IMG/VR virus record: IMGVR_UViG_3300021066_000068
Span: 46,135-110,134 of that record
From: a virus
Taxonomy: Duplodnaviria > Caudoviricetes
Reading direction: 5' to 3' (one strand)
Length of the DNA: 64,000 bases
Each line of letters opens with the position of its first letter. The first letter of the stretch is position 1. A program made the translations under genes and the position numbers. Below the pieces are notes generated by a model that was not told where the DNA came from, did not search any database, and saw nothing but the letters and a program-made list of their open reading frames with translations. This document shows positions 1 to 64,000 of the stretch, piece by piece.

Positions 1-296
1 TAGACCGTAAAGGTGACGCCGCTGTCATCCCCGGTCGAGGTGATGTAGACCCGGCTCAAGGAGGGCAGATAGGCGACCGGGGCACCCGACACGGAACTGA
101 CCCGCGCTCCGTTGAGGGTGAGGTCACCCAGGGCCGCCGCCTGGGACAGGCAAACGCCATCGGCATCGAAGGTGTTCGCCGCCAAGTCCCCGTTGAGGAC
201 CAGATGCTGCGCTCCGGCCGCCACTTGCGACTGGGCCGCCCCATCGGCATCGGCGGCAGCCAGCGGTCCCACGGTCACTACCAAAGGCTGGGCCAT
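1..296 (-). CDS. Virion structural protein (partial; runs off the left edge)
   Basis: ATG at 296 after a GAGGA RBS; open frame MAQPLVVTVGPLAAADADG..., Ala/Gly/Thr-rich; lies downstream of the capsid genes. Confidence 0.6.
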   Translation of the reverse strand, partial: MAQPLVVTVGPLAAADADGAAQSQVAAGAQHLVLNGDLAANTFDADGVCLSQAAALGDLTLNGARVSSVSGAPVAYLPSLSRVYITSTGDDSGVTFTV

Positions 297-342
297 ATCC
301 GTCCTCGTTTCAGATTAAAAAAGAACGCCGCACCAGACCCCT

Positions 343-534
343 TTAGTGGTGGAAGCCCTTGAGGGTCTTGGCGAGTTGCGCCCGTTTGCGGGTTGTCGGG
401 TTGTCGGAATGCGCCGCCTCGTTCAGCTTCTTGGCGGGTATCTTCTCCCCCTCCTTCACCCCGAGAGTTTTGCGTAAGGCGCCGGGATGCTCAATCGCCC
501 CGGCAATCCAGTGCTTGTCCGATGCTTTGGCCAT
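343..534 (-). CDS. Small basic phage protein
   Basis: 63 aa with WIAGAIEHPGALRKTLGV, typical of head modules; RBS present. Confidence 0.7.
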   Translation of the reverse strand: MAKASDKHWIAGAIEHPGALRKTLGVKEGEKIPAKKLNEAAHSDNPTTRKRAQLAKTLKGFHH

Positions 535-540
535 GGTCCC

Positions 541-711
541 TCACTTCAGACGCGCGTGCATAGCAATCGCGTCTTCGTCTCCGCGCATCGTGCCCGTGGT
601 CTTGCCCTCGGCGCACTTGATGATCTTCTCGCCCCCGGCGTTCTGATGCGGGGCTTTCACCCCGACATCACGCATCTTGCCCTTGACCGGCGCGGGATAC
701 TTATGCCCCAT
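541..711 (-). CDS. Small basic hypothetical protein
   Basis: 56 aa MGHKYPAPVKGKMRD..., GGGGA RBS, fills the gap between co-oriented genes. Confidence 0.55.
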   Translation of the reverse strand: MGHKYPAPVKGKMRDVGVKAPHQNAGGEKIIKCAEGKTTGTMRGDEDAIAMHARLK

Positions 712-721
712 TCCGTCCCCC

Positions 722-1168
722 TTACGAGTCGAGCGTCTGGACGTACTGCATGGTCACGTAGGTCGTGCCAGCCGTCGTGGCGCCGGTCGGCGTCACCGTG
801 GCGACGACCGTGGTGTTGGTGTTCGTATCGACCATGGCGAGTATCTGGGCCGCCGTGAAGGTGATCGTGCCGCGGCCCGCCGTCTTGACATCGACCGAGG
901 TGACGTACTGCGTGCCCGCCGCCGCCGTGCCGATGGTGAGCACCGCCGACGTGGCCGAGTCCCAGGCCACCGAGGTGTCCACGATGAAGGTGACGATGCG
1001 GGTGTTTTTGGGGATCGCGAAGGTCGCGCTCACCGGGGTCGTGGAGTTCTGCGTGATCACCGCAGTTTGCGTCAGAAGCGCAAGGCCGGTGTTGGCCGGG
1101 CCATTCGCGTCTTCATTGAATTTCGGACCCGAGATCAGGGGGCCACTGAAGGTCGTGCCTACGGCCAT
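722..1168 (-). CDS. Virion structural protein (capsid-associated)
   Basis: 148 aa Thr/Ala/Val-rich beta-type protein immediately downstream of the MCP; TTFSGP N-terminus. Confidence 0.7.
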   Translation of the reverse strand: MAVGTTFSGPLISGPKFNEDANGPANTGLALLTQTAVITQNSTTPVSATFAIPKNTRIVTFIVDTSVAWDSATSAVLTIGTAAAGTQYVTSVDVKTAGRGTITFTAAQILAMVDTNTNTTVVATVTPTGATTAGTTYVTMQYVQTLDS

Positions 1169-1241
1169 GGCGCGAACGCGCTCCTCTGCTGTGCGTCAGG
1201 AAGGGAGCGGGCAGTTCTTTTGAAACTGCCCGCTGCTGTCG

Positions 1242-2159
1242 TTAGGCGGTCGGGAACGAGCCGAACACGGCGCGCGGGTCGTCGTAGGCCGGAGTGGCGC
1301 GCTCGTAGCCCTTGACGAGCAGGTTGTCCGACATATCGTCCACCCACATATCGGTCTCGTACTCGTCGCGGACCCAGAAGTTGAGGCCGTCGTTCTCGGT
1401 GCGCACGAACCACGCGAAGTTGGAGGTGAGGTAATCCACCACCGAGTAGCCTCTGACGCCGCCCTCCATGGAGCGCAGCGCGTTGATGTCGTTGTCGGCG
1501 GTGCCGGGCCGAAGCTCGGTGACGCAAATGCGCTCGGCCACGTCCATGAGGTTCACCGGCACCATCAGACCGTCGTTCTTCGGGCGGCCCATGATCTTCA
1601 GATTGCGCTCGTCCACCCAGTTGGTGCGGATGTTCTTGCACGCCTGGATGAGCGAACTGTCGTTGAGGTCGAGCATGGTCGTAAAGGTGTTCGACCACGT
1701 GGACTGATCGACCGGGTGGGCGGTAGAGAACAGCGGCTGACCATCACCACCGACATTGATGTTGTAGGTCTGGCCGTTGTTGAAGATGTTGAAGGCCTGA
1801 TACTCCCAGAACTCCTTGAAGGCCTTGGCCAAGCCCAGGGCCGTGGGCTTGAACTCCGACTTATAGAGGTTGTCGCGGATGGCCTTGCGGGTGATGGCAT
1901 AGCCCAGACCAACTTCGAAGGTCTCCGCCGAATAAATCCAGCGCTGACCGGCGTTGTTGTCGAACTGGGTGTTGCCGCCTTCCTGCTTCAGTTGCGCGTA
2001 GCCCATGTAGGCCATCTGCGCCTTGCGCTCGATGGCCATGGTGGACTGCTTGACCTTGAAGAACTTCTTGTACTGGGTCGGGATGTTCTTGTATTCACCC
2101 GCGACCTCATAGAGACCGGGGCGGAGCAGGTCGCGCTCTTGTGCGAGATTGATAGCCAT
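1242..2159 (-). CDS. Major capsid protein (HK97 fold, Mu gpT-like family)
   Basis: 305 aa, N-terminal LLRPGL motif, NDINAL...DYLTS..AWF, C-terminal DPRAVFG; strong codon bias and head-module position. Confidence 0.9.
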   Translation of the reverse strand: MAINLAQERDLLRPGLYEVAGEYKNIPTQYKKFFKVKQSTMAIERKAQMAYMGYAQLKQEGGNTQFDNNAGQRWIYSAETFEVGLGYAITRKAIRDNLYKSEFKPTALGLAKAFKEFWEYQAFNIFNNGQTYNINVGGDGQPLFSTAHPVDQSTWSNTFTTMLDLNDSSLIQACKNIRTNWVDERNLKIMGRPKNDGLMVPVNLMDVAERICVTELRPGTADNDINALRSMEGGVRGYSVVDYLTSNFAWFVRTENDGLNFWVRDEYETDMWVDDMSDNLLVKGYERATPAYDDPRAVFGSFPTA

Positions 2160-2186
2160 GGTTTAGGGTTCCTTGTCCGCCGGTTA

Positions 2187-2783
2187 TTAGATGCCCGTGA
2201 TCTGGTTGGAGTTGGCCGCGACGAGCACCCAGTTGTAGGCGCCAGCCTCGACACCCGGACCCACGCCACCCCCGTTCGCGGTCGTCCACAGATCGACGAT
2301 GGTCAGCGGCACTGTCGCGGTGTCCACGACCGTCGAGAGGTAGGAGCCCGAGAAGCCCGAGGTGGTATTGCCCGAGCCGACCACGATATCGACGTTCTTG
2401 CCGATGTCGGCGAAGGCGATGCCCGCGGCGCCCGACTGGACGACGAACGTCGGGTTGGGGGTCTGCTGGAAGGGGATGAGGAAGGCGTCCACATCGCCCG
2501 CGGCGTCCGTGCCCGGCCAGAAGCGGTTGAAGATGCGCGCCTGCTGGGAAATCGAATAGTATTCGCAGCCAAAGAACACCCCGGCCGCCTGCGAGACCGC
2601 GGTGCCGTTGGTCCACTGAGCGAGATAGCCGGTGGCAAGCCGCTTGACGAGATCGCCGCAGAAGATCGGCGTCGTGTCGTCCTTGTCGATCCCGCCAAAA
2701 CGGGTCGTCATGCCGAAGTTGGTGACAGGCGAGCCATTGAGGCCAACCTGCCGAAGTCCGAAGGGTGCGTTGGTGTTTGCCAT
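2187..2783 (-). CDS. Capsid decoration/cement protein
   Basis: MANTNAPFGLR N-terminus, IFCGDLV and GVFFGCEY motifs; directly upstream of the MCP. Confidence 0.75.
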   Translation of the reverse strand: MANTNAPFGLRQVGLNGSPVTNFGMTTRFGGIDKDDTTPIFCGDLVKRLATGYLAQWTNGTAVSQAAGVFFGCEYYSISQQARIFNRFWPGTDAAGDVDAFLIPFQQTPNPTFVVQSGAAGIAFADIGKNVDIVVGSGNTTSGFSGSYLSTVVDTATVPLTIVDLWTTANGGGVGPGVEAGAYNWVLVAANSNQITGI

Positions 2784-2834
2784 GGCCTTTGGGCGCCCGA
2801 GTTGTCTGGCTTGCCCACAAAGGCCTTAGGCGCG

Positions 2835-2859
2835 AGTTCTACGAAATTTTCGTAGAACT
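2835..2859. promoter_or_regulatory. Perfect palindrome upstream of the capsid operon (operator candidate)
   Basis: AGTTCTACGAAA-T-TTTCGTAGAACT, 12-bp arms. Confidence 0.5.
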
Positions 2860-3127
2860 TACAGCGCGAAGACGCAGAGGGGAGCGAAGCCAATGAATTG
2901 ACCTGCTGACGGACGCGCCCCATGGACAACTGCAAGGGCCTGCCAGCGCTCGCTCCCCTCTTGAACTCAACCGTCGCCTGACGGTGGGAGAGTAAATTCC
3001 CGATCACCTCGCGTGATGGGTACGCCTCGATACTGAACTGGGAACACCTGTTGGGAAAAGGTATTGCCTTTTGCGCTGTGATTCGTCAATCGCTATGATT
3101 GCCCAAAACCTGAGTGAGGGGGATCAC

Positions 3128-3409
3128 ATGAGCGACCTGTGGGCGGAACTCGTCGTTTTCGGCCTCATCCTCATCATCACGCCATTGGTGCTTGCCTTAC
3201 GCGCTGGCGTGCTGGAGGAGGATGAGTTCGTGCATTGGCTTACATCGCTCCCCGAGCGCCAGATATTCTTCTTCGCCGGAGCGCCGCTTTCAGGGGTGCT
3301 GTTTTATGGGGGTGCGGAATTGTGCTTGGACTGGGGAAGTAAAGAATGCAGGCCCGCCGGAACGGCTTACGAAGTGGGATGGAGAAAGGAGCCCGTCCTG
3401 CCCGGTTGA
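3128..3409 (+). CDS. Putative small membrane protein
   Basis: GAGGGGG RBS then ATG; two hydrophobic stretches; 3' end overlaps a structured region. Confidence 0.4.
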   Translation: MSDLWAELVVFGLILIITPLVLALRAGVLEEDEFVHWLTSLPERQIFFFAGAPLSGVLFYGGAELCLDWGSKECRPAGTAYEVGWRKEPVLPG

Positions 3410-3624
3410 CGGCCAACCCACTCACCTGCACCCTACGTGGTGGTCCGATTTGAGGTCGAACATGACTTATCCCATGAAACGGGACTGTTGCCGCCACCCA
3501 TCGGACCTCTCGTGTTAGTAGGAGCCACGCAACCCCCCGTGGAGACGGCGGCAACAGCGAAAGACCGCAACGCCCGGCTACAGACCGCCAGTCTACCCCT
3601 GATTCGGGATGGCCGAAACGACAA

Positions 3625-3651
3625 AGGGCGCTCCATCCAGCGGAGCGCCCT
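3625..3651 (-). terminator. Intrinsic terminator downstream of hns
   Basis: AGGGCGCTCC stem followed on the minus strand by TTGTCGTTT. Confidence 0.55.
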
Positions 3652-3774
3652 CAGATTGCAAGGCTTCGAGTTTCTGGGCTTTACCCCAGGGGATACATGG
3701 GAACCTCCCGCTCGGTTATTCGATTGAGACCCATTGGGCCCTATCAAACAATCATCAGCGGAAGGATTGTAGCC

Positions 3775-4104
3775 TTAGACCCGAAAGTCGTCAAGCTTGG
3801 CGCCCTTGTTGAGCCGGTCGATCAACCAGTTCGACTTGCGCCCGTGCCCGCTCCAGGTCTTTTTGGGGTCATTGGGATCACGGTACTTGGGGGCCATCTG
3901 CTGCTTGTAGCCGCCCTTGGGGGAGAGCTTCTTGCCGAAGATTTCGTCGAGCGAGGTGAACCCCTTGCGCTTGACGATATCGACCAGTTCCTTGCGGACC
4001 TCGGTGGCCTCGGCGGCCTTGCGGAGCTTGATGGCTTCGGTGAGATCGTCCTGCACCTTCTGGAGATCGCGGAGCTTCATTTGCGAGAATTCACGAACCG
4101 ACAT
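3775..4104 (-). CDS. hns: H-NS family nucleoid-structuring protein
   Basis: 109 aa; N-terminal coiled coil, PKYRDP...TWSGHGRKSNW...LDDF C-terminal DNA-binding domain; AGGAAGG RBS. Confidence 0.9.
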   Translation of the reverse strand: MSVREFSQMKLRDLQKVQDDLTEAIKLRKAAEATEVRKELVDIVKRKGFTSLDEIFGKKLSPKGGYKQQMAPKYRDPNDPKKTWSGHGRKSNWLIDRLNKGAKLDDFRV

Positions 4105-4192
4105 GACTTCCTTCCTACTTGACTGAATGACTGGCACCAACGCGCGAGTACGCCTCACCTCGCCGTGGATATTAGGGAGGATGGTGGCGAAT

Positions 4193-4420
4193 TCAAGTCT
4201 TTGCGGTACTTTTGCGCACGTGGCGATGGGCCAGAATACCAGCCCGCTCAAGGACCCGGCGGTTCTTATTGGCCTGGGCGTCGTAGAACTTCTTCGCCTT
4301 GTCATCCCCCGCCTCTTCAGCAAGGCAGGCCGCGGCCAGAAGAGCGAGATAGGACTTCCTCAACTCCTCGAAGGCGTCATCGATGGTCTTCGCCGCCGTT
4401 GCGTAGGTCTCCAGCGACAT
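4193..4420 (-). CDS. Hypothetical protein
   Basis: 75 aa ORF, ATG preceded by GGAGG. Confidence 0.55.
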   Translation of the reverse strand: MSLETYATAAKTIDDAFEELRKSYLALLAAACLAEEAGDDKAKKFYDAQANKNRRVLERAGILAHRHVRKSTAKT

Positions 4421-4535
4421 CCTCCAAACTCCCCAAAAAACAGTTTTACACTTTTTGTTTGTGAATGATTTCAATGAGCCGGTTGAGCTAACCCATTGAT
4501 GTTTGGCCGCGATTCAAAATCACGCTTTTCGGCTG

Positions 4536-4592
4536 TGGTATAATAAGCACGTCGGGTGAGTTTTGCGACAGCCCGACGTGCTCTTTGACAAT
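4536..4592 (+). promoter_or_regulatory. Extended -10 promoter followed by a hairpin and a boxA-like sequence
   Basis: TGgTATAAT, then an 11-bp stem AGCACGTCGGG/CCCGACGTGCT, then TGCTCTTTGACAAT. Confidence 0.55.
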
Positions 4593-4604
4593 TGGAGAAA
4601 CGAC

Positions 4605-5048
4605 ATGCTTTACGAAGCCGTCAATCCCGGCGCGCTGCGCTCGTGGTGTGGACCCACGGTCATAGCCGCCATCACGGGATTGGCTATACCATCAGTAAAG
4701 GCCCGCATCAAGAAGGTGCGCGGTCACAATGGGCCGGTGAAGGGCACCCACACCTGGGAGGTGCGCAAGGTGCTGGAAGAGTTGGGCTACCAGATGGAGC
4801 ACCAGCCTCTCTACCGGAACGGAGCCCTTCGCGCCGGAGGCCTGAAGCTCACCTTAGCCCAATGGCTCAAGCGGCCCCGCGATATGGAGGCCGCTTACAT
4901 CCTGGAGGTGACCAACCACTGGGTGGCCGTCAAAGGCCGCTGGTTTTGCGACACCTACACCAAGGGTGTGCCCGTCCGCTGCACGCAAGCCCCGCGTAAG
5001 CGCAAGCGGGTGTGCAATGTCTACAAGGTAACGCCCGTGCGTCGCTAG
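4605..5048 (+). CDS. Putative papain-fold (C39-like) cysteine peptidase
   Basis: WCGPTVIA...NHWVAV...FCDT gives a Cys-His-Asp order as in C39 peptidases; GGAGA RBS. Confidence 0.55.
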   Translation: MLYEAVNPGALRSWCGPTVIAAITGLAIPSVKARIKKVRGHNGPVKGTHTWEVRKVLEELGYQMEHQPLYRNGALRAGGLKLTLAQWLKRPRDMEAAYILEVTNHWVAVKGRWFCDTYTKGVPVRCTQAPRKRKRVCNVYKVTPVRR

Positions 5049-5055
5049 AACGACG

Positions 5056-5087
5056 AAGGCCCCAGCTTCACCGGCTGGGGCCTTTTT
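5056..5087 (+). terminator. Intrinsic terminator
   Basis: AAGGCCCCAGC-loop-GCTGGGGCCTT followed by TTT. Confidence 0.8.
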
Positions 5088-5117
5088 GGTATCCACGGCG
5101 CCCTAGGTTGCGTTACC

Positions 5118-5537
5118 CTGAGGGGTGGAACCTTGGATGCATCATACCTAGCGATGCCATCCCCTCAGACCGTGAATTGGTATTGATGTCCGGGGCGGAC
5201 GAGTTGCGGCCTGCATCGCAGCAAGACCATCCACGCCGTCAGGCTTTGCCGCTCTGCGCATTGGCTCAGCCGTAGCCCTGGACATCAATTGGTATTAGCT
5301 TCGGTGCCTCAGTGTCTTTCCCGTCTGACCAACAAGGGCGATCTTGCGGGAGCGATCTCGTTGGCTCTCCCTGAGGGACGCAGGCACGACTGGCCGTGAA
5401 GTGACGGGCTGCGAAGCTAATTTGGTTATTCCGCTGCGGCTATCTTCGAGGGAGATTCCCACCCACCGCCGATAAGCCAATTGTAAATCCTGTCGGCGTC
5501 TCGCATAACCTCATCCAACGTGTGGGGCTTGCCGATA
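5118..5537. ncRNA. Candidate structured ncRNA (array of long hairpins)
   Basis: Five consecutive stem-closed units separated by AATTGGTATT-like linkers; no credible ORF. Confidence 0.45.
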
Positions 5538-5593
5538 ACATCAGCCATCGCCGCATCGAGCGCCTTGAGCCGGGCCTTCTCCACGTCCATATT

Positions 5594-5740
5594 TCACCCC
5601 TCCCGCATAATGATCTGCGGCGGCGGCTTGATATAGAGCACCGCGGCCACCGTCAACACCGCTACCGCACCTAAGACCAGAAAAGCAAGCGAGGCGCAGA
5701 TCATAGGTGTGAGTATGTCGCCGTTGCGTTTGCAGGCCAT
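5594..5740 (-). CDS. Small membrane protein
   Basis: 48 aa ORF coupled to the stop of the upstream gene, one hydrophobic helix. Confidence 0.4.
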   Translation of the reverse strand: MACKRNGDILTPMICASLAFLVLGAVAVLTVAAVLYIKPPPQIIMREG

Positions 5741-6324
5741 CACTCATCCGCCTCATAGGTATAGCCCGCCCCGCCGAACTCCGGTCCCGATTGGGTGGCA
5801 AAGCCGGTGGTTTCGACGCGCACGCCCGATTTGCGCTTGGCATCGGGATGGTCAAAGTCGGTGATGGTCTTGGGAACCGCCATACCGGCGCGGGCAAAGG
5901 CATCGCCCACCTGGGCGTCGGCCTTGCGCTTGTCGCGCATCTTGGAAATGCGCGTGGCCTCCATCGGCCGCTCCATGAGGAGCATGCCACCGCGGCGAAT
6001 GGGGCCGGTCATCCCCAGAGGGAGAAACAGACCATCGTGGCGCTCGGCTGGAACCGGCTCCCAGCCCGCCTGCGAGAGGTTGACCTGATGCTGGGTCCAG
6101 GGCGCGTTGGCCACCGTCTCGGTCTTCCATTCGTAGTCCCAGCCGTCAGGAATGATCGAGCGGTCGAACTCGAACTGGTTTTCGGGGTTGGCCAAGTCCA
6201 TGTTGATCGGCCGCCCGGAGCGGGTGCGTAGCACATGCCGGTCGTCCTCCACCCGCGCCTCCTGGCGGGGCGCTGGAACATCGCGGCCAGCGGTCTTGGC
6301 TTTGGGTGCGGTCTTGGTCGCCAT
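5740..6324 (-). CDS. Conserved head-module protein
   Basis: IPDGWDYEW...GWEPVPAERH...GGMLLMERP motif; sits between the scaffold and decoration genes. Confidence 0.75.
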   Translation of the reverse strand: MATKTAPKAKTAGRDVPAPRQEARVEDDRHVLRTRSGRPINMDLANPENQFEFDRSIIPDGWDYEWKTETVANAPWTQHQVNLSQAGWEPVPAERHDGLFLPLGMTGPIRRGGMLLMERPMEATRISKMRDKRKADAQVGDAFARAGMAVPKTITDFDHPDAKRKSGVRVETTGFATQSGPEFGGAGYTYEADE

Positions 6325-6420
6325 AACATTCCCCCTTTAAGGTGCTCTCCCCGTTTCACCTTTATGGGAGGGGAGAAGGCAACAGGTCTCAGCTTGTGGA
6401 TTCGGTCGCCTGAACCCCAA

Positions 6421-7539
6421 TTACTTCAGGTTTTCCTGGTAGTCCCAATCCAGATAGTTCTTCGGGTACTTGCCCTCGGCAATCATCTGCTTGACGTTCT
6501 TGGCGTAGACTTCCGGGTCGGAGCCGATCTCTTTCGCCGCATTCACCAAACGCGGGTGCAGGCGCAGCTTTGACCCGGAAGGGTTTTTCGAGGAGTAGAA
6601 GTCCCCCGACCGCGTCACCGGAGCCCCCGGCGGGGCTTTCTTCTTGTCCGCCACCTGCGGCTTGTCGTCTTCCTCGGTCATCCGGCGTTCCTTTTCGGGG
6701 AAGAACTTGGAATTGAGCGCATCCAGGAATGCGTCGCCCTTCAAATCACCCTCATCCACCGCTACAAAGGCATTGGTGAAGGCCAGCCATTTCTGGTGCT
6801 GCTTGGGATCGTCGGTAAATTCGGGATGGTCCTTCAGCCACTGGACCACCTTGGAGGAGGTCTTGTTGCCAAGGTCTGCCAGCCATTCGTCCTTCGAGGG
6901 GCGCTTGGGCTCCTCGACCTTCTTGGCTTCGACCTTCGGCGCCTCTTCGGTCTTGGTCTCCGTCTTGGGTTTGGGCTTGATCCCATCGGCCAGCCACTGC
7001 TTGGCCCGCAGGACCTCCTGCTCGGCCCCGGCTTTCCCGGCTTCCAACTGCACAAGCTCGGCTTCCGCCTTGGCGATCATGCGCCGGGCCTTCTGGGCCC
7101 GCTCCCGCTCCCCCGCCTCCTCCGCCGCCAACTCCTCGCGCGACAGGGCTTCCAGGGTCATTTGCGTCGAACGAATAACGGTATCGATCTGGTTGAGGTC
7201 GCCCTGCACCTTTTCGTGGTGGGCGCGCAGCGCGTAGACCTCGTTCTTGCGCGAAGTCTCCTCGACCTCGGTCAGGCGGGCATCGCGTGAGGCGATGTCC
7301 TTTTGCCGCTCTTCCTCCAAGGCCCGCGCCCGGGCAATGGCTTCATCGCGCTCGCGCTTGATGGTATCGAAGACGGTGGGGTCAATAGCACTCGTTTGCC
7401 CATTGACCTTATCCTTGCCCTCTTTGGGGCTTACCTTTTCTTCAGCGTCTTCGACATCGGGTGATACCCACCCAGCCGCCGCTGCCGCCGTCAGGTCCTC
7501 GGGCAACTCGATGATCAGCCCTTGATTTTCGTTACCCAT
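6421..7539 (-). CDS. Putative capsid scaffolding protein
   Basis: 372 aa charged coiled coil; C-terminal AAKEIG..PEVYAK; position in the head module. Confidence 0.7.
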   Translation of the reverse strand: MGNENQGLIIELPEDLTAAAAAGWVSPDVEDAEEKVSPKEGKDKVNGQTSAIDPTVFDTIKRERDEAIARARALEEERQKDIASRDARLTEVEETSRKNEVYALRAHHEKVQGDLNQIDTVIRSTQMTLEALSREELAAEEAGERERAQKARRMIAKAEAELVQLEAGKAGAEQEVLRAKQWLADGIKPKPKTETKTEEAPKVEAKKVEEPKRPSKDEWLADLGNKTSSKVVQWLKDHPEFTDDPKQHQKWLAFTNAFVAVDEGDLKGDAFLDALNSKFFPEKERRMTEEDDKPQVADKKKAPPGAPVTRSGDFYSSKNPSGSKLRLHPRLVNAAKEIGSDPEVYAKNVKQMIAEGKYPKNYLDWDYQENLK

Positions 7540-7638
7540 GTGGCCCCTTAGATGTTGACACTCCCCGCTTCAACGCAATGGGAGCGGAGAAGGCGATACG
7601 CTTTCACTTGTCAGGCCGGTGGCCTGAAACAAAGCCGA

Positions 7639-8184
7639 TCACCAAATCGAATCGGGGTGGGGAATCTTGCCGATGATTCCAGCTTCCGTAAAGACACGGC
7701 AGAACACACCATTGACCTCACAGGCCATGCCATCCGAAGGACGGAACCACACCCAGTCCCCGATATTGTTCTTCGTTCCATGGAATTTGGTCAGGTCATC
7801 GTCCACGTAGGCCTGCGGGCCCATGGCGACAATCAAGCCCACCTTGCCCTGCCACAGGTACTCTTCCAGGTCCTGGTCGGAGGCCATCTGGGTGAGGAGA
7901 ATGCCGCCCGAGGTCTTCTCCGCGAACGGCGGTTGATAGACGGCGACGAGTATCTTGGACAGTTGCACCGTTCCTTCGGGAACAAGGCCCACCCTCTCGC
8001 GCAGGACTTCCTTGGGATCGCGGTCGTGCTGGAAGGACACCGAAGCCTTCGACCTTGCCCCGACGCCACCGTTGATCGACACGCGCCGCTTCTGCGGGGT
8101 GGAAATCCAGTCGCCCCTCTCAAGCCTGGAAACGGCCTCAACCACCGTCTTGATGTCCGATTTCTTAACGGCTGTCGTCGTCAT
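7639..8184 (-). CDS. groES: GroES-like co-chaperonin
   Basis: EKTSGGILL mobile loop, GLIVAMGP, GDWVWF. Confidence 0.8.
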   Translation of the reverse strand: MTTTAVKKSDIKTVVEAVSRLERGDWISTPQKRRVSINGGVGARSKASVSFQHDRDPKEVLRERVGLVPEGTVQLSKILVAVYQPPFAEKTSGGILLTQMASDQDLEEYLWQGKVGLIVAMGPQAYVDDDLTKFHGTKNNIGDWVWFRPSDGMACEVNGVFCRVFTEAGIIGKIPHPDSIW

Positions 8185-8186
8185 GC

Positions 8187-8474
8187 TTATCCCTCAAAGT
8201 CCACGTTGACTCGCATCTTCGCATCGACATCGATGGGCTCGCGCCCATGCAGTTCATCGTCCACTTCCTGGAGGTACTTGAGCACCCCGCGCATGGCGGC
8301 GATGAACCCGATGTAGCGGGCGCAGTTCATGCCCGTCGCTCCTGCATCATCCCGGATCACCTGGGTGCCCGAGCCCAATTCGTTGTAGGCGTCGTTCAAC
8401 CCCTCCACGACCTTCTTGCGGACCATGTTCAAGGACCGTGTATCGAGGGGGTTGACGATGACCTTAGTTGCCAC
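8187..8474 (-). CDS. Hypothetical phage protein
   Basis: GTG start, helical, YIGFIAAMRG; between portal and GroES. Confidence 0.6.
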   Translation of the reverse strand: MATKVIVNPLDTRSLNMVRKKVVEGLNDAYNELGSGTQVIRDDAGATGMNCARYIGFIAAMRGVLKYLQEVDDELHGREPIDVDAKMRVNVDFEG

Positions 8475-8670
8475 GCGCCACCCATCCCGAGCAGGAGGCC
8501 TTATCGGTGGTGACAATCGGCGCTGCCAGAGCCTTGCCCGACAGCATGCACTGGCCAAAGGCGCCTCGGCCATTCGCCAAGGGCATCCAGTTGAGGCAGG
8601 TGGCACATTCGCGAAGTTCTTTATAGGGAACGTCAATCGCCGCCAAATCGCCTGCTCTCGCCTTGACCAT
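8464..8670 (-). CDS. Small Cys-rich (Zn-binding) protein
   Basis: CATCLNW...GQC...SCSGW. Confidence 0.6.
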   Translation of the reverse strand: MVKARAGDLAAIDVPYKELRECATCLNWMPLANGRGAFGQCMLSGKALAAPIVTTDKASCSGWVARGN

Positions 8671-8792
8671 AACGAACTCCCCCGTGAATCTCTAACTGCA
8701 ACCGTGCAAAAGGCGCCTCCCTTTGGTCAAGAGAAGCGCCTTCTATTGCTGTTCACAGAGGCGAGTTGTAGAACCGAGTGTGGCCGAATTGT

Positions 8793-9287
8793 TTAGACGC
8801 CGTACTTCTTGATCTTCTCTAAACGGCCTTTGCCGCCTCCGGCACCGGCATCCATTTTCACCGAACCACCCGAGGCCCGCATGGGCATACCGGGGCCTGG
8901 AGGCGGAGGGGGCGGCATCGGCGGCCCGGCATTGGGCATCGGCGGGGGCGGACCACCAGGACCCATCGGAGGACCACCCTCTTTTCCGGCCATGATGATG
9001 ATGTTGATGTCGGTCTTGCCGTTGCCCTTCTTGTCCTTGCCCTTCATTTTGCGGCCGGGCTTATCGAGGCTTGGGGGCGCGGCGTCTTCATCGGTGGCTG
9101 CCGCTTCCAGGCCCTCGGCCTCATCGTCCTCGTGGTCGTCATCGAGCAACCCGCCATCGGCACGGCATACCTTGCCGCCCTTGGCGTATTTGTTGCGGGC
9201 GCCGGGGCCCGAACCCGGGGAGCCACCGTACTTGGAAAGGAGGGAGCGGTTGCCCATCGAGCCTTTGCGGGCGATATCGTAAGCCAT
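8793..9287 (-). CDS. Gly/Pro-rich low-complexity internal virion protein
   Basis: Three AxGG(x)V-type motifs and a poly-Pro tract; AAGGA RBS. Confidence 0.7.
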   Translation of the reverse strand: MAYDIARKGSMGNRSLLSKYGGSPGSGPGARNKYAKGGKVCRADGGLLDDDHEDDEAEGLEAAATDEDAAPPSLDKPGRKMKGKDKKGNGKTDINIIIMAGKEGGPPMGPGGPPPPMPNAGPPMPPPPPPGPGMPMRASGGSVKMDAGAGGGKGRLEKIKKYGV

Positions 9288-9332
9288 TGGCGGTGTTCCT
9301 TGATCTGGCTAATTGCCGAAATCCTCGGCAAT

Positions 9333-9509
9333 TCAATGAGCGCTGGCGCGCCCGTTCGACGCCTTACCTGTGCTACCCGAAATGTGCCCCGACTTGATGT
9401 AGTCCACGAGGTCGTCCGCCTGCTCCAGCACATCGCGCACGGTCGTGGGCTGCATGCCCTCCATGACGAGACGCACGCATTCCATGCGGATGTGGGTGAG
9501 GAAATCCAT
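9333..9509 (-). CDS. Hypothetical protein
   Basis: 58 aa MDFLTHIRMECVRL...DLVDYIKSG, read manually; GC3-biased codons. Confidence 0.5.
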   Translation of the reverse strand: MDFLTHIRMECVRLVMEGMQPTTVRDVLEQADDLVDYIKSGHISGSTGKASNGRASAH

Positions 9510-9559
9510 GAGTTCTGCCCCCGGGTCGAACCGTTCAGGGCTAGGAGTATAAGGTGATT

Positions 9560-9718
9560 CTACCCTTTCGGTTCACGTGGGGTCCGATGACGACGCACAA
9601 ACTCGGTCAGCGCTTTGTCGATGACATACGATAAGGTGCGCCCATCCGCCTTGGCGATCTTGGCCAGCTTGGCTTTGAGTTCGGGATTTAAGCGGAACGA
9701 ATAGAGCGGCGTAACCAT
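9560..9718 (-). CDS. Ribbon-helix-helix DNA-binding protein
   Basis: YSFRLNPELKAKLAKIAKADGRTLSYVI. Confidence 0.8.
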   Translation of the reverse strand: MVTPLYSFRLNPELKAKLAKIAKADGRTLSYVIDKALTEFVRRHRTPREPKG

Positions 9719-9939
9719 GCTCCGACCTCCCAGTGGTTCCAGATGGCGCACAGATAGAGACCGCTAAAGGTGGGCGTTAAGGGCAGTAAACCCCAGTGGC
9801 CGTTGTGTATGACGAGGTAGAGCCAGCAGGGCTGGGCGGCGAGCCCGAACAAGCACCCATAGCGGCGCCAGTCCTGGCGTGGCCAGTAGGCCAGCGCCAG
9901 GGAGGTGAGCGAGAGACAGGAGATGAGATATTCGATCAT
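9688..9939 (-). CDS. Small membrane protein (PnuC-like half-transporter type)
   Basis: Three hydrophobic helices, GLAAQPCW...WGL. Confidence 0.5.
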   Translation of the reverse strand: MIEYLISCLSLTSLALAYWPRQDWRRYGCLFGLAAQPCWLYLVIHNGHWGLLPLTPTFSGLYLCAIWNHWEVGAWLRRSIRSA

Positions 9940-10139
9940 CAGAACCCATTGCGCTTGGTGAGACAAATCTGCGAGCAGCCGTTCTCGCGCACGGTGTGGC
10001 GCTCGTAAATTATGTCGCCCCCGGCCTCCAGGAACTCAGCCTCATCCACTTCGACGATCTCAACAACCGCGAACTCGTCATCGCCTTCTTCATCGCTATA
10101 GATGAAAAAGCGAACCGGAATGTTTTCAAAACCCTTCAT
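9939..10139 (-). CDS. Acidic hypothetical protein
   Basis: 66 aa, translationally coupled to its neighbours. Confidence 0.55.
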   Translation of the reverse strand: MKGFENIPVRFFIYSDEEGDDEFAVVEIVEVDEAEFLEAGGDIIYERHTVRENGCSQICLTKRNGF

Positions 10140-11065
10140 GCAGCCTCGCAGAGTGTGTAGAGATCAGCCAGAGTTGCCTGCTCGCGGGGCACTCCGGGCA
10201 TCTCGTTGGGGCGGGCAAAGAGGGGTGGGCGGATATTGCGACCCTCGGCCTCGGCGCAGTCGATCAGCGCCTTGAGAACGCGGGTCTGCTCACGCTCGAT
10301 GCGGGCGTGACGAGCCTTGTCGAATGAGCCTGAAGCGTCAAACAGCGGCCCGCTACCTTCCCAGTTGATGCGATCACCACCCCACGGGGTGGAATACTTG
10401 ACCTTGCAGGGCTTTTCCCGGAAGGTGGCGAAGTACTCCTTGGCCATCTGTGCGGTCGGGAAGCGGTAACACCGGCTCTCGTCGCGCACGTCGAATGCAT
10501 AAGCGGCACCGTCGATACACGCCTCTACGCTGTAGTGCTTGGCTGTTACATGGCCGCATGGCCGATGGCGCCAATCCCAGCGGTCGTCCTTCATGATCGG
10601 CAGGGGGATGTCGATCTGGTTGGCGAGCCGGGGAACGCAGCGGCGCGCCAGGGCGACGCCCTCCAGCCATTCGACCCCATTGCCATCCGAGCTTACGGAG
10701 CACGATTTCACTTCAAGAGAAGCGAGGTAGGCGAGAACGGCGGTCACCGCCACGTCATAGGGCTTGCGGGCCGTCTTGCAGAAGTCCCAGCCGCGCCGCT
10801 TGTTCCAGCGCTTATCTTCCTCGGTCAAGGGCGGGACGGCGCGCTGGAGATGCACAGCCTCGTGGCTGTCCTCACCAATGCCGTTGAACAGGATCGTATC
10901 TCCATCGATAATGGGGGCGGTCCCTGGATCGCCCATCCCATTGCCGAGGGGAATGCCCTGGACGTGCTGCGCGTCCTTTAAGATGGCACCGATGTCTTCA
11001 CAGATTTGCGTCCACTCGGCTTTGGAGTAGCGCAGCGGCTGCGTCCAATAGTGCGTATAGCCCAT
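10136..11065 (-). CDS. Conserved phage protein (MGYTHYW / FCKTARKPYD family)
   Basis: MGYTHYW start, WDFCKTARKPYD and VSSDG motifs. Confidence 0.7.
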   Translation of the reverse strand: MGYTHYWTQPLRYSKAEWTQICEDIGAILKDAQHVQGIPLGNGMGDPGTAPIIDGDTILFNGIGEDSHEAVHLQRAVPPLTEEDKRWNKRRGWDFCKTARKPYDVAVTAVLAYLASLEVKSCSVSSDGNGVEWLEGVALARRCVPRLANQIDIPLPIMKDDRWDWRHRPCGHVTAKHYSVEACIDGAAYAFDVRDESRCYRFPTAQMAKEYFATFREKPCKVKYSTPWGGDRINWEGSGPLFDASGSFDKARHARIEREQTRVLKALIDCAEAEGRNIRPPLFARPNEMPGVPREQATLADLYTLCEAA

Positions 11066-11091
11066 CGTCGATCTCCGGTTGGGTTTGAATG

Positions 11092-11280
11092 CTATTTGAT
11101 CGGTTGCCACGTTGTATAGCCGTGGCGCTCATCGCCCTGCGCTTTGCACTTGTCGCAGAAGCCAGACTGAAAGCCGTTGTCCTTGGTCCCCAGCCACGTC
11201 GCGGGCTTGCCGCACTCGTGGTTGAAGGTCCCGTAATTGGCGTTGTGGCATTTGCCGTCGTTTGCATAGGTCATAGCCAT
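11092..11280 (-). CDS. Small Zn-finger-like protein
   Basis: CH...ECGKPA...FCDKC; AAGGAG RBS. Confidence 0.6.
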   Translation of the reverse strand: MAMTYANDGKCHNANYGTFNHECGKPATWLGTKDNGFQSGFCDKCKAQGDERHGYTTWQPIK

Positions 11281-11319
11281 CTCCTTGAATGCTGTATTGA
11301 TAGCATCACCCATCTCCAC

Positions 11320-11336
11320 TGTCAATACAGTTGACA
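11320..11336. promoter_or_regulatory. Back-to-back -35 boxes of divergent promoters
   Basis: TGTCAA-TACAG-TTGACA between divergent gene groups. Confidence 0.5.
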
Positions 11337-11486
11337 TACAGGTTCGGATGCGCTAGGGTGGCTTTATTGAGCGATTGGAGCCACCCATGAACATGACCCG
11401 CGCCGCGCCGCCGCCCAGTTCGTGCTGCGCCGCTGGAAGGCCTACGCCGCCGCCTGCAACAAGGCCCGCGACCGGAGATTTGCCCG

Positions 11487-11729
11487 ATGACCCTCGAAAC
11501 CGACCTCACCCAGTTCACCGGCACCGCGCGCGTGTATGGCATCATCTTTGTGACCGCCACCGCCAAGGATGGCAAGGCCGACCTCGTGGCTTTGCGCGAC
11601 AAGGGCCTGCCGCCGCTGTGGCAACGCCATATCGACTTCACCGACCTCCCCACGGGGGAGTGGCCCCTGTGGATGGCGGATGGGGGCCCGGAAGGCGCCC
11701 TCGTCATTATGCTGCCAACGGAGTACTGA
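11487..11729 (+). CDS. DUF6876-like protein (short)
   Basis: DLTQFTGT...IDFTDLP...MLPTEY. Confidence 0.55.
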   Translation: MTLETDLTQFTGTARVYGIIFVTATAKDGKADLVALRDKGLPPLWQRHIDFTDLPTGEWPLWMADGGPEGALVIMLPTEY

Positions 11730-11732
11730 GCC

Positions 11733-12041
11733 ATGGGAAGGTCTATCGCTGAAGCCACTATCCACACCCGAAAGTGGGCGTCTATGGCCGAGGTCAAGGC
11801 GGCGCACGCGGCGCGGAAGGTGGGCAACCACTGGTTCGAGAAGGACACGATGCGCTTCTTTCACTCGCGCATCGAAAGCGGCATCATCCGCGGGCGTTAC
11901 TTCATCACCTCCGAGGTCAACCCCTCCGACGAAAAGCGCTATTCTGTCCGCTACGTGACCGATGACGCTGAGATCGAAACGTTGGGCGAGTTCCACTCCT
12001 ACAAAACCAAGGAAGCCGCCAAGAGGGCCATCCCGCTCTAG
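11733..12041 (+). CDS. Conserved phage protein
   Basis: HWFEKDTMRFFHSRI...YFITSE motif. Confidence 0.7.
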   Translation: MGRSIAEATIHTRKWASMAEVKAAHAARKVGNHWFEKDTMRFFHSRIESGIIRGRYFITSEVNPSDEKRYSVRYVTDDAEIETLGEFHSYKTKEAAKRAIPL

Positions 12042-12042
12042 C

Positions 12043-15000
12043 CTACTCCTCGACCCTTCCGCCGAACATGCGCTTCACGAGCCCTAACGCTCTTTCGATA
12101 ATGCCGCGGTTGATCGCCTCCTCCCGACTGATGCCCTTGCGGCCCTCTTCCCAGGTCCACTCCGGCATCAGCCCCGCCTTCTGATCGGCAAAGATGGTAT
12201 CGGCGGCCGAGGCTTTGCGGTTGGCCTCTCCATGGGGGCCATAGTTGAGCCAGTTGTTCTGGCCCCTAAGCTCGGTGGTCATGGCGCCCCGGGCCTCCGG
12301 GGAATACATGCCTGAATGGATCATCCAGGCCCGCTCTTCGCCCGGCGCCCGGAAGAACGGGTTGCCATAGGCATAGTGCCCATAGGCGTCATGCACCGCC
12401 CGAAACACGTCATTGACGGTCGCCGGGTTGTCGCCGAACTTGATGTCCGTGCCCTTGAGCAGGGGATTGTTGGCAACTTCCAGGGGGGAGAACCCACTGC
12501 CGTAGCCTTCCGCGGTCGGGAAGATCGATAAGGAGCGCTCATCGCGTAGCTCCGGGTAGCCCATAGCCGGAGAGGCCGCATAGGGATCGACGCCGCCTTC
12601 GTTAAAGCGGAACTCGGCGCCTGCGTCCTTGAGGAACTTGTACTGGGCCAAGGTTTCATCGGCCAGGGCATCGTAGGCGCGGCGCACCTCCGGGTTGGTA
12701 GGATCGTGCAGCATCTCGTCATAGGCCTGGGCAATGCGCTTGGCCCGCTCCACGTCAATCGGGGCAAAGGCCTCGGGAAGCTCGTGCGGCACGCCGCGGG
12801 CGCGCATATAGGCCGTCGCCGCATCGACCAGCCAGGGGATGGGCTTGGCCTCTACTTCACCGTGCCCGGGGATTTTGACCGATGCAGGGATACCAGGGAT
12901 TGGAGCGTACGAATCGTCGGGCCCACCCGGCTCCGCCAGCCGTCCACTACCACCCGATACTCCCGCTCGCTCTGGCCCCTCGCCCGGACGGGCGCCTGGG
13001 CCAAAATCGCGTCCAACTGCCGCTGGTAAAACATCGCCTGATCCATGAGGGCCAGTATAACCTTCTCTTTGGGCCGTGGCCAGCACACTGGGAAGGGCGG
13101 CCTCTTTAGGATTGGCAAAGAGGTGGGTTTCGCCGTTGATCACCCGCTTCAGCAAATCTTCCGGGTCGATGCCGCGGGTTTCCGCGTTATCGCGCAGCCG
13201 CTGCTCGAAGAGTTCCATAAAGGTTGAGGGCGGGGTTTTGACGCCGGTCTTTGACGCCGCCCCATACCATGCCGCGGCTTGCGCCTGCCCGGGGGACAGA
13301 TCGAATTTATCGGCCGCCTTGCGGAAGGGCTCCTGGGCGTATTTGTATTCCCCTTTGGTAGGCCGTGACCACCAATAGGTGGGCTGGTTCTGTAGCTCCT
13401 TCATGGGAAGCTCGCCCGACTCCAGCATTTCGCGCGGCGAGAATGATTCATACCACTGCGTGTTGGGGTCGAAATAGCGCACCGCATTCTGCACAAAGCG
13501 CGGGTCTTCCGTGGCCATCGCCAGGGCTCTTGACGCATGGCTGTCGATCACCGGATTGGATTGATCTCCGGCGAGCGAGCGGCCAAAGTATTCGGTCTTC
13601 GGCGCGTCAGGCGGCCCGGCCTTCTGCCGCTGCACCCCCGCAATGGCGTCGCCCCATTTCTTGCTTTGCGTTTGCGCCCGGTTGACGCCCTTTTTGGATT
13701 TGAGAGCCGCTTTCTCACCCGCCACTGGAACCTCTGGCAGGTCAAAGGGCATGTCGTCGAAATGCGCCGCGCCCGCCGACAGGGAGCCCTTGGGGCGGGC
13801 AAATCCCGCCGCGCCGAGGGTGATCAGGCTGGCCAAAATGTCGTCCCCGGGCTGCGGGGGCTCGCCGCGCTCAAACCGTCCCCAGGCCTCCTTCGCCTGG
13901 ATGGCAGCGGGTGGCCACGCGAGGTGGGGCGAACCCTCCTCATCATGACCAACTGGAAGCATCGGCGCCACGAGATCACCGAACACCTTGCGGATATACG
14001 GCAAGGCAACCTTCACGCCCCAGCGGGCGGAGCCAGGGAACGGCGCATTGGGATCATCGGGGGTTTCGGGAGGCGTATACTCCCAGGGGGTGTTGGCCTC
14101 TTCCCAGGTTTCCTCTTTCTCAACAGCGCCACCATCGGCCTTGCCTTCGCCGCTCCTCGGCTGTGGGTAGCGGACCATCGTGCCGTTAGGCTCTAACTGA
14201 TACCCGAAAGACCCATAGAGGCTTCGCAGCCGGGACGGCTCCATATCGGCATCTCCGCGCGCAATAAGACGCGACGACAAGCCCGCCTTATCCAGGGCCG
14301 CCGTGAACGCCTCAAGAGCCTTCGTGGCCGAGCCCTGCCCGCGAAGCGCCTCCGGGGTGCCGAGCGAGGTCAACTCCACCTCGCCATCCCCGGTGAGGTA
14401 CGACAAGGATGTGTTGCCGATATCGACAGAACGTGACTGTCCGGGCGAGAAATCAAAGTTCCCCACTTCCGAAGGCTGCTTATCCTTCCCCACACTCATC
14501 TGTGGTCCACCATACTTCTCACTCAGTATCTGCCGGGCTGAAGGCACGTCTTCGGTCTCCCAGGGCGGAGTGAGTTTGCGGTCTTCCGGTGACATCAATC
14601 TACGGGCTTGGACATTGCGCGCCTCGACCTCGCCCGCCGCCCGCTGATAGGCGTCGAAATTATACTCGGCCATGGCCTGCTCTTCCAGGCGGAGGATGCG
14701 GTCCCATTCCGCCATGGCTTCGCCGGAGCGCACATATTCTGGATCGCTGAATACGCGCTGCGCGTGGTTCTCCCGCATCTGCTTGATGATCGGGTGCCGC
14801 GTCAGGGGTGCATTCTTGGGCATCGTTTCGGGGTTGGCGCCAAGCGCAAAGCCTTCCTTCTCCTGCACCAAGTGCTGGAGTTCATGCAGCCCTGTGGACT
14901 TGGCATCGGGCGGTGTCAGCGCTTCATTGAGAGCCACGACCTTGCGCCCATCCTTGGTCAGCCCAATCGCCCCGCGGGTTTTCGGATCGGTGAAGGCGCC

Positions 15001-15663
15001 CATCGGCATAGCCATGGGCCCACGGGGATAGGCCGCATCGAGTTTGTCGTGATAGAAGATATCCCCGACTTGTGGTGCAGCATCCAGCTTATCGACCGCC
15101 GCGTCATAGCCGCTGCCGAAGTTCGGCGCCATAGCGGGCTTGCCTTCCTGCTTGGGAGGAAACCAGTCCTTGACGTTATGGATGCCCATGTCGTTGTCCG
15201 GGATTTCGAACCGCCACTTTCCATCCTTCCCCTGGAACCAGCCGGTCTCCTTCCAGATCGCATCGCGTCCCGCTCCCGCCTTGGCAAGCTCTTGGGCGCG
15301 GGCCATCATGGTGAGGTCGGCGGTTCTCGCCCCGGGGCCAGCGAAGATGCCGAGGGCCAAAGGAATGCCGGTCTCGGCTGCCTTCGCCCATTCGCCCTCC
15401 TGGCCATGCCCGTAGGTTTCGGCGAGGAGTTGCCCCATGCCATAGCCGCCCATGGTGGGGGAGAGGACTTCGGCATTGGCGGCGGTGAACTTATCTCCCA
15501 TCCCGGCCACGGGGCGCTCGGGGAGGTTTTCGATGGCGCCCTGGTAAAGGGAGGGATCACCGGGAAACGGGCGCGGCGCGGCTAGGCGCTCGGATTCCTT
15601 CGCCTGCACCGCATCGGCGTAGTGCTTGGCCAACGTCCGCTTGATAATGTCGTCGTCGGCCAT
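12043..15663 (-). CDS. Large polyvalent (ejection) protein: LPD23-like domain, HExxH zincin, GNAT and further domains
   Basis: IWKETGWFQGKDGKWRFEI; LHELQH...GEVEARNVQAR; RGQGSA...LYGSFGY; VIDSH...QAQAAAW; FRAVHDAYGH...GEERAW. Confidence 0.8.
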   Translation of the reverse strand: MADDDIIKRTLAKHYADAVQAKESERLAAPRPFPGDPSLYQGAIENLPERPVAGMGDKFTAANAEVLSPTMGGYGMGQLLAETYGHGQEGEWAKAAETGIPLALGIFAGPGARTADLTMMARAQELAKAGAGRDAIWKETGWFQGKDGKWRFEIPDNDMGIHNVKDWFPPKQEGKPAMAPNFGSGYDAAVDKLDAAPQVGDIFYHDKLDAAYPRGPMAMPMGAFTDPKTRGAIGLTKDGRKVVALNEALTPPDAKSTGLHELQHLVQEKEGFALGANPETMPKNAPLTRHPIIKQMRENHAQRVFSDPEYVRSGEAMAEWDRILRLEEQAMAEYNFDAYQRAAGEVEARNVQARRLMSPEDRKLTPPWETEDVPSARQILSEKYGGPQMSVGKDKQPSEVGNFDFSPGQSRSVDIGNTSLSYLTGDGEVELTSLGTPEALRGQGSATKALEAFTAALDKAGLSSRLIARGDADMEPSRLRSLYGSFGYQLEPNGTMVRYPQPRSGEGKADGGAVEKEETWEEANTPWEYTPPETPDDPNAPFPGSARWGVKVALPYIRKVFGDLVAPMLPVGHDEEGSPHLAWPPAAIQAKEAWGRFERGEPPQPGDDILASLITLGAAGFARPKGSLSAGAAHFDDMPFDLPEVPVAGEKAALKSKKGVNRAQTQSKKWGDAIAGVQRQKAGPPDAPKTEYFGRSLAGDQSNPVIDSHASRALAMATEDPRFVQNAVRYFDPNTQWYESFSPREMLESGELPMKELQNQPTYWWSRPTKGEYKYAQEPFRKAADKFDLSPGQAQAAAWYGAASKTGVKTPPSTFMELFEQRLRDNAETRGIDPEDLLKRVINGETHLFANPKEAALPSVLATAQREGYTGPHGSGDVLPAAVGRDFGPGARPGEGPERAGVSGGSGRLAEPGGPDDSYAPIPGIPASVKIPGHGEVEAKPIPWLVDAATAYMRARGVPHELPEAFAPIDVERAKRIAQAYDEMLHDPTNPEVRRAYDALADETLAQYKFLKDAGAEFRFNEGGVDPYAASPAMGYPELRDERSLSIFPTAEGYGSGFSPLEVANNPLLKGTDIKFGDNPATVNDVFRAVHDAYGHYAYGNPFFRAPGEERAWMIHSGMYSPEARGAMTTELRGQNNWLNYGPHGEANRKASAADTIFADQKAGLMPEWTWEEGRKGISREEAINRGIIERALGLVKRMFGGRVEE
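12852..13046 (-). CDS. Putative overprinted ORF nested in an alternate frame of the polyvalent protein
   Basis: TGGCCA-17bp-TATACT-7nt-ATG; 64 aa MDQAMFYQRQLDAILAQ...; coincides with a Gly/Pro/Arg linker of the host frame. Confidence 0.5.
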   Translation of the reverse strand: MDQAMFYQRQLDAILAQAPVRARGQSEREYRVVVDGWRSRVGPTIRTLQSLVSLHRSKSPGTVK

Positions 15664-15688
15664 GGCCAAGCACCTTGTGCAGAAAGGA

Positions 15689-16063
15689 TTAGCCGTCGTA
15701 CCCTACAGCACCGGTAAAGACGGTTGAGGAGGCGTCGCCCCGGGTCAGAGTTACGGTGCCGCCCGGAGGGCTCTCGCCGCACGGCAGCTTCTGGCCACCG
15801 AGATCGTATTTGGCCACCGTCTTGCCTGCATCGTTCATCAGGTAGACCACGCCACGACAAACGCTTACCAGCGTTCCCCCGAATCTATAGAGGTCGTCGT
15901 CTTTCTGGGCATTCGGACGGCTTGGATGGTGAAAGCGGACCTCGCCCTGGCACCCGCGGTGCGATGGGCTGCCACTGCTCCCCATTCGCGGATCGTAGCT
16001 CGCCTCATAAACTGGGAACACCATTTCCGTTCCGTCAACGTCTTGGTATTTAACCGTTAGCAT
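15689..16063 (-). CDS. Hypothetical protein
   Basis: 124 aa, AGGAG RBS, VYLMNDAGKTVAKY. Confidence 0.65.
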   Translation of the reverse strand: MLTVKYQDVDGTEMVFPVYEASYDPRMGSSGSPSHRGCQGEVRFHHPSRPNAQKDDDLYRFGGTLVSVCRGVVYLMNDAGKTVAKYDLGGQKLPCGESPPGGTVTLTRGDASSTVFTGAVGYDG

Positions 16064-16171
16064 CTGCGTAGCTCCTAAGTTCTGTCTGGGTTCTAAAGGT
16101 CTAAACGCTTGGACGCTACGCTTACGAAGTTAGGGTTGACAGGGCTCGCCTATCGAGGCTCACCCTTGCGC

Positions 16172-16429
16172 TCAAGCCGCGCGGCTCGTGGCACCCACCT
16201 TCAAAAGTGCCTTCATCTCTTCATAGGTTTTGGTGATGCGGAAGACGCCGCCCCGGTCCACCATATGCACCTCACTCCAGTCGAAGGGCCCAAACTCATA
16301 CCGCCGCACCCAGCCGACGTATTCGGTGTTGATGACCACGGGCTGGCATATGGTATCCTCACGGCGGCGCGGGTCATGCTTAAACCAATCGTCGCCCACT
16401 TCCACAAAGCTCTCTAACTCGATAAGCAT
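16172..16429 (-). CDS. Hypothetical protein
   Basis: 85 aa ORF coupled to the upstream ORF. Confidence 0.55.
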   Translation of the reverse strand: MLIELESFVEVGDDWFKHDPRRREDTICQPVVINTEYVGWVRRYEFGPFDWSEVHMVDRGGVFRITKTYEEMKALLKVGATSRAA

Positions 16430-16742
16430 CACTGAACACTCTCGGCATCCGCCTTACCCAAGGCATACATGGCGGTTTCGGCGTTGAAGGCAGGCTTGTG
16501 CTGCGCATTGGCATCACAGGAGATGTTGAGACCACTGAGATTGCCCATGTGGGCTTGGTTGTTTAGAGTGCCGCCCATGGCGCCACACCAAAGGCCCGAC
16601 GATCCTTGGTAAACCCCGCCGGCGGCTTGCCATCGATCTCGGCTACTCTCGCCTTGATCCGCTCCCACTGCTTTTCGGAAGGAACGCCCTCCAAGGCCTC
16701 GGTAAAGCCATCGAACCATGCTTTGAATTCACTCGGCGTCAT
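16429..16742 (-). pseudogene. Hypothetical phage protein, apparently frameshifted
   Basis: MTPSEFKAWFDGF... (GGAG RBS) stops at 16563; the -1 frame continues to ...AMYALGKADA and couples to the next gene. Confidence 0.4.
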
Positions 16743-16834
16743 GTGATTGATCTCCCCGCTTCCACACCATGGGATTAGAGACTTAGACGGTCCCGCCACT
16801 TGTCGCGAGAGCCTTGACTGAAACAAAGCTTACG

Positions 16835-19375
16835 TCAATTCACCGAATAGGTAAACGGCATGGGCTCTCGCGAAGGCTTGGCATTCTGTTGTTCGTATAT
16901 CTGCACCAAGGCTTCGGCGATATCATGCAACGCTTGTTGGTAGAGTTCGATGGTCTTATCGCTGTCCTCCCCGTCCACCGCGCCGCCTTCCGCCATCCCA
17001 TCGGTGGCCGGGGTGATCAGCCCCGACATCTGGTTGAGTTGGTTGTCCACCACCCCATCGGCTTCGGGATGCACGCCCACCACCTGGGCGATTTTCATCG
17101 CCTCCACAGACAACTTCACCTCCCGGTCGGCGCGCTTGTTCTCATTGTCGAGGAGCGTCTTTTCCTTGTCCTGGTTGAGTTGCTTGTTCTTCAGGGCAAG
17201 GAGCGCGGCTTGGTGCGGATCACCCCCGGTTTCCGTCCCCGAGGCCTGCCCGGCAAGCTTCATCGCCTCCACGTCGCCCTTCAGCGCCCGGTCCTTGTCC
17301 TTCTGCTGGTTGGTCAGTTGCAACTGCTCTTTTTTGGTCTGGCTGTCCATCAGCCGCGCATTGGCGGTGATCATCGCCGCAATGGCTTTCGGGTCAGGGG
17401 GCGGGGCTTGCGGGGAGACCGGCGGGTTGAGCATCGTTTCGATGTCGTCGATGCCGATCATCTTCGCCGCCCGCTTGATCGCCTCCACCTGATTGATGGG
17501 CGACAGCGGATTGAGCGGGGCCTGCGCCACCTGCATCAGCCACGAGGCAATGAGCATGCGATGGGTCTGCGAGGGAATGTTGGGGTCCGACTTGGGGCGG
17601 ATCAGGCAGTTGTTGAGCGCCTTGATGAACTTGGCCTTGCGCTGCTCCTCATCCTGTCCAAGCGCCCAGCGGCGCCCGCGCTTATCCCCGCGCCACAGGG
17701 CGGCCGGGTCTTCGAGGAACAGGTTGCGCAGCAGTTGCAGTTCTTCGTCCTGCGAAGCGTGCAGGGCCTTGTGGACCGCGCCGATGATCTTGGTCGCCTG
17801 CTCCACCTGGGCGATGATCGTCCCCACCGGCACGTCGGCGGTGCCTTCGCCCACGGGGATGTTGGCCGAGCCGAGCACGCGTCTAGCGACCTCGCGCATT
17901 TGCTCGGCGAACTGGATGATCACCGGGTTGGGCGGGGTGAAGGGCATGCCCATGACCGTCTGCTGGATGGGCAGGCCGCCGGTATCGATCTCCGCACATC
18001 CGCCCGGAGGCACGCGGATTTCATTGACCAACTGGCGCCCCGTGCCCTTGGCCTTCAAGAGGCCCGGATAGACGCTCATCATCCCAGCGTCGATGGTGAT
18101 GCGCATCAGGGCGGTCAAGGCCTGGGCGAGGTTGCCGCCCATTTGTCCCAGGCCCGCCCCGTAAATACGGTTGAGGCCGGTGGAAAAGCTGAAAGGCACG
18201 AAGGGGATTTTGGCGTTGTGATGCGCATCCTCCTCCTCCCAATTGCGGACAATGGCCAGCATTTCCCGTGAGCCTTCCTCGAAGGTCACCCGGTAAGGCA
18301 ACGGCAGTCCCGTCAGCTTGCCGTCGTCCTCGTGCTCAAAGCCCTTCAAGTCCAATTCACAGTAGCATTCGTAGATGGTATAGTCCTGGTCCTCGGCGCG
18401 CTGCGATTGGGCCTGAATGCCCTCGATGTTGGCAACCTTCTGATCCACCGCATTGGTCTGCGGCACCAACGGTTCGCCTAAGGTCACGTCCCGGTAAACG
18501 CCCTCGTATTGCATCCACTTCATCAATTCGGGACGCATGGTGGATTGGTGGGCGATGAGCCCCGCGTTGTGCAGATCGGTGGCCGAGGAGGAGACGATGA
18601 GGTCCACGCCGTTGACATACTCGGACACCGGGCGGCGCCGCTTGGGGCAGCGATAGACCTTCTTGAAGGTCCCCGAGGTCAGGCCCGTCCACCACAGCAT
18701 GTGGCGCGTATCGGGATAGTATTCGGTGGCCACGCCCCCAGGCGTGAGGAAGTAATTCAGATCATCTTCCAGGGCCTGGGCGAGTTCGTCGTTCTCCTTG
18801 TTGCCCTCATCGTCGTTCTCGGCCTTGACGGGCCCACCCGCCGGGCAGAGTTCGCCGAACGCGGTGGCGCAGAATTGTTCTACCGCCTCCAGGAGGATGG
18901 GATCACGCACCACCGAGGTGGACATGCCGAGCGCCGAGGTGGTGACGTTGGCCTTGGGGTCTTCCAGCTTCATGCCCAAAAGGTCGAGGCACTTGGCGCG
19001 CATCTGCTCCCACTGGCGCCGTTCCTGCTTGGCATTGTCGATGGCTTCGATCAGCCGCTCGACAATGCGCGAGCGCTCAAAGGCATCGAGCCTGTCGGCC
19101 AGATTGTCGTAATGCTCGGTTGGCCCTTGCGGCTCGTTGTCGTTGAGGCTATCGCCGTCGGGATCGATGGTGATTGACCCGTCGGCGTGCTCGATGTGCA
19201 CCGAGCCGGTTTCCGGGCTGATGGAGATGCCTTGTTCGGCCAAGGGGTCGGGCGCGTCGCCCTCTTCCTCCAGATCGATGATCTGGCCGCCATCGGCTTT
19301 GGCGTCAAGCTTCTCGCCCATCAGGGCGGCGATCTTGTTTTTCCCGCGGGACTTTTGGGCAGAGGTCTTGGCCAT
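16835..19375 (-). CDS. Portal protein
   Basis: 846 aa; HYDNLAD, GTFKKVY, YTIYECY, LPYRVT, ADVPVGTIIA..EQ motifs; downstream of terminase. Confidence 0.9.
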   Translation of the reverse strand: MAKTSAQKSRGKNKIAALMGEKLDAKADGGQIIDLEEEGDAPDPLAEQGISISPETGSVHIEHADGSITIDPDGDSLNDNEPQGPTEHYDNLADRLDAFERSRIVERLIEAIDNAKQERRQWEQMRAKCLDLLGMKLEDPKANVTTSALGMSTSVVRDPILLEAVEQFCATAFGELCPAGGPVKAENDDEGNKENDELAQALEDDLNYFLTPGGVATEYYPDTRHMLWWTGLTSGTFKKVYRCPKRRRPVSEYVNGVDLIVSSSATDLHNAGLIAHQSTMRPELMKWMQYEGVYRDVTLGEPLVPQTNAVDQKVANIEGIQAQSQRAEDQDYTIYECYCELDLKGFEHEDDGKLTGLPLPYRVTFEEGSREMLAIVRNWEEEDAHHNAKIPFVPFSFSTGLNRIYGAGLGQMGGNLAQALTALMRITIDAGMMSVYPGLLKAKGTGRQLVNEIRVPPGGCAEIDTGGLPIQQTVMGMPFTPPNPVIIQFAEQMREVARRVLGSANIPVGEGTADVPVGTIIAQVEQATKIIGAVHKALHASQDEELQLLRNLFLEDPAALWRGDKRGRRWALGQDEEQRKAKFIKALNNCLIRPKSDPNIPSQTHRMLIASWLMQVAQAPLNPLSPINQVEAIKRAAKMIGIDDIETMLNPPVSPQAPPPDPKAIAAMITANARLMDSQTKKEQLQLTNQQKDKDRALKGDVEAMKLAGQASGTETGGDPHQAALLALKNKQLNQDKEKTLLDNENKRADREVKLSVEAMKIAQVVGVHPEADGVVDNQLNQMSGLITPATDGMAEGGAVDGEDSDKTIELYQQALHDIAEALVQIYEQQNAKPSREPMPFTYSVN

Positions 19376-19550
19376 GTCCGTTTTTGCGCCTATAGTAGCT
19401 GGTGGTGCGAGCAGCGTGGGAAGCTAGACGCAAGTCTTGGAGACACGCAGGCGCAAAAGGAACTGCCTCTCGAATTCGCAAGAAGGGCAAGAGGACGCCG
19501 CCCTTCATTTCCGGTTGGGTTTGCCGTTTCGCGAACGGCCTCGCACTAAA

Positions 19551-19868
19551 TCAATTCATCGCCCCGGCGTCGCCATTCGCCTGCGCTCGACCCGCCTGCT
19601 GCTGCACCATCTTGCCCTGCTGGGCCTGCATCTGAAGCTGGGCGTTGTGCAGTTCTTCGATGATGCGAATGACCCCCATAAGATGTCCCTTGATGGCTTC
19701 CGCATCGATGGCCATGGGATCGACCTGGGAGAAGTATTTGACGGCTTCCTTGAGGTCGGCCTGGATCATGCCCACGGCGCGCACCGGGGTGATGTGGATG
19801 GGCTCGGGGGCCTTGGGCATCTCAACGGCGGCACCAGGAAGAAGGTTGGGGGCTTTGTTCTTCGACAT
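19551..19868 (-). CDS. Hypothetical protein
   Basis: 105 aa, GAGG RBS. Confidence 0.6.
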   Translation of the reverse strand: MSKNKAPNLLPGAAVEMPKAPEPIHITPVRAVGMIQADLKEAVKYFSQVDPMAIDAEAIKGHLMGVIRIIEELHNAQLQMQAQQGKMVQQQAGRAQANGDAGAMN

Positions 19869-19990
19869 CAACTGGCCTCTATGTTTGGTTGCGCTGATTC
19901 GATAGGAAGATTACCATTATCACGCTGAGCGCACCACAGCGGCAGCGTTGGAGAAAGTCACCCAAACGCATCTGCGGAGGGAAGAAAGAC

Positions 19991-20218
19991 ATGCAGGCAA
20001 GAACCGGCGCGAGCCCGCTCGTCTTCTGTTACCAGTGCGGTGCGCCGTCTCATGGGCGCATGACCGCCGATGGTGATTATAACGCTCTGTGCGAGCACCT
20101 GTGCGAGACTTGTAAGCCATCGCTTGGCCCTGTAGCCCAAGCCTATGTGGACGCCGCGGAAACCCTCGAAATTGTCCGCGACCCGGTCATCACCGACATC
20201 CCGGAACCCAAAGCATGA
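19991..20218 (+). CDS. Small Zn-binding protein
   Basis: CYQCG...LCETC. Confidence 0.5.
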   Translation: MQARTGASPLVFCYQCGAPSHGRMTADGDYNALCEHLCETCKPSLGPVAQAYVDAAETLEIVRDPVITDIPEPKA

Positions 20219-20439
20219 GCGATCCACTAGCCGACGCCCAAGCGCTCCTCAATAAAGCCCAGACCGAGTTTCTTGGTGCCGACCCCAGCAAAGAGCAGAT
20301 GAGCGCATGGTTCAATGCCTGCCTCAACTCCGCCTGTGGGCCAATTGGCGACAAATATGGGAACGTTGCCGTCTATGGGCTGTTGAAGGTGTGGATTGCC
20401 AGCGTTGAATCCAGACTGACCCTGGAGGAGAAGAGATGA
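20215..20439 (+). CDS. Hypothetical protein
   Basis: ATGA-coupled 74 aa ORF. Confidence 0.5.
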   Translation: MSDPLADAQALLNKAQTEFLGADPSKEQMSAWFNACLNSACGPIGDKYGNVAVYGLLKVWIASVESRLTLEEKR

Positions 20440-20555
20440 CCGTATCGCGTCGCAGTCTCCTCGTTGGCCTTGGAACCACCTTGGTCTGTGCTCCGGCGAG
20501 CTTTTATCCTTTAGCCCGAGCAAGATCGAACGCCACGCGGGATAGGCCGCCCTTA

Positions 20556-20816
20556 CTACCTCTGAACCACAAAGTCCGCCCCACACACGTCGCACTCAAA
20601 CGCATCGTCCTTGGTCCCCGAAGGGATGGGATCAAGGTTCGCCCGGCGCTCCTTCAATATCCAGCAGGCCGGGCACTGGTATTCGAGCTTCACGCGGGGC
20701 TTGAAGAGTTGCAGACGCAGCGCCAAAGTTTCGGTGCTCGCCCCCACCTGCTTGGAGGCGTGATTGGTGATCCACTTGGCCTCTTCGATCAGGCCCCGTT
20801 CAATGACATCCGACAT
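20556..20816 (-). CDS. Zn-ribbon protein
   Basis: CPAC...CDVC, coupled to the terL stop. Confidence 0.6.
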   Translation of the reverse strand: MSDVIERGLIEEAKWITNHASKQVGASTETLALRLQLFKPRVKLEYQCPACWILKERRANLDPIPSGTKDDAFECDVCGADFVVQR

Positions 20817-22570
20817 TAGACCTCATACAGCGGAGACTGTTGGGGGCGATGCTTGGCCTTCTCGCGTTCCACATAATTGCGCTCATCGCGGCGAATGGCG
20901 TAGCCGTTGCGGCGCAGGTACTTGAGGGCCATGGACACGGTATCGGGTATATCATCATGGGCGCCCTTGGGAAAGATCGCCATCTCGTCGATCACCATCT
21001 TGGCGAACGGGGGATAGGCGACATTGCCGTCCTCATCGACGCTCGCCGGGACATAGATCATCTCGTCGGTGAAGAGGTCCACCACCGAGTTGGCTCTGGC
21101 CCACTTATCGCCGCCCCTGGGGTCCTCCATGTGGATGCCCCAGCTTCGATCCCCGCACAGGCGTCTGATCTCTTTGTTGACATCGTGCGCCCGGGTCTTG
21201 TTCTCGATGACCAGAAGCTCGACCTTGCACTTGTTGCAGGTGTGGATGACCCACTCGCACAGGCCCCATTTGGGGCTGGCCCGACGCGTATAGACGGCCT
21301 CGCTTTCGCCCGGCTCGCGCTCCAGGATTTCCCCGTGCAGTTCCTTCAGTTGCTTCTTCCAGGCATCGAGCAGCAGGATGCGCCGGTTCTGCGAGCGGAT
21401 GTCGTCATAGACCGCCCACACGGTCAACGCTGAAAAGTCGTTGATCTCTTTTTCGGAGAAGGCGGTATCGAGTGAGGCCATGACAAAGATCGGCACGAAG
21501 GGCGGATCGAAGGCGACCTTGCGGGTGTTGGGATCGCGGCGCATCTCATGCACCTGCCACCAGTGCTCCTTGAAGAGACCGCCGCCGCGCGGAATGGGCG
21601 TCTGTTGATACTGTCCCGACCACAGATAGGCGTTGGCCTTGAAGGAGGCGAGCACTTCTGGCGGATAGCGCCCTTCCCAAGCGAGTTCACCGTCCCACTG
21701 TCTGGGGTCTTCACCATTGTTCCAACCCTTATAGTGAGAGAAATGCCGGTTAGGCTCGTACTCCATGGGGATGATCAGATGGCAGTAGTCCTTGGGGAGA
21801 TGCTTGCGGATTTCCCCGGCGGCGTCGTCCTCGTACAGGCGCTGCATGATGACCACGATGGCGTCGCGGCGCAGGTCGTTGAGACGGTTCTGCATGGCTT
21901 CCCGCACCCAGGTGGTGACCGCCAAGCGAGCCTCGACCGTCTCTTGCGTGCCCTTCAGCTTGTGTGGATCGTCGAGGATCACCCGATGGCCACGCTCGCC
22001 CGTGCCGACGCCGCCGAACGAGGATGCGAAGCTCGACCCCGTCTTGTCATTGGTCACCGTGACCTTGCCGTCTCCCACTACCCGGAAGACGTGCCCCCAT
22101 AGCTCCTGGTAGGCTTGCGAGCAAATGAGGTCGCGGAACTTGGCGTTGTCACGCTCGGTGAGGTGCGGCGAATAGGAGAACGACACATAGCGCAGATGTG
22201 GAAGCCCCATCGGCCCCCATTCCCAGGCCTTCCAGAAGACCTGGACGAGCAATGATTTCATGAAACCGGGCGGCACGTTGCAGAGGAAACGGTTGAAGGG
22301 CTTTTCCTCCCCGGCGATGTCAACCAATTCCTTGCGGGTAATGGCCTCAAGGTGGGCACACATGCATTCCAGCGGCCAGCCTTCCAGAAAGGGATCGACG
22401 GGCTCCAACACGTGCCAGAAATAGCGAATGAAGTCGAGAAGACCGCCTTGCGGGTTGGATTGCTTGCGCCGTTCCGCCCTCAGGTGCTTTTCCCTAAGTG
22501 CTTGAGCTAGACTCTCTTTTTTGGCTCGGATATCCCCATCGAGCAAACCTGAGGGTAGTTCGGCCGTCAT
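20816..22570 (-). CDS. terL: Terminase large subunit
   Basis: Walker A VPPGFMKS, Walker B VILDDPH, IMQRL, YQQ.P, SLDTAF, HDDIPD nuclease motifs. Confidence 0.95.
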   Translation of the reverse strand: MTAELPSGLLDGDIRAKKESLAQALREKHLRAERRKQSNPQGGLLDFIRYFWHVLEPVDPFLEGWPLECMCAHLEAITRKELVDIAGEEKPFNRFLCNVPPGFMKSLLVQVFWKAWEWGPMGLPHLRYVSFSYSPHLTERDNAKFRDLICSQAYQELWGHVFRVVGDGKVTVTNDKTGSSFASSFGGVGTGERGHRVILDDPHKLKGTQETVEARLAVTTWVREAMQNRLNDLRRDAIVVIMQRLYEDDAAGEIRKHLPKDYCHLIIPMEYEPNRHFSHYKGWNNGEDPRQWDGELAWEGRYPPEVLASFKANAYLWSGQYQQTPIPRGGGLFKEHWWQVHEMRRDPNTRKVAFDPPFVPIFVMASLDTAFSEKEINDFSALTVWAVYDDIRSQNRRILLLDAWKKQLKELHGEILEREPGESEAVYTRRASPKWGLCEWVIHTCNKCKVELLVIENKTRAHDVNKEIRRLCGDRSWGIHMEDPRGGDKWARANSVVDLFTDEMIYVPASVDEDGNVAYPPFAKMVIDEMAIFPKGAHDDIPDTVSMALKYLRRNGYAIRRDERNYVEREKAKHRPQQSPLYEV

Positions 22571-22599
22571 TTGCCCTCACCTAAGGGTCCTTTCCACCC

Positions 22600-23064
22600 T
22601 CAGTGCCGGGTGCTCACGCCAAGCTCTTTGGACAAACTCTTAACGAAGGCATCAAGCTCCTCGTCGGGCATCTGGGAGAAAGCGCCCGCCTCGCCCTGCT
22701 CCACCTGCTTAACATAGAATCTACGCAGTTCGCCGCGCTTGACCTCGGCAGTAATGGCGGCAGCGAACTTACCGTCTGCCTTGGCCGCATCGCGCAACTC
22801 TTCGAGGTTCTTGTCGTGCTGCTCCAGGGTCATCAACCCCTTCACTTCGGCTTGTATCTGAATCCTTTCCGCATGCCGCTCCAGGCCCCGGGTAATCTGA
22901 GGGCCAAGCTCCTTGTGCTTCAGAAGCTTCTGGACTTCCGCGTCGATGGCGGAATCGGACATGCCGTCGGCCTCGTAGGCGATCTTGTACGCCTCACGAC
23001 CGTTTCGCTTTTCGAGGTACGCAATACGGAACGCCTCCTGCTTGGGAGTGAGCTTCCGTGTCAT
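22600..23064 (-). CDS. terS: Terminase small subunit
   Basis: LTPKQEAF..AY...AYKIAY HTH; directly upstream of terL. Confidence 0.85.
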   Translation of the reverse strand: MTRKLTPKQEAFRIAYLEKRNGREAYKIAYEADGMSDSAIDAEVQKLLKHKELGPQITRGLERHAERIQIQAEVKGLMTLEQHDKNLEELRDAAKADGKFAAAITAEVKRGELRRFYVKQVEQGEAGAFSQMPDEELDAFVKSLSKELGVSTRH

Positions 23065-23387
23065 TGACCCTGTCTCTTCGTGCCCCATACTGGCTTGGAC
23101 TGCCAAAACTCAAAAATACCGTCATCTGCTTTGGCTACATCTGGAAAGTGCTCCCGCAACGCCTCAAGGGGCTCCACGCCTTTTGGTACACAGACGAACA
23201 AATAAGCGTCCAGAATCTTGTCTCTGACCTTCACGACCCCCTTGGGCAACTTGACTTGCACGTCCTTGAGTACTGAAAAAGCCATCCCCGGGTGCTTTTT
23301 CAGTACACCCAGAAGCCTCTGCGCATACCCATCGTCCGTTTCGAACGGGTATCGGGCCGTACCGCGAAGGGCGGGAACCATTTGCAT
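23061..23387 (-). CDS. Hypothetical protein
   Basis: 108 aa coupled to terS. Confidence 0.6.
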   Translation of the reverse strand: MQMVPALRGTARYPFETDDGYAQRLLGVLKKHPGMAFSVLKDVQVKLPKGVVKVRDKILDAYLFVCVPKGVEPLEALREHFPDVAKADDGIFEFWQSKPVWGTKRQGQ

Positions 23388-23394
23388 GTCCTAC

Positions 23395-23661
23395 CTACTT
23401 GTAAACCACCGTCCAAGGCTGGATGGAGTTGCCGATCCTTACTTCGGAGGGTGCGTTGAAGGTGTGGGTATGCCCTGGGTCTACGATCACCTCGACTACG
23501 TTCGCGCTCTCGTCCCAATCTGCCGGATACGACCACTGCATGTCCCCAGCGGTGACAACGGCGTCCTGCGCCCCCAGGAAGGGCTGCGGCGGCTCCAGCT
23601 TGGCAGCAATGGCCCCCAGGGCCCCAAAGCCGAGGAAGGTGAGGAATGATCTACGGTTCAC
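23395..23661 (-). CDS. Small protein with a twin-arginine (Tat) signal
   Basis: MNRRSFLTFLGFGALGAIAA. Confidence 0.65.
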   Translation of the reverse strand: MNRRSFLTFLGFGALGAIAAKLEPPQPFLGAQDAVVTAGDMQWSYPADWDESANVVEVIVDPGHTHTFNAPSEVRIGNSIQPWTVVYK

Positions 23662-23987
23662 TTCACCTTCTCCAAGTCGTCCACCAGAGCACGCAGTCTA
23701 GGTGAGAACTGAACCTTATAGGCCTCACTCTCAATCTCATCCCACGTCGCAAGGGTTGCGCGCTTATACGCTACTGGACGACGGGAGGCGAATTTCCAGG
23801 CTGAGCCAGAAAACAGGGCCGCGCAGACATCCAGGTTGCCGCTACTGTAGTCGGCGTCCATATCCAATTCTATCAGGCGCCCATGATCCCGCTCTTGCTT
23901 TCCACAGAACTCGTAGAGCCCGGGGAGCAGAAGGTCACGAACTCGCCTTAGTTTTTGCTGCGCAGCGGAGAGCGTCGGGGCTTCCAT
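23658..23987 (-). CDS. Hypothetical protein carrying an MCP N-terminal motif
   Basis: RDLLLPGLYE matches MCP RDLLRPGLYE. Confidence 0.65.
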   Translation of the reverse strand: MEAPTLSAAQQKLRRVRDLLLPGLYEFCGKQERDHGRLIELDMDADYSSGNLDVCAALFSGSAWKFASRRPVAYKRATLATWDEIESEAYKVQFSPRLRALVDDLEKVK

Positions 23988-24181
23988 CACTCCTCCAAAT
24001 ACGTCAGCTTCGGCAAGCTCACCGTCGTGGGGCGGAAGTTCTCCGCGTGCTTCACCATGGAGGCGATGCGGGATTTGCGGTTCATGCGCCCACCCAAGGT
24101 CTTCATCTTTGCCGCCTTGGTGGGGCTGATGGTTTGGAAGAACTCACGCTGATCCTCGGCGTCGTCGATATTCAAGTCCAT
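23987..24181 (-). CDS. Small protein with C-terminal SLPKLTYLE motif
   Basis: 64 aa coupled ORF. Confidence 0.6.
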   Translation of the reverse strand: MDLNIDDAEDQREFFQTISPTKAAKMKTLGGRMNRKSRIASMVKHAENFRPTTVSLPKLTYLEE

Positions 24182-24183
24182 GA

Positions 24184-24396
24184 CTACTCCGTCTCTAGGT
24201 ACTTGAGCTTGGGGAGGGTGAGGGGTGGGTTGCGGCGCTCATCGGATTTGCGTTGCGTATCGCTATTCCAGGCCAGCACCCGATCCAGCGACCCGTACAG
24301 CATCCTGCGGGTGTTCTTGCGTAGCTTGTTGATCTCGGGGGCCTCTTTGCCCCCGCATCCCTCGTGGTCCTCGACAAGCTCTGATACCTCGGACAC
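24184..24396 (-). CDS. Small protein with C-terminal TLPKLKYLE motif
   Basis: 70 aa ORF in the operon. Confidence 0.6.
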   Translation of the reverse strand: MSEVSELVEDHEGCGGKEAPEINKLRKNTRRMLYGSLDRVLAWNSDTQRKSDERRNPPLTLPKLKYLETE

Positions 24397-24397
24397 C

Positions 24398-24751
24398 TCA
24401 GTTCACCTTGCTGTTGGGGCCCCACTGGGGCTTGTGCAGCGTTTCGACGTTGGCGCTGCGGTCGGTCTTCTCCCGCGCCTTGCGGCATTGCTCCAGGCGC
24501 TTTTCAATGTATTCCCTGCCCACCTCGATACCCACAGAGACCAGATGCTCCTTGAGGGCCTTGATGTCGGAGGTGCGGGCCTTGAGGGCAATGGCGCGAA
24601 TGACCTCCAGGGCGTCGGCCCTTTCCTCCTTGCCGAGCAGGTCCACGACGTTTTCCCACTTCTGGGCGTTCTCCAGAAACACCAGATCGTCGATGCTCTG
24701 GTTGAGCTTCTGGAGGGAGACGTTGGCGTGGACCAGTTCGGACGGGTTCAT
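24398..24751 (-). CDS. Hypothetical protein
   Basis: 117 aa, GAGG RBS, GC3-biased codons. Confidence 0.65.
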   Translation of the reverse strand: MNPSELVHANVSLQKLNQSIDDLVFLENAQKWENVVDLLGKEERADALEVIRAIALKARTSDIKALKEHLVSVGIEVGREYIEKRLEQCRKAREKTDRSANVETLHKPQWGPNSKVN

Positions 24752-24757
24752 GGGGCC

Positions 24758-25048
24758 TCAGTCGTTTTGATGTTCGAGCAGCCAATCGGGCAAGGAGCGC
24801 TGATCACCCCGCAAATCCCGCACCATTATATCCGCCTTGATTCCGCCATCCGTCAACGGCTCACCCTCTTCCTTCAGGCGGGCTTGCAGGCGCCGCAGTT
24901 CCTTGAGGTCCGACTTGATCTTATCGAGCACCCCGCCATGGACAATCGGGGTATAGGCCCCGGGATTGGCCGCCCATTCCATGATCATTGCCTCACGGCG
25001 CTGGACGATGGAATTGATGGCGCGCTCGTAATCGGTATCGCTGATCAT
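24758..25048 (-). CDS. Hypothetical protein
   Basis: 96 aa ORF in the operon. Confidence 0.55.
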   Translation of the reverse strand: MISDTDYERAINSIVQRREAMIMEWAANPGAYTPIVHGGVLDKIKSDLKELRRLQARLKEEGEPLTDGGIKADIMVRDLRGDQRSLPDWLLEHQND

Positions 25049-25055
25049 CGGGCCC

Positions 25056-25262
25056 TCACAGATTCGCAATGGTTCCGACCCTCGCACAGGTATAGCCTTG
25101 GGTGATGGTCCAGTTGGGGTTATCCATAACCCATTGACCCAGGACCTGCTGGCCGAACAGCGCGCATTGCATCGAGGTCACCTGGGGAAGCAGGGGAATG
25201 TGAACATCCCTGCACGACTGGCCCGCAAGCAACGAGCACGACATGAAAACCAATTCCAGCAT
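25056..25262 (-). CDS. Small Cys-containing exported protein of alphaproteobacterial type
   Basis: MLELVFMSC...C...QC...QW...NPNW...YTC; AAGGAG RBS. Confidence 0.65.
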   Translation of the reverse strand: MLELVFMSCSLLAGQSCRDVHIPLLPQVTSMQCALFGQQVLGQWVMDNPNWTITQGYTCARVGTIANL

Positions 25263-25566
25263 GGCGTGGGCTCCTTCTCCAAAAGGTTACGCCCGACCGA
25301 CGCTTCTCCCATAAAATCTTGCCGGTTCATCCCGGCTTCACGTGACCGCCTTAGTCATGACAAACTGTTACGGGATATTACAAACGTTCCACGGCGAGAC
25401 ACCTCCCTGAGTGCCCCAGTGCTGCGTTATCTTAGGTCGCTGATTGGAACTCCTGAGTAGCGTACCCGTTATGTGTGCGTAGCGTATCCCTCTACTGTTG
25501 CGTAACTGTAGCGTGCCGCGTTAGCAGCCAACTAGCTCCCCCGGTTAGGTAAGCTGACGATCCAGG

Positions 25567-25603
25567 AAAACCCCTCTGCACTCGTATTGCGCAGAGGGGT
25601 TTT
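25567..25603. terminator. Bidirectional intrinsic terminator
   Basis: AAAACCCCTCTGC-loop-GCAGAGGGGTTTT. Confidence 0.75.
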
Positions 25604-25675
25604 CTTGTGGGCTCGTCCCCGACATGCCATCCCACCACGATTCGCGGCATGGGCGTAGGCCTTCTGGGGCACACG

Positions 25676-26596
25676 TCATGTCTCAACCGGCTCCCCCTTG
25701 CTCACCCAGGTTTTGGCGCGGCGCTTGAGGATGCGATAGACCGCAGGCTTGCCACGGCTTTTGTCGTAAGGTTGCGCCAAACGAATGTACCCCTTCTTTT
25801 CCAGCGCCCACAGGTGCGCTCCCATGCCGTTGAACGAAACCCCGGCGATGTGGCTGATTTCCACGAAGGTCATGGACACAACGCCCTCGTGCGCACCTTC
25901 GATCAGGGCCTGAAGCACCTTCTCCTGACGGACGGACAGATCGTTTTCGGTGTACTTTACATTCGGCGGGAGCAGCACCTTTCCCGCCCCCGGGCGGCCA
26001 CCCTTGTAGACCCACTGGGCGTGCCCATTATCGTGCAGCCAGCGCAACGATGCTAAGGCGTCGTTGTAGGGCAACCTATAGCGCTCCATGAAATGCTGCG
26101 AGGTGATGCCGTCGGGAAGCAACTCGAACATCTCCTTGAGGTCCGCCAGCATTTGATCGGGACTGGGCAGTCGGGAGGGCTCCGGGGTACGGGAATGCGA
26201 CGCCTCGATGGGCTCCGGGTCGGGGTCCCAGGCGGGATCGTCCGCGCGAACCCGAAGATTTTTTAAGGTCAGGACGCCCTTGTCATCCTCCTCGGCGCCC
26301 AGGTTACGCATCGCCTGCGCCACACGCGCGTGCATTTCCGGCGTCCTCGTGCGCAGTTCGCAGTAGCGCTCCTCGGCCTCCGGAGGGGCGGGCTCGGTGA
26401 GGTCTTTCGGAGCGAACGCTGGGGTGAGGGTTTGCGCCTCGTTGACCAGATAGGCTTCGGCCCGCTCCTTGGAGGGAAACGCCGCAATCTGCCGGTGCCA
26501 CTCACCCAGGGACGGGTGGCTCCAGAAGACAGCATGTTGTCCATCGGGAAGCTGGCCCAGCCAGAACCCCCCCTTGGTGGCGTCGAACCTACTCAT
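25676..26596 (-). CDS. Winged-helix DNA-binding protein
   Basis: C-terminal LSVRQEKVL...EISHIAGVS...LWALEKKGYI. Confidence 0.7.
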   Translation of the reverse strand: MSRFDATKGGFWLGQLPDGQHAVFWSHPSLGEWHRQIAAFPSKERAEAYLVNEAQTLTPAFAPKDLTEPAPPEAEERYCELRTRTPEMHARVAQAMRNLGAEEDDKGVLTLKNLRVRADDPAWDPDPEPIEASHSRTPEPSRLPSPDQMLADLKEMFELLPDGITSQHFMERYRLPYNDALASLRWLHDNGHAQWVYKGGRPGAGKVLLPPNVKYTENDLSVRQEKVLQALIEGAHEGVVSMTFVEISHIAGVSFNGMGAHLWALEKKGYIRLAQPYDKSRGKPAVYRILKRRAKTWVSKGEPVET

Positions 26597-26603
26597 CGGA
26601 CCC

Positions 26604-27488
26604 TTACGCGAACATATCCTGGTAGCGGCGGTAGTAGATCAGGGTCAGGCATTCCCAGGCCGCCATGCCGGTCTCCAGGGACTGCTGCTTGGCGGCGCCC
26701 AGGGTCTTGCCGTCGTGCTCGGATTGAATGGTAGTGGCCAGCTTCTGGGCGTCGATGTGATCGGAATACTCATCCGCGTGCAGGAGCTTGGCGACCGCCT
26801 TGATATGCTGGTCGCGGACGGGACGCAGGTAGCATTCCCCGAGCACCTTGGCGACCTTCTTGGCTTTGCTGTCGCCGTAGTTGCGCAGCAGCCAGTAGAA
26901 GGCGTGGACGGCCACCGTGCCGTTGGGCGCCGATTCCTTTCCGGCGCTGGAGAGGAGCGTAATCCCCCCGGCCCCCAAGACCGCTTCGACGCGCTCGGCC
27001 TCTTCCTCTCCGGCCGTGAGTCGGGCCCGATGAATCTGGTAGGTCTGCATGCCGACGCGTTCGGTGTTGTGGCCGATGAACGCCTTGGCCTGCTCCTTGG
27101 CCGTCTTCGCTTGCACCACGAAGATCGGAATCTTATCGACATTGGGATGCGAGGCAGCGGCCGTCGCCACGTGCTGGCCATCGATGACCACATAGGCGCC
27201 CCCGTGAATCTTGGTAACCACCGGGGGCTTGAATTTGGTCCAATCCCACTGGGAAATCATCTTCTCGATAAGCCGAATGCCCGCCGAGGTGATGTTGCGC
27301 TGGTAGCTGTCATCGACGAACAGAGAGGCCGGATCGACATAGTCGATGGTCGGCATATCTCCCTTGACCTGACTTTCCTTGGGGGCATTGGCGAGCGGCG
27401 AGATGCGGCGGAACTGCTTGACCCCCGAGGCCGGTTTGCCCGGATCGGTCTTCGGACGCTCTGACGTTAGATTGGCTTCAAGGGGCAT
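26604..27488 (-). CDS. ParB-like (DUF6551-type) protein
   Basis: VDDSYQR...YVVIDGQH...EQAKAFIGHN. Confidence 0.75.
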   Translation of the reverse strand: MPLEANLTSERPKTDPGKPASGVKQFRRISPLANAPKESQVKGDMPTIDYVDPASLFVDDSYQRNITSAGIRLIEKMISQWDWTKFKPPVVTKIHGGAYVVIDGQHVATAAASHPNVDKIPIFVVQAKTAKEQAKAFIGHNTERVGMQTYQIHRARLTAGEEEAERVEAVLGAGGITLLSSAGKESAPNGTVAVHAFYWLLRNYGDSKAKKVAKVLGECYLRPVRDQHIKAVAKLLHADEYSDHIDAQKLATTIQSEHDGKTLGAAKQQSLETGMAAWECLTLIYYRRYQDMFA

Positions 27489-27693
27489 CAGGCCCTCCCG
27501 TCGTTGCATTTACCTCTACGTCTATATACCCGGTATAGGGGCCACCGAAGACACACGCGCCGTTTTTCTTATCGTCCTTGCTGGTTATGAACAGCCAGCA
27601 TTTCTTGCAGCACGGGCATGACCAGGGGATCACCCTGTCCTCCTTGTCCGTGCAGTAAACGTTGAAGGCGATACCCAGGTCATTGCCGTTCAT
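27478..27693 (-). CDS. Small Cys-rich protein
   Basis: CPCC...CVFGGPY. Confidence 0.5.
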   Translation of the reverse strand: MNGNDLGIAFNVYCTDKEDRVIPWSCPCCKKCWLFITSKDDKKNGACVFGGPYTGYIDVEVNATTGGPDAP

Positions 27694-27866
27694 CGCGCAT
27701 TGGCGCGCTTTCTCTCTTTGGGAAGGCCGTGACGCTCCAGCAGGGCGCGAATGGCGTCCTCGATGAGGGTTGTGCGGCTGGGCTTGTGCTCCAGCTTTTT
27801 CTGCAAAGCGTCTAGCCCGTGCAGCAATTCCGGGTCTATTCTGAGCGCGAGAGCGGTTTTTGCCAT
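27690..27866 (-). CDS. Ribbon-helix-helix regulator
   Basis: LALRIDPELL..LD...SRTTLIEDAI. Confidence 0.8.
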   Translation of the reverse strand: MAKTALALRIDPELLHGLDALQKKLEHKPSRTTLIEDAIRALLERHGLPKERKRANAR

Positions 27867-27871
27867 GGCAC

Positions 27872-27967
27872 GCATGTTACCGCGGCGTCACTGCAACCGT
27901 CAATGCGAATATCGCCCTGTGGATAAGCGTATTGCGTATTGACGCTGCGATACACGTAGGGCATAGT
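27872..27967. promoter_or_regulatory. Divergent sigma70-type promoters
   Basis: Plus TTGACG-17-CATAGT; minus TTGACG-18-TAACAT. Confidence 0.6.
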
Positions 27968-27998
27968 CCGTGACATCAGACGACGACGGAGAGACGCC

Positions 27999-28295
27999 AT
28001 GGACGCCACAGTTGGAACCCACGGGACCTATCAGATCGGCAGCGACAGCTACCCGGTCACGGTCATCAAGGTGGAGCGCAATGGGCGCATCGTCACCGTG
28101 CAGTTCGATACCTTCAAACACACGGGCGGCTCCAACTATTACGGCCAGCAGCGTTACATGGTCTTCCGCAACGAGAAGGGCCGCACCGAGACGTTCACCT
28201 GGAAGCCCAGCGCCAAGGCCTACACCCTGAAGGGGGCTCGGCATGGCTTCCTGCACCTCGGCGAATGGGGTGCTTATCAGGACCCGGGGTTCTGA
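27999..28295 (+). CDS. Hypothetical early protein
   Basis: GSDSYPVTV...YQDPGF; GGAG RBS. Confidence 0.7.
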   Translation: MDATVGTHGTYQIGSDSYPVTVIKVERNGRIVTVQFDTFKHTGGSNYYGQQRYMVFRNEKGRTETFTWKPSAKAYTLKGARHGFLHLGEWGAYQDPGF

Positions 28296-28296
28296 C

Positions 28297-28482
28297 ATGG
28301 CCAGCTACCGCGCCGCCATCGCCTGGATGGTTTTGAACGACGACACCGAGTGGGTGGATAACGGTGACCCGCAATCCGTCACTGCCGCCCTGGTGGCCGA
28401 CCTGTTCGGGAAAGACGACGACAAGGTGCTCCAGGACCTCAAGCGGCTGAAGGCAAAGTTGCACAAGGAGAAGGTTTCATGA
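28297..28482 (+). CDS. Hypothetical protein
   Basis: MASYRAAIAWMVLNDD...LVADLFG. Confidence 0.65.
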   Translation: MASYRAAIAWMVLNDDTEWVDNGDPQSVTAALVADLFGKDDDKVLQDLKRLKAKLHKEKVS

Positions 28483-28682
28483 GTCTCGTGGACACAAAGT
28501 ACGTAGACGACATCGCCGCCATCGTGCGCGAGGCCCGTATCGTCATTGCCGATGCCGAGGGCCACAACGTCGATACCCTCACCCTTGGCGCCGCTGAGCG
28601 GTTGGTCGGCAAAATCAACCTGCTCATCGAGACCGATAAGGCGGCTCTGGGCTCGGATTACAAATCGCGGAGCACACGCTAA
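28479..28682 (+). CDS. Hypothetical protein
   Basis: ATGA-coupled ORF. Confidence 0.6.
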   Translation: MSLVDTKYVDDIAAIVREARIVIADAEGHNVDTLTLGAAERLVGKINLLIETDKAALGSDYKSRSTR

Positions 28683-28888
28683 TGGCCCTCGCAGCCAAAT
28701 ACGCCAATCACCCGGAAGCCGACACCGCATGGCGGCAGGCCAATACCGCCATCAAGGCGCTGATCATGGTGGCCGCCAACTGCGACCGGAAACGGGCCGA
28801 TGACATCTACATGAAGATGCCCGAGGGGTTCATGAACCAACTCGTGGACGATATGCACAAGCTCTACATCATCGCGTGTGACCAGTAG
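28682..28888 (+). CDS. Hypothetical protein
   Basis: TAATG-coupled ORF. Confidence 0.6.
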   Translation: MALAAKYANHPEADTAWRQANTAIKALIMVAANCDRKRADDIYMKMPEGFMNQLVDDMHKLYIIACDQ

Positions 28889-29156
28889 TCTTTGCGTGAA
28901 CCCAATCTTAACCCCTTTTCTTGGAGACTTAAGCTCATGAAGACCTATCTCGTACCGGAAACCCCTGTCATCGATCCTGTGGAGGACGACGATCAGGGGG
29001 AGTGGAAGCAGGTGTTTGACTGTCTACCGTGTAATGTGCGTGAGCTATTGTTATCGGGGCAGAAGCTGGAGGGCTGACGCCTCACAGCACGGCTGTTTCG
29101 GCTATCGGGACCGGGCGCGTAAGGGCCCGGCCCGATAGGAGGGGAAGAGAGCAAGA

Positions 29157-29408
29157 ATGGCAAAAACCATCCTAAGCGACCGGCCAGACGGCTGTAATTT
29201 CTATTACGGGTTCGTCGAGGGCGACAGCCGCCAAATCAACGTCCGCATCGAAGGCACCGAAGAATACCCCAAGGGCTACTGGCGGGCCTATGTGGGTGGT
29301 GAACCCATAGGGTGCTTCAGCACCAAGGAATTTGCCGAGCAGCAGGCCATTGCCTGGATCAAAGCCAACCCGGAGGAAGATGGCCCGACCTGGGTGGGCG
29401 ACGAATGA
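29157..29408 (+). CDS. Hypothetical protein
   Basis: 83 aa, purine-rich RBS. Confidence 0.6.
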   Translation: MAKTILSDRPDGCNFYYGFVEGDSRQINVRIEGTEEYPKGYWRAYVGGEPIGCFSTKEFAEQQAIAWIKANPEEDGPTWVGDE

Positions 29409-29638
29409 CCCGATCTTACGAGGACATGGCCGACCTGTGGAAGCGGCTGCCCCATCACTACAAGAACTCGACCGACGCCCATTACGTCAAGGTGTTTAGG
29501 GAAGAGAAACCGTGTTGGATTAGGTTGTCGCAAGTGAGCGAAGCCGAGTGGTCGATCTTAAAGGCGGTGGCTTCGGCTACGGACAGTCACCGTCGGCAGG
29601 CGACGAAAAAGCGTATCGAGAGGGAACAAAAGTCATGA
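29405..29638 (+). CDS. Hypothetical protein
   Basis: ATGA-coupled ORF. Confidence 0.5.
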   Translation: MTRSYEDMADLWKRLPHHYKNSTDAHYVKVFREEKPCWIRLSQVSEAEWSILKAVASATDSHRRQATKKRIEREQKS

Positions 29639-29841
29639 GTGCCAAGCTAGCCATCTGCGTCTGCACCGATGTGGGGCAGGAAGTCCTGCGTACCGATGCC
29701 TCCCCGCAAGAGGCGATTGACCTGATGCGCGAAGCTTGCGCCAACCCGGAGTATCAAGCGGTGTGGGCGCGGCGTGAGCGCGCCGATGGCTCAACGCACG
29801 TGGTGTACTTGAGTGAATTGGAGGAGAAGTTTGCGTATTGA
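29635..29841 (+). CDS. Hypothetical protein
   Basis: ATGA-coupled ORF. Confidence 0.5.
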   Translation: MSAKLAICVCTDVGQEVLRTDASPQEAIDLMREACANPEYQAVWARRERADGSTHVVYLSELEEKFAY

Positions 29842-30234
29842 ATTGGTCTGACGGCCCCTCCTTGCCGATCAGGCCAATAGCCGGGTGCGCTCCTTCAGGT
29901 GGCGTAGTCGAAGCTGCACCCGGCACCTCTTAAGCGTAACGATGGCTGCTGAACGTGTCACGCTTTTGGAGTAGAGTCGAAAAAGGGTTCGCGACAGGTG
30001 GTCACCACGCCGCGAACCCCAGTTGAGTGCGTATCCCGTCTGTAGCGTTGCGTAGATTGGAGCCCAGCACAAAGCCTTGCAGAAGGAACGCACCTGATGG
30101 ACTTGATAGCCTTGGTTTTGATCCCTGTCACGGTCGTGGCGGCAACATGCTGTGGAGTTCTCTCACTTCTGTTCTTTTTCACAGGCGAGGTGTAGAGTTG
30201 TATGGGGTGACGCCTAGGCAGTATCGACTGCCTA

Positions 30235-30264
30235 GGCTACCTCGCGAGTTGGCTCGGTAGCGCC
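30235..30264 (-). repeat. Dispersed hairpin motif, copy 1
   Basis: GGCTACCTCGC..GGCTCGGTAG, also at 44584. Confidence 0.55.
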
Positions 30265-30422
30265 AAGGGGCGCTGAGTGAAGGAAGTACTACTGATGCCA
30301 CGCGATCATCGTGCCGACCCGGACTGCACCCTCTGCCGCGGCACCGGCACCGTTATTGAAAACGAGCGCGTCATCAAGGGCGAGTACTAGCTTCCTGGAT
30401 TGTATCTGCCTTTCACTCAGAC

Positions 30423-30487
30423 GCGAAGCGTCTATCGAGCGCAGCGAGATAGGCGAAAGCCCCGTGGGCTGAGCCGTCAACCCTAAC
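30423..30487 (+). repeat. Dispersed hairpin motif, copy 2
   Basis: GCGAAGC..CTATCGAGCGCAGCGAGATAGGCGAA-hairpin-GAGCCGTCA, near-identical to 35056-35113. Confidence 0.7.
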
Positions 30488-30502
30488 AGGAGCCCCAATC
30501 CC

Positions 30503-30721
30503 ATGATCACCGACAGATACCTTCAAGTCGCCTTCGATGTCATCCGCCACGACCCCAGCGAGGAGGTGGCCAAGGCCCACCTCAAGGCCTTTCTGGAAGA
30601 CGCCCGCCAGCAGGGATTTGTGGATGCCCTGGTACCGCGCTCGCCGGGACAGGCGGTTCACCACATCGACGGCAACCCGAAGAACAACGACCGGGCCAAC
30701 CTCGCCATCGTTGACCGATGA
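30503..30721 (+). CDS. Truncated HNH-motif protein
   Basis: VHHIDGNPKNNDRANL. Confidence 0.6.
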   Translation: MITDRYLQVAFDVIRHDPSEEVAKAHLKAFLEDARQQGFVDALVPRSPGQAVHHIDGNPKNNDRANLAIVDR

Positions 30722-30939
30722 CCACCAAGTCGGTCACCCTGCACCTGCCTATACGCGCCTACCGGCGCTTAGAGAGCCTAAAGAGCGAGACCGAGGCCAA
30801 GACCTATACCGAGGTCGTCGCCCGCGCCCTGCGCCTCTATGAGGCGTGCGTGGAGTCCGAGCTTGGCGGGGCCACGGTGAAGATCATCTGGCCCAATGGC
30901 AAGACCGAGGATGCCCTTGAATCCCTTAGAAGAAATTGA
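30718..30939 (+). CDS. Ribbon-helix-helix-like protein
   Basis: VTLHLP...LESLK...TYTEVVARALRLYE. Confidence 0.65.
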   Translation: MTTKSVTLHLPIRAYRRLESLKSETEAKTYTEVVARALRLYEACVESELGGATVKIIWPNGKTEDALESLRRN

Positions 30940-31288
30940 AAGAATCGAGAAGGTTTCATGTGAAACTCAAGCGACCTGCCCAAGTTGTAGGGCCCTCAAG
31001 CTGTCGCCGGGGCCGTGTCTAGGGTGCCGAATTCTCCACTCCGTCACCCTTAAGCGCAACGGTTGCTGGCGTTGGAACGGCGCCACCCGCAAAGACTTTG
31101 CCTACATGCGCACCTTTTATGGGGGCTACAGCGCCCACCGCATCGCCTGGGCGATCTGGCGGGCTGACGCCCCCTTCGGGGCCCAGATCGAGCAGACGTG
31201 CGGCAACCACGACTGTGTCAACCCCGAGCATCTGCGTTTGAAGATCGGAGCATCCTTGCGGGAGTCTCTAGCCGGAAAAGGCCGCTAA
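30911..31288 (+). CDS. HNH endonuclease-like protein (degenerate)
   Basis: CWRWNG...AHRIAW...CGNHDCVNPEHL. Confidence 0.65.
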   Translation: MPLNPLEEIERIEKVSCETQATCPSCRALKLSPGPCLGCRILHSVTLKRNGCWRWNGATRKDFAYMRTFYGGYSAHRIAWAIWRADAPFGAQIEQTCGNHDCVNPEHLRLKIGASLRESLAGKGR

Positions 31289-31594
31289 CCGTTTGATCTC
31301 AAGTCTCGCATTGTGGACGGCGGCCACCACTTCGAAGGTCTGCACCTTGTGCTTTTTGGCCGCTCGCTCGACGCTGACCCCGGCGAGGACGGCATGCACC
31401 GCCTCCCGCAGCCGGTCTTCCCGCTCTATCGCCTCCGGCGTCTTCTCGCCGTTCCGGATGCCGCGGACCTTGGTGACGCCACGCCGTTTCACGTTCCACC
31501 CCCACTCGACTGTCTGACCCGTCAATTCTTTCACGCGGGCCGGGGAAAATCCATAGTCGGTGAGGTACAGCCGCGCCCGATCCACCCGATTCAC
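31268..31594 (-). CDS. HTH-containing hypothetical protein
   Basis: GTG start; AVHAVLAGVSVERAAKKHKV. Confidence 0.5.
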   Translation of the reverse strand: MNRVDRARLYLTDYGFSPARVKELTGQTVEWGWNVKRRGVTKVRGIRNGEKTPEAIEREDRLREAVHAVLAGVSVERAAKKHKVQTFEVVAAVHNARLEIKRLAAFSG

Positions 31595-31762
31595 CGCATC
31601 CCCCGTACAACTTTTGTCTTCGGTCGTTTGCGGGCGGCAATGCGCGCCGAAACGTCCCGATATTGCTTCACCTTGATCAGCTTGCCGTTTCTGTCCAAGC
31701 GGTAGTCTTTGCCTAAAGCTTTGGTGGCCATGACGTTTCAATCCTATGTCATGACGCAAGCA

Positions 31763-32221
31763 CTATTCCGCGGCTTCCTTCAGGGGCATCTGATGGGTGA
31801 GCACCAACACCTCCCCAAACGTATGCTCGTCGTGCTCCATGGCGGCTCTGACCGCCTGTTCGGCGGTGGCCCCCGCGTGCATGGCCCCCAAAGCTTCCGG
31901 GCGCCCCGAGCCAATGGCGTAATAGGGCGCCGTCACGTCGAAAGAGCCCACGTCTTCAAACACCTGGATGCGCCCGCAGGGGTGAAAGATAATGCCCCGA
32001 TTGGCCACGTTGGGATCGTCGGATTTGGCCGAGGGTGGCTCCCCTTCACCCTTCAAAACCCAGGCCCGAAAGGCATGGGCGTAGGCGGCATTTCCGGCGG
32101 CAGCCGCTAAGCGCCCATCGGCGGCGCGGACGATCTTTTCCACCCGCCCTAAGCGGCTACCACCAATAGTGGCGCCGGTGTCGCTGGCCAACACGCCCTG
32201 TTTGTAGGCAATCGTCGTCAT
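31763..32221 (-). CDS. HslV/proteasome-beta-like Ntn protease
   Basis: MTTIAY...ASD N-terminal Thr nucleophile; AIGSG..ALGAM. Confidence 0.8.
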   Translation of the reverse strand: MTTIAYKQGVLASDTGATIGGSRLGRVEKIVRAADGRLAAAAGNAAYAHAFRAWVLKGEGEPPSAKSDDPNVANRGIIFHPCGRIQVFEDVGSFDVTAPYYAIGSGRPEALGAMHAGATAEQAVRAAMEHDEHTFGEVLVLTHQMPLKEAAE

Positions 32222-32550
32222 GCCGCGTCCGCCCGTCTGGCTTCTTCCAACAAGGTGAGAATGGTGCCCACCGGCCCCTCGGGGCGTCCATCCACCGAGT
32301 GCGGGCAGGACTTGCGGATATCCTCCTCCGGGCACCCGTATTGCAGGGCGAGAGAGGTGGCGACGGCGAGTTCGAGGGCGAGGATGTTCATATCCGTCCC
32401 CGCCTTTCCGGCGCGCAGGAACAACTCCCCGAGCTTGCCGTCCGGATGAAACCCCAAGGTGGCCCCATAGCGGGTTTCCTTGCCGGGTTCGGCCCCGGCC
32501 TTGAACTCAAAGCTTTCGGCCAGTCGGCGGTTGGGAAGACGGGCGCGCAT
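32218..32550 (-). CDS. TSCPD-domain protein (class II RNR C-terminal-like)
   Basis: RARLPNRR...GELFL..GKAGT...SLALQYG. Confidence 0.75.
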   Translation of the reverse strand: MRARLPNRRLAESFEFKAGAEPGKETRYGATLGFHPDGKLGELFLRAGKAGTDMNILALELAVATSLALQYGCPEEDIRKSCPHSVDGRPEGPVGTILTLLEEARRADAA

Positions 32551-32765
32551 CAGGTAAGCTCCAAGGGCTTTTGCGCGAGGTATTCGGCCTGGAGCTTGGC
32601 AAAGCGGGCCATCCACGCCGGGTCATCGTTGCGGTCATAGGGCTTCTGAAGCTGCTTTTCCAGGTGCTTGGTATGGGCCAGCAGCGCCTCGTGCATCTTG
32701 GTCATATTGGCCAGGGCTTCTCTGGCGTCCTGCTCGGTCACGACCTTTTCCTGTGCGTATCCCAT
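32550..32765 (-). CDS. Hypothetical protein
   Basis: GAGGGG RBS, coupled to the next gene. Confidence 0.55.
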   Translation of the reverse strand: MGYAQEKVVTEQDAREALANMTKMHEALLAHTKHLEKQLQKPYDRNDDPAWMARFAKLQAEYLAQKPLELT

Positions 32766-32781
32766 AATCGTCCCCCTCTGT

Positions 32782-33960
32782 TTAAGCGGCTTGCTGTTGT
32801 TTGGCGACCGACTTTATGGCGCCCATCATCTGGGCAATGAAATGCATGCCGTCAGGGTCCTTGTCATTGCGCAAAAGGACCGGCCGGGCAGGCTCGTCCA
32901 ACATACAAAACGTCACCTCGACGTTCTCCGGCCACTGCTCCATAACGTCGTCTAAAAACTCCCGCTTCACCCGGAACTTGTTCGGCGGTCCCAGGACCTC
33001 CGCGTCAAGCTCTTCGCGCGCCGTCTCGGAATCACCTTCTCCCATGGAAAGAATAACACCCGAATCGGTAAACTCCACCACGGCGGGCTCGTACTTGTTG
33101 AGACCCGAGGCATAGACAACACTGGCACGGCGTAGCGCGTCCTTGAGCACCGTGGGATGAATCTTCCCGACCGGCTTGGCCTGGGTCAAAACATGATGGA
33201 CGGCACGATGCCGGAGATCATCGGTCTCCTGGTCCTTGTCGTTCCCGGCCATGACCTTGGTGGTAAACAACAGGGAGGGCGTGGCCACCTGGAACAACGA
33301 CCCCACCGATATCCGCACCTCCTCGGCGTCGGCCACCACCCGGCAGATTTCGGCGATGGCGTCTTGCGGGACGGTCACGGGGCGCAGCGCTTCGGCCCCA
33401 GCCGGGACGGGCACCACGCGCCGCCCCATGCGGCTGCCGTCGAAGCCGATGGCCTCCAGTTTGCCTTCGTAGACCTGAAGACGCACGCCGAATTGCGAGA
33501 AATCGCGCACATCGCCGGAGGCCGCATAGTTGGTGGCCAGCAGCGCCAGGAGGTCCTTGGCGGTGACCGTAAACTCGGTCGCCTCGCTCTGAAGCTGGCC
33601 GATGGTCGGATAGTCCGCCCCGTCGAGGGTCTTGAACACATAGACGCCGGAGCCCGAAGTCACCGTCACCCGGCCATTGCCGGGGTCGAGTTCAAACCCC
33701 ACCTGCGCGCCCGGCAGCAGCCGTTGCGAGAAGTCGCAGAGGATTTTGCCAGGGACGGCAATCACCCCGCCCCGGTCCATTTGCGCAGGGGCCGCGACGG
33801 TGATTTCCCGCTCCAAGTTGGTGGCGGTGACGGTCAGCGTGGACCCCTCGGCCCGCAGTAAGACGTGCTGGACAATCGGCATCGTCGCCCGGGCCGGGAC
33901 GCAGCCCTTGGCCAGCCCCAAGATACGCTTGAAATGCGAGCCCTCTATCGTGAAGCGCAT
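32782..33960 (-). CDS. dnaN: DNA polymerase III beta sliding clamp
   Basis: 392 aa; RATMPI..VLL...LTVTATNLE, DYP, AIGFDGSRM. Confidence 0.85.
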   Translation of the reverse strand: MRFTIEGSHFKRILGLAKGCVPARATMPIVQHVLLRAEGSTLTVTATNLEREITVAAPAQMDRGGVIAVPGKILCDFSQRLLPGAQVGFELDPGNGRVTVTSGSGVYVFKTLDGADYPTIGQLQSEATEFTVTAKDLLALLATNYAASGDVRDFSQFGVRLQVYEGKLEAIGFDGSRMGRRVVPVPAGAEALRPVTVPQDAIAEICRVVADAEEVRISVGSLFQVATPSLLFTTKVMAGNDKDQETDDLRHRAVHHVLTQAKPVGKIHPTVLKDALRRASVVYASGLNKYEPAVVEFTDSGVILSMGEGDSETAREELDAEVLGPPNKFRVKREFLDDVMEQWPENVEVTFCMLDEPARPVLLRNDKDPDGMHFIAQMMGAIKSVAKQQQAA

Positions 33961-33966
33961 GCAACC

Positions 33967-34509
33967 TTACTCCCCGTTCTTTTCACGTGGTCCATAGACA
34001 ATCGTTGGGGGGCCGGAATGCTTCCAGTCCCAAATATACCAAGCGTGGTTGAAGGAAGGGGACTTTTCCCCTTCAAACCACATAATCCGCTTGAGCAGGG
34101 TGAGCTTCTTGGACCACGCCGGATGGCCCGCAAAAAGGTGCTGGCGGGTCTTGGCGCTATCGAAGTCCACGCGCAGCAGAAAGGCGATAGAACCCTGGCA
34201 CGGCGCCATGAGCTTCAGGGCGTGCTCGGCGAATTCTTGTGCCATATTGTAGGGTGGGTTGGTCACGATGGCCGTCGCTTCTCCCGCGCACTTAAAATCC
34301 AGAAAGTCATCGCCTTGCGACTTGTCGGTTTCGACGACCGTATGGCCCGCTTGCCGCAAGACTGACGACATCCACCCCCCGCCAAACGCTGGCTCCCACA
34401 CCTTGCCGGTGATCGGCGGAAGATGCGGCAGCAGCGCCTGCGTGACCCAGGCCGGGGTCTGATAGAGGTCATTTTCTTTTCTGACCCACCCGGAAGCGCG
34501 CTGACTCAC
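33967..34509 (-). CDS. DNA adenine methyltransferase
   Basis: DLYQTP, WEPAFGGG (SAM binding), IVTNPPY. Confidence 0.85.
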   Translation of the reverse strand: MSQRASGWVRKENDLYQTPAWVTQALLPHLPPITGKVWEPAFGGGWMSSVLRQAGHTVVETDKSQGDDFLDFKCAGEATAIVTNPPYNMAQEFAEHALKLMAPCQGSIAFLLRVDFDSAKTRQHLFAGHPAWSKKLTLLKRIMWFEGEKSPSFNHAWYIWDWKHSGPPTIVYGPREKNGE

Positions 34510-34748
34510 ACCAGCCTCATCTCAGCCTGGAACCCCAAATCGAGAAAGTCCTGCACCGCCCGGATGGCCCGGTTATAGGAGAGTTCGTATTCGTGGGTGC
34601 GGGTGAAGTTGCCCAGGGTGTCGTAGCACCCCAAGCTCTTTGCCCCGTAGGAGGCGGCCACGCCCTTGGCGGTCGCATCCATGTTCAGCCTGTCGGCTTC
34701 GCTTCTGACTTCGTAAGTCGCAGAGACCTTTGTGGGTTCATAGTGCAT
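34506..34748 (-). CDS. Hypothetical protein
   Basis: Coupled ORF. Confidence 0.5.
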   Translation of the reverse strand: MHYEPTKVSATYEVRSEADRLNMDATAKGVAASYGAKSLGCYDTLGNFTRTHEYELSYNRAIRAVQDFLDLGFQAEMRLV

Positions 34749-34809
34749 GCCACACCCCCATATGGGTTGCGGCCTTCGACGCGGATACATTTCCTGGCCT
34801 AGTTAAGAG

Positions 34810-34840
34810 TTGACGGCTCGGCTTACGGCGCCTCGCCTAC
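34810..34840 (-). repeat. Dispersed hairpin motif, inverted partial copy
   Basis: TGACGGCTC-GGC..GCC-TCGCCTA. Confidence 0.55.
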
Positions 34841-35037
34841 CTCCGCCTGACGGCTCTGAGTGAACTTCTCCAAAGAAGTGCGGTAACAGCGGCAACTCCA
34901 GCCAGGAAAATCAAGCTTACCCCCATAACCCATGGCTCAGCAGGCTCCGTCCCAAACCACTGACAGAGCGGGGCATAAATTAGGGAATAGAGAATGAGCG
35001 TCGCGCCCATACCCAACCACGTCTTTGCCGCTTCCAT
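34837..35037 (-). CDS. Small two-TM membrane protein
   Basis: GGAGGGGAG RBS, two hydrophobic helices, lower GC. Confidence 0.55.
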   Translation of the reverse strand: MEAAKTWLGMGATLILYSLIYAPLCQWFGTEPAEPWVMGVSLIFLAGVAAVTALLWRSSLRAVRRR

Positions 35038-35055
35038 TATACTCCCCTCCCCAGG

Positions 35056-35113
35056 GCGAAGCCCTATCGAGCGACAGCGAGATAGGCGAAGGGCTCGATA
35101 GCCCGAGCCGTCA
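35056..35113 (+). repeat. Dispersed hairpin motif, copy 3
   Basis: GCGAAGC-CCTATCGAGCGACAGCGAGATAGGCGAA-GGGC..GCCC-GAGCCGTCA. Confidence 0.7.
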
Positions 35114-35117
35114 GCCC

Positions 35118-35384
35118 CTATAGCTCAAACGGGATGTCCTGGGCTTCCCGTTCTCGCCGCCGTAAGTCTCGATACACATCTTGCCAGGAAGCGTAAGCGA
35201 GGACCGGGGCCACCACAGCAGCAGCGGCAAACCCAACGTTGATCGCCCACTGCTCATTGAGCGGCAGGGAAAAGTAGTGCGAAGTCCGCGGCGCGTACTG
35301 TAGCAAGGAGTAGACACCCCACAGGTAAAGTCCACTTATCCCCGTTCCAACGAGGGCCATGACCGTCGAGATGAGCAATCTCAT
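35118..35384 (-). CDS. Membrane protein
   Basis: Two TM helices, coupled. Confidence 0.55.
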   Translation of the reverse strand: MRLLISTVMALVGTGISGLYLWGVYSLLQYAPRTSHYFSLPLNEQWAINVGFAAAAVVAPVLAYASWQDVYRDLRRREREAQDIPFEL

Positions 35385-35566
35385 GACCAGATATCCCCCT
35401 CCTCTTCGTCTTTACGGGTGCAGACCGCCATGGCGAAAAAGATCGCCCCGAAAATGGCCAGCCCCATGGAGACCCAGGTGGCGAGCGTCGCGACGCTCGC
35501 CTGCACCACAACAAACGCCAGAACCGCACAGGCGGCGGCAATAAGGATGAGCATCAAGCGTGACAT
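35381..35566 (-). CDS. Membrane protein
   Basis: Two TM helices, coupled. Confidence 0.55.
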   Translation of the reverse strand: MSRLMLILIAAACAVLAFVVVQASVATLATWVSMGLAIFGAIFFAMAVCTRKDEEEGDIWS

Positions 35567-36120
35567 CAGCGGGTTCCTTCCATCGGTTGCAGGATTTCAC
35601 GGCACGGCTCGGCGCGAATGATGCACCGGACATTCTGGCCCGTTCCCCCAAGCGCCCCCGACACCGCCTCATTCAGGCGGCCTGAGAACGTGTCCATGGG
35701 GTCGGAGGGCCCACACCCTTCCCGCTTGCGGCGAGCAAGCTTGAGATTTTGATACTGCGCTCCTTCCTTCCAGTTCACCTGGGCGGCCCATATCTTGCGC
35801 GCCGCCTCCATGGCATTGTCGGTCGTGGTGTGCTCGGTAGACACGATTTCGATGATGCGCCCGGTGCATTCCGGCCGCTTATTGCCATCGTCTTCGTCCT
35901 CCGGCCAATTGCGTCGCCAGTCTGGATCGGCATAGTAGTTTAGACGACGCTTTTTCTTGCTCTCCACCCAGATGCGCTTCTTGTGGCAATGGAAGCGGAA
36001 TTCATCGCAGCGCGTGACGGTGCGATAATAGCCCGCCTGGGCGGGCGCCGGATAGAGTATCCAGGTGACGTCCAAAAGTGCGGCGATAAGAACCGCCGCG
36101 ATGATGATGGTCCGGGTCAT
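35566..36120 (-). CDS. Exported Cys-containing protein
   Basis: Signal peptide ending PAPAQA; six Cys. Confidence 0.65.
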   Translation of the reverse strand: MTRTIIIAAVLIAALLDVTWILYPAPAQAGYYRTVTRCDEFRFHCHKKRIWVESKKKRRLNYYADPDWRRNWPEDEDDGNKRPECTGRIIEIVSTEHTTTDNAMEAARKIWAAQVNWKEGAQYQNLKLARRKREGCGPSDPMDTFSGRLNEAVSGALGGTGQNVRCIIRAEPCREILQPMEGTR

Positions 36121-36314
36121 GCTTCACCCCACGTTCAGAATGGCACAATTATACCTTGACGCCAGCTTACTCGCCTTGGCTCGTGCTTCGTGGAAGCGCA
36201 AATCCATACCCACAACCGTTGGGCGTTTATCCACGCCAATCAGCACGAGGTTGTGCTTGTTTTTCTCTCCGGCGGGGCGGATTTCCACCCGCGACAGGCC
36301 TTCCAGGTCTGGGT

Positions 36315-36584
36315 TCAATGGCGTATTCCTTCGCTTGCCGGTATCCACACCAGCATTCCCTCAACGTCCTGCATCACCACCGAGACCTCTTCGCCATAGG
36401 CGTAGCCCGGACTAATCGGATGGTTGCGCAGCGCCACCTGCATGCGCCCCTGAACATCGAGGCCCTTGACCTCGGCCCAGACGCGCTCGGCATCGGCAAT
36501 CCGCACCTTGACCATATCGCCCACTTCAATCCAGCGGGATTGATCAGTGCCGCCGCGCTCGGGAGGTCCAGTTTTTTCCAACAT
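36315..36584 (-). CDS. Hypothetical protein
   Basis: VGDMVKV...ERVWAEV...LRNHP. Confidence 0.5.
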   Translation of the reverse strand: MLEKTGPPERGGTDQSRWIEVGDMVKVRIADAERVWAEVKGLDVQGRMQVALRNHPISPGYAYGEEVSVVMQDVEGMLVWIPASEGIRH

Positions 36585-37699
36585 CAGTGTGCCCCTCCAT
36601 GCTTCGCCCGCCACTCCGGCCGCTCCAGGCCATCGGTTCCGTAGCGCTCCAGCAAGCGTAACTCATCAATGATTCGTTGCGGAACTTTACAGTCCTTGCG
36701 CCCCGGGACCGGGCCCAGCTTGTCCTCTGGCCAGTGCCCGTTGGCGTTTTTGTTGATGCTCCCTCGCCACTGGTCCTCGGTCACCCGGGCGACGTTGCTC
36801 GGGTTTTCCCACCAGTGGCCCCCGCCGGTTTTGGCCTCCCCGCCCGCAAACCCCTCGAAGCGCCGCTGGCTGATGTAACGCTCCGCGTGAACCACCGGGT
36901 GGTCCGGGTTCTTGCGCAGGAAATCGGCAAATCCGCGCAGGCCACGAACCACCAGCGCTTGATCGTCGGCGCCCAGACGCTGCCACTGCTCGAAGGCTTT
37001 GAGCTTCGACATGATCGGCGTCGTCGGGTAGGTCCGCCAGAACGTCTCGAAGGCGTCCGAGTAAGAATTTTTCTTGCGCCCCGGCTTCGGAATTTCCGAC
37101 GATGAATCTTCACTTTCCTCAACGGTAGTAGTAGGTTGAGAGGTAGTAGTATTAGTTATCTCCGTAGGAGATTCCTTATAGGGGGTGTGGGGGATTTTGG
37201 CTGAAAGGGTATCGGGATAGCGACCCTTTTGACCCGAAAGGGTATCTGGAGCGATACCGTTTTCGGTTGAAAGGGTCTCGCTAGAGCGACCCTTTTGGGA
37301 TGTCTCGACCTCAATTTTCTCCCCGCTCGCATGCACAATGGCCACACTCGCCGTCAAGGCCACTTGCTCGATGTCGGTAATTGTGACCGGGATGTTTGAG
37401 TCGGGCAGGCTGGCCCGGTACTGGTTCTTGATCCCCCGGCCGCCCTTGTTTTCTTTCCCCGACGAATGCTCGTGCCCCACAGGGGTTATCCACAGCCAGC
37501 CATCCCGCACCGGCCGTGCCTTGGCGGTCTTGATGGTGGCTTCGGCCAGCCCCGTGGCAAGCGACAGCGTGCGCGTGTCCCCGGTCTGCACCAAGGGCGC
37601 CACGATGGTTACGAGCTTTTCTGCCGTGCGCATGTCAGACATGGCAACGCGCAGCACCCATTGGCAGTAGGGCATTTCGATTGCGTTAGGCTTGGACAT
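36584..37699 (-). CDS. Phage replication initiator protein
   Basis: N-terminal HTH, internal 11-aa repeats, FETFWRTYP..SKLKAFEQW domain; next to dnaB. Confidence 0.75.
   Translation of the reverse strand: MSKPNAIEMPYCQWVLRVAMSDMRTAEKLVTIVAPLVQTGDTRTLSLATGLAEATIKTAKARPVRDGWLWITPVGHEHSSGKENKGGRGIKNQYRASLPDSNIPVTITDIEQVALTASVAIVHASGEKIEVETSQKGRSSETLSTENGIAPDTLSGQKGRYPDTLSAKIPHTPYKESPTEITNTTTSQPTTTVEESEDSSSEIPKPGRKKNSYSDAFETFWRTYPTTPIMSKLKAFEQWQRLGADDQALVVRGLRGFADFLRKNPDHPVVHAERYISQRRFEGFAGGEAKTGGGHWWENPSNVARVTEDQWRGSINKNANGHWPEDKLGPVPGRKDCKVPQRIIDELRLLERYGTDGLERPEWRAKHGGAH
37203..37296. repeat. Iteron-like origin repeats inside the initiator gene
   Basis: Three 33-bp units starting GAAAGGGT at 37203, 37236 and 37269, two ending ACCCTTTT; AT-richer flank. 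Confidence 0.7.
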
Positions 37700-38168
37700 G
37701 ACGCCCCCTCCGGAACGCGATGTACTCGGCCTCTGTCATCGTACCTTTTTCGAGGTTGCAGGGCCCGCAACTGGGGCGGTAGTTGCCAGACGTGCTGAAG
37801 CCGCCACGCGCCACAGGCGTAGCGTGGTCGACGTGCGTGGCGTGGAAGATATCTGTCCCGCAGTAGTGACACAGGAAGAAATTCCTGCGCCCAACCCTGG
37901 CGCGTTCCGTGTGCCCAATGGGAGCGCGCTGCCTGCACAACTCGGCCGCAATACTAAGTAGCGTACCGAGCCGAATTTTTTTGGCGCGTGCCTTGGTAAT
38001 GCTAAGAATTTTGCGTGCGTCGTCTTCAGAGACCTCGCATTGCGAGCCCCAGCGGTACAAGGTGATTTGGATCAGGGCGCCGCTCTGCTCCAGGGTCATC
38101 GGTTGACCGTCAATTTGCCACGGCCAATCCAGCGGTTTGATTTTTATGGGATGTAGACAGTCAAGCAT
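37686..38168 (-). CDS. HNH endonuclease
   Basis: CHYCG...HVDHATPVARGG...N...CGPCNLEKG. Confidence 0.8.
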   Translation of the reverse strand: MLDCLHPIKIKPLDWPWQIDGQPMTLEQSGALIQITLYRWGSQCEVSEDDARKILSITKARAKKIRLGTLLSIAAELCRQRAPIGHTERARVGRRNFFLCHYCGTDIFHATHVDHATPVARGGFSTSGNYRPSCGPCNLEKGTMTEAEYIAFRRGRHVQA

Positions 38169-39635
38169 TTATGGACGGCTCTCGGTCATCTGGTGGTTGC
38201 GGGCGATATTGCCGAACGCCGCGAGGTCACTATTGAACGCGAGATTGACGGTGCCGGTGGGCCCATGCCGGTTCTTCGCTAGAATGGCCTCGGCCTTCCC
38301 CTTCACCTTGTTGAACTCTTCATTCCACGCCAGGGACTTCTCGATGTCCGCTTCGTCGGGCTTGCGCAGGTTGACGTAATACTCGTCCCGATAGGCGAAC
38401 ATCACAATGTCGGCGTCCTGCTCAATCGACCCGGATTCACGAAGGTCAGACAACGTCGGACGTTTCTCTTCCCGGCTTTCCACACCACGCGACAACTGCG
38501 ACAGGGCCAAAATCGGCAGGTGCAACTCCTTGGCCAGAGCCTTGAGGCCGTTGGTGATTTTGGTAAGCTCCTGGGTGCGGTTTTCCTTCGATGATCCGGT
38601 CATCAACTGAAGGTAATCGACCACGATGAACCCGGTGTTCTTGCGCCGCTTCATGCGCCGGGCGCGGGCCTGAAGTTGGTTGAGGGAGAGCCCGCCCGTC
38701 TGATCGACCACAAAGGAGGCCTCGCGGAGAAATTCCACCGCGTCCGCCATGCGGCGGAACTGAGTTTCGGAGAACTTGCCCCGTCCGATGTGCGCCGCAT
38801 TGACCTCGGCGTGGTTGGCGATGATGCGCGTGGCCAACTGCTCGGCCGACATTTCCTGGCTGAAAAAGTGAACAAAGCCACCCTCCCGTCCCACGGTTTT
38901 CATATGCTGGATGGCGACGTTGACGGCAATGGTAGTGGCGAGCGCGGTCTTGCCGATCCCGGGGCGTCCACCCAGAATGATCAAATCGGTCGGCGCCATG
39001 CCGCCCAGCTTGTCGTCGAGGTCCACCAACCCTGTGGATAACCCCCTCAGTCCTCCGCCGCGCTTGTAGGTGTCGGAGGCCTTCTGGAGGGCCGCCTGGG
39101 CAGCCTCGCCCAAGGAAATCTCTTCCGACCCCTTGGGGCCATCCTCCACCAAGCGCAGGAGGTTTGATTCGACCTCCTCAATGATCGTGGCGGGCTCGGT
39201 GGTCACCGCCCCGTCGTAGCTGGAGGCCACCAAGTCCTCCCCGATAATGATCAGGGCGCGGCGCAGGGCGAGGGCCCGAATCGTTTTGGCGTAATCGGGA
39301 ACGTTGGCAATCGAGGTCGCCGCCGCCGCAAGGTTGCCAAGGTATTGCGCGGCGTTGAGGCCATTGATGGCTGGGCGGTCCTCGAACACCGTCTTCAAGG
39401 TCACCGGAGAAGCCAATCTTCCGGCCGCAACAGTCTGTTGAATAGAATCATAGATGTCGCTGTGGAGCGGGTCGAAGAAATGCGCAGGCGCCAAGTCCCC
39501 GGCACGCTCCAAAGCCGCGTTTTGCAGCAGGACGGCGCCGAGCAAGGCTTGCTCAACTTCGATGTTGTACGGGGGCTTGCGGTAAAACGGGTCATCGGGG
39601 GAAAGAGCCGCCGATCCGTCCGGGCTCAACATCAT
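38169..39635 (-). CDS. dnaB: Replicative DNA helicase DnaB
   Basis: EQALLG, GGRPGIGKT, VVDYLQL, LSQLSR, DLRESGSIEQDAD, KNRHGPTG. Confidence 0.95.
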   Translation of the reverse strand: MMLSPDGSAALSPDDPFYRKPPYNIEVEQALLGAVLLQNAALERAGDLAPAHFFDPLHSDIYDSIQQTVAAGRLASPVTLKTVFEDRPAINGLNAAQYLGNLAAAATSIANVPDYAKTIRALALRRALIIIGEDLVASSYDGAVTTEPATIIEEVESNLLRLVEDGPKGSEEISLGEAAQAALQKASDTYKRGGGLRGLSTGLVDLDDKLGGMAPTDLIILGGRPGIGKTALATTIAVNVAIQHMKTVGREGGFVHFFSQEMSAEQLATRIIANHAEVNAAHIGRGKFSETQFRRMADAVEFLREASFVVDQTGGLSLNQLQARARRMKRRKNTGFIVVDYLQLMTGSSKENRTQELTKITNGLKALAKELHLPILALSQLSRGVESREEKRPTLSDLRESGSIEQDADIVMFAYRDEYYVNLRKPDEADIEKSLAWNEEFNKVKGKAEAILAKNRHGPTGTVNLAFNSDLAAFGNIARNHQMTESRP

Positions 39636-39922
39636 GAGCGAGCCCTCCCGGTGCGGCGCATTTGCCGCTTGACCGTGCCGCTACATCTGGTAATAGACAT
39701 GGCTAGGCCTTTCGGGTCGCCCTCGCGACCGTCCTTTGAGAGGTGACGTGGCAGCCCCGACCCGGCTAGGTCTGAGCAGTTACGCGGTACTGATCTTGGA
39801 TTTTTCTGAATTAGGCCCTGGCAGGGGCCTTTTTCATTTTCGCGGTACGCCGCGACAGGACTCAGACGCTACCTCAAGTGTGGCGGAATCCACAAGTCGC
39901 ATTCCCGCCACACTGGCAATCC

Positions 39923-41062
39923 TTAGGCGACCTGCCTGTCTTCAAAGTTGATCGGCGTGCGCCCGTGGTAATAGACCCCGTTAAGGCCGCCCTTGCGCTC
40001 CATATCGAGCTTGCCAATACGAATGAGGTGCGCCGAGGCTCGTCCGAAATTGTGCAGGTTCAGGGTCGGCCAGTAGTTTTTCCCCTCCGCCCAGGTCAGA
40101 TAGTACATATGCAGGTTGGTGGCCTGGATAGGCTTGCCCCCTTGCGGGGCACGAATGGTGGCCTCCTCGTAGAACTGCTCGACCTGGATGACCGGGTCCA
40201 CGTGAATCTTGGGGCTGTGGATAATGGCCTTGGGCTGGGGAATGGTCTTGGGCTCGGGGTCGTTGTCGGCCTCGAAAGCGTCCTCGTCCTCCTCCCGGCC
40301 GCGAATCGCCACTGCGGTTGAGGCCGCGACAGGGGCGGGCGCCTTCGGCCACAGACCAAAGCCGAAGCCAAAGGCCAGCGGCTTGGCGATGATCAACATG
40401 CAGCCGATCCACAGGACGAGGGCCTTCTGGATAGCGGCCACGGACAGCCCGGTATCCTCCGACAGCGACTTGGCGCCGGGATCGGGCTCGACATAGACCG
40501 GGGCGGCCTTCACCTCGATGTCGGCAAAGGCAAGCTCGGTCTTTTTGTTGCGAATGGCATTGAGTTCGGTGCGGGTGATGTCGCGGTTGATGTTGGCTTG
40601 GCGGGCCATCAGCAGGCTGGAGGCGTTTTCCGCCTCCATTTGCAGGTCATCGAGCAGCCTGTTTCTGACCGCATCCTTGCGCTGCTGGGTCTGGGCGTCG
40701 GCGGTGAGTTCGGCATTGTGGGTCTTTTGCGCCATTTCGGTCTTCGACAGCCGCTCCTTGGCGCCGAACTGGTAGAAGGTCACGATGGTGTAAAAGAGGC
40801 CCACGCAGACGAAGGCCCCCAGGCACCCGGCGGCAATGAACCGCTTGAAGCGGACCAGCGCGCCGACCACACAGGCGAAAAGGGAGACGACCACCACATC
40901 GTTGACAATCGAGGCGGCGCCGTAGACGAGTTGCCCGCGGTCGGTTGACCCCCAGGACACAGAGGTGTCGTAACTGGCGAGGAGGGTAATACCGAGACAG
41001 ACAAACCCGGCGAGAATCAGTAGAACACAGAGCGCATACTGGCCCAAGGGACGAGACTGCAT
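39923..41062 (-). CDS. Membrane-anchored coiled-coil protein with a C-terminal winged helix
   Basis: Four TM segments, coiled coil, LHMYYLTW...FGRA C-terminal domain. Confidence 0.65.
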   Translation of the reverse strand: MQSRPLGQYALCVLLILAGFVCLGITLLASYDTSVSWGSTDRGQLVYGAASIVNDVVVVSLFACVVGALVRFKRFIAAGCLGAFVCVGLFYTIVTFYQFGAKERLSKTEMAQKTHNAELTADAQTQQRKDAVRNRLLDDLQMEAENASSLLMARQANINRDITRTELNAIRNKKTELAFADIEVKAAPVYVEPDPGAKSLSEDTGLSVAAIQKALVLWIGCMLIIAKPLAFGFGFGLWPKAPAPVAASTAVAIRGREEDEDAFEADNDPEPKTIPQPKAIIHSPKIHVDPVIQVEQFYEEATIRAPQGGKPIQATNLHMYYLTWAEGKNYWPTLNLHNFGRASAHLIRIGKLDMERKGGLNGVYYHGRTPINFEDRQVA

Positions 41063-41186
41063 TAAAACCCCCGAAAATGCTTAACTGTTGTGCGCCTCCT
41101 ACGCTGCAATGACCAAATAGAAACGCCCCCAATCTCAAAGGATACTGGGGGCGTAGAAATTTGCAAGTCACGGATGGTGTTCAAGT

Positions 41187-41555
41187 TTACCGGGGCGGAT
41201 GCAACTCTTCTTGCTTCCCCTCGGCCAAGTTCCAAATCCCCTCGGCAATGCATTCAGCATGCACCTCTCCGTGCCCCGGCACGGTCCAGCGGTGGAACCA
41301 GCGATCTCCCGATTTGAACCGCTCTTCTTCGCTCCGGCAATTCTGGCAAACAGCCCGCGCCGCAACGCCCAGCACGGCTTCGGCGGCTTGTTTGTACTCT
41401 TTCCAGTGGGCCTCCGCGTAGCGATCCACCTCCCAGTGCCAGCCGCTATCGTAGCCCCGACTCCCAGCAACGGTGTAGGTCTTACCTTCATGCCGGTAGA
41501 GCATTTTGCCGCCGTGAAGGCGGGCGATGGTTTTGGCGAGGCTTTCAATATCCAT
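41187..41555 (-). CDS. Hypothetical protein
   Basis: 122 aa ORF. Confidence 0.5.
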   Translation of the reverse strand: MDIESLAKTIARLHGGKMLYRHEGKTYTVAGSRGYDSGWHWEVDRYAEAHWKEYKQAAEAVLGVAARAVCQNCRSEEERFKSGDRWFHRWTVPGHGEVHAECIAEGIWNLAEGKQEELHPPR

Positions 41556-41623
41556 GGCCTACTCGTAGCGGCGTTTGAGGATTTTGCGGTAGCCCGCAAT
41601 AAGCTTGATAAGGTCCTTGGTGT

Positions 41624-42427
41624 TCATTCCCGGTCGATTCCACACGTCTCTTTAAACAGCCTGCCCCGGTCGGCCGCATAGCGTCCCGAGCAGTTGATGC
41701 AGTTGAACTCCACAACCTTAAAGCCGGTCGGAGTACGCGCCACATCAAGGGCATAGAAGGCCGCAGGCACCCACTTTTTGGCAACCACGTAGGCAAACAT
41801 CCACAACTCCTCATGCTCGTCATTCGTGACGGGGGCGCAGGTGGGCCGATTGCCGGTTTTGTAGCGGCTCGCCCCCATCATGCGGGGCCCCCGCATATAA
41901 CAGCGAAACTCTTCAAGGATGATCTGGGTTGGCGCAATGATGATTTGCTCGGAATCGCTCAGCGAACAATCCTGCGTGGTCTCAGCAAGCCGCTCGGCAA
42001 TGGACTGCCCGGGCTCGATGACCATGCCTGCGAAGGCCTTCAGGTCGCTGGCGGGCTTTACAAACAGCGGGGTCACGTGCTGCTTAAGGTGCTTGACCTC
42101 CCCCAGCAGCTTAACGTCGGGGTCGGCATTGAGGGCGAGGTCATCGAGAAGCGGCCCGTAGACCGATTGATCAAAGGTCTGTGGGTCGTAGAAGATGTGC
42201 CAGTTCTTCGGGGCCTTCTTCTGAAGCCAGAGCTTGATGAGCTTGGTGCTCCCAAAGGGAATAGCGGGCTTGTCCAGACCACCCTCGGTCTCGCAGGTTA
42301 TTTCGTCGGAGAAAGGAATCAACCCAAAGCACACCGGCTGCATGTCGATCCTGGCGCACGCTTCGAGGTCCTTCACCACCTCGGTGTGGGGGACAAGCAC
42401 GTCCTGGATGGCGACGGTGAGAGTCAT
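41624..42427 (-). CDS. ATP-grasp domain protein (R2K/DUF4343-like)
   Basis: FVKPASDLKAFAG, EFRCY, YALDVA...VVEFNCINCSG.Y. Confidence 0.8.
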   Translation of the reverse strand: MTLTVAIQDVLVPHTEVVKDLEACARIDMQPVCFGLIPFSDEITCETEGGLDKPAIPFGSTKLIKLWLQKKAPKNWHIFYDPQTFDQSVYGPLLDDLALNADPDVKLLGEVKHLKQHVTPLFVKPASDLKAFAGMVIEPGQSIAERLAETTQDCSLSDSEQIIIAPTQIILEEFRCYMRGPRMMGASRYKTGNRPTCAPVTNDEHEELWMFAYVVAKKWVPAAFYALDVARTPTGFKVVEFNCINCSGRYAADRGRLFKETCGIDRE

Positions 42428-42463
42428 GTTCCCGCTCGGTAAGGAAAGGGTGTAGATTTTACA

Positions 42464-42838
42464 CTATTCGGTCGGATGTTCCTGATCGGGACCGACAATC
42501 TCGACGGTTCTGACTCCAGACGCCCTGGCTTTCCGTGTCATGTCCGCAGTTCCAGTGCCGCCTGGAAACGCCACGAGAAGGTCGGGCTTGCCCTCCTCCA
42601 GCATCCGGGAATTGCGCAAAGGTCCCGCTTTCTTGCCGTGTTTACGCCAGTCGGCCGGGTATACCTCGCAGGGGATGCCCCGCTCGCAGCACCACTTGTG
42701 GGCCAGGGCGTCGGCCCCACGGGCACCCCCTTGCAGGACGGTGACGGTTCCATGAGCGGAGAGAAACCCGTCCATGGTATCGTAGAGGAGGGTCTGATTG
42801 AGGAAGTCCCTGCCTCCGGTGACGAGGATACGGATCAT
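42464..42838 (-). CDS. YspA/SLOG family (DUF2493) protein
   Basis: ILVTGGRDF, GGARGAD, AGPLRN, AFPGGTGTADM. Confidence 0.85.
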   Translation of the reverse strand: MIRILVTGGRDFLNQTLLYDTMDGFLSAHGTVTVLQGGARGADALAHKWCCERGIPCEVYPADWRKHGKKAGPLRNSRMLEEGKPDLLVAFPGGTGTADMTRKARASGVRTVEIVGPDQEHPTE

Positions 42839-43031
42839 AGCTTCCTCCCGGCCGCATCATTGATGCGCTGGACCTCTTCCGCTAGCCTACGCTCGGCGGC
42901 GTCGTTGGCATAGAACAGTAGCTGTTCGATCATCTGCATGGGCCATTTTGAGGGCTCGGTGGTGGAATACCCCAAGAGCTTGGCCACAAGTTCGATACGC
43001 TGGGACTGGGACATGCCGAGGAGGGACACGA

Positions 43032-43289
43032 TCAGGTCACCGAGGTTATTTGCGGCTTGGGCCCGAAGCGCTCTATAACGTCTTCGTTGTCCTCCCGGCT
43101 CTTAACCCGCCAGGACACCCCGCAGGTCAGGCAATTGTAGGACGACGTGGTGGTGTTGGGATCGCGACCAATTTGGTTGCCCTTCTTGTCATAGGTCGGC
43201 AGCCAGCCCAGCAGCGTTGTCGAGGAGCCGCGGTATTGGAGGCGGCAGTCCTCCCGGGGACAATCCTTGGTCAGGGTGGCGATGTTCAT
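43032..43289 (-). CDS. Zn-ribbon protein
   Basis: CPREDC...DPN....YNCLTCG. Confidence 0.6.
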   Translation of the reverse strand: MNIATLTKDCPREDCRLQYRGSSTTLLGWLPTYDKKGNQIGRDPNTTTSSYNCLTCGVSWRVKSREDNEDVIERFGPKPQITSVT

Positions 43290-43501
43290 TTCGGCTCCTC
43301 CGATATCCCGACCCGGGCCATCCCCTTCCTGATCTCCACCCGGATAACCTTGGCGGCGGCGCGGCAGATCATCGAGTGGGCGCGACCTTTCTGTGGAAAA
43401 GGGCACCGAGGGTTCATTCTATGGGCAGCTTCCTGAGAAGCATGGTCCAACCAGTTCTCGTCATCGGTTAGGATGTGCAGGCGGACCTGTGGGGTACTCA
43501 C
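43286..43501 (-). CDS. Hypothetical protein
   Basis: Coupled ORF. Confidence 0.45.
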   Translation of the reverse strand: MSTPQVRLHILTDDENWLDHASQEAAHRMNPRCPFPQKGRAHSMICRAAAKVIRVEIRKGMARVGISEEPK

Positions 43502-43662
43502 TTGGACACCTTACGCTTTTTGGGGGAGATGCGGTCAAGAAAGTCGCGCAACGCTGCGTTGACTACGGCGCTTTGGGTGGGTGGAACGCGCTGCTCCTTT
43601 ATCCACAGGCCCATGGCCTCCCAAATATCTTCTTCGATCATCAAGGTGCGCTGCTTTTTCAT
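43498..43662 (-). CDS. Ribbon-helix-helix regulator
   Basis: RTLMIEEDIW...PTQSAVVNAALRDFL; first gene after the divergent promoter. Confidence 0.7.
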   Translation of the reverse strand: MKKQRTLMIEEDIWEAMGLWIKEQRVPPTQSAVVNAALRDFLDRISPKKRKVSK

Positions 43663-43669
43663 GGGCACA

Positions 43670-43711
43670 AACGTAGACCCACTTGACCCCATGTGTCAAG
43701 GCGTCTACATT
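43670..43711. promoter_or_regulatory. Overlapping divergent promoters at the main strand switch
   Basis: Plus TTGACC-17-TACATT; minus TTGACA-18-TACGTT; CTTGAC..GTCAAG inverted repeat. Confidence 0.65.
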
Positions 43712-43743
43712 ATCACTCAACGGAACAACGGAGAATTCTTTTT

Positions 43744-43950
43744 ATGTGGTCCGCAGACCTGACTAGCGCTCCAAAGACCCAGCAGATACTGATGCGGCAT
43801 CCGGACTGGGAATGCCCTGCTGTAGTAAAGTGGGGCGCCTATGACGATTGGTCGGGCTGGGTCTATGCCGACACACTCCTCGCGGACGTTGCGGGCTCCG
43901 TGGATGACGAGTTTCTTTCTGGAGCAGAATGGGCTCCGATACCAGAGTAG
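43744..43950 (+). CDS. DUF551-like hypothetical protein
   Basis: SAPK...WAPIPE. Confidence 0.55.
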   Translation: MWSADLTSAPKTQQILMRHPDWECPAVVKWGAYDDWSGWVYADTLLADVAGSVDDEFLSGAEWAPIPE

Positions 43951-43957
43951 AATCGCG

Positions 43958-44179
43958 ATGCCCTTCAACGCCAAGACCTATTACGCCAATAAGTACAGCA
44001 AAGAGGCGTGGGATTACCTTGCCCAAGCAAGGGATATTAGAGCCCGGCAAAAGCTGGGTACGGCCTATGACTGGGAAGAGCGTCGGGTCGATTTCTGTGT
44101 GAAGCTGGCTAGGAGTTCCATGCGCTCGTCGCTGTGCTATCGGAAGATGCGTGAGTTCGAGAAGGAGGCGCGGCCGTGA
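43958..44179 (+). CDS. Hypothetical protein
   Basis: 73 aa ORF in the operon. Confidence 0.55.
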   Translation: MPFNAKTYYANKYSKEAWDYLAQARDIRARQKLGTAYDWEERRVDFCVKLARSSMRSSLCYRKMREFEKEARP

Positions 44180-44376
44180 ACAGCTTCGGCCCCATGCACG
44201 CCATACGCCACGGCGGACAGTTCGCCTTCACCCGCCGTCAAAAGTGGGCGATTTACGCGGGCGGCTTTGTCTTCGCGTGGCTGATCGGGCAGATGGGCGG
44301 CTGGCTTATTGCCGTCCTGGCTGTTGGGATCGCCAGGACGACCGCAACACTGGACCCTCCCGAGAGGAAGCGATAA
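44176..44376 (+). CDS. Small membrane protein
   Basis: GGAGG RBS, hydrophobic. Confidence 0.5.
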   Translation: MNSFGPMHAIRHGGQFAFTRRQKWAIYAGGFVFAWLIGQMGGWLIAVLAVGIARTTATLDPPERKR

Positions 44377-44582
44377 TGGACCAGTTCAAATACAGCGACT
44401 ACGCCTCTGGGTATCAGGTTGGCTCGGATGAGCCCAACTCTTTGATGGTCTATAATGGATCAGGAGGGTTGGGAGCGATGACTTCGAAGGAAGCCTTTGA
44501 AAGAATCGTTACGGGGCTTCCGTTTTTGATCTGGGAATACGAAATGAAGTACGGGGCTGACGCCGCCAAGTCACGGACTTGA
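44376..44582 (+). CDS. Hypothetical protein
   Basis: TAATG-coupled. Confidence 0.5.
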   Translation: MDQFKYSDYASGYQVGSDEPNSLMVYNGSGGLGAMTSKEAFERIVTGLPFLIWEYEMKYGADAAKSRT

Positions 44583-44642
44583 CGGCTACCTCGCAAGAAA
44601 GGGCTCGGTAGAGCCTACGGCTCTGAGTAAAGTGAGGGTAAG

Positions 44643-45053
44643 GTGGATTTTCAGGCAATGTTCGACGGCATGAGCAATATGGCGCGTTCGACGCGCTCCG
44701 ACTATCATCTTACGCTGGGCAAGCTCATCGAAGCGCTTGAGGGGGTCGCCCCCGACACCGTGGTGGTCTGTAGTGACAACATCTCTGAACATCCTGGCGG
44801 CGCCATCAGCTACCGCGGCTACTATAGCGATTTGGCCTTCAAGCCGTCCGCCAAGCCCGTTACGGTAGCAGAGCTTCTGGCCGAAGCAAAAAATGCTTTG
44901 AATCAAGAATTCACCGGCTACAAGGGCGGTGAATTCCTCATGGGGCCCGACGCGCCGCTGTGGATCGCTCAGTACGGACAAAGCGGGGGGCGCGCGATCA
45001 TCGATATCTCCGTCACCGACGGAGCGGCGACGCTGATTATCAAGCAGGTTTAG
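44643..45053 (+). CDS. Conserved phage protein
   Basis: LTLGKLIEAL...SYRGYYSDLAF...FTGYKGGEF. Confidence 0.7.
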   Translation: MDFQAMFDGMSNMARSTRSDYHLTLGKLIEALEGVAPDTVVVCSDNISEHPGGAISYRGYYSDLAFKPSAKPVTVAELLAEAKNALNQEFTGYKGGEFLMGPDAPLWIAQYGQSGGRAIIDISVTDGAATLIIKQV

Positions 45054-45566
45054 GAGGCTCCCTTGTCGGCCGATCAGAACATTGAAACAATCGTTAAAAG
45101 CATTATCGAGGCTCAGGTCATCCAGGCTTTGAACTCAAGTTCTTAAGGTACATCCGGGGCATGAGCCCGAGCGAAGCCGTCAAGGGCACCGAAAAGGACA
45201 ACAGGGACGCGCGCCCTGTCTCCCCCTCGACCATCCGCAAGCTCCGCCTGCCGGTCAAGGACGGTGGGACAAGATCACCGCAGGCGCGCACCTTGATGCG
45301 CGTCCTGAGCGCCCATGGGGCAAGTCTCGATATCGTCCAGAATGGAAAGATTTGGGAATAGCCATGTTGTTCATCCGCTGGGCGGCCATTTGTTTTCTTG
45401 CGGTCACGGCAGCCACACTGTGGTTGCTGGCCATGACCAATGAGGTTTTCGGCCCCTTCACGCCGATGTCGGTGCGCTTTTTCATCACCGGCACTGCCTT
45501 GGCGGCCACCCTCCTGGTCATTGGTGTCGCCTATGTTCTTATCCCGTCAAACAGGGAGGACCAATC

Positions 45567-45833
45567 ATGATTCGGGTAGCCCTCGGCACCATCGTCGTCG
45601 GCCTTTTGGCCTATGCTTTTTACGAGCTTGCCAAGTGGGCCAGAGTCCACCGCAAGGAGCAGGAAATCCAAGAAGAAGAGATCGAGGCCGAGGTCATCGA
45701 CCGGGAAGCCTATCTGGCGGCTCTGAGAAAGGCCAACCGTCAACGCCGATTGGAACTCGGCTTGCCGCCCGATGACACCGACATCATTGTAGACATGCCC
45801 AAACAACCGGAGACCGACCCCCATGCCCACTAA
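45567..45833 (+). CDS. Single-TM protein upstream of the SPFH gene
   Basis: GGAGG RBS, N-terminal TM helix. Confidence 0.6.
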   Translation: MIRVALGTIVVGLLAYAFYELAKWARVHRKEQEIQEEEIEAEVIDREAYLAALRKANRQRRLELGLPPDDTDIIVDMPKQPETDPHAH

Positions 45834-47121
45834 GGCTATTGTCGCGGCCATTGGCGCCGTCGCCCTGCTCATCATCGGCTATATGACCATGGGCATCAAC
45901 ACCAACGGCTATCGCACCGTGGTGCAACGCCCCTCGGGCTACACCTTCGTCAAGTTCACCCCCGGCCCCTACCTGCACTGGTTCGGCTCGGCGGAATCCT
46001 ATCCCGACATCATCACCTTCGACTTCGACAAGAGCCAGGACGGCGGCGATGTCCGCTCCATCGAGCAGCAGGGGATCGCTGTCCGCTACCAGGATGGCGG
46101 CACAGGCGTCATCTACGGCCAGGGGCGCTATAACCTGCCCAACGACGAGCCGACGATGGTTTCCCTGCACCGGGCGTTCCGCTCGGCCACTGGGCTCGGC
46201 CACAAACTGATCAAGCCGACGGCGGAAGAACGCATCAACCTCACCGCCGGTCTGATGACCTCGGAAGAGGCCTACACCACCAAGCGCGGGGTGTTCACCG
46301 AGTGGGCAAGAGACCAGATTCAGAAGGGCAAATACAAGACAACCTTACAGAAGATGCAGGCCAAGGAAGAGGGGACGCAGGAGACCGTCTACCGTGACTT
46401 TCCGGTGATCGAATACGGCAAGGATGGTCAGCCTATTTACCTCGATAACGACTTCACCATTTATGGCATTACCCTCTCGGGCTTCCAGATCGTCGATTGG
46501 AACTTCGAGGACAAGACCCTGGAGCAGATCGCCGCCAAGCGCGGAGCGACCATGGCCATCATCACCGCCAAGGCCAACGCCGAAAGGGCGAAGCAGGACG
46601 CGGAGACGGCCAAGCAGGAAGGCATCGCCAAGGTCGCCGTCGCCCAGTATGAAAAAGAGGTCGAGAAGAAAAAGGCCGAGGTGGACGCCGAAAAGGACAA
46701 AGCCGTCGCCGTCACCAAGGCCGAGCAGTTGAAGGTGGTGGCCGAAACCAACGCCAAGCAGCGAGTTGCCGTGGCCGAGCAGGACAAGCTAGAGAAAGAG
46801 CAGAACAAGCTGGCCATGGCCGAATACAAACAGGCCGAAACCCTCAGGGGTGAAGGCGACGCCTCCTATAAGAAAGCCGTGATCGAGGCCGATGGCGCCC
46901 TTGCGCAAAAGCTGCAAACCTACGAGAATGTCATGGCCATTTTCGCCAAGGAGTTCGGCCGTCAAAAGTGGGTGCCGGAAATCGTCTTCGGCGCCAATGC
47001 AACACCCGGGGGCAGCGGCAATCAAGCGGCCGATTTAATCAACCTGCTCAATGCCAAAACCGCCAAGGACCTGTCCCTCGACTTAGGGGTCGCCGGTCCC
47101 CGCAACACGGCGCAAAAGTAG
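45823..47121 (+). CDS. SPFH/band-7 domain protein
   Basis: N-terminal TM, SPFH core, long Ala/Glu/Lys coiled coil. Confidence 0.8.
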   Translation: MPTKAIVAAIGAVALLIIGYMTMGINTNGYRTVVQRPSGYTFVKFTPGPYLHWFGSAESYPDIITFDFDKSQDGGDVRSIEQQGIAVRYQDGGTGVIYGQGRYNLPNDEPTMVSLHRAFRSATGLGHKLIKPTAEERINLTAGLMTSEEAYTTKRGVFTEWARDQIQKGKYKTTLQKMQAKEEGTQETVYRDFPVIEYGKDGQPIYLDNDFTIYGITLSGFQIVDWNFEDKTLEQIAAKRGATMAIITAKANAERAKQDAETAKQEGIAKVAVAQYEKEVEKKKAEVDAEKDKAVAVTKAEQLKVVAETNAKQRVAVAEQDKLEKEQNKLAMAEYKQAETLRGEGDASYKKAVIEADGALAQKLQTYENVMAIFAKEFGRQKWVPEIVFGANATPGGSGNQAADLINLLNAKTAKDLSLDLGVAGPRNTAQK

Positions 47122-47132
47122 GAGTCCACCGC

Positions 47133-47936
47133 ATGTCCGCCGCTAAGAAAACAGAGGTCACTGAAATCCACCCGCCTGTCACTCATTCGGGCGAGGGCGC
47201 CGACATCATGTCGATGATCCAAATCGCCATGGCCCGGCCGGATTTCCCCGTGGCCACCATCGAGCGCATGTTCGACCTTTACCAGAAGGCCGAGGCCGAG
47301 AAGGCGCGCAAGGCGTACTATGCTGCCCTTGCCGTCATGCAGCCGAAGCTGCCGGTGATCGAAAAGAAGGGCATCATCAAAACCAACGAGAAGGATGCCA
47401 GCGGCAACAAGACCGGCCGCCAAAAGGACCAGAGCCGCTATGCGCTTTGGGAAGACATCATGGAGGGCGTCCTGCCGGTCCTCTCCGAGCACGGGTTCTC
47501 GATTTTCTTCATCAACGAGCAGCCGACTCCGGATCGCATCATCACCACCGCCAAACTCGCCCATAAGGATGGGCATTTCGAGACAAGCTCGATTTCCCTG
47601 CCCATCGACACCTCGGGATCGAAGAACAACGTGCAGGGCTGGGGAAGCTCCGCCCAGTACGGTAAGCGCTATTCGGCTTCGGCGCTACTCAACCTCGTGG
47701 CCAGAGGCGAGGACGATGACGGACAGGCAGCAGGTATTGTGGCCGAAACCTTGACCGAAGACCAGATCAAGACTATCCGCGTCCTCCTGGCCGAAACCAA
47801 GACCAAGGAAGAGGCCTTCCTGCGCTACATCACCAAGACGGACACGCTGGAAGACGTGCCCGCGGGGGCCTTCGAATCCCTGAAAGGGTTCCTCGACACC
47901 AAAAAAGAGAAGATTAAGCAGGGGGCGCCGGTCTAA
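47133..47936 (+). CDS. erf: ERF-family ssDNA annealing protein
   Basis: YALWEDI...HKDGH...QGWGSSAQYGKRY...EDDDG. Confidence 0.9.
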   Translation: MSAAKKTEVTEIHPPVTHSGEGADIMSMIQIAMARPDFPVATIERMFDLYQKAEAEKARKAYYAALAVMQPKLPVIEKKGIIKTNEKDASGNKTGRQKDQSRYALWEDIMEGVLPVLSEHGFSIFFINEQPTPDRIITTAKLAHKDGHFETSSISLPIDTSGSKNNVQGWGSSAQYGKRYSASALLNLVARGEDDDGQAAGIVAETLTEDQIKTIRVLLAETKTKEEAFLRYITKTDTLEDVPAGAFESLKGFLDTKKEKIKQGAPV

Positions 47937-48604
47937 TGCGGGTCATTGAATGCGAACAAAACACGGAATCTTGGCATAAGGCTAGATGCGGACGCTGCAC
48001 GGGCTCACGTATTGCCGACGTGATGGCCAAGAGCAAAAGCAAGGACAAGAACGGCAACCTCCTCCCCAGCGCCATGCGCGCCACCTATATGGGGGAGCTT
48101 ATCGCCGAACGCCTTTCGGGCTTTCAGCCGATGGACGGCTACAAGTCTCCGGCCATGAAGTGGGGTTCCGACAACGAGGACGCCGCCTGTTCGCTGTACG
48201 CCTTCATGTATGACGCCGAGCCGATCAAGGTGGGCTTTGTGCTCCACCCGGAACTCGATTGGGCCGGGGCCAGCCCTGACCGGCTTGTGGGCGACAAGGG
48301 TTGCCTGCAAGTGAAGTGCCCCAACAGTTCCACCCACGCCGATTCTCTGCTCGGCGCCCCGGTTGACAGCAAATATATGAAGCAGATGCAATTCGAAATG
48401 CTCTGCGCTGAGCGGGAATTTTGTGACTTTGTTTCGTATGATCCTAGGTATCCTGCGGAAATGCAACTTTGGGTCAAGCGGGTCATGCGCGACGAGGCCA
48501 TGATCAAGGAAATCGAGCGCGAGGTGCGCCTTTTCCTGGAGGAGTTGGATGAAAGGCTAGCCTCTCTTCGCAAGCTTTATCCTGGTGTTCAGGAGGCAGC
48601 ATGA
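47936..48604 (+). CDS. YqaJ/lambda-type exonuclease
   Basis: Q.TESWHKAR.G..TGS, MKWG..NE, GASPDRLV, QVKCP, QMQFEM. Confidence 0.9.
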   Translation: MRVIECEQNTESWHKARCGRCTGSRIADVMAKSKSKDKNGNLLPSAMRATYMGELIAERLSGFQPMDGYKSPAMKWGSDNEDAACSLYAFMYDAEPIKVGFVLHPELDWAGASPDRLVGDKGCLQVKCPNSSTHADSLLGAPVDSKYMKQMQFEMLCAEREFCDFVSYDPRYPAEMQLWVKRVMRDEAMIKEIEREVRLFLEELDERLASLRKLYPGVQEAA

Positions 48605-48816
48605 AAGACGGCGGTCCAGCCTTCCCGGTCGATGTCAACGACAACGGTGGCGGCCACACCAACGAAGGCATGTCACTACGCGATTGGCTTGCTGGGCAGG
48701 CGCTCACCGGCATGTGCCAGGGGTGTGGCTGGCAGGGCGGCGACTTCGAGAGTATGACGCGACACGCCTATGCAGCAGCCGACGCCATGCTGAAGGCTCG
48801 CGGCCTCCCGTCATGA
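48601..48816 (+). CDS. Conserved phage protein
   Basis: DGGPAFP...GMSLRDWLAGQAL...AYAAADAML. Confidence 0.75.
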   Translation: MKDGGPAFPVDVNDNGGGHTNEGMSLRDWLAGQALTGMCQGCGWQGGDFESMTRHAYAAADAMLKARGLPS

Positions 48817-49346
48817 GCATCAGCGCCCGCGCCATCGCAGGATCACAACCGGCTCCCACCCGGAAGCCGAGGCCGAAAGAGATATGCCCCACCTGCAAAC
48901 AGGTTGTGCCCCACCCGCGGAACTACGAGCGGCATAAAGCTTTGTTCGGCATGCTCAAACCAGCATTCTACTATTGGCCTGATCCTGATGTGGAACCCTT
49001 CAGGCCCAACGATGCGGAGCACCTGCGCGCTTGGCTCCTGGTCAAGGCCGGATGGCGGGAGAGCGAAGACCTGAAGATATCGGGGACCTCTTCCAAGTAC
49101 GCAACCATCATGGCCATGGCCTTTCTCAACCGCAAGCGGGAAAAGACGGCTGTGCATTTCGAGGAGTTAAAGGACGGCATCCGGGTGTACTGGCCCAAGT
49201 CGGTCGCCTATAATAAGTGCTCGGAGGACCAATTTAAAAAAGTGCTCACCGCCGTCACCGAGATCGTCGAAGACATTATCGGCGTCTCGGTCAAGGAGAT
49301 GCGGGAGAACTACAAACGGGATGTGGCGGAGGATCACGATGTGTGA
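48813..49346 (+). CDS. DUF1367/NinB-like protein
   Basis: RNYERHKALF...EHLRAWL..KAGW...PKSVAY. Confidence 0.65.
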   Translation: MSISARAIAGSQPAPTRKPRPKEICPTCKQVVPHPRNYERHKALFGMLKPAFYYWPDPDVEPFRPNDAEHLRAWLLVKAGWRESEDLKISGTSSKYATIMAMAFLNRKREKTAVHFEELKDGIRVYWPKSVAYNKCSEDQFKKVLTAVTEIVEDIIGVSVKEMRENYKRDVAEDHDV

Positions 49347-49577
49347 CTGTCACGGGTGCAACCGGACCCAGGTTATCGAGCGCGACAACAGCTTCGCCGT
49401 CAAAGCCGTGGCCGTGGCGGAGCGTGCCTATATCGCCCTCCTGCGCACCGGACCTTACCACAGAACCCGGTTGCAGGAGGAGCTTTGCCTGCTCCGAGAC
49501 TTCATTGCCGACACCCGGCCCGACTTAGGGGCGGAAGGGGTGCAGGATTTGTATGAGGCGAAAGCGGCGGGGCGGGC

Positions 49578-49826
49578 TTGATGGCCGACGAAGACGAGAA
49601 AGACACGTTTCGCAAAAGCCTATCCCCGGCCGTGTGGGTGCTGACCATCCTCTGGACCCTCTTCGGCTGGGGGTTGGTTGAGGGGTTCGAGCAGGCAGGT
49701 TATGTCGGACCCATAAACAGCGGATTCCGGCTGGCGATAGTGATCGGCCTATTCCTCGCCGCATTGACCCTAGTGTCGTGGCGGGCCAATGTTGCAGCCG
49801 ACAAGAAGTTCAAAGGCAGAGCCTGA
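49578..49826 (+). CDS. Small membrane protein
   Basis: Two TM helices, coupled. Confidence 0.55.
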   Translation: MMADEDEKDTFRKSLSPAVWVLTILWTLFGWGLVEGFEQAGYVGPINSGFRLAIVIGLFLAALTLVSWRANVAADKKFKGRA

Positions 49827-50272
49827 TGGCCCAGTTCATCAAACCTCCAGGCTACGGAGAGCCCAACTTTCGGCCCAGCCGCAGCGAGCGCGAATCCGCC
49901 AAACGCAACCGCAAGTCCGGGGCGCAAAAACGGGAGGGGAACTGTGACCTCCACCGCGCCAACATCAAGCATCTGCCCTGTGTCGTCTGCTGGAAAGCCC
50001 CTCCCAATGACGGACATCACCTGAAGAGCGGCAGCGCCCGCCACTCCCGGGGCATGGGCATGCGGGCTGTGGATAAGTTCCTGGTGCCGTTGTGCAGGCG
50101 TCATCATGACGACCTGGAGAGCTACGGGTCAACCCGGGAAATGGAGTGGTTCCTGGCCCATCAAGTGGAGGACCCCGAGGGGTTGGCGTTTGCCCTTTAT
50201 GAGGCGCCGTTGGACGTGAGGATCAGAACCGCTATCGTTGCCGCCCATCGGGGATTGAAGGTGAAGATATGA
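49826..50272 (+). CDS. DUF968-like HNH nuclease
   Basis: LPCVVC...DGHH...VPLCRRHH. Confidence 0.75.
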   Translation: MAQFIKPPGYGEPNFRPSRSERESAKRNRKSGAQKREGNCDLHRANIKHLPCVVCWKAPPNDGHHLKSGSARHSRGMGMRAVDKFLVPLCRRHHDDLESYGSTREMEWFLAHQVEDPEGLAFALYEAPLDVRIRTAIVAAHRGLKVKI

Positions 50273-50667
50273 CGCCAGAAGACGAGCGCGTTCTTGGGCA
50301 GGCGATACGCGACGGCCTGTTTGCTGCTACCCGGTACTGCCATGGAGTGGCGGTCGGGTGTGGTTGGTGGACAGACCTAAAGACGGGCGAGCCCAAGGAG
50401 CGCAACTACGGGGAATTGCTCGCCCTGGTCCACTCCGAAGTCAGCGAAGCTCTCGAAGGGCATCGCAAGAACCTCATGGATGACCATCTTCCCACGCGCA
50501 AGATGGAGGAGGTGGAACTGGCGGATGTCCTGATAAGGATTTTCGATCTGGCGGGCAAGTACAACTACGATCTGGCCGGGGCGCTCCTGGAGAAGGTCGA
50601 GTACAATCGCAACCGCCAGGACCACAAGCTCGAAGTGCGCAAAGCCGAGGGCGGGAAGGCGTTCTGA
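50269..50667 (+). CDS. MazG-like nucleotide pyrophosphohydrolase
   Basis: LVHSEVSEALE...EVELADVLIRIFD...KVEYN..R. Confidence 0.85.
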   Translation: MTPEDERVLGQAIRDGLFAATRYCHGVAVGCGWWTDLKTGEPKERNYGELLALVHSEVSEALEGHRKNLMDDHLPTRKMEEVELADVLIRIFDLAGKYNYDLAGALLEKVEYNRNRQDHKLEVRKAEGGKAF

Positions 50668-50891
50668 TGGCCACCCTCTCCGACATGGTCACCTATATGC
50701 AAGAGCGGGTGAGCGGCGTCGCCACTATCAACCCCCAGACAGAAAAGGCCATCCTCAAGACCCTGCAATGGATGCAGCGCCACGAGGCCGATATCCGCAT
50801 CATCGCCAAGGTGAAGAAAGAGACCGATAGCAGGTTAGTCGATCCCGACCATTCAGGAGAGCCCTATGGAGACGACCGAGACCCCGAGTGA
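50667..50891 (+). CDS. Hypothetical protein
   Basis: TGATG-coupled. Confidence 0.55.
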   Translation: MATLSDMVTYMQERVSGVATINPQTEKAILKTLQWMQRHEADIRIIAKVKKETDSRLVDPDHSGEPYGDDRDPE

Positions 50892-51090
50892 TGCCCATGA
50901 GCCGGAAGGCGAATTGTCTTTATCCGACACGCGTGACATTGCCTTTGGCGCCCTCCACGACCTGCTCTCCGACCTTTACCCGGAAGGGGCGGAGGATATT
51001 GCCGCGGAATCGGCCTGGGCGGCCTACCGGCTTCTGCTCGCCTTGACCCGGGCGGCGGCCGAGGGGGAAAAGGACGAGGAGGCGTAAAAA

Positions 51091-51489
51091 GTGGCGTATC
51101 GCGCGACATTGCCTGCCGAAGAGCAAGAGGCCTGGGACGCCTGGGTGGAAAGTCGCCCTGATAGCGTCAAGGCCGTCGCCCGGAGATTTGTTCCCTGGGC
51201 TCTCTACCGACTCAAGACCACCAATCAAATCGTGACCATCCACAGCTACAGCGAAAACGGCACAGTCACCGTCGATATCACCGGAGACCACAATCTGATT
51301 TTGTTTGACCGACAGGTCTTTGGGATTAACCCCGACGACTTGGAGCCCTGCGATTGGCCGGAGGGCCCGGTGGGGACGCTCATGTCCCCCGAACAGGTGG
51401 ACGCCAATCAAGACGCGCTGCGCGTCCTTATTCGCCCAGACTTATTTACCCTTGACGCAAATGGCAGGGCGGTGCGCAAAAACAATTAG
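51091..51489 (+). CDS. Conserved phage protein
   Basis: WVESRP...PWALYRLK...RQVFGINPDDL. Confidence 0.65.
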   Translation: MAYRATLPAEEQEAWDAWVESRPDSVKAVARRFVPWALYRLKTTNQIVTIHSYSENGTVTVDITGDHNLILFDRQVFGINPDDLEPCDWPEGPVGTLMSPEQVDANQDALRVLIRPDLFTLDANGRAVRKNN

Positions 51490-52032
51490 CGCTCTCTGCA
51501 ACTTTAACGCTTGACCCGTTAACCGTGTGCCTCTAGAATCTACCCCGTTGCGTATAGTGGAGTCGATTATGGAACTCTTGTATTTCGATTCGGTTGGGCT
51601 GAGCATTTTCCAAACGCCAACCGGCGACATCTACCTCCACCACGTCTTGCAGAATATCCTTATTGGGCCATTGCCCAATCCCGATGATGCTTTCGGCATC
51701 GCCGAAGCCAACGGCTGGCGCCACTAATCCCTTCGCGCACCGCGGTCCCGACCCCGCCAGGGGGTTACCGGCTCGTCTTAGACCCTAGACCTAAGATTGA
51801 GCATTTAGACGGGATTGAGACCAGCGGCAAGCGGGGCGGGCCCAGGAGAGCTACCAGCGGTGGAGCGGTCTCCTGGGCCCGATGGGGGGTCCATACCAAA
51901 TATGGGCGCCAAAGGCTCAACTCGTTACGCGGCACCATCTGAGCGAACTCAGCGCCCGCTTTTCTAACCTACGAACATGACAGCGGTTCCCGGTCGGCGC
52001 AAAAATAATTTGGGTCGAATCGCTTTTCCCCG

Positions 52033-52061
52033 TTGACGTAGTACGTCACTGGACGTATATT
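52033..52061 (+). promoter_or_regulatory. Strong sigma70-type promoter with an overlapping palindromic operator
   Basis: TTGACG-17-TATATT; TGACGTA-G-TACGTCA at 52034-52048. Confidence 0.7.
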
Positions 52062-52090
52062 CCTCCTCACAAGACACGAGGAGAGAGCAG

Positions 52091-52297
52091 ATGACCCTCC
52101 CAGTTGGCACCGTTGTTTTGATCAAGAAGGGCAAGACGGAGCAGCGCTGGCAGATCACGCGGCCCCTTAGCCCCGACAAGTATCACCAGGGCGGATTTTA
52201 TGCAGCCCGTCGTTGGGTGGCAAAGAACGCCAAATGGTCGAGCAACGACTACCTGATCAGCCCTGAGCGAATTGTTCGAGTGGAGGAAGGGGCCTAA
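52091..52297 (+). CDS. Hypothetical early protein
   Basis: GAGAGAG RBS. Confidence 0.6.
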   Translation: MTLPVGTVVLIKKGKTEQRWQITRPLSPDKYHQGGFYAARRWVAKNAKWSSNDYLISPERIVRVEEGA

Positions 52298-52329
52298 CCA
52301 GCCCCTCTCCTTTCCTACGGAGAGAGCGA

Positions 52330-52503
52330 ATGAACAAAGTCATTTTCACTTACGAGGACGGCCGAACACGCGAAGCCGGGTTCTATTATGACGGGGTTGC
52401 CAAGCTGGTGGCCGAGGACGCCGTTCGCATGCGTTACGCTGGTCTTGCCCACATCAAGTGCATCGACGGCGGCAAGGTCGTAGTGGATCAGCCCATAAAG
52501 TAA
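52330..52503 (+). CDS. Hypothetical protein
   Basis: 57 aa, GGAGAGAG RBS. Confidence 0.55.
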   Translation: MNKVIFTYEDGRTREAGFYYDGVAKLVAEDAVRMRYAGLAHIKCIDGGKVVVDQPIK

Positions 52504-52535
52504 CCATAACCCTTTAACCCTAAGAGAGAGCAGCT

Positions 52536-52793
52536 ATGACCCGTAAGGCTCACAGATTTCTTTTCACGGTGGAGGGCTCCGGCTCCTTCCCCATCGACAT
52601 GCTCCGCTACGACCGCTGCTGGCCCGCCAACGAGGGATCAGACAGCTATGCGATTGAGACCCACCCGACCGCCAAACGACGCCGCATAGTCCTCGAAACC
52701 CAGAACGAGCTAGCCCCGACCAACGGGCGTTGGGAATCGTTCGGGTGGAAGGTGCTGGGCATCGGCGAATACCGCGAGAAGGATGTGGCGTAA
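52536..52793 (+). CDS. Conserved phage protein
   Basis: FTVEGSGSFPIDMLRYDRCWP...RWESFGW. Confidence 0.7.
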   Translation: MTRKAHRFLFTVEGSGSFPIDMLRYDRCWPANEGSDSYAIETHPTAKRRRIVLETQNELAPTNGRWESFGWKVLGIGEYREKDVA

Positions 52794-53020
52794 TGGGAAC
52801 CTATGACACCAGAGGCGGAGCCGCCGTCAGTCCTCGCGATGAGGAGCCGGGCTCCGCTGAAATCGAACTCAACCGCGCCGAGTGGGCCATCATCATCCAG
52901 GCCGTGCAGAGCTACGATGGACCCATTGGGGCCGCGGATCGCAAGGACATTCTAGCTCTAGCGCACAAGCTGTTTCCGCTCCGGGACGCCCGCGGCGCAC
53001 ATATCGAGGTGTGGGAGTAG
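52793..53020 (+). CDS. Hypothetical protein
   Basis: TAATG-coupled. Confidence 0.55.
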   Translation: MGTYDTRGGAAVSPRDEEPGSAEIELNRAEWAIIIQAVQSYDGPIGAADRKDILALAHKLFPLRDARGAHIEVWE

Positions 53021-53052
53021 TCCCCGCCTTTTTCTTTAGAGGGAGAGAGAAG

Positions 53053-53388
53053 ATGCGCTTCACACGCCGGATCAAGAACGCCCTGGAGAACGCTGCCGCC
53101 AGCGCCGCGGCGGGGGACGGCATGGGTGACGGCGACATTTCTGCCGTCAACTTTGACGCCATGCCCGACGCCCTAGATTGGGTCAACAGCCTTCCAACGG
53201 ATGGGGCAGTGGTGGCGCTCACCAAGACAGAAATTCGAGCCCTGGTACGTCTTGTGAATGCGGGGATCGGCTCGACCGACGTTGTGGAGCCAAAAGAGAA
53301 GATCGCCATTCGCGCCCTCGGCAAGATTATCAATGCCGCGGGCAAAGAGTGGGACCAGTACGCTGGTTGCGTCCGCACGAACTTGTAG
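53053..53388 (+). CDS. Hypothetical protein
   Basis: GAGGGAG RBS. Confidence 0.55.
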   Translation: MRFTRRIKNALENAAASAAAGDGMGDGDISAVNFDAMPDALDWVNSLPTDGAVVALTKTEIRALVRLVNAGIGSTDVVEPKEKIAIRALGKIINAAGKEWDQYAGCVRTNL

Positions 53389-53397
53389 GAGGGGCGC

Positions 53398-53580
53398 ATG
53401 ACCAAGAAGAAGCTCGGGGACGACCTGAGCACCTGGAGAGCCCACTTAGGGATGACCCAGAAGGAGGCGGCAGACTTTCTCTTCGTCCCCATCCGGACGT
53501 ACCAAGAATGGGAACAAGGACGAAGGGCCCCCAAGCAGGCTGGACCGTTGCGAAAGGTGCTGGAGTTGAGCAGGCGTTAA
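53398..53580 (+). CDS. XRE-family HTH protein
   Basis: WRAHLGMTQKEAADFL.VPIRTYQEWEQGRR.P. Confidence 0.85.
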   Translation: MTKKKLGDDLSTWRAHLGMTQKEAADFLFVPIRTYQEWEQGRRAPKQAGPLRKVLELSRR

Positions 53581-53624
53581 AAATTCTGCTTGCCTCCCGC
53601 CGACTCCGCGAGTAGAAGGCCTGC

Positions 53625-53726
53625 ATGACGCTGATCCGCACCATTTCCGAGCGCGCGATTAAGGGGGCAGCCATTGCCGCCTGCGCCGGAGTGTGCGTCG
53701 ATAATACCGAAAACGGTAGCGCGTAA
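53625..53726 (+). CDS. Putative leader peptide 1 (Ile/Asn) of tRNA sub-operon 1
   Basis: TTGCCT-17-TAGAAG-6nt-ATG; MTLIRTISERAIKGAAIAACAGVCVDNTENGSA. Confidence 0.45.
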   Translation: MTLIRTISERAIKGAAIAACAGVCVDNTENGSA

Positions 53727-53796
53727 CCATCCCTCTCCCTTGAAGGACCCGAGCCAACAAAGCTTCCTTCATGTGAGGAGGGGGAGTAAGCCCTGT

Positions 53797-53872
53797 TCCC
53801 CGATAGCTTAAGAGGCGAAGCATCCGACTGTTAATCGGAAGATTGCAGGTTCGAGGCCTGCTCGGGGAGCCA
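53797..53872 (+). tRNA. tRNA-Asn(GTT)
   Basis: Cloverleaf, loop CT-GTT-AA, CCA end. Confidence 0.92.
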
Positions 53873-53946
53873 TGCAACGTTAGCTCAATGGCAGAGCGCC
53901 CGCTTGATAAGCGGTAGACTCCGGTTCGATTCCGGCCGTTGCACCA
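53873..53946 (+). tRNA. tRNA-Ile(GAT)
   Basis: Loop TT-GAT-AA, TTCGATT T-loop, CCA end. Confidence 0.9.
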
Positions 53947-53948
53947 CA

Positions 53949-54012
53949 CTCCGTTAGCTCAGAGGTAGAGCCATTGTGGCTCAGGAAGACGCGGGTTCGA
54001 TCCCCGGCACCA
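53949..54012 (+). pseudogene. Degenerate tRNA-His(GTG)
   Basis: D-arm, TT-GTG-GC loop, T-loop and CCA present; 5' anticodon stem and 3' acceptor strand deleted. Confidence 0.6.
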
Positions 54013-54016
54013 GGAC

Positions 54017-54094
54017 GGTCTCGTAGCTCAGATGGAGGAGAGCGCCAGTTTCCGAAACTGGAGGTCAAAGGTTCAAGTCCTTTCGAGATCGCCA
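54017..54094 (+). tRNA. tRNA-Arg(CCG)
   Basis: CCAGT-TTCCGAA-ACTGG arm, CCA end. Confidence 0.9.
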
Positions 54095-54099
54095 ATCAC

Positions 54100-54175
54100 T
54101 GCTCGGTAGCTTAGCAGTCAAAGCCTCCGGCTCATAACCGGAAGATCGTCGGTGCAAATCCGACCCGAGCGACCA
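54100..54175 (+). tRNA. tRNA-Met(CAT) (Met/fMet/Ile2 identity unresolved)
   Basis: TCCGG-CTCATAA-CCGGA arm, TGCAAAT T-loop, CCA end. Confidence 0.85.
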
Positions 54176-54184
54176 ACCTTCAAC

Positions 54185-54261
54185 GGTTCCGTAGCTCAGT
54201 GGAAAAGAGCGGTTGCCTTCTAAGCAATTGGTCGCAAGTTCGAATCTTGCCGGAACCGCCA
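54185..54261 (+). tRNA. tRNA-Arg(TCT)
   Basis: Loop CT-TCT-AA, CCA end. Confidence 0.92.
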
Positions 54262-54299
54262 TTGGACTATAAAATACCGTTATGCGCAGCGCAGACAGC

Positions 54300-54524
54300 A
54301 TGGCGAGACAAAGGTTTGGCGGGTTCACCGTCGTGGAGCACCTTGGGCAGGTGGGGTGGAAGTGCGTCTGCGACTGTGGCCGCATAGTTTACAGGTCCAA
54401 ATCAAAGCTTGCAAAAAACAAAGGTGGATGTGCCGTATGTGCAAAGCGACTGACTAACGTCAGGCTGTTGTGTTGCAACTGTCACGCTCAGACCCCTACT
54501 TACAAAAACAAGAAACGTACTTGA
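54300..54524 (+). pseudogene. Internally deleted HNH homing endonuclease remnant
   Basis: WKCVCDCG N-terminal module joined to NVRLLCCNCHAQTPTY without the central His motif. Confidence 0.55.
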
Positions 54525-54555
54525 CAGTTTTTGTCGGCTCTGACAAAAACCTCCC

Positions 54556-54615
54556 ATGTTCGCACGCCATACCACAACCCGAACGACCACCACCCGCACA
54601 GCGCAGAAACGCTGA
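54556..54615 (+). CDS. Putative leader peptide 2 (Thr-rich) of tRNA sub-operon 2
   Basis: TTGACA 35 nt upstream of the ATG; MFARHTTTRTTTTRTAQKR, 8 Thr in 19 aa. Confidence 0.75.
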   Translation: MFARHTTTRTTTTRTAQKR

Positions 54616-54650
54616 GTGCGGGCGCTCCCTATGGGCGCCATCCACAACTC

Positions 54651-54726
54651 GGATCGGTAGCTCAGTGGTTAGAGCAGTCGCCTTTTAAGCGAAAGGTCGT
54701 GGGTTCAAATCCCACCCGATCCTCCA
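54651..54726 (+). tRNA. tRNA-Lys(TTT)
   Basis: Loop CT-TTT-AA, CCA end, U73. Confidence 0.92.
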
Positions 54727-54730
54727 AGAC

Positions 54731-54807
54731 GAACCGATAGCTCAGTTGGCTAGAGCAGCGTCCTCTTAAGTCGAAGGTCGGTGGTTCGAATCCACCTCGG
54801 TTCACCA
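54731..54807 (+). tRNA. tRNA-Lys(CTT)
   Basis: Loop CT-CTT-AA, CCA end. Confidence 0.9.
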
Positions 54808-54809
54808 AC

Positions 54810-54886
54810 GCTATCGTAGCTCAGTCCGGTAGAGCATCCGCTTGGTATGCGGGAGGCCGCAGGTTCAAATCCTGCCGATAGCACCA
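54810..54886 (+). tRNA. tRNA-Thr(GGT)
   Basis: Loop TT-GGT-AT, CCA end. Confidence 0.92.
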
Positions 54887-54890
54887 TTTT

Positions 54891-54965
54891 GCTGGACTAG
54901 CTCAAGGGTAGAGCATCCACCTCGTAAGTGGGAGGCTGTGAGTTCGAGTCTCACGTCCAGCACCA
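54891..54965 (+). tRNA. tRNA-Thr(CGT)
   Basis: Loop CT-CGT-AA, CCA end. Confidence 0.92.
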
Positions 54966-54967
54966 AC

Positions 54968-55046
54968 GCTTCCGTAGCTCCAAATGGCTAGAGCGCCCGT
55001 TTTGTACTCGGGAGGATGCCGGTTCAAGTCCAGGCCGGAAGCACCA
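54968..55046 (+). tRNA. tRNA-Thr(TGT)
   Basis: Loop TT-TGT-AC, CCA end. Confidence 0.88.
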
Positions 55047-55048
55047 CT

Positions 55049-55468
55049 TTATTCGCCAGCGCTCTTGTCGATGAGTGCCGCCCGTCTCGCATCAACGAGG
55101 TCACCAAACTTCTTGTCGAGGTCGCTGGCGGCGATGCGCACCCGCGAAGCGTGGTCCACCACCCGGTTGTCGGCGTAGTGGTAGGTGCGAATGGTCTCGG
55201 TCACCTTGGCGGCCTCGGGCGCCTGCTTCCTGATCTGCACCTCGATCCACGTCTTGAGCTTGGCGCCGAGGTCCAGAAAGGCATTGCGAAAGTTGGTCGT
55301 GCGGCTGCGGTCGCGCTGGCCTGTCGCACTCAAGCCCGAGAGGGGATGCGTGATCCGCACGCAGGCTTGTACCTTGTTGCGGTTCTGCCCGCCCGGTCCT
55401 GTTCCCGAGAACCAGTCGATTTTAAAGTCCTTCTTGGTGTAGCAGAACTGCTCGATACGCTCGCCCAT
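55049..55468 (-). CDS. Release-factor-like peptidyl-tRNA hydrolase (GGQ domain only)
   Basis: SGTGPGGQNRNKV..CVRITH...RSR..N...IRTYHY..NRVVDH. Confidence 0.9.
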   Translation of the reverse strand: MGERIEQFCYTKKDFKIDWFSGTGPGGQNRNKVQACVRITHPLSGLSATGQRDRSRTTNFRNAFLDLGAKLKTWIEVQIRKQAPEAAKVTETIRTYHYADNRVVDHASRVRIAASDLDKKFGDLVDARRAALIDKSAGE

Positions 55469-55513
55469 GTCGCCCCCTTGACGCTCATTGATTCTTCACG
55501 TACAGCATATCCC

Positions 55514-55570
55514 ATGGATCGACAGCTATCATCTAGCTCACAAAGTTTGCGCTCGCTTTATTTAAGCTGA
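55514..55570 (+). CDS. Putative leader peptide 3 (Ser/Leu/Gln/Tyr) of tRNA sub-operon 3
   Basis: TTGACG-17-TACAGC-7nt-ATG; MDRQLSSSSQSLRSLYLS. Confidence 0.75.
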   Translation: MDRQLSSSSQSLRSLYLS

Positions 55571-55615
55571 GCGCCCGGCGCCTTTGTGCGCCCACGATCC
55601 ACCCAATCCCACTTC

Positions 55616-55691
55616 GCCTCTGTAGTCCAACGGTAGAGACAATGCGCTCAGAACGCATCAAGTGCTCGTTCGAATCGAGCCAGGGGCACCA
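55616..55691 (+). tRNA. tRNA-Leu(CAG), short variable loop
   Basis: ATGCG-CTCAGAA-CGCAT arm, CCA end. Confidence 0.88.
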
Positions 55692-55697
55692 CTTTCA

Positions 55698-55785
55698 GGA
55701 GCGGTCGGCTGAAGATGGTCGGCGAACGGTCTCGAAAACCAGAGGGACCGAAAGGTCAGGGGTTGGAATCCTCACGCCTCCGCCA
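55698..55785 (+). tRNA. tRNA-Ser(CGA), divergent
   Basis: Loop CT-CGA-AA, long variable arm, non-canonical T-loop TTGGAAT, imperfect acceptor. Confidence 0.7.
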
Positions 55786-55792
55786 CCTATTA

Positions 55793-55879
55793 GGGCAGTT
55801 GGCCGAGTGGTAAGGCACCAGCATGCTAAGCTGGCGAAACCGAAAGGTTGCGGGAGTTCGAACCTCTCACTGCCCGCCA
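55793..55879 (+). tRNA. tRNA-Ser(GCT)
   Basis: CCAGC-ATGCTAA-GCTGG arm, long variable arm, GCCA end. Confidence 0.9.
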
Positions 55880-55897
55880 AATTTTATGGGGTGAAGA

Positions 55898-56407
55898 ATG
55901 CTAAAGGATACAGATGCGGCATGGCTCGCTGGGTACATTGACGGTGACGGCACGATTGGCCTTTATCGAAAGACGAGAACTGGAAACCGGCAGGCCGCGC
56001 TTTGCATAGATTCTGCCGATCTGGAATTGCTGAATAACGTTATCCGGTTGGTCGGGGGGTCGCTTGTAAAGAAGAAAAAGTACGCGGCACACCACCGACA
56101 ATCGTGGACGTGGAGGATGTACGGCTCTCAAAACATCCGAGGGGTGCTCGCCCAGGTACTTCCCCACCTGCGCTGCGCTTTTAAGAAAGAGCGCGCTCGG
56201 ATGTTGGTGGAGGAGTGGACATCCACCAGGAACGGTGTCTACGGAAGAGATGACGCAGTGCTAAAGAGAGATTTCGAAGAGCGGTTTTTGGCGTTAGGGG
56301 AAGGCAGAGGGAAGCGAGCTTCCTTGAAGGGGGTACACCAAACCATAGAACACATGACATCACACCCACGCCCTCCTGCCTACTTGGGCAAACAAATGCA
56401 AGCGTGA
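55898..56407 (+). CDS. LAGLIDADG homing endonuclease (free-standing)
   Basis: AWLAGYIDGDGTI motif; VLPHL..KKERA. Confidence 0.85.
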   Translation: MLKDTDAAWLAGYIDGDGTIGLYRKTRTGNRQAALCIDSADLELLNNVIRLVGGSLVKKKKYAAHHRQSWTWRMYGSQNIRGVLAQVLPHLRCAFKKERARMLVEEWTSTRNGVYGRDDAVLKRDFEERFLALGEGRGKRASLKGVHQTIEHMTSHPRPPAYLGKQMQA

Positions 56408-56482
56408 CCCGAGCGGCAAAGGGTGGGGCCTGTAAAGCCCCTGCTTATAGCTTCGCAGGTTCGAGTCCTGCCGCTTGCACCA
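56398..56482 (+). tRNA. tRNA-Tyr(GTA)
   Basis: GGGGC-CTGTAAA-GCCCC arm, long variable arm, CCA end. Confidence 0.92.
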
Positions 56483-56483
56483 T

Positions 56484-56558
56484 TCTCTCGTCGTCTAATT
56501 GGTAGGACGCCATCTTCTGGGGTTGGATATTGGGGTTCGAGTCCCTGCGAGAGAACCA
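56484..56558 (+). tRNA. tRNA-Gln(CTG)
   Basis: Loop TT-CTG-GG, CCA end. Confidence 0.88.
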
Positions 56559-56562
56559 AACA

Positions 56563-56636
56563 TCCCCTTTCGTCTAATGGTCGGATACCGCACTTTGACT
56601 GCGTAGATCGTGGTTCGAATCCACGAAGGGGAACCA
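56563..56636 (+). tRNA. tRNA-Gln(TTG)
   Basis: Loop CT-TTG-AC, CCA end. Confidence 0.9.
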
Positions 56637-56637
56637 T

Positions 56638-56714
56638 GGCCGCCTATCCCAACTGGCAGAGGAATGGGTGTTAAACTCCCACAAGTCTCGGTTCGAATCC
56701 GAGGGCGGTCACCA
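56638..56714 (+). tRNA. tRNA-Leu(TAA), short variable loop
   Basis: Leu-type D-arm, loop GT-TAA-AC, CCA end. Confidence 0.8.
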
Positions 56715-56894
56715 CTTTTCCACACCCCTCCTAGCCTTTTCGTGCGTCCTCTGATAGGATGTAGAATGATAGTGCGAGCAGGATTTGGCCACCTGTCCCA
56801 GTGCCCCGGTCCACTGGCTAAGTCGGACAAGAATGCGGTGGCCTTGAAAACCAGCGCAGGAAAGCCGGGACAGTTCCTAAAGGGGGGGGCATGG

Positions 56895-57324
56895 ATGGGG
56901 CGATCTGGGTATCACGACGGCTGCGAAGGGTGGGATTTGATCCGCTGGCGCGGCGCTGTCGCTAGCTGTCGCTAGCTCCATCCGGGGGAAGCGGGGGCAA
57001 GCCTTCTTGCGGGAAATGCTTGCCGCCCTCGACACCCTGCCAGAAAAGAAGCTCGTCGCATCAGACCTTGAGCGGGACGGCGCGGTATGCGCCCTGGGTG
57101 CCGTTGGGAAAGCGCGCGGCATCGCCCTCGACGCAATCGATGCCTATGACCGCGACACGGTGGCGGGAACGTTTGGTATCCCCTTGGCGCTCGCCTGCGA
57201 AATCATGTTCGAGAACGACGAGGGGACTTGGTGCCGCGAGGAGCCCGAGGCGCGCTTTGCCAGGGTGCGCGCCTGGGTCGAAAGCAAGTTGATCGAGTGG
57301 CGAGAATTGCCAGACACAGAGTGA
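56895..57324 (+). pseudogene. Conserved phage protein frameshifted by a 10-bp tandem duplication
   Basis: MGRSGY...WRGAVAS then SIRGKRGQAFLREML in another frame; GCTGTCGCTA duplicated at 56955-56974. Confidence 0.75.
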
Positions 57325-57408
57325 GTCAGCGGAGGGTCACATGACATTCAAGCCCAACGGGGTCTATATCCTGGAGGACGGTGAGATCATCGAGCTTCTG
57401 GGGGTAGC

Positions 57409-57828
57409 ATGACGGGAACCAATGGGGCCTCGCCCCTCAACCTTGTCCACCGTCTGTGGCAGGAAGCCAACGCCATCTTCGCCAAGCAGGTGCAGAGCAA
57501 GGTGAACATCACCGAGCGGCGCTTGGCCATCCTCCTGGCCCTCAAGGAGGCTGATTCCATTTCCCAGCGGGAGTTGTGCCGCCGCACCGGCATCGACCGC
57601 TCCACCATTTCCACGGTCCTGCGCTGCCTGGACCATGCCGGGTTGATCTCCCGCGCCCGGCGCCAGGGCGATGCGCGGTCCTATATGCTGTCCTTGACCC
57701 CTGCCGGAGAGGCCCTGGTCAGAAAGGCCCGGCCTCTGGCCGAGGCCGCCAACGCGGAGATTTCCGAGCTTCTTCCCCCTAAGGCATGGAAGGACGTAGC
57801 GGAGTTGTTGGACAGATATGAGTTTTGA
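57409..57828 (+). CDS. MarR-family transcriptional regulator
   Basis: ISQRELCRRTGIDRSTI...GLISR...DARSY.LSLT..G. Confidence 0.9.
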   Translation: MTGTNGASPLNLVHRLWQEANAIFAKQVQSKVNITERRLAILLALKEADSISQRELCRRTGIDRSTISTVLRCLDHAGLISRARRQGDARSYMLSLTPAGEALVRKARPLAEAANAEISELLPPKAWKDVAELLDRYEF

Positions 57829-57938
57829 CGCCGCCCCGACACGGTCGGGATCGGCTATCGAAATAAGATTTGGTTCACGCTGACGGATTGAATTGTGCGG
57901 GCGTCGAGAAAGTCACCTGACCGAATGGAGCAAGGGCG

Positions 57939-58172
57939 ATGAAGTTGATCGACGCCGCCAAACAAGAGGAGCGGATCAGAAAGCTTGGTCTTTGGCGCCC
58001 TTGGTTCGCTTGGCATCCTGTCTACGACCACGACACCGGAGACCTTGTTTGGTGGGAGCCGATGGAGCGCATGACCGAGTTCGTCACGGGCTACGATGGC
58101 ACGTATGCGTTTCATCGCTACAGACGCCCGGGTGACCGAACCAACGCTGCAACTGGCAGTCCGGTAGCTTGA
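57939..58172 (+). CDS. Hypothetical protein
   Basis: WRPWFAWHPV motif, RBS present. Confidence 0.6.
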   Translation: MKLIDAAKQEERIRKLGLWRPWFAWHPVYDHDTGDLVWWEPMERMTEFVTGYDGTYAFHRYRRPGDRTNAATGSPVA

Positions 58173-58219
58173 ACCAAATCTTACTCGGCTAAATCGCTTC
58201 GCGATGAAGGAATAGGGAA

Positions 58220-58408
58220 ATGACGTGGTGCCCGAACTGCAAGACGCAATACCTCTACCTCGTCGCGTACCCCCAACTGCACACCGCGCGCGGGCTCCTA
58301 TTCGCGATGGTGTGCCCCGAGTGCGAGTACGACGACACGCTCGAACGCTTCGCCAGCCGTCCCGAGTACAGCTACACGGCTTGGGCTTACGAAACGCCCG
58401 TGGCGTAG
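58220..58408 (+). CDS. Zn-ribbon protein
   Basis: CPNC...CPEC. Confidence 0.55.
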   Translation: MTWCPNCKTQYLYLVAYPQLHTARGLLFAMVCPECEYDDTLERFASRPEYSYTAWAYETPVA

Positions 58409-58439
58409 AGCCGTCAATATCTAAAGAATTGGGTGGGGA

Positions 58440-58970
58440 ATGACCGACATAGAGGAACTGGTGAAGCGCAACACCCGCAGCGGCGTGAAGGGCGTCAGGG
58501 GGTTCCCCACCGCACCAATTGCCGAGCGGTTCTGGGCCAAGGTGGATCGGCGCGGCCCAGACGAGTGTTGGCCCTGGACTGGAGCGAGGGACAGCCGCGG
58601 TTACGGGCATATTTCGATAGATGGGCGCAATCGGAAGGCGGCGCGGGTTGCGTGGTCGCTGCACAACGGCTTGCCGTTCCCGAAAGGGCTCCACGCGTGT
58701 CACTCGTGCGACAACCCAAACTGCGTGAACCCTGAGCACATCTGGCCAGGAAGCAATCGAGAGAACGTGCGGGACGCCATCGACAAGGGGAGGCGGGCCG
58801 CCAAGCCGAATAACGGCAATAGCGCAAAGACCCACTGCCCGGCGGGCCACGAGTATTCACCCGAGAACACTCTGCACACCAAGAAGGGGCGTGGGTGCCG
58901 CGCCTGTCAGAGGCAGTGGAACAGAGAGTGTGCGAAGCGCCGCTACTGGGCCAACAAGGGGGTGCAATAA
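58440..58970 (+). CDS. HNH homing endonuclease
   Basis: RFWAKV..CWPWTG...CHSCDNPNCVNPEHI..G...N; KTHCPAGHEY. Confidence 0.9.
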   Translation: MTDIEELVKRNTRSGVKGVRGFPTAPIAERFWAKVDRRGPDECWPWTGARDSRGYGHISIDGRNRKAARVAWSLHNGLPFPKGLHACHSCDNPNCVNPEHIWPGSNRENVRDAIDKGRRAAKPNNGNSAKTHCPAGHEYSPENTLHTKKGRGCRACQRQWNRECAKRRYWANKGVQ

Positions 58971-59939
58971 ATGGAAGATGAGAATGCACGCCTGAAAGCA
59001 GAACTCTCCTCCCTCCAGGAAGAGCTAGGACGGATGAGGGCTGACCTGAGCTTTTGCGTCAAGGCGCTCGACGACATAGCCGTGCCTGAAGTTGTGAGTG
59101 TCTGCCCTGACTGCTGCATCGACGACAATCTCGAAGGCAGCGGCGTCATCGAGTGGAACACGAAAGAGTCCGAGGACGTGCCCGACAGCGGCGTCTTCGA
59201 TGGTTGGGGCGAGCTAGAGATTGGCGACCGCTATTGGACAACCACCGAGAAGTATCTCGCGATCAGGAAGCGCGCCCGCGAAGCTCTCTCCTCCACCCCC
59301 CAACCCGATGCGGTTCGAGCCTACGCGCCGAGAGCACTCCCGGCGGGCCCTGATCAGGGATTTAAACGGGGGCTTGAGGTAACGGGGACGCTCCCGCCGC
59401 TACGGGCAGCCCTCCAAAACCTGCAATCCGCTGCTGTTTCTGTTCTCGAAACGGCGCCCGACTCATCACTGTGGGGCGCCGCCTTGGATGAGCTTGAGAA
59501 GGCGGAAGCGCAAGCTCGGGAAGTATTAGCCACCCCACACCCCTCGGGCCCGACGCAGAGCGGTGGGGAAGATTCAGGTGTGACGGCTCAGGCCAATGGC
59601 CTTTCGCCTACCTCGCAAGTGGGCTCGGTAGACGCTGCGCGTCTGAGTGAGTTGGCGAAACACCAGGCCGCCCTCATCGTCGCTCTGTGGGAGCAGCGAG
59701 CGCAGCTACATTCGTCACTCGCCGAAATCTACGACATCGTCGGAGACCGCCTAGACGTGAAAGAGGACTCGGAGATTGAGGCGTACTGCGACCGCGCCCG
59801 CGGATTGATCGCGAATATCGATCCGCAAGTACCCTCCTCTCCCGGCGCCTCGCCTATCGATAAGGGGGATTCAGGGGTTGACGCCGCCGGTCCTCGGGAC
59901 ACGTCGGCTATCGGCTCCGCCGATGAAGGGGGTGGGTGA
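58971..59939 (+). CDS. Hypothetical mosaic protein
   Basis: 322 aa ORF in the operon. Confidence 0.6.
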   Translation: MEDENARLKAELSSLQEELGRMRADLSFCVKALDDIAVPEVVSVCPDCCIDDNLEGSGVIEWNTKESEDVPDSGVFDGWGELEIGDRYWTTTEKYLAIRKRAREALSSTPQPDAVRAYAPRALPAGPDQGFKRGLEVTGTLPPLRAALQNLQSAAVSVLETAPDSSLWGAALDELEKAEAQAREVLATPHPSGPTQSGGEDSGVTAQANGLSPTSQVGSVDAARLSELAKHQAALIVALWEQRAQLHSSLAEIYDIVGDRLDVKEDSEIEAYCDRARGLIANIDPQVPSSPGASPIDKGDSGVDAAGPRDTSAIGSADEGGG

Positions 59940-60204
59940 TGGTGTGCAACCTTCCATTTGAGCGCGTCCCCACCTGTGGCTGCGATCCGGGCCACGGCGC
60001 GCCCCCAACGAAGCAACAACGCCTCGAGTGTCGCTTGCGTGGTGGCCCGTGCTCACCGCGCTACCAACTCCCCGATGACCAGTTGTGGCCGGGGATGACG
60101 CGCGAAACATATTCCACCGCATCGGCGACTGCCGATAGCCGCTTTCTTGCGGCGTCACCTCTAAAATCTCCTGAATCTCCCGGCGTCAACGCGCAAGAGG
60201 GTGA

Positions 60205-60411
60205 GTGATGCAGAGGGGCGGAACATTATTTGGCGGCCTGTGCTTCGGTAATTGCGAAGGTGAAGGCTTGATCCCGGTCGGGACGAACGACAAGCGCGAG
60301 ATATATCGAAAGCTCGCCGAGGAAGCGGAAGCTAAGAGCCCCAGCGAGGACGGCTGGCACATGGTGAAGTGCCCCGACTGCAAGCCTTCGATCTCCAAGG
60401 AGGAGGAGTGA
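60205..60411 (+). CDS. Zn-finger protein
   Basis: C.GNCEG.G...VKCPDC. Confidence 0.55.
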   Translation: MMQRGGTLFGGLCFGNCEGEGLIPVGTNDKREIYRKLAEEAEAKSPSEDGWHMVKCPDCKPSISKEEE

Positions 60412-60650
60412 GAGAGGTTCTGGGTTCGGCTGGACGCGGATACGGACGCTGCGAGGTCATTCTTGTGGCCAATACGGAGTCCGGGGAAAGGATCGGCGCC
60501 ACGTCCGTCTCCCTGGAGAGCCGCATCGCCACCCGTAAGACCGTGGTCCCCGTATGGCTCGACGCAGCGGAGTTGGACAGGATGATCGCCCTCCTCGAAA
60601 CCGCTAAACGCCGGTTGCAGGCGGAGAACAACTCAAGTTGTAGCACGTAG
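60408..60650 (+). CDS. Hypothetical protein
   Basis: GGAGG RBS with GTG start. Confidence 0.5.
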   Translation: MREVLGSAGRGYGRCEVILVANTESGERIGATSVSLESRIATRKTVVPVWLDAAELDRMIALLETAKRRLQAENNSSCST

Positions 60651-60732
60651 AAAACTGGTCTGATAATGTTTATTATGGAAAATCAATAGGTTAGACGCCT
60701 TTGTTTACGGTCCACTTGAGGATGCAACCTAG

Positions 60733-61056
60733 ATGACCGATGCCGATGTCCGTTCCAACTGGCTCATCGAGCTAGCAACGTTCAGCGAGGCCGATCTGCT
60801 GGAGCAGGTCCGCTCCCTGCTGGACTATAAGCGCGAGTGCGCCGACCCCTTCTGGAAGGAATTGACCCAGCGGCAGATCGACTGCGCCTGCGCCATTGCT
60901 ATTCTGCGGTTCCCGAACATTTCCTTGGACGAGGTGCTTCATGAGCAAGCTTGGACGACGCCGCCTCGCTCATCGTCCTCCAGCCCCGAACCGAGACTCA
61001 TTACGTGGACCGCACCGTCATCGTCAACCGGGCCCCAACGGACGGGTGAGGTTTAG
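60733..61056 (+). CDS. Hypothetical protein
   Basis: GAGGA RBS. Confidence 0.5.
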   Translation: MTDADVRSNWLIELATFSEADLLEQVRSLLDYKRECADPFWKELTQRQIDCACAIAILRFPNISLDEVLHEQAWTTPPRSSSSSPEPRLITWTAPSSSTGPQRTGEV

Positions 61057-61059
61057 CGA

Positions 61060-61422
61060 ATGGCCAAGGTGATCTTTGTCTTTGGCTCCAACCTGAAAGG
61101 AGTTCACGGCAAAGGCGCGGCCCTTTACGCCAAAACCCACCATGGGGCTCGCTATGGGGTTGGCTCTGGCCCCACCGGAACCGCTTATGCCATCCCCACC
61201 AAGGACCGGGAGCTAAAGACCTTATCCCTCAACCGCATCGCCCACTATATCTCGGGGCTTATTGCCTATGCCAAGGCCAATCCCGAGCTTGAGTTTGAGG
61301 TCACCCCCATCGGCACCGGGCTCGCCGGGTACAAGCACACCGACATCGCTCCACTGTTTTTGATGGCTCCGGAAAACTGCAAGATGTGCGCGGAGTGGCT
61401 GAAGATTCTCGGCCGCAAATAA
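61060..61422 (+). CDS. Conserved phage macro-like protein (A1S_2505 type)
   Basis: IFVFGSNL.G.HG.GAA...YAIPTK...VTPIGTGLAGY. Confidence 0.8.
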   Translation: MAKVIFVFGSNLKGVHGKGAALYAKTHHGARYGVGSGPTGTAYAIPTKDRELKTLSLNRIAHYISGLIAYAKANPELEFEVTPIGTGLAGYKHTDIAPLFLMAPENCKMCAEWLKILGRK

Positions 61423-61578
61423 CCGTTGACCCGCACTGCACAACTCCCCCTTTCCCCAACCCTGTGGCCCAAAACCCCCGTTGACCTCCCCGAATCAGGG
61501 TATTTCTCGTCCCCTTCGTTCCAGCGGACTTGGGAGAGTTCGGCCGCTGCTTGCCTTCAACAAACGGGGGAACCCAAA

Positions 61579-62811
61579 ATGCAAACGACTGCCAAGCGGT
61601 GGCTGGCTCTCACGGGCTTCGTCGCTTCAACGCTACTGATTATTGTCCTTTCCAGCGGCGCTTTTGCCGCCGACAAGGGCGTGGTCAAGGCTGACCCCAA
61701 TGGTCTGGCCGACCTGGAAGAGCGGATTGCCGAACTGGAAGCCACGGTCGCCAAGAAGGGTAACCGCAAGGTGTCCTTGGAGGTTTCCGGCGTGATCAAC
61801 AAGGCGCTCGTCTGGTATGACGCGGGCTCGGGGGCTTCGGACTGGAACGTAGGCGACAATTCCAATTCGCCATCCTATCTCCAGTTCAAGGCCGTGACCA
61901 CCATTACGTCTTCTTGGAAGGCGGGCGGCGTCGTGCAGATCAACTTCGGGGACTATGAGTTTGCCGGAACGGGCGGCTATGGTCACCTGGGTGGCGGGAC
62001 GGACGGTATCTCGGTACGCCAGAGCTACCTGTTCATCCAGGGCAGCGTCGGTAAGTTTTCGCTCGGCAAGCTCTCCCAGGCGACCGACGAGATTACCCAG
62101 ATCAACACCTCCAACGCTGGCGTTGTCTCGACGCCACTCAGTCTGCGTCCCCTGGTCGGCGCCAACGGCATCGGTGAGGCGCTGGACATTTTTGACGGCG
62201 GTCGTGCCAATGCCGTTCGGTACGACATCACCCGCTGGGGCTTTACGCTATCGGCCAGCGCGGCCCAGGCCGACATCGACAGCGGCGGCAATACGGATGG
62301 CACCATTTGGGACGTAGCCCTTCGTTACGAAGGCGAAGCCCAGGGCTTCCAGGTGAAGGCAGGTGTTGGCTACCGCGATGGCCTTGCGATTGAGCAGACC
62401 GACTTCGGCTTTATGAAGTTCGGCGCCAACATTGCCGATATCCAGGTGGCCTCGGGGTCCGCCTCGGTCATGCATGTCCCGACCGGCATTTTCGTTACCG
62501 GGGCGGCCGGACAAGTGGATGTCACCGACTACTTCGCGGGCGCCGACAAGGTACGTGGCTATGCCGTGCAGGGAGGTCTGGAGGAGCGCTGGAACCCTCT
62601 CGGAAAGACGACGGTCTACGGTGAATGGGGCCGCTGGGAATTCGGCAACCTGCTGGGCGATCTGAAGCCTGAGTACATGGGCCTCGGCGTTGTGCAGGCG
62701 ATTGATCAGGCAGCCATGGAGGTCTACCTGACCGGCCGCCGCTACGAGACGGACGGGCTCCTCGCAGACGACGTGGATGTGGTCACCGCGGGCGCCCGTG
62801 TAAGGTTTTAA
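61579..62811 (+). CDS. Outer-membrane porin (Hyphomicrobiales type)
   Basis: Signal peptide, ADLEERIAELEAT..KKGNRKVSL motif, amphipathic beta strands, C-terminal Phe. Confidence 0.85.
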   Translation: MQTTAKRWLALTGFVASTLLIIVLSSGAFAADKGVVKADPNGLADLEERIAELEATVAKKGNRKVSLEVSGVINKALVWYDAGSGASDWNVGDNSNSPSYLQFKAVTTITSSWKAGGVVQINFGDYEFAGTGGYGHLGGGTDGISVRQSYLFIQGSVGKFSLGKLSQATDEITQINTSNAGVVSTPLSLRPLVGANGIGEALDIFDGGRANAVRYDITRWGFTLSASAAQADIDSGGNTDGTIWDVALRYEGEAQGFQVKAGVGYRDGLAIEQTDFGFMKFGANIADIQVASGSASVMHVPTGIFVTGAAGQVDVTDYFAGADKVRGYAVQGGLEERWNPLGKTTVYGEWGRWEFGNLLGDLKPEYMGLGVVQAIDQAAMEVYLTGRRYETDGLLADDVDVVTAGARVRF

Positions 62812-62835
62812 TATGCCCTCCCTGAAACAACGGCA

Positions 62836-62864
62836 GCGGCCCCTTCGGGGGCCGTTTGCTTTTG
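62836..62864 (+). terminator. Intrinsic terminator
   Basis: GCGGCCCC-TTCG-GGGGCCGT then TTGCTTTT. Confidence 0.8.
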
Positions 62865-63076
62865 AGCCACAGCCCCTCTCAATTCACCGCCCCATAGTAA
62901 CGCTAGACTGGTTTGGCTGCGGAATCATTCGTAGAAAGAAAGCCGTGCAGCGCTTCGCTCGCGTTGCACGCCTCCAATAGCTGCCAAACTGAGCCCGCCC
63001 CCAGCGGGCTCTTTTTTCATTCTGGCGCCTGGGAATCGGGCTAGACTTTTCCCAAGGTGTGAGGAGGAGAGGTTGC

Positions 63077-63466
63077 ATGAGCCGTCGTCAGGATTTCCGC
63101 GGATCGTCCTTTGAGCGTGATCCCGGAGGGCTTTCCGATAAGGAAGTCCTGGCCTACGGACGGGACCTATCCCAGGCAAAGACCTCCGAAGTGGTGATTC
63201 ACGACCATCGAGACGGCATCCACCTCAGTCTCTGGTTTGCCAAGCCGTCCAATCGTCCTCGCATTCAAATCCTCGCCGTGGCCCTATCCAAGCTTTGCGG
63301 GGCGCGTCTCCGGCGCGACAGCCAGCCCAGGGCCGGAGACTTTTCCGCGGTCGCACAGGAGCACTACCACAGCCCTCCGGTGCATACCTTCATCAAGGAG
63401 ACGCGCCCCTCGGGCCGCCAGCGCCTTGCTGCCCTAGCGGCCGAGAGAAAGCGCAAGAGCAGATAG
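63077..63466 (+). CDS. Hypothetical protein
   Basis: GAGGAGGAG RBS. Confidence 0.5.
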   Translation: MSRRQDFRGSSFERDPGGLSDKEVLAYGRDLSQAKTSEVVIHDHRDGIHLSLWFAKPSNRPRIQILAVALSKLCGARLRRDSQPRAGDFSAVAQEHYHSPPVHTFIKETRPSGRQRLAALAAERKRKSR

Positions 63467-63471
63467 CCTCC

Positions 63472-63879
63472 TTATTCTCGGTCGGAATTGCGCAAATCGT
63501 ACTCGTGGCGGGCCGCCTTCGCCGCAACCATCTGAGCGCCGTATCCGGCTAGGGCGTCGATTACGTCTGCCGTCAATCCCGCTTGCGCCAGCATCTTGCG
63601 CGGGACGATTACAACGTCCTCGGGTAGCGCGTCGCGCCAAAGCTCGGGATGGGCTTTGTTCGCGTCGAGGATTGTTTTCGCTGGGCCGCGCTCGATGTAG
63701 TCCACCCACACGACATCATGCTCCGGCAGCCTGTCGTCTTCCATCATCGGGCGAACTTCGACGAACGCCTTGAGCCGATAGAGAAGATGATCCAAGGCCG
63801 CGCGGAGCCGATGGCGCGACTGGTCGGCCATGATCGCTACGGCTGTCAGCGGTTCAATCTCGGCCATCAGGCCCTCCAT
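63472..63879 (-). CDS. Hypothetical protein
   Basis: 135 aa ORF. Confidence 0.55.
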   Translation of the reverse strand: MEGLMAEIEPLTAVAIMADQSRHRLRAALDHLLYRLKAFVEVRPMMEDDRLPEHDVVWVDYIERGPAKTILDANKAHPELWRDALPEDVVIVPRKMLAQAGLTADVIDALAGYGAQMVAAKAARHEYDLRNSDRE

Positions 63880-64000
63880 TCGTTAGCTGCGCTGTGCGCG
63901 CAACAGCTTTTCGCGAAAAACCTTACTGATGGCGTTCTTGTCGTGCTGCGGCATCAGCCACACCGCGAAATCGATGCACTTGCCCATCATCCATATGCGC

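Follow-up and report, generated by a model that had tools for sequence, protein, structure and literature searches.

Codon-matched leader mini-ORFs precede the tRNA gene blocks of a phage genome and may gauge tRNA supply

In this study, the tRNA gene blocks of a phage and its metagenomic relatives were found to be headed by short open reading frames whose codons match the tRNAs encoded downstream; this match co-varies with tRNA content, and the promoter-like geometry and the hairpins that accompany the frames are conserved. The leaders likely sense tRNA supply, and on balance we favour a reading in which the mini-ORFs act as a ribosome-based gauge of that supply, with a stall raising the yield of the downstream tRNAs. 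From the sequences we infer the transcription start, the translation of the frames and an effect on tRNA output, together with the direction of that effect and the step at which it acts. Our literature search found no paper on codon-matched leader mini-ORFs controlling tRNA blocks.

The DNA analysed here (the window, 64,000 nucleotides) is part of a 110-kb phage genome and carries 16 tRNAs in three blocks, on which ARAGORN and Infernal agreed (Table 1). The initial annotation had described three tRNA groups; the blocks lie where it placed them, but two of the genes that it counted, a 'pseudo-His' and a 'Ser-CGA' gene, were called by neither program. The L019 counterpart of the Ser(CGA)-like gene scored 33 bits on the tRNA-Sec model. 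The comparison set comprised 11 homologous leaders from four genomes, namely the window phage, L069, L019 and L076. L069, a metagenomic relative, holds an intact cluster in which all 20 amino acids are divided among four blocks, every block having a leader that matches it; L076 has block D alone, accompanied by leader D; and block C of L069 and L019 is the same as that of the window. The first group of the initial annotation (Asn/Ile/pseudo-His/Arg/Met/Arg) was misleading, being the product of a deletion: its last three tRNA genes stand in the order found at the end of block B in L069, and the pseudo-tRNA before them has a 3′ half matching the tRNA-His of L019, a foreign 5′ half and a broken acceptor stem.

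Table 1. Leaders, tRNA blocks and associated features in the window (all coordinates are window positions)
Feature	Position	Strand	Details
Leader A promoter-like region	53590..53624	+	-35 TTGCCT (53590-53595), 17 nt, -10-like TAGAAG (53613-53618), 6 nt, ATG
Leader A mini-ORF	53625..53726	+	MTLIRTISERAIKGAAIAACAGVCVDNTENGSA; 33 codons
Leader A 3′ part	53727..53796	+	Long hairpin ~53730-53785, short spacer, then tRNA-Asn; fold z = -2.8
Block A remnant	53797..53946	+	tRNA-Asn(GTT), tRNA-Ile(GAT); ARAGORN, Infernal
Chimeric pseudo-tRNA	53947..54016	+	Deletion scar linking block A with the last part of block B; uncalled by ARAGORN/Infernal
Block B remnant	54017..54261	+	tRNA-Arg(CCG), tRNA-CAT, tRNA-Arg(TCT); ARAGORN; own leader lost
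Leader C promoter-like region	54521..54555	+	TTGACA, 17 nt, CAAAAA, 6 nt, ATG
Leader C mini-ORF	54556..54615	+	MFARHTTTRTTTTRTAQKR; 19 codons, 8 Thr; before Lys-Lys-Thr-Thr-Thr
Leader C hairpins	54595..54650	+	H1 54595-54620 (holds TGA stop), H2 54621-54639, 11-nt G-free tail; predicted fold
Block C	54651..55046	+	tRNA-Lys(TTT), Lys(CTT), Thr(GGT), Thr(CGT), Thr(TGT); ARAGORN, Infernal
Leader D promoter-like region	55478..55513	+	TTGACG, 17 nt, TACAGC, 7 nt, ATG; divergent from GGQ gene
Leader D mini-ORF	55514..55570	+	MDRQLSSSSQSLRSLYLS; 18 codons
Leader D closed fold	55515..55601	+	P0 55515-55521/55595-55601, Hx 55524-55538, H1 55549-55574 (loop UUUAUUUA, TGA stop inside), H2 55577-55592; fold z = -5.6
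Leader D tail	55602..55615	+	14 nt, C-rich, G-free, before first tRNA of block D
Block D	55616..56714	+	tRNA-Leu(CAG), atypical Ser(CGA)-like ~55694-55790, Ser(GCT), LAGLIDADG endonuclease ORF 55898-56407, Tyr(GTA), Gln(CTG), Gln(TTG), Leu(TAA)

The codon match was evaluated most fully in L069, where 24/32, 15/20, 9/18 and 14/17 residues of the four leaders belong to the amino acids of their own block (chi-square P = 2e-17), and among the 24 permutations of leaders over blocks the true pairing was the best. The match was confined to the ATG frame, with 9-24 in-group residues vs 0-11 in the other frames. A cognate codon was present in the respective leader for 9/9, 8/8, 4/5 and 6/7 tRNAs of the L069 blocks, for 7/7, 5/5 and 7/8 in L019 and for 6/7 in L076. 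The simulated P values for this coverage were 0.012, 0.0011 and 0.086 for leaders A-C of L069 and 0.0043 for leader D, the last obtained with the window's copy, which is one synonymous codon apart from that of L069.

It had been proposed that the codon content of such frames should co-vary with downstream tRNA identity among related clusters, and the relatives bear this out. Frames of 18-33 codons, which precede the first tRNA of their block by 45-70 nt, are conserved in the four genomes and include a fourth, non-homologous leader family (leader B), which occurs in the relatives only and matches Phe/Arg/Trp/Pro/His/Met. ATA/ATG codons track the tRNA-CAT gene: they appear only in leaders whose block holds this gene (leader D of L019 and L076, leader B of L069) and do not occur in leader D of the window or L069, nor in leader B of L019. 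The GC3 of leader B (L069) and leader D is 0.35-0.45, vs 0.75 in the phage genes.

The codon enrichment claimed for the window leaders held for leaders C and D, which are extremes of the genome, but not for leader A when set against its present block. Leader C is the most Thr-rich among the 589 short ATG ORFs of the genome; its ACC, ACA and ACG codons serve all three Thr anticodons and AAA serves Lys, and AAG is present in the L019 copy, which adds to the evidence for co-variation. Its Thr run is identical in three genomes, codons 2-5 vary with the frame kept, and the hairpins and tail are retained in all three. In leader D, 14/17 residues are L, S, Y or Q (score 0.82 vs a genome maximum of 0.70 among the 589 ORFs), a cognate codon is present for 6/7 tRNAs of the window block, and the frame contains no AT-rich codon for Ile, Asn, Lys or Phe. 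Most positions differ between leader D of the window and of L019/L076, yet the 18 codons and 12-14 S/L/Q/Y residues are kept. Leader D thus appears to be under selection for content rather than for a peptide. Leaders A and C are near-identical in nucleotides between genomes, and the Thr run is without synonymous changes, which fits a constraint at the RNA level as well as one at the codon level.

Only 6/32 codons of leader A can be read by the present block of the window, and 243/589 short ORFs score as high. By contrast, 23-24/32 residues belong to the set N, A, I, V, C, G, D and E that the intact block A of L069 serves, and leader A is, on this comparison, written for Asn-Ala-Ile-Val-Cys-Gly-Gly-Asp-Glu. 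The weak match in the window is explained by deletion of the Val-to-Pro stretch in this phage, which left the chimeric pseudo-His tRNA. Leader A was kept after the loss of most of its cognate tRNAs, suggesting that the match is not strictly required or that the deletion is recent. The 3′ part of leader A is near-identical in L069. Gene callers reported leader A as a 33-aa gene, and block A of L069 contains a 31-aa hydrophobic ORF.

The TTG boxes lie 35, 35 and 36 nt upstream of the ATGs, as described initially, and the leaderless-type geometry proposed from them is conserved: all 11 leaders of the four genomes have a -35 box, 17-18 nt, a -10-like hexamer, 6-7 nt and an ATG. This geometry is retained even where the promoter sequence was replaced. 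Leader C has three unrelated promoters, those of L069 and L019 differing from that of the window with identical geometry, and a by-eye comparison with leader B of L069 indicates homology between the putative window promoter of leader C and the promoter that precedes leader B in the relatives. The leader A promoter of L069 (TTGCCA, 18 nt, AATAGC, 6 nt, ATG) has a spacer different from that of the window and lies inside the end of the RtcB gene. A Shine-Dalgarno sequence is conserved nowhere, in agreement with the earlier statement that the ATGs have no ribosome-binding site, except that window leader A has a possible GAAGG, which is missing in L069. With the ATG 6-7 nt past the -10-like hexamer in 11/11 leaders and without a conserved Shine-Dalgarno, the A of the ATG is the most likely transcription start, and the transcript would be leaderless. 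The geometry alone is at chance level in the window phage genome (41 sites vs 46 expected), an E. coli consensus promoter scan called none of these promoters, including the three of the window, and the -10-like hexamers are weak. Alpha-proteobacteria have many leaderless mRNAs and translate them well (PMC4117421).

Hairpins and a spacer had been noted after each frame, and both were recovered, the spacer being 9-14 nt long, G-poor and mostly C-rich. Leader fold z-scores were -5.6, -6.9 and -3.4. The stop codon falls within the hairpins. Leaders B and D have an additional predicted helix, P0, that pairs the 5′ AUG region with the 3′ end of the leader; in leaders A and C this helix is not evident. 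The same leader D architecture is predicted in all four genomes, with stems H1 and H2 varying in sequence and retaining pairing. Leader B has two compensatory pairs among the seven of P0 (shuffle control not significant, 124/500), structural covariation being based here on two to four sequences per leader family. The reported lack of a U-tract terminator was verified, as no GC hairpin with a U-tract was detected at any window leader. A terminator call in leader B of L069 (CGCGCA..TGCGCG + TTTT) was rejected: L019 has lost the T-run, and these bases, which form the 3′ strand of P0, vary there in concert with the 5′ end. When a 30-nt ribosome mask was shifted stepwise through the ORF during folding, no conserved alternative helix or mutually exclusive pair emerged as an antiterminator; a candidate in the window (CACAAAG/CUUUGUG) is missing from L069. 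Rfam scans of the window, L069 and L019 (E up to 1-5) returned tRNAs only, plus below-threshold hits on tRNA genes, and no covariance model of a T-box riboswitch or other described RNA family matched the leaders. As for Rho loading, leader C has a C-rich ORF of ~40 nt, and leaders A, B and D are without such a stretch beside their 9-14 nt unpaired tails.

In the reading that we favour, each tRNA block would be a transcription unit opening with a leaderless mini-ORF, and a 70S ribosome would load on the 5′-terminal AUG during leader synthesis. The 17-32 codons after the AUG would sample the tRNAs encoded downstream, with at least one codon for nearly every tRNA and many of them rare and A/T-ending, so that the speed of ribosome clearance would report the supply of that tRNA set. 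The stop codon is on the 3′ side of H1, with the GC-rich H2 next, and in leaders B and D the pairing of the AUG region with sequence after H2 would fold the finished leader shut, preventing re-translation. A ribosome stalled on a hungry codon would delay or prevent this closed fold and lead to more downstream tRNA, so that tRNA supply would be under negative feedback. The step affected could be processing, or else factor-dependent termination or pausing. The absence of an intrinsic terminator and of conserved mutually exclusive structures leaves the link from stalling to tRNA output without sequence-level support.

Translated, codon-matched leaders could also act with the opposite coupling or as a licence, which we regard as possible but considerably less probable: under smooth translation, a ribosome would follow RNA polymerase closely past H1, H2 and P0 and promote read-through, and a tRNA block would be made only while its codons are translated, or be timed to ribosome availability. 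With the stop codon inside H1 and directly before H2, the hairpins would be melted by a terminating ribosome, not a stalled one, and no antiterminator was found for a stalled ribosome to free. However, positive feedback on shortage is biologically unlikely for replacement tRNAs, rare codons at one per tRNA suit a shortage detector, and the hairpins have no U-tract with which to serve as terminators.

It is unlikely that the fold itself is the function, as a processing or stability element or a released small RNA, with frames that are tolerated or serve a one-time unfolding and sense nothing. The very stable conserved folds, the closing helix that hides the AUG and the near-identity of leaders A and C would suit such an RNA, but it leaves unexplained four frame-specific compositions partitioned like the tRNA blocks, the make-up of leader D stays constant while its sequence and stems change, and no Rfam family matches. 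Small functional peptides unrelated to tRNAs, such as regulators or membrane peptides, are very improbable: the gene call on leader A and the hydrophobic ORF of L069 speak for them, but the peptides have 18-33 residues of low complexity, no conserved motif was seen in the leaders, and in leader D the composition alone is conserved. Chance or base composition, by which Thr would come from one frame of three in a C/A-rich spacer such as that of leader C, and Leu, Ser and Tyr from an AT-rich promoter region, would agree with the chance-level frequency of the geometry, but was rejected as scarcely credible on the chi-square value, the frame specificity, the matching non-homologous leader B and the missing AT-rich codons in leader D.

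In amino-acid operon attenuators (thrL, ilvL, hisL, trpL, leuL and pheL), the speed of the leader ribosome reports the supply of charged tRNA. The phage leaders are likewise short 5′ frames dense in codons that correspond to the products of the operon; leader C (TTTRTTTTRT) resembles thrL, and the multi-amino-acid leaders recall ilvL. They differ in preceding tRNA genes instead of biosynthetic enzymes, in giving one or a few codons to every tRNA of a set of as many as nine rather than single-amino-acid runs, and in lacking a Shine-Dalgarno, a GC hairpin followed by a U-tract and an antiterminator/terminator pair. Measured against trpL/thrL-type leaders, the short 5′ ORF and the cognate codons were thus found, and the intrinsic terminator and the antiterminator were not. 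The earlier comparison with thrL/ilvL applies to the sensor but not to the switch, because the terminator/antiterminator pair is absent. In T-box riboswitches a specifier codon contacts the tRNA itself, and no ribosome takes part. Like them, the phage leaders would be cis-acting and read the state of specific tRNAs to control genes for the same amino acid; unlike them, they would read tRNA through the ribosome, and no T-box model matches.

Leader ORFs of the Rho-dependent or occupancy type, namely tnaC, mgtL/mgtP and the topAI uORF (PMC12121999, PMC12360218), would share with the phage leaders a control that needs no intrinsic terminator and a critical site formed by the stop codon and neighbouring RNA; in both, G-poor, C-rich sequence comes after the ORF. 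The unpaired C-rich tails of the phage leaders, however, are far below the usual Rho loading site, the longer C-rich stretch occurs in leader C only and within the ORF, and an arrest-peptide motif is absent. Leaderless leader peptides and mRNAs are described from alpha-proteobacteria and Deinococcus (PMC4117421; PMC4007540) and resemble the phage leaders: small ORFs stand ahead of regulated genes, lack a Shine-Dalgarno and open with an ATG where transcription is predicted to start. They differ in preceding protein-coding genes, none being reported before tRNA genes.

An RtcB RNA ligase gene lies directly upstream of the tRNA cluster in the relatives and is the sole pointer, a hint, to anticodon nucleases as the trigger. 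The relatives of this RtcB point to Hyphomicrobiales hosts.

The tRNA cluster was found whole in L069, a metagenomic contig reached via the HTH protein upstream of leader A, with 28 Infernal-supported tRNAs. Its order is HTH, RtcB and then four units (A to D), each with a leader, that is, a short ATG mini-ORF, upstream of a tRNA block. All 20 amino acids are partitioned among the blocks (A, NAIVCGDE; B, FRWPHM; C, KT; D, LSYQ), and the leader residues belonging to the own set number 24/32, 15/20, 9/18 and 14/17 for leaders A, B, C and D, respectively. The 4 × 4 table of leaders and blocks gave a chi-square P of 2e-17, and the true leader–block assignment scored 62 vs 44 for the next best of the 24 permutations. 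A cognate codon was present in the own leader for 9/9, 8/8, 4/5 and 6/7 tRNAs of L069, for 7/7, 5/5 and 7/8 in the related contig L019, and for 6/7 in L076, a contig reached via RtcB that carries block D only. In a simulation using genome codon frequencies, this coverage had P values of 0.012, 0.0011 and 0.086 for leaders A–C of L069, and 0.0043 for leader D, represented by the window copy, which is one synonymous codon apart from that of L069. The match is confined to the ATG frame, and leader B of L069 and leader D are rich in rare A/T-ending codons (GC3 of 0.35–0.45 vs 0.75 in the long ORFs of the phage).

We tentatively propose, as a possible reading slightly more open to doubt than to acceptance, that the cluster works as a modular gauge of tRNA supply with four channels. 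Its four mini-ORFs, leaderless, would together sample all 20 amino acids, each gating its own block of replacement tRNAs; a terminator-free switch would oppose ribosome occupancy to a closed fold hiding the 5' AUG; and leaders would co-evolve with gains, losses and moves of single tRNAs.

The 110-kb phage record, of which the window is the final 64 kb, has a G+C content of about 60%. ARAGORN and Infernal each called 16 plus-strand tRNA genes in the window, in agreement with the three groups of the initial annotation; its pseudo-His and Ser(CGA) genes were called by neither. The three leader ORFs are the sole ATG ORFs in their regions, an 80-aa protein ORF excepted. Their composition was compared with 589 ATG ORFs of 10–40 codons from the whole genome. 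Leader C (MFARHTTTRTTTTRTAQKR) has the highest Thr content among them, and in leader D (MDRQLSSSSQSLRSLYLS) L, S, Y and Q make up 14/17 residues (0.82 vs a genome maximum of 0.70). For its present block, leader A does not stand out, 243/589 ORFs scoring equally high. The enrichment that the initial annotation had read in every leader for its own group thus holds for C and D, which are genome extremes, and fails for A against the window block.

Coordinates and content of the features in the window and in related contigs
Feature	Sequence	Position	Strand	Content or context
Leader A	window	TTG box 53590; ATG 53625		33 codons
tRNA block 1	window	53797-54261	+	Asn, Ile, Arg(CCG), CAT, Arg(TCT); ARAGORN, Infernal
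Pseudo-tRNA	window	53947-54016		70 nt, at deletion junction
80-aa Cys-rich ORF	window	54282-54524		with own promoter, 54247-54524
Leader C	window	TTG box 54521; ATG 54556		19 codons
tRNA block 2	window	54651-55046	+	Lys, Lys, Thr, Thr, Thr; ARAGORN, Infernal
Stand-alone RF-1/GGQ-domain gene	window	55049-55468	minus	between blocks 2 and 3, divergent from leader D
Leader D	window	TTG box 55478; ATG 55514		18 codons
tRNA block 3, first stretch	window	55616-55879	+	Leu, Ser; ARAGORN, Infernal
Ser(CGA)-like gene	window	55694-55790		between Leu and Ser(GCT)
Ser(CGA)-like gene	L019	366-450	minus	
Ser(CGA)-like gene	L069	about 12690-12783		
LAGLIDADG homing endonuclease ORF	window	55898-56407		inside block D; splits Leu-Ser from Tyr-Gln-Gln-Leu
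tRNA block 3, second stretch	window	56398-56714	+	Tyr, Gln, Gln, Leu; ARAGORN, Infernal
DNA polymerase III beta clamp gene	window	32782-33960	minus	
DnaB helicase gene	window	38169-39635	minus	
Porin_4 gene	window	61426-62811		
RtcB gene	L069	8180-9580		directly upstream of tRNA cluster
RtcB gene	L076	10001-11392		directly upstream of tRNA cluster
tRNA block A	L069			after leader A: Asn Ala Ile Val (31-aa ORF) Cys Gly Gly Asp Glu
tRNA block B	L069			after leader B: Phe Arg Trp Pro His Arg CAT Arg
tRNA block C	L069			after leader C: Lys Lys Thr Thr Thr
tRNA block D	L069			after leader D: Leu Ser-like Ser (endonuclease) Tyr Gln Gln Leu
31-aa mini-ORF	L069	10076-10171		between tRNA-Val and tRNA-Cys
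tRNA-Glu-like gene	L019	2639-2714	minus	

The window and L069 have almost the same leader A. Compared with L069, the window lacks Ala and the whole Val-to-Pro stretch including leader B. A pseudo-tRNA lies at the junction, its 3' half matching tRNA-His of L019 and its 5' half foreign, with a broken acceptor stem; this chimera is the scar of a deletion spanning about 1.3 kb, in which at least ten tRNA genes were lost together with leader B. Block 1 of the window is thus what the deletion left behind, and the block for which leader A was written is the larger one.

Comparison among relatives gives evidence that codon content is what selection acts on. In leader D of L019 (MDRSLQQLRSISSQLYLG) and L076 (MDRLLQQLRSISSQLYLS), most nucleotides of codons 3–14 are changed relative to the window, and 18 codons, the stop position and 12–13 S/L/Q/Y residues are retained. 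Two in-frame 3-nt indels and several substitutions separate the leader B copies of L069 and L019, both of which keep Arg, His, Pro, Trp and Phe. Co-variation of leader codons with the identity of the downstream tRNAs, which the initial annotation had put forward as a check, was found in the relatives: ATA or internal ATG codons occur solely in leaders whose block holds a tRNA-CAT gene. Leader D carries such codons in L019 and L076, whose block D begins with tRNA-CAT, and so does leader B in L069, whose block B includes that gene; leader D has none in the window or L069, nor has leader B in L019. This pattern hints that some tRNA-CAT species may read ATA.

The TTG boxes of the window lie 35, 35 and 36 nt before the leader ATGs, as initially annotated. 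This geometry alone is at chance level in the genome (41 sites observed vs 46 expected), and an E. coli consensus scan called neither promoters nor terminators at the window leaders. In 11/11 leaders, the start is ATG with CC directly before it and a -10-like hexamer 6–7 nt upstream, itself 17–18 nt past a TTGNCN-type box (TAGACG once), and no Shine-Dalgarno sequence is conserved across them. The geometry first described is conserved; the layout is that of leaderless mRNAs, with transcription starts predicted from sequence. On by-eye reading, the leader C promoter of the window (TTGACAGTTTTTGTC..GACAAAAACCTCCC-ATG) is a homologue of the one that precedes leader B in L069 and L019, where leader C is driven by two other promoters; the distance to the ATG is the same in all. 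In alpha-proteobacteria, leaderless mRNAs are common and are translated with high efficiency (PMC4117421). Among cellular RtcB proteins, those closest to the lineage come from Hyphomicrobiales, which suggests a host range in this order.

Leaders D and B fold far better than shuffled controls (leader D, z = -5.6 in the window and -6.9 in L019; leader B of L069, z = -3.4). For 4/4 leader D and 2/2 leader B sequences, folding predicts a multibranch structure whose closing helix, P0 (7 bp), pairs nucleotides 2–8 or 3–9 of the AUG region with sequence just 3' of the second hairpin, H2; P0 was not evident in the predicted folds of leaders A and C. P0 of leader B changes from GGAAAAC/GUUUUCC to GGAUAUC/GAUAUCC, with two compensatory pairs in seven and all positions paired, a change between two sequences that is suggestive only, being equalled by 124/500 shuffles. 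The H2 stem of leader D reads GGCGC/GCGCC, GACGC/GCGUC, GCGCC/GGCGC and GCGUCC/GGACGC in four genomes, and the first hairpin, H1, has a variable stem under a constant UUUAUUUA loop. In leaders C and D the 3' strand of H1 contains the stop codon, and a G-poor, mostly C-rich tail of 9–14 nt joins each leader to its first tRNA.

No hairpin-plus-U-tract terminator was found at the leaders, the terminator scan confirming the absence noted initially in the window, and masking a ribosome-sized stretch at successive positions of the ORFs released no conserved alternative helix; a classical attenuator switch is therefore not present. The single terminator-like site, in L069 leader B (TTTT after H2), is better explained as a P0 strand. 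An alternative helix in window leader D, CACAAAG/CUUUGUG, is not conserved in L069, and pairing of the leader C tail with the tRNA-Lys acceptor strand differs little in energy from the cloverleaf and was not robust. A typical Rho loading site would need longer tails than these. Rfam scans gave no family for the leaders.

Under the proposed gauge, a ribosome would load on the 5' AUG co-transcriptionally and read at least one codon for nearly every tRNA of the block, so that its transit time would report the supply of these tRNAs. After its departure the leader would close through P0, H1 and H2, barring retranslation, whereas stalling would keep it open and probably raise tRNA yield, giving negative feedback; the step affected may be pausing, factor-dependent termination or processing. 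One main rival keeps the coupling between leader translation and tRNA yield and gives it the opposite sign. The other assigns the leaders a purely structural role. That the leaders are degenerate tRNAs was rejected since, although cloverleaf-shaped, they match no tRNA model.

Why phages carry tRNAs, and how these are expressed, is an old open question. A full-text literature search returned no paper on leader peptides before tRNA genes. In recent work, phage tRNAs were shown to save infections from anticodon nucleases (PMC10264068, PMC11464382, PMC11555353). If true, the gauge would amount to a new form of tRNA homeostasis, and probably also to a counter-defence against tRNA-cleaving immunity; as a sensor of codon-specific ribosome speed with feedback, it would mean that phages regulate tRNA supply beyond merely adding to it, and would extend leader-peptide sensing from amino-acid metabolism to tRNAs themselves. 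The absence of a terminator points to a switch not yet understood. The idea is directly testable in this lineage, whose four leaders are short, portable and defined in their codon sets, and which offers natural variants: a leader orphaned by deletion, a tRNA moved between blocks with its codon, and swapped promoters.

The window lacks the RtcB RNA ligase gene that stands upstream of the cluster in L069 and L076; in L069 the leader A promoter lies within the last codons of that gene. RtcB by the cluster and the GGQ rescue-factor gene by leader D are consistent with a lineage that encounters tRNA damage and ribosome stalling; neither is constant in the lineage. The GGQ protein of the window has 139 aa, is ArfB/ICT1-like and lacks a codon-recognition domain; metagenomes contain many homologues with 76–91% identity, most of them lacking tRNA neighbours, and a 57-aa ORF occupies its place in L069. 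A bacterial RtcB homologue (contig L077) lies between pheS and pheT.

A large protein collection yielded L018, L019 and L020, with a homologous cluster and a GGQ protein 90% identical to that of the window. Neither DNA nor capsid searches of a phage collection turned up a close phage, and no syntenic relative came from IMG/VR; the GGQ-protein relatives in IMG/VR had no tRNA neighbours or similar upstream DNA, and the flanking 168-aa protein and RtcB had no matches there. A metagenome scan with GGQ did not recover close relatives, several GGQ and RtcB homologues lay in other contexts without tRNAs, and exact leader patterns gave chance matches only, or none, in viral and genome contigs. The contig L078 and the only complete TerL relative (98 kb) have zero tRNAs. 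Relatives thus range from the whole cluster to none, so the tRNA module is accessory and variable in the lineage. Five unrelated phage loci with tRNA groups had no codon-matched upstream ORFs; such leaders are therefore not universal.

Several minor features accompany the cluster. The Ser(CGA)-like gene, which has a long extra arm and CGA in its anticodon loop, is conserved in L019 and L069; the window copy has two acceptor mismatches, and the L019 copy scored 33 bits on the tRNA-Sec model, below threshold. The LAGLIDADG ORF overlaps the tRNA-Tyr start by about 10 nt, has a near-identical copy in L069 and is absent in L019 and L076. The 80-aa Cys-rich ORF is zinc-ribbon-like with no Pfam match, lies between blocks upstream of the leader C promoter and has its own promoter (TTGCCG, 17 nt, TAAAAT, 6 nt, ATG), making it a further leaderless candidate. 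The hydrophobic 31-aa mini-ORF of L069 (MVIDIGILLAVLYALVAIITIVVTLRRDMKK) shows no codon match and resembles a small membrane peptide. The tRNA-Glu-like gene of L019 has an 8-nt anticodon loop, read by ARAGORN as the four-base anticodon tttc (Infernal, 36 bits), and could be a frameshift-type tRNA or a damaged gene. The window phage encodes a Gram-negative porin together with the beta clamp and DnaB, and L076 likewise has a porin and an outer-membrane beta-barrel protein.

Follow-up and report, generated by a model that had tools for sequence, protein, structure and literature searches.

A Ser/Leu/Gln/Tyr-rich reading frame ahead of a phage tRNA block as a candidate ribosome-operated multi-codon sensor

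The window, i.e., the whole stretch of DNA that was analyzed (64,000 nt), is the final 64 kb of a 110-kb IMG/VR phage record. Its tRNA genes form three groups between positions 53797 and 56714. The last sub-operon (plus strand, 55616-56714) begins with a CAG-anticodon tRNA for Leu codons (55616-55691) and continues with a Ser(CGA)-like gene (approximately 55697-55790), tRNA-Ser GCT (55793-55879), a LAGLIDADG endonuclease ORF lying among the tRNAs (55898-56407), tRNA-Tyr GTA (56398-56482), tRNA-Gln CTG (56484-56558), tRNA-Gln TTG (56563-56636), and a TAA-anticodon tRNA for Leu codons (56638-56714), all on the plus strand. The Ser(CGA)-like gene has acceptor-stem mismatches and was called neither by ARAGORN, relaxed threshold included, nor by Rfam; copies in relatives are intact and are called there, and the window gene is probably decayed. 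Upstream, a 147-nt gap separates the first tRNA from a divergent gene for a GGQ protein (minus strand, 55049-55468; Pfam RF-1 domain, E = 1e-16), and this gap houses the element described here, leader 3. The GGQ gene also adjoins the corresponding leader in the relative L064, but is not found at that place in L060 and L072; thus, it is a neighbor of leader 3 and no required part of it.

Leader 3 contains an ORF of 18 codons plus TGA (plus strand, 55514-55570) that is rich in rare codons. Ser, Leu, Gln, and Tyr account for 14 of its 17 non-start residues and are the amino acids of the downstream tRNAs, as a sequence-only reading of this DNA had proposed. The composition held up against chance. 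Dinucleotide-preserving shuffles of the 51 body bases, which kept local composition because the region is AT-rich and pyrimidine-rich, reached 14/17 in 2 of 50,000 replicates, and mononucleotide shuffles in none of 50,000. Against the protein composition of the long ORFs of the phage (S+L+Q+Y = 0.209), the binomial probability was 1e-7. The S+L+Q+Y fraction was 0.82 in leader 3 and 0.58 in the best other short ATG ORF among approximately 600 in the 110-kb genome. The bias was confined to the ATG frame, being absent from the other five frames of the same DNA.

The rarity claimed for CTA, TTA, TCA, TCT, and AGT was borne out, because these codons represent 4%, 3%, 7%, 8%, and 5% of their synonyms in the long ORFs of the phage, respectively; CGA represents 8%. 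The same reading had the ORF mirroring its tRNA block almost codon for codon, which is too strong: under strict wobble, the anticodons of the sub-operon can read 9 of the 17 codons, CTA, TCA (twice), TCT, and CTT are unreadable, and CTG is absent despite the encoded CAG anticodon. The match is therefore at the amino-acid level more than at the codon level (14/17 residues vs. 9/17 codons). For TCG, the proposed reading by an encoded anticodon depends on the Ser(CGA) gene that is probably decayed.

A promoter-like site (plus strand, 55478-55506) can be read from the sequence upstream of the ORF: a −35 box TTGACG (55478-55483), a 17-nt spacer, and a −10 box TACAGC (55501-55506), followed by 7 nt to the ATG, with no Shine-Dalgarno sequence. 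A strict sigma-70 scan did not call this promoter because the −10 box is weak.

Each of the other two tRNA groups of the window is also preceded by a leader. Leader 2 (type C; plus strand, 54521-54650; −35 box TTGACA at 54521; ORF 54556-54615) encodes 8 Thr and 1 Lys in 18 residues and precedes tRNAs Lys TTT, Lys CTT, Thr GGT, Thr CGT, and Thr TGT. Dinucleotide-preserving shuffles reached 9/18 in 43 of 50,000 replicates, the binomial probability against the composition of the long ORFs was 3e-5, and leader 2 had the highest Lys+Thr content among approximately 600 short ATG ORFs of the whole genome. Like leader 3, it carries one hairpin at the stop codon and one GGCGC/GCGCC hairpin, and a motif common to both leaders occurs exactly twice in the window (0 expected), so the parallel drawn between the two leaders holds. 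When searched in IMG/VR, this motif had two matches, both within coding DNA without tRNAs and attributed to chance. Leader 1 (type A; plus strand, 53590-53796; ORF 53625-53726, 33 codons) showed no significant cognate enrichment in the window by the shuffle test. Its Ala, Val, Cys, Gly, Asp, and Glu codons match tRNAs that are present in relatives and deleted in the window phage, which is without Ala, Val, Cys, Gly, Gly, Asp, Glu, Phe, Arg(ACG), Trp, and Pro tRNAs and without leader B, and in which leader A is nearly unchanged. By this comparison, the window phage is a deletion derivative and leader 1 is an orphan, weak in the window because the matching tRNAs were lost and the leader was kept.

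Relatives were obtained by two routes. Exact look-up of the LAGLIDADG protein yielded the near-identical contigs L058 and L059 and the diverged relative L057/L060; homologs of the RtcB ligase that precedes the L060 cluster yielded lineages L064, L065, and L072 (RtcB 76-78% identical). The resulting comparison set comprised 13 leaders of four types (A-D, leader 3 being type D) from five lineages, and leader counts are not all independent, because the lineages are few and two of them are approximately 97% identical in their leaders. Type D homologs of the leader 3 ORF lie at L060:9908-9964, L064:10244-10300, and L072:6013-6069; every homologous cluster found (L060, L064, and L072) keeps a Ser/Leu/Gln/Tyr-rich ORF of the same length at the same place, so the sensor proposal survives the refutation that the sequence-only reading had set for it. 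The genes beside the clusters are tRNA repair and ribosome rescue genes (RtcB, GGQ, and PrfH-like). The nearest bacterial RtcB proteins are those of Hyphomicrobiales, and the −35 boxes of the leaders read CTTGAC, which is the alphaproteobacterial −35 consensus; on these two grounds, the host is probably an alphaproteobacterium, probably one of the Hyphomicrobiales.

Other routes yielded no further clusters of this kind. With the GGQ protein as anchor (IMG/VR and JGI metagenomes), the closest relatives (83% and 64%) had no nearby tRNAs and a different upstream region; the capsid protein, a 105-aa neighbor, and a MarR neighbor gave no usable relatives; and GenBank phages, searched by DNA and by capsid protein, gave single tRNA matches only. 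Two stricter leader D patterns had no match in IMG/VR, and the first of them had one match among GTDB contigs, in a Flavobacteriales MAG without tRNAs, which was taken as chance. The other RtcB relatives (L063, L066-L069, L073, and L074) had no tRNA clusters. Among further phages, L009 has a small ORF with its own terminator before tRNA-Pro, but the ORF is not Pro-rich; L010 has no leader; and in L047 the promoter directly abuts the tRNA, with no leader between them. In Streptomyces phage Coruscant, the tRNAs are dispersed among small genes.

The promoter geometry of leader 3 recurred throughout the set. In all 13 leaders from the five lineages, a TTGAC-like box (TAGACG in one case) starts 34-36 nt before the ATG and is followed by a 17-nt spacer, a weak TA-type −10 box, and 5-7 nt to the ATG. 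None of the 13 has a Shine-Dalgarno sequence, unlike the neighboring protein genes. This geometry was kept where the promoter sequence is unrelated (leader C, L060 vs. window) and also after cassette exchange, the promoter of window leader 2 resembling that of L060 leader B. In the genome as a whole, ATG is not overrepresented at +35 from CTTGAC boxes (8 of 81 sites vs. approximately 5 expected). The layout is that of a leaderless mRNA, with the transcription start predicted from the geometry to fall at the start codon.

Further evidence for matching came from L060, which encodes tRNAs for all 20 amino acids (counting a Phe gene found by Rfam only and a Ser(CGA) gene found only by relaxed ARAGORN) in four blocks, each headed by its own short ORF. 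Leader A (33 codons) devotes 24 of 32 residues to Asn, Ala, Ile, Val, Cys, Gly, Asp, and Glu; leader B (21 codons) devotes 15 of 20 to Phe, Arg, Trp, Pro, His, and Met and, with three Arg isoacceptors in its block, includes every one of the six Arg codons; leader C devotes 9 of 18 to Lys and Thr; and leader D devotes 14 of 17 to Leu, Ser, Tyr, and Gln. The leader-by-block matrix was nearly diagonal, with 62 of 87 residues belonging to the leader's own block. The true assignment of leaders to blocks was the best of the 24 permutations (runner-up, 44). When the 20 amino acids were instead divided at random into sets of matching sizes, 62 was reached in none of 2,000,000 trials (maximum, 59).

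Leader composition also changed in step with tRNA content, both between lineages and among the four leader types. In L072, leader A has 25 of 31 cognate residues. CAT-anticodon tRNAs are found in blocks A and D of this lineage and not in block B; correspondingly, leader A contains two internal ATG codons, leader D contains one ATA codon, and leader B contains neither. In L060, where the CAT tRNA is in block B, ATG and ATA codons occur in the B leader only. Over the 13 leaders, internal ATG or ATA codons were present in 5 of the 6 sub-operons with a CAT tRNA and in 0 of the 7 without, the exception being the orphaned, deletion-derived leader 1 of the window; this result is a pattern and not a P value, because the cases are partly related by descent. 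In L065, the B-type leader stands ahead of Thr, Trp, Met, Pro, and His tRNAs, and Thr accounts for three of its codons and Phe for none, whereas the B leaders of L060 and L072, ahead of a Phe tRNA but no Thr tRNA, have one Phe and one Thr codon. The matching is incomplete in places: just half of the residues in leader C are cognate, and leaders C and D repeatedly contain Arg codons with no Arg tRNA downstream.

Comparison of the leader ORFs indicates that selection acts on the reading frame and not on the peptide. The type D leaders of the window and of L064/L072 have in common their first three and last four or five codons, which are the parts held by RNA pairing. Their middles have been rewritten, yet all have 18 codons, with 14/17 cognate residues in the window and 13/17 in L064/L072. 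Indels between lineages are numerous in the leader ORFs, and their lengths always total a multiple of 3 (for example, +1, +1, and −2 within 15 nt in leader C, window vs. L060; net −6 in leader B, L060 vs. L072; net −3 in leader A). Across lineages, the same hairpin continues to hold the stop codon in its 3′ arm. Between the window and L060, the leader D ORF differs by 1 change in 57 bases, which is synonymous, and the tail by 8 changes in 45.

The RNA of leader 3 (102 nt) folds at −36.5 kcal/mol (z = −4.8 vs. shuffles), and the predicted fold has four helices, all on the plus strand. In P1, TGGATCG (55515-55521), which holds the U and G of the start codon, pairs in the minimum-energy fold with CGATCCA (55595-55601), the ATCCAC box of the tail. 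Hairpin A (55524-55538), a 5-bp stem over codons 4-9 within the ORF, is limited to the window/L060 lineage. Hairpin B (55549-55574) has the last sense codon and the TGA in its 3′ arm, and hairpin C (55577-55592) consists of GGCGC, a 6-nt loop, and GCGCC. The 3′ strand of P1 and a C-rich, G-poor tract (together 55595-55615) extend to the first tRNA. Thus, the hairpin over the TGA, the GGCGC/GCGCC hairpin, and the ensuing C-rich tract were all present as the sequence-only reading had described them. An Rfam scan of 53000-57500 at E up to 1 returned only tRNAs and chance matches.

Covariation among homologs was found in P1 and hairpin C. P1 is kept in all four D leaders, and independent predictions gave it in 7 of 7 B and D leaders. 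Four different sequence pairs form it, one in the D leaders and three more in the three B leaders, of which one spans 9 bp; the chance of each pair arising in shuffled tails is 3-8%. In A leaders, the AUG region pairs instead with a complement inside the ORF. In hairpin B of leader D, the outer stem of L064/L072 is swapped for a different, perfectly paired 8-bp stem, with one U-A pair changed to U-G, and hairpin B of leader C shows two compensatory pairs. Hairpin C has four sequences at one position: GGCGC/GCGCC in the window, GACGC/GCGTC in L060 (a compensatory change from G-C to A-T), GCGTCC/GGACGC in L064, and GCGCC/GGCGC with a 13-nt loop in L072. Three other identities for these structures were considered and rejected. 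An operator for a dimeric regulator at GGCGC..GCGCC does not agree with the variation in spacing and sequence with pairing kept, which points to RNA; a tRNA-like cloverleaf in the closed leader finds no Rfam tRNA match and no conserved CCA; and the likeness of hairpin B to a boxA/nut-like antitermination site is weak and limited to leader D.

The sequence after the stop differs between leader types. In leader 3, no U-tract follows hairpin C, and a terminator scan called no terminator-like site there, nor any intrinsic terminator in leaders C and D; no antiterminator pairing that would compete with hairpin C was found in the leader 3 folds. A U-run does follow hairpin C in the B-type leaders of relatives. 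The 45-nt tail of leader 3 has C = 0.49 and G = 0.20, an excess of C over G that ranks among the highest 0.5-0.8% of genome windows, and the tails of the C and D leaders in general fall in the top 0.5-1.5%. The earlier proposal of a multi-codon sensor gains strong comparative support, while the folds and scans of leader 3 showed no U-tract terminator and no competing antiterminator.

Taken together, these data are best explained if leader 3 is a ribosome-operated multi-codon sensor, part of an interchangeable cassette (promoter, leaderless mini-ORF, and structured tail) that gates a tRNA block, a reading to which we assign a probability of about 0.68. One such cassette would head each tRNA sub-operon in this phage group. 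Host RNA polymerase would start at or beside the A of the ATG, and a ribosome would load on the 5′-terminal AUG during RNA synthesis and read 17-32 codons for the amino acids of the downstream tRNAs, often as rare codons. With fast decoding, the ribosome would reach the stop in hairpin B and leave, and the leader would close: its AUG-bearing 5′ end would pair with the GATCCA box to form P1, and hairpins B and C would form. With slow decoding, when the tRNAs are scarce or cut, the ribosome would remain on the ORF and prevent the closed fold. With the start codon locked in P1, ribosome loading would probably be confined to the period of leader synthesis, giving one measurement per transcript. 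Given block-specific codon matching that follows the payload, the progress of the ribosome would report the supply of those very tRNAs.

In the polarity we favor, the closed fold would mean low output and the ribosome-occupied leader high output, by analogy with attenuators and given that the clusters adjoin repair genes (RtcB and GGQ/PrfH-like); slow reading of a block's own codons would then prompt production of that tRNA block. The low-output state may be reached differently in different leaders. In B-type leaders, hairpin C and the U-run could act as an intrinsic terminator; in leaders C and D, the C-rich, G-poor tail may allow Rho-dependent termination or an effect on processing or stability.

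Folds in which the ribosome footprint was masked bear on this polarity. A ribosome modeled at codons up to approximately 7 removed P1, later codons removed hairpin B, and a ribosome at the stop removed hairpins B and C in the window lineage; with the ribosome at codon 5 or 10, hairpin C still formed. In the window C and D leaders, hairpin C was disrupted only with the ribosome at the stop, and its 5′ arm begins 6-7 nt after the stop codon, as would be expected under the opposite polarity, in which hairpins B and C melt only once a ribosome has reached the stop, RNA polymerase then runs on, and tRNAs are made when the leader is read well. Such a leader would be a feed-forward or translation-competence check, with slow reading leading to shut-off. 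In L064 and L072, however, hairpin C begins approximately 20 nt past the stop, beyond the reach of a terminating ribosome, so that melting at the stop is not a conserved effect; leader D lacks a U-run after hairpin C; and the production of fewer tRNAs when they are short fits poorly with the nearby RtcB and GGQ repair genes. We consider the opposite polarity unlikely.

The composition of the tails could also be read as that of Rho loading sites, which are likewise C-rich and G-poor. A pioneer ribosome might then serve constitutively to shield the tRNA transcript from Rho or from 5′-end-dependent decay, with P1 capping the 5′ end and the codons reflecting merely what the phage can decode. Such a helper would need neither the amino acids of its own block nor a change in composition when tRNA genes move, and the rarest codons would weaken it, which makes this explanation improbable.

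The conserved and covarying helices, together with the pairing of the start codon in the final fold and the fact that translation of the ORF is deduced from its sequence, would suit a structured 5′ leader that is not translated, has an incidental reading frame, and serves in processing or stability or as a site for protein binding. This is very doubtful, given composition matching at P < 5e-7 in L060 alone, a bias found in the ATG frame only, a frame and length kept through many indels, and a constant spacing between the −35 box and the ATG in 13 of 13 leaders. Action of the peptides or of released leader RNAs in trans has precedents in rnTrpL, an attenuator-derived sRNA, and the peTrpL peptide of the alphaproteobacterium Sinorhizobium (PMC6614838, PMC7968998), and RNase P would free the leader as a stable, closed small RNA, but the peptide is not conserved beyond the parts fixed by RNA pairing and block-by-block matching would go unexplained, so that a trans role, which could coexist with one in cis, has very little to recommend it.

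Within the sensor reading, a fuller version is put forward tentatively, as somewhat short of an even chance, and may be called tRNA on demand. In a phage that divides tRNAs for all 20 amino acids among four blocks, each block would be switched on individually by its leaderless barcode ORF when ribosomes stall on exactly its codons, for instance when a host anticodon nuclease cuts the matching host tRNAs; cassettes would be swapped or rewritten as tRNA genes move; no classical terminator or antiterminator would be needed; and the helix that locks the 5′ AUG would make the measurement a one-shot, cotranscriptional event.

Among described systems, leader-peptide attenuators of amino-acid operons and the polycysteine ORFs of mycobacteria come nearest to these leaders. 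Leader-peptide transcription attenuators are known from thrL, hisL, leuL, ilvL, pheL, and trpL and from pheM of pheST. As in leader 3, a short upstream ORF is enriched in cognate codons; leader 2, with its Thr codons, resembles thrL with its Thr run, and leader 1 resembles the multivalent ilvL. Hairpins over and after the stop are also shared, as is a hairpin with a U-run in the B-type leaders and in phage phiCbK. The phage leaders differ in that their payload is 5-10 tRNA genes instead of a biosynthesis or synthetase operon, the ORF is predicted to lie at the 5′ end of the transcript with no Shine-Dalgarno sequence, one leader reports on 2 to 10 amino acids, and a long-range helix locks the start codon; leader 3, moreover, has neither a U-tract terminator nor a visible 2:3 antiterminator. 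The Rfam Thr, His, Leu, and Trp leader families had no match in 53000-57500 (E up to 1). Control of tRNA genes is generally placed at the promoter, and, to our knowledge, leader-peptide sensing is established for amino-acid and synthetase genes and not for tRNA genes; full-text literature searches found no paper on leader-peptide control of tRNA genes.

T-box riboswitches bind tRNA directly, with no ribosome involved, through a specifier loop and a T-box sequence, and control synthetase and amino-acid genes. They resemble the phage leaders in that a 5′ leader RNA makes expression depend on the state of one particular tRNA, but no T-box covariance-model match was found in 53000-57500 (Rfam, E up to 1). 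Rho-dependent leader-peptide attenuators are represented by tnaC of the tna operon and mgtL of mgtA. In these systems, the position of the ribosome on the leader ORF governs access to a C-rich, G-poor stretch by the stop; the tnaC leader peptide is treated in PMC8429421. The tails of leaders C and D have a similar composition, although the stretch is short (25-45 nt) and partly paired in P1. These tails fit Rho, or an effect on processing or stability, whereas the U-runs of the B leaders and the terminators of phiCbK fit intrinsic termination.

Mycobacterial leaderless polycysteine short ORFs have been described as Cys-responsive attenuators (bioRxiv 10.1101/834739). In them, an mRNA starts with AUG and an ORF of the sensed codons controls a downstream operon, an arrangement that is predicted for the phage leaders as well. 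The mycobacterial ORFs belong to a cellular genome, respond to a single amino acid, and act on protein-coding cysteine genes, whereas the phage leaders have multi-amino-acid ORFs and a tRNA payload in a phage of a probably alphaproteobacterial host. Relative to known leader-peptide control, the phage leaders would combine a new payload, tRNA genes, with a leaderless start, a multi-amino-acid barcode, and an AUG-locking helix.

Phage tRNA clusters have been discussed as counter-defense against host systems that cut tRNA (PMC10264068, PMC11555353, PMC12409363), and, as in the clusters described here, phage tRNAs occur with RtcB and GGQ/PrfH-type repair genes alongside (PMC9304027). That work deals with the tRNAs themselves, and its abstracts make no mention of a leader ORF that controls the cluster.

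The same geometry is found in phiCbK, in which a CTTGACA box is followed by 17 nt to the −10 box and 7 nt to the ATG. The phiCbK ORF (32 codons) contains 11 Tyr, Phe, Val, Ile, or Gln codons, 10 of them within the first 17, and is followed by an annotated terminator and then by Tyr-like, Phe, Val, Ile, Ile, Val, Gln, and Gln tRNAs. As phiCbK grows on Caulobacter, it provides a cultured case of the design that is testable now. The system is compact and modular, with approximately 140 nt comprising a promoter of approximately 35 nt and a leader of approximately 100 nt. The leaders would offer codon-specific stall reporters, and leaderless ORFs annotated by their own payload. If the sensor reading is true, these leaders would feed decoding speed back on tRNA supply in a closed loop, and would show phages deploying tRNAs against tRNA-cutting defenses only when needed.

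Leader 1 of the window phage (53625-53726), one of the short ORFs that head tRNA blocks, showed 99/102 identity to leader A (L060:7037-7138) of L060, a relative that encodes tRNAs for all 20 amino acids in four blocks (A to D), each with one leader. Leader 1 is an orphan: the window phage has lost the tRNAs that it mirrors (Ala, Val, Cys, Gly, Asp, and Glu), and the same deletion removed leader B with the Phe, Arg, Trp, and Pro tRNAs that it heads. Between Ile and Arg(CCG), a stretch at 53948-54016 resembles a tRNA with the anticodon GTG (His); it was called by neither ARAGORN nor Rfam, and its position is that of the presumed deletion junction. Also absent from the window phage was the RtcB RNA ligase gene that lies immediately 5′ of the tRNA cluster in four relatives (L060:5626-7026, L064:7001-8392, L072:2451-3833, and L065:12659-13336). 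PrfH-like PCRF/RF-1 genes were located within the tRNA cluster of L065. Block A of L060 includes a 31-codon ORF rich in Ile, Val, and Leu (L060:7522-7617), which starts directly at the CCA end of tRNA-Val and was not present in L072; it could encode a small membrane peptide or be a further leader exposed by tRNA processing.

Downstream of leader 3, the tRNAs with the Leu anticodons CAG (55616-55691) and TAA (56638-56714) had short variable arms and were 76-77 nt long, both features being atypical of bacterial tRNA-Leu. The first position in L060 was occupied by a Leu(CAG) tRNA with a normal long arm, and L072 carried a short-arm homolog with the anticodon TAG. The Ser(CGA)-like gene of the window (55697-55790) had mismatches in its acceptor stem and was called neither by Rfam nor by ARAGORN, for which a relaxed threshold was also used; the Ser(CGA) gene was intact in L060, L064, and L072. 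In L060, it is immediately preceded by a consensus promoter of its own (TTGACA-17-TATAAT). Further downstream in the window, a LAGLIDADG endonuclease ORF (55898-56407) runs into tRNA-Tyr (56398-56482), overlapping the first 10 nt of the tRNA.

The promoter-to-ATG geometry of the window-group leaders was the same in phiCbK, a cultured Caulobacter phage, in which a 32-codon ORF is followed by an annotated rho-independent terminator and then by a tRNA block (L076:4042-4203, equivalent to NC_019405 51341-51502). Annotated terminators were also found shortly upstream of the phiCbK Glu/Asp and Pro/Pro tRNAs. On the minus strand of the window, at 43699, a CTTGAC box lies 37 nt 5′ of the ATG of a 54-codon ORF, which looks like a real small protein and is a further candidate leaderless gene.

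An 80-codon Cys-rich ORF (54282-54524) has its stop codon within the -35 box of leader 2 (54521-54526), and a different ORF, of 67 codons, likewise ends within the -35 box of leader B in L060. The promoters of these two leaders were similar, a resemblance which indicates that leader cassettes have been exchanged.
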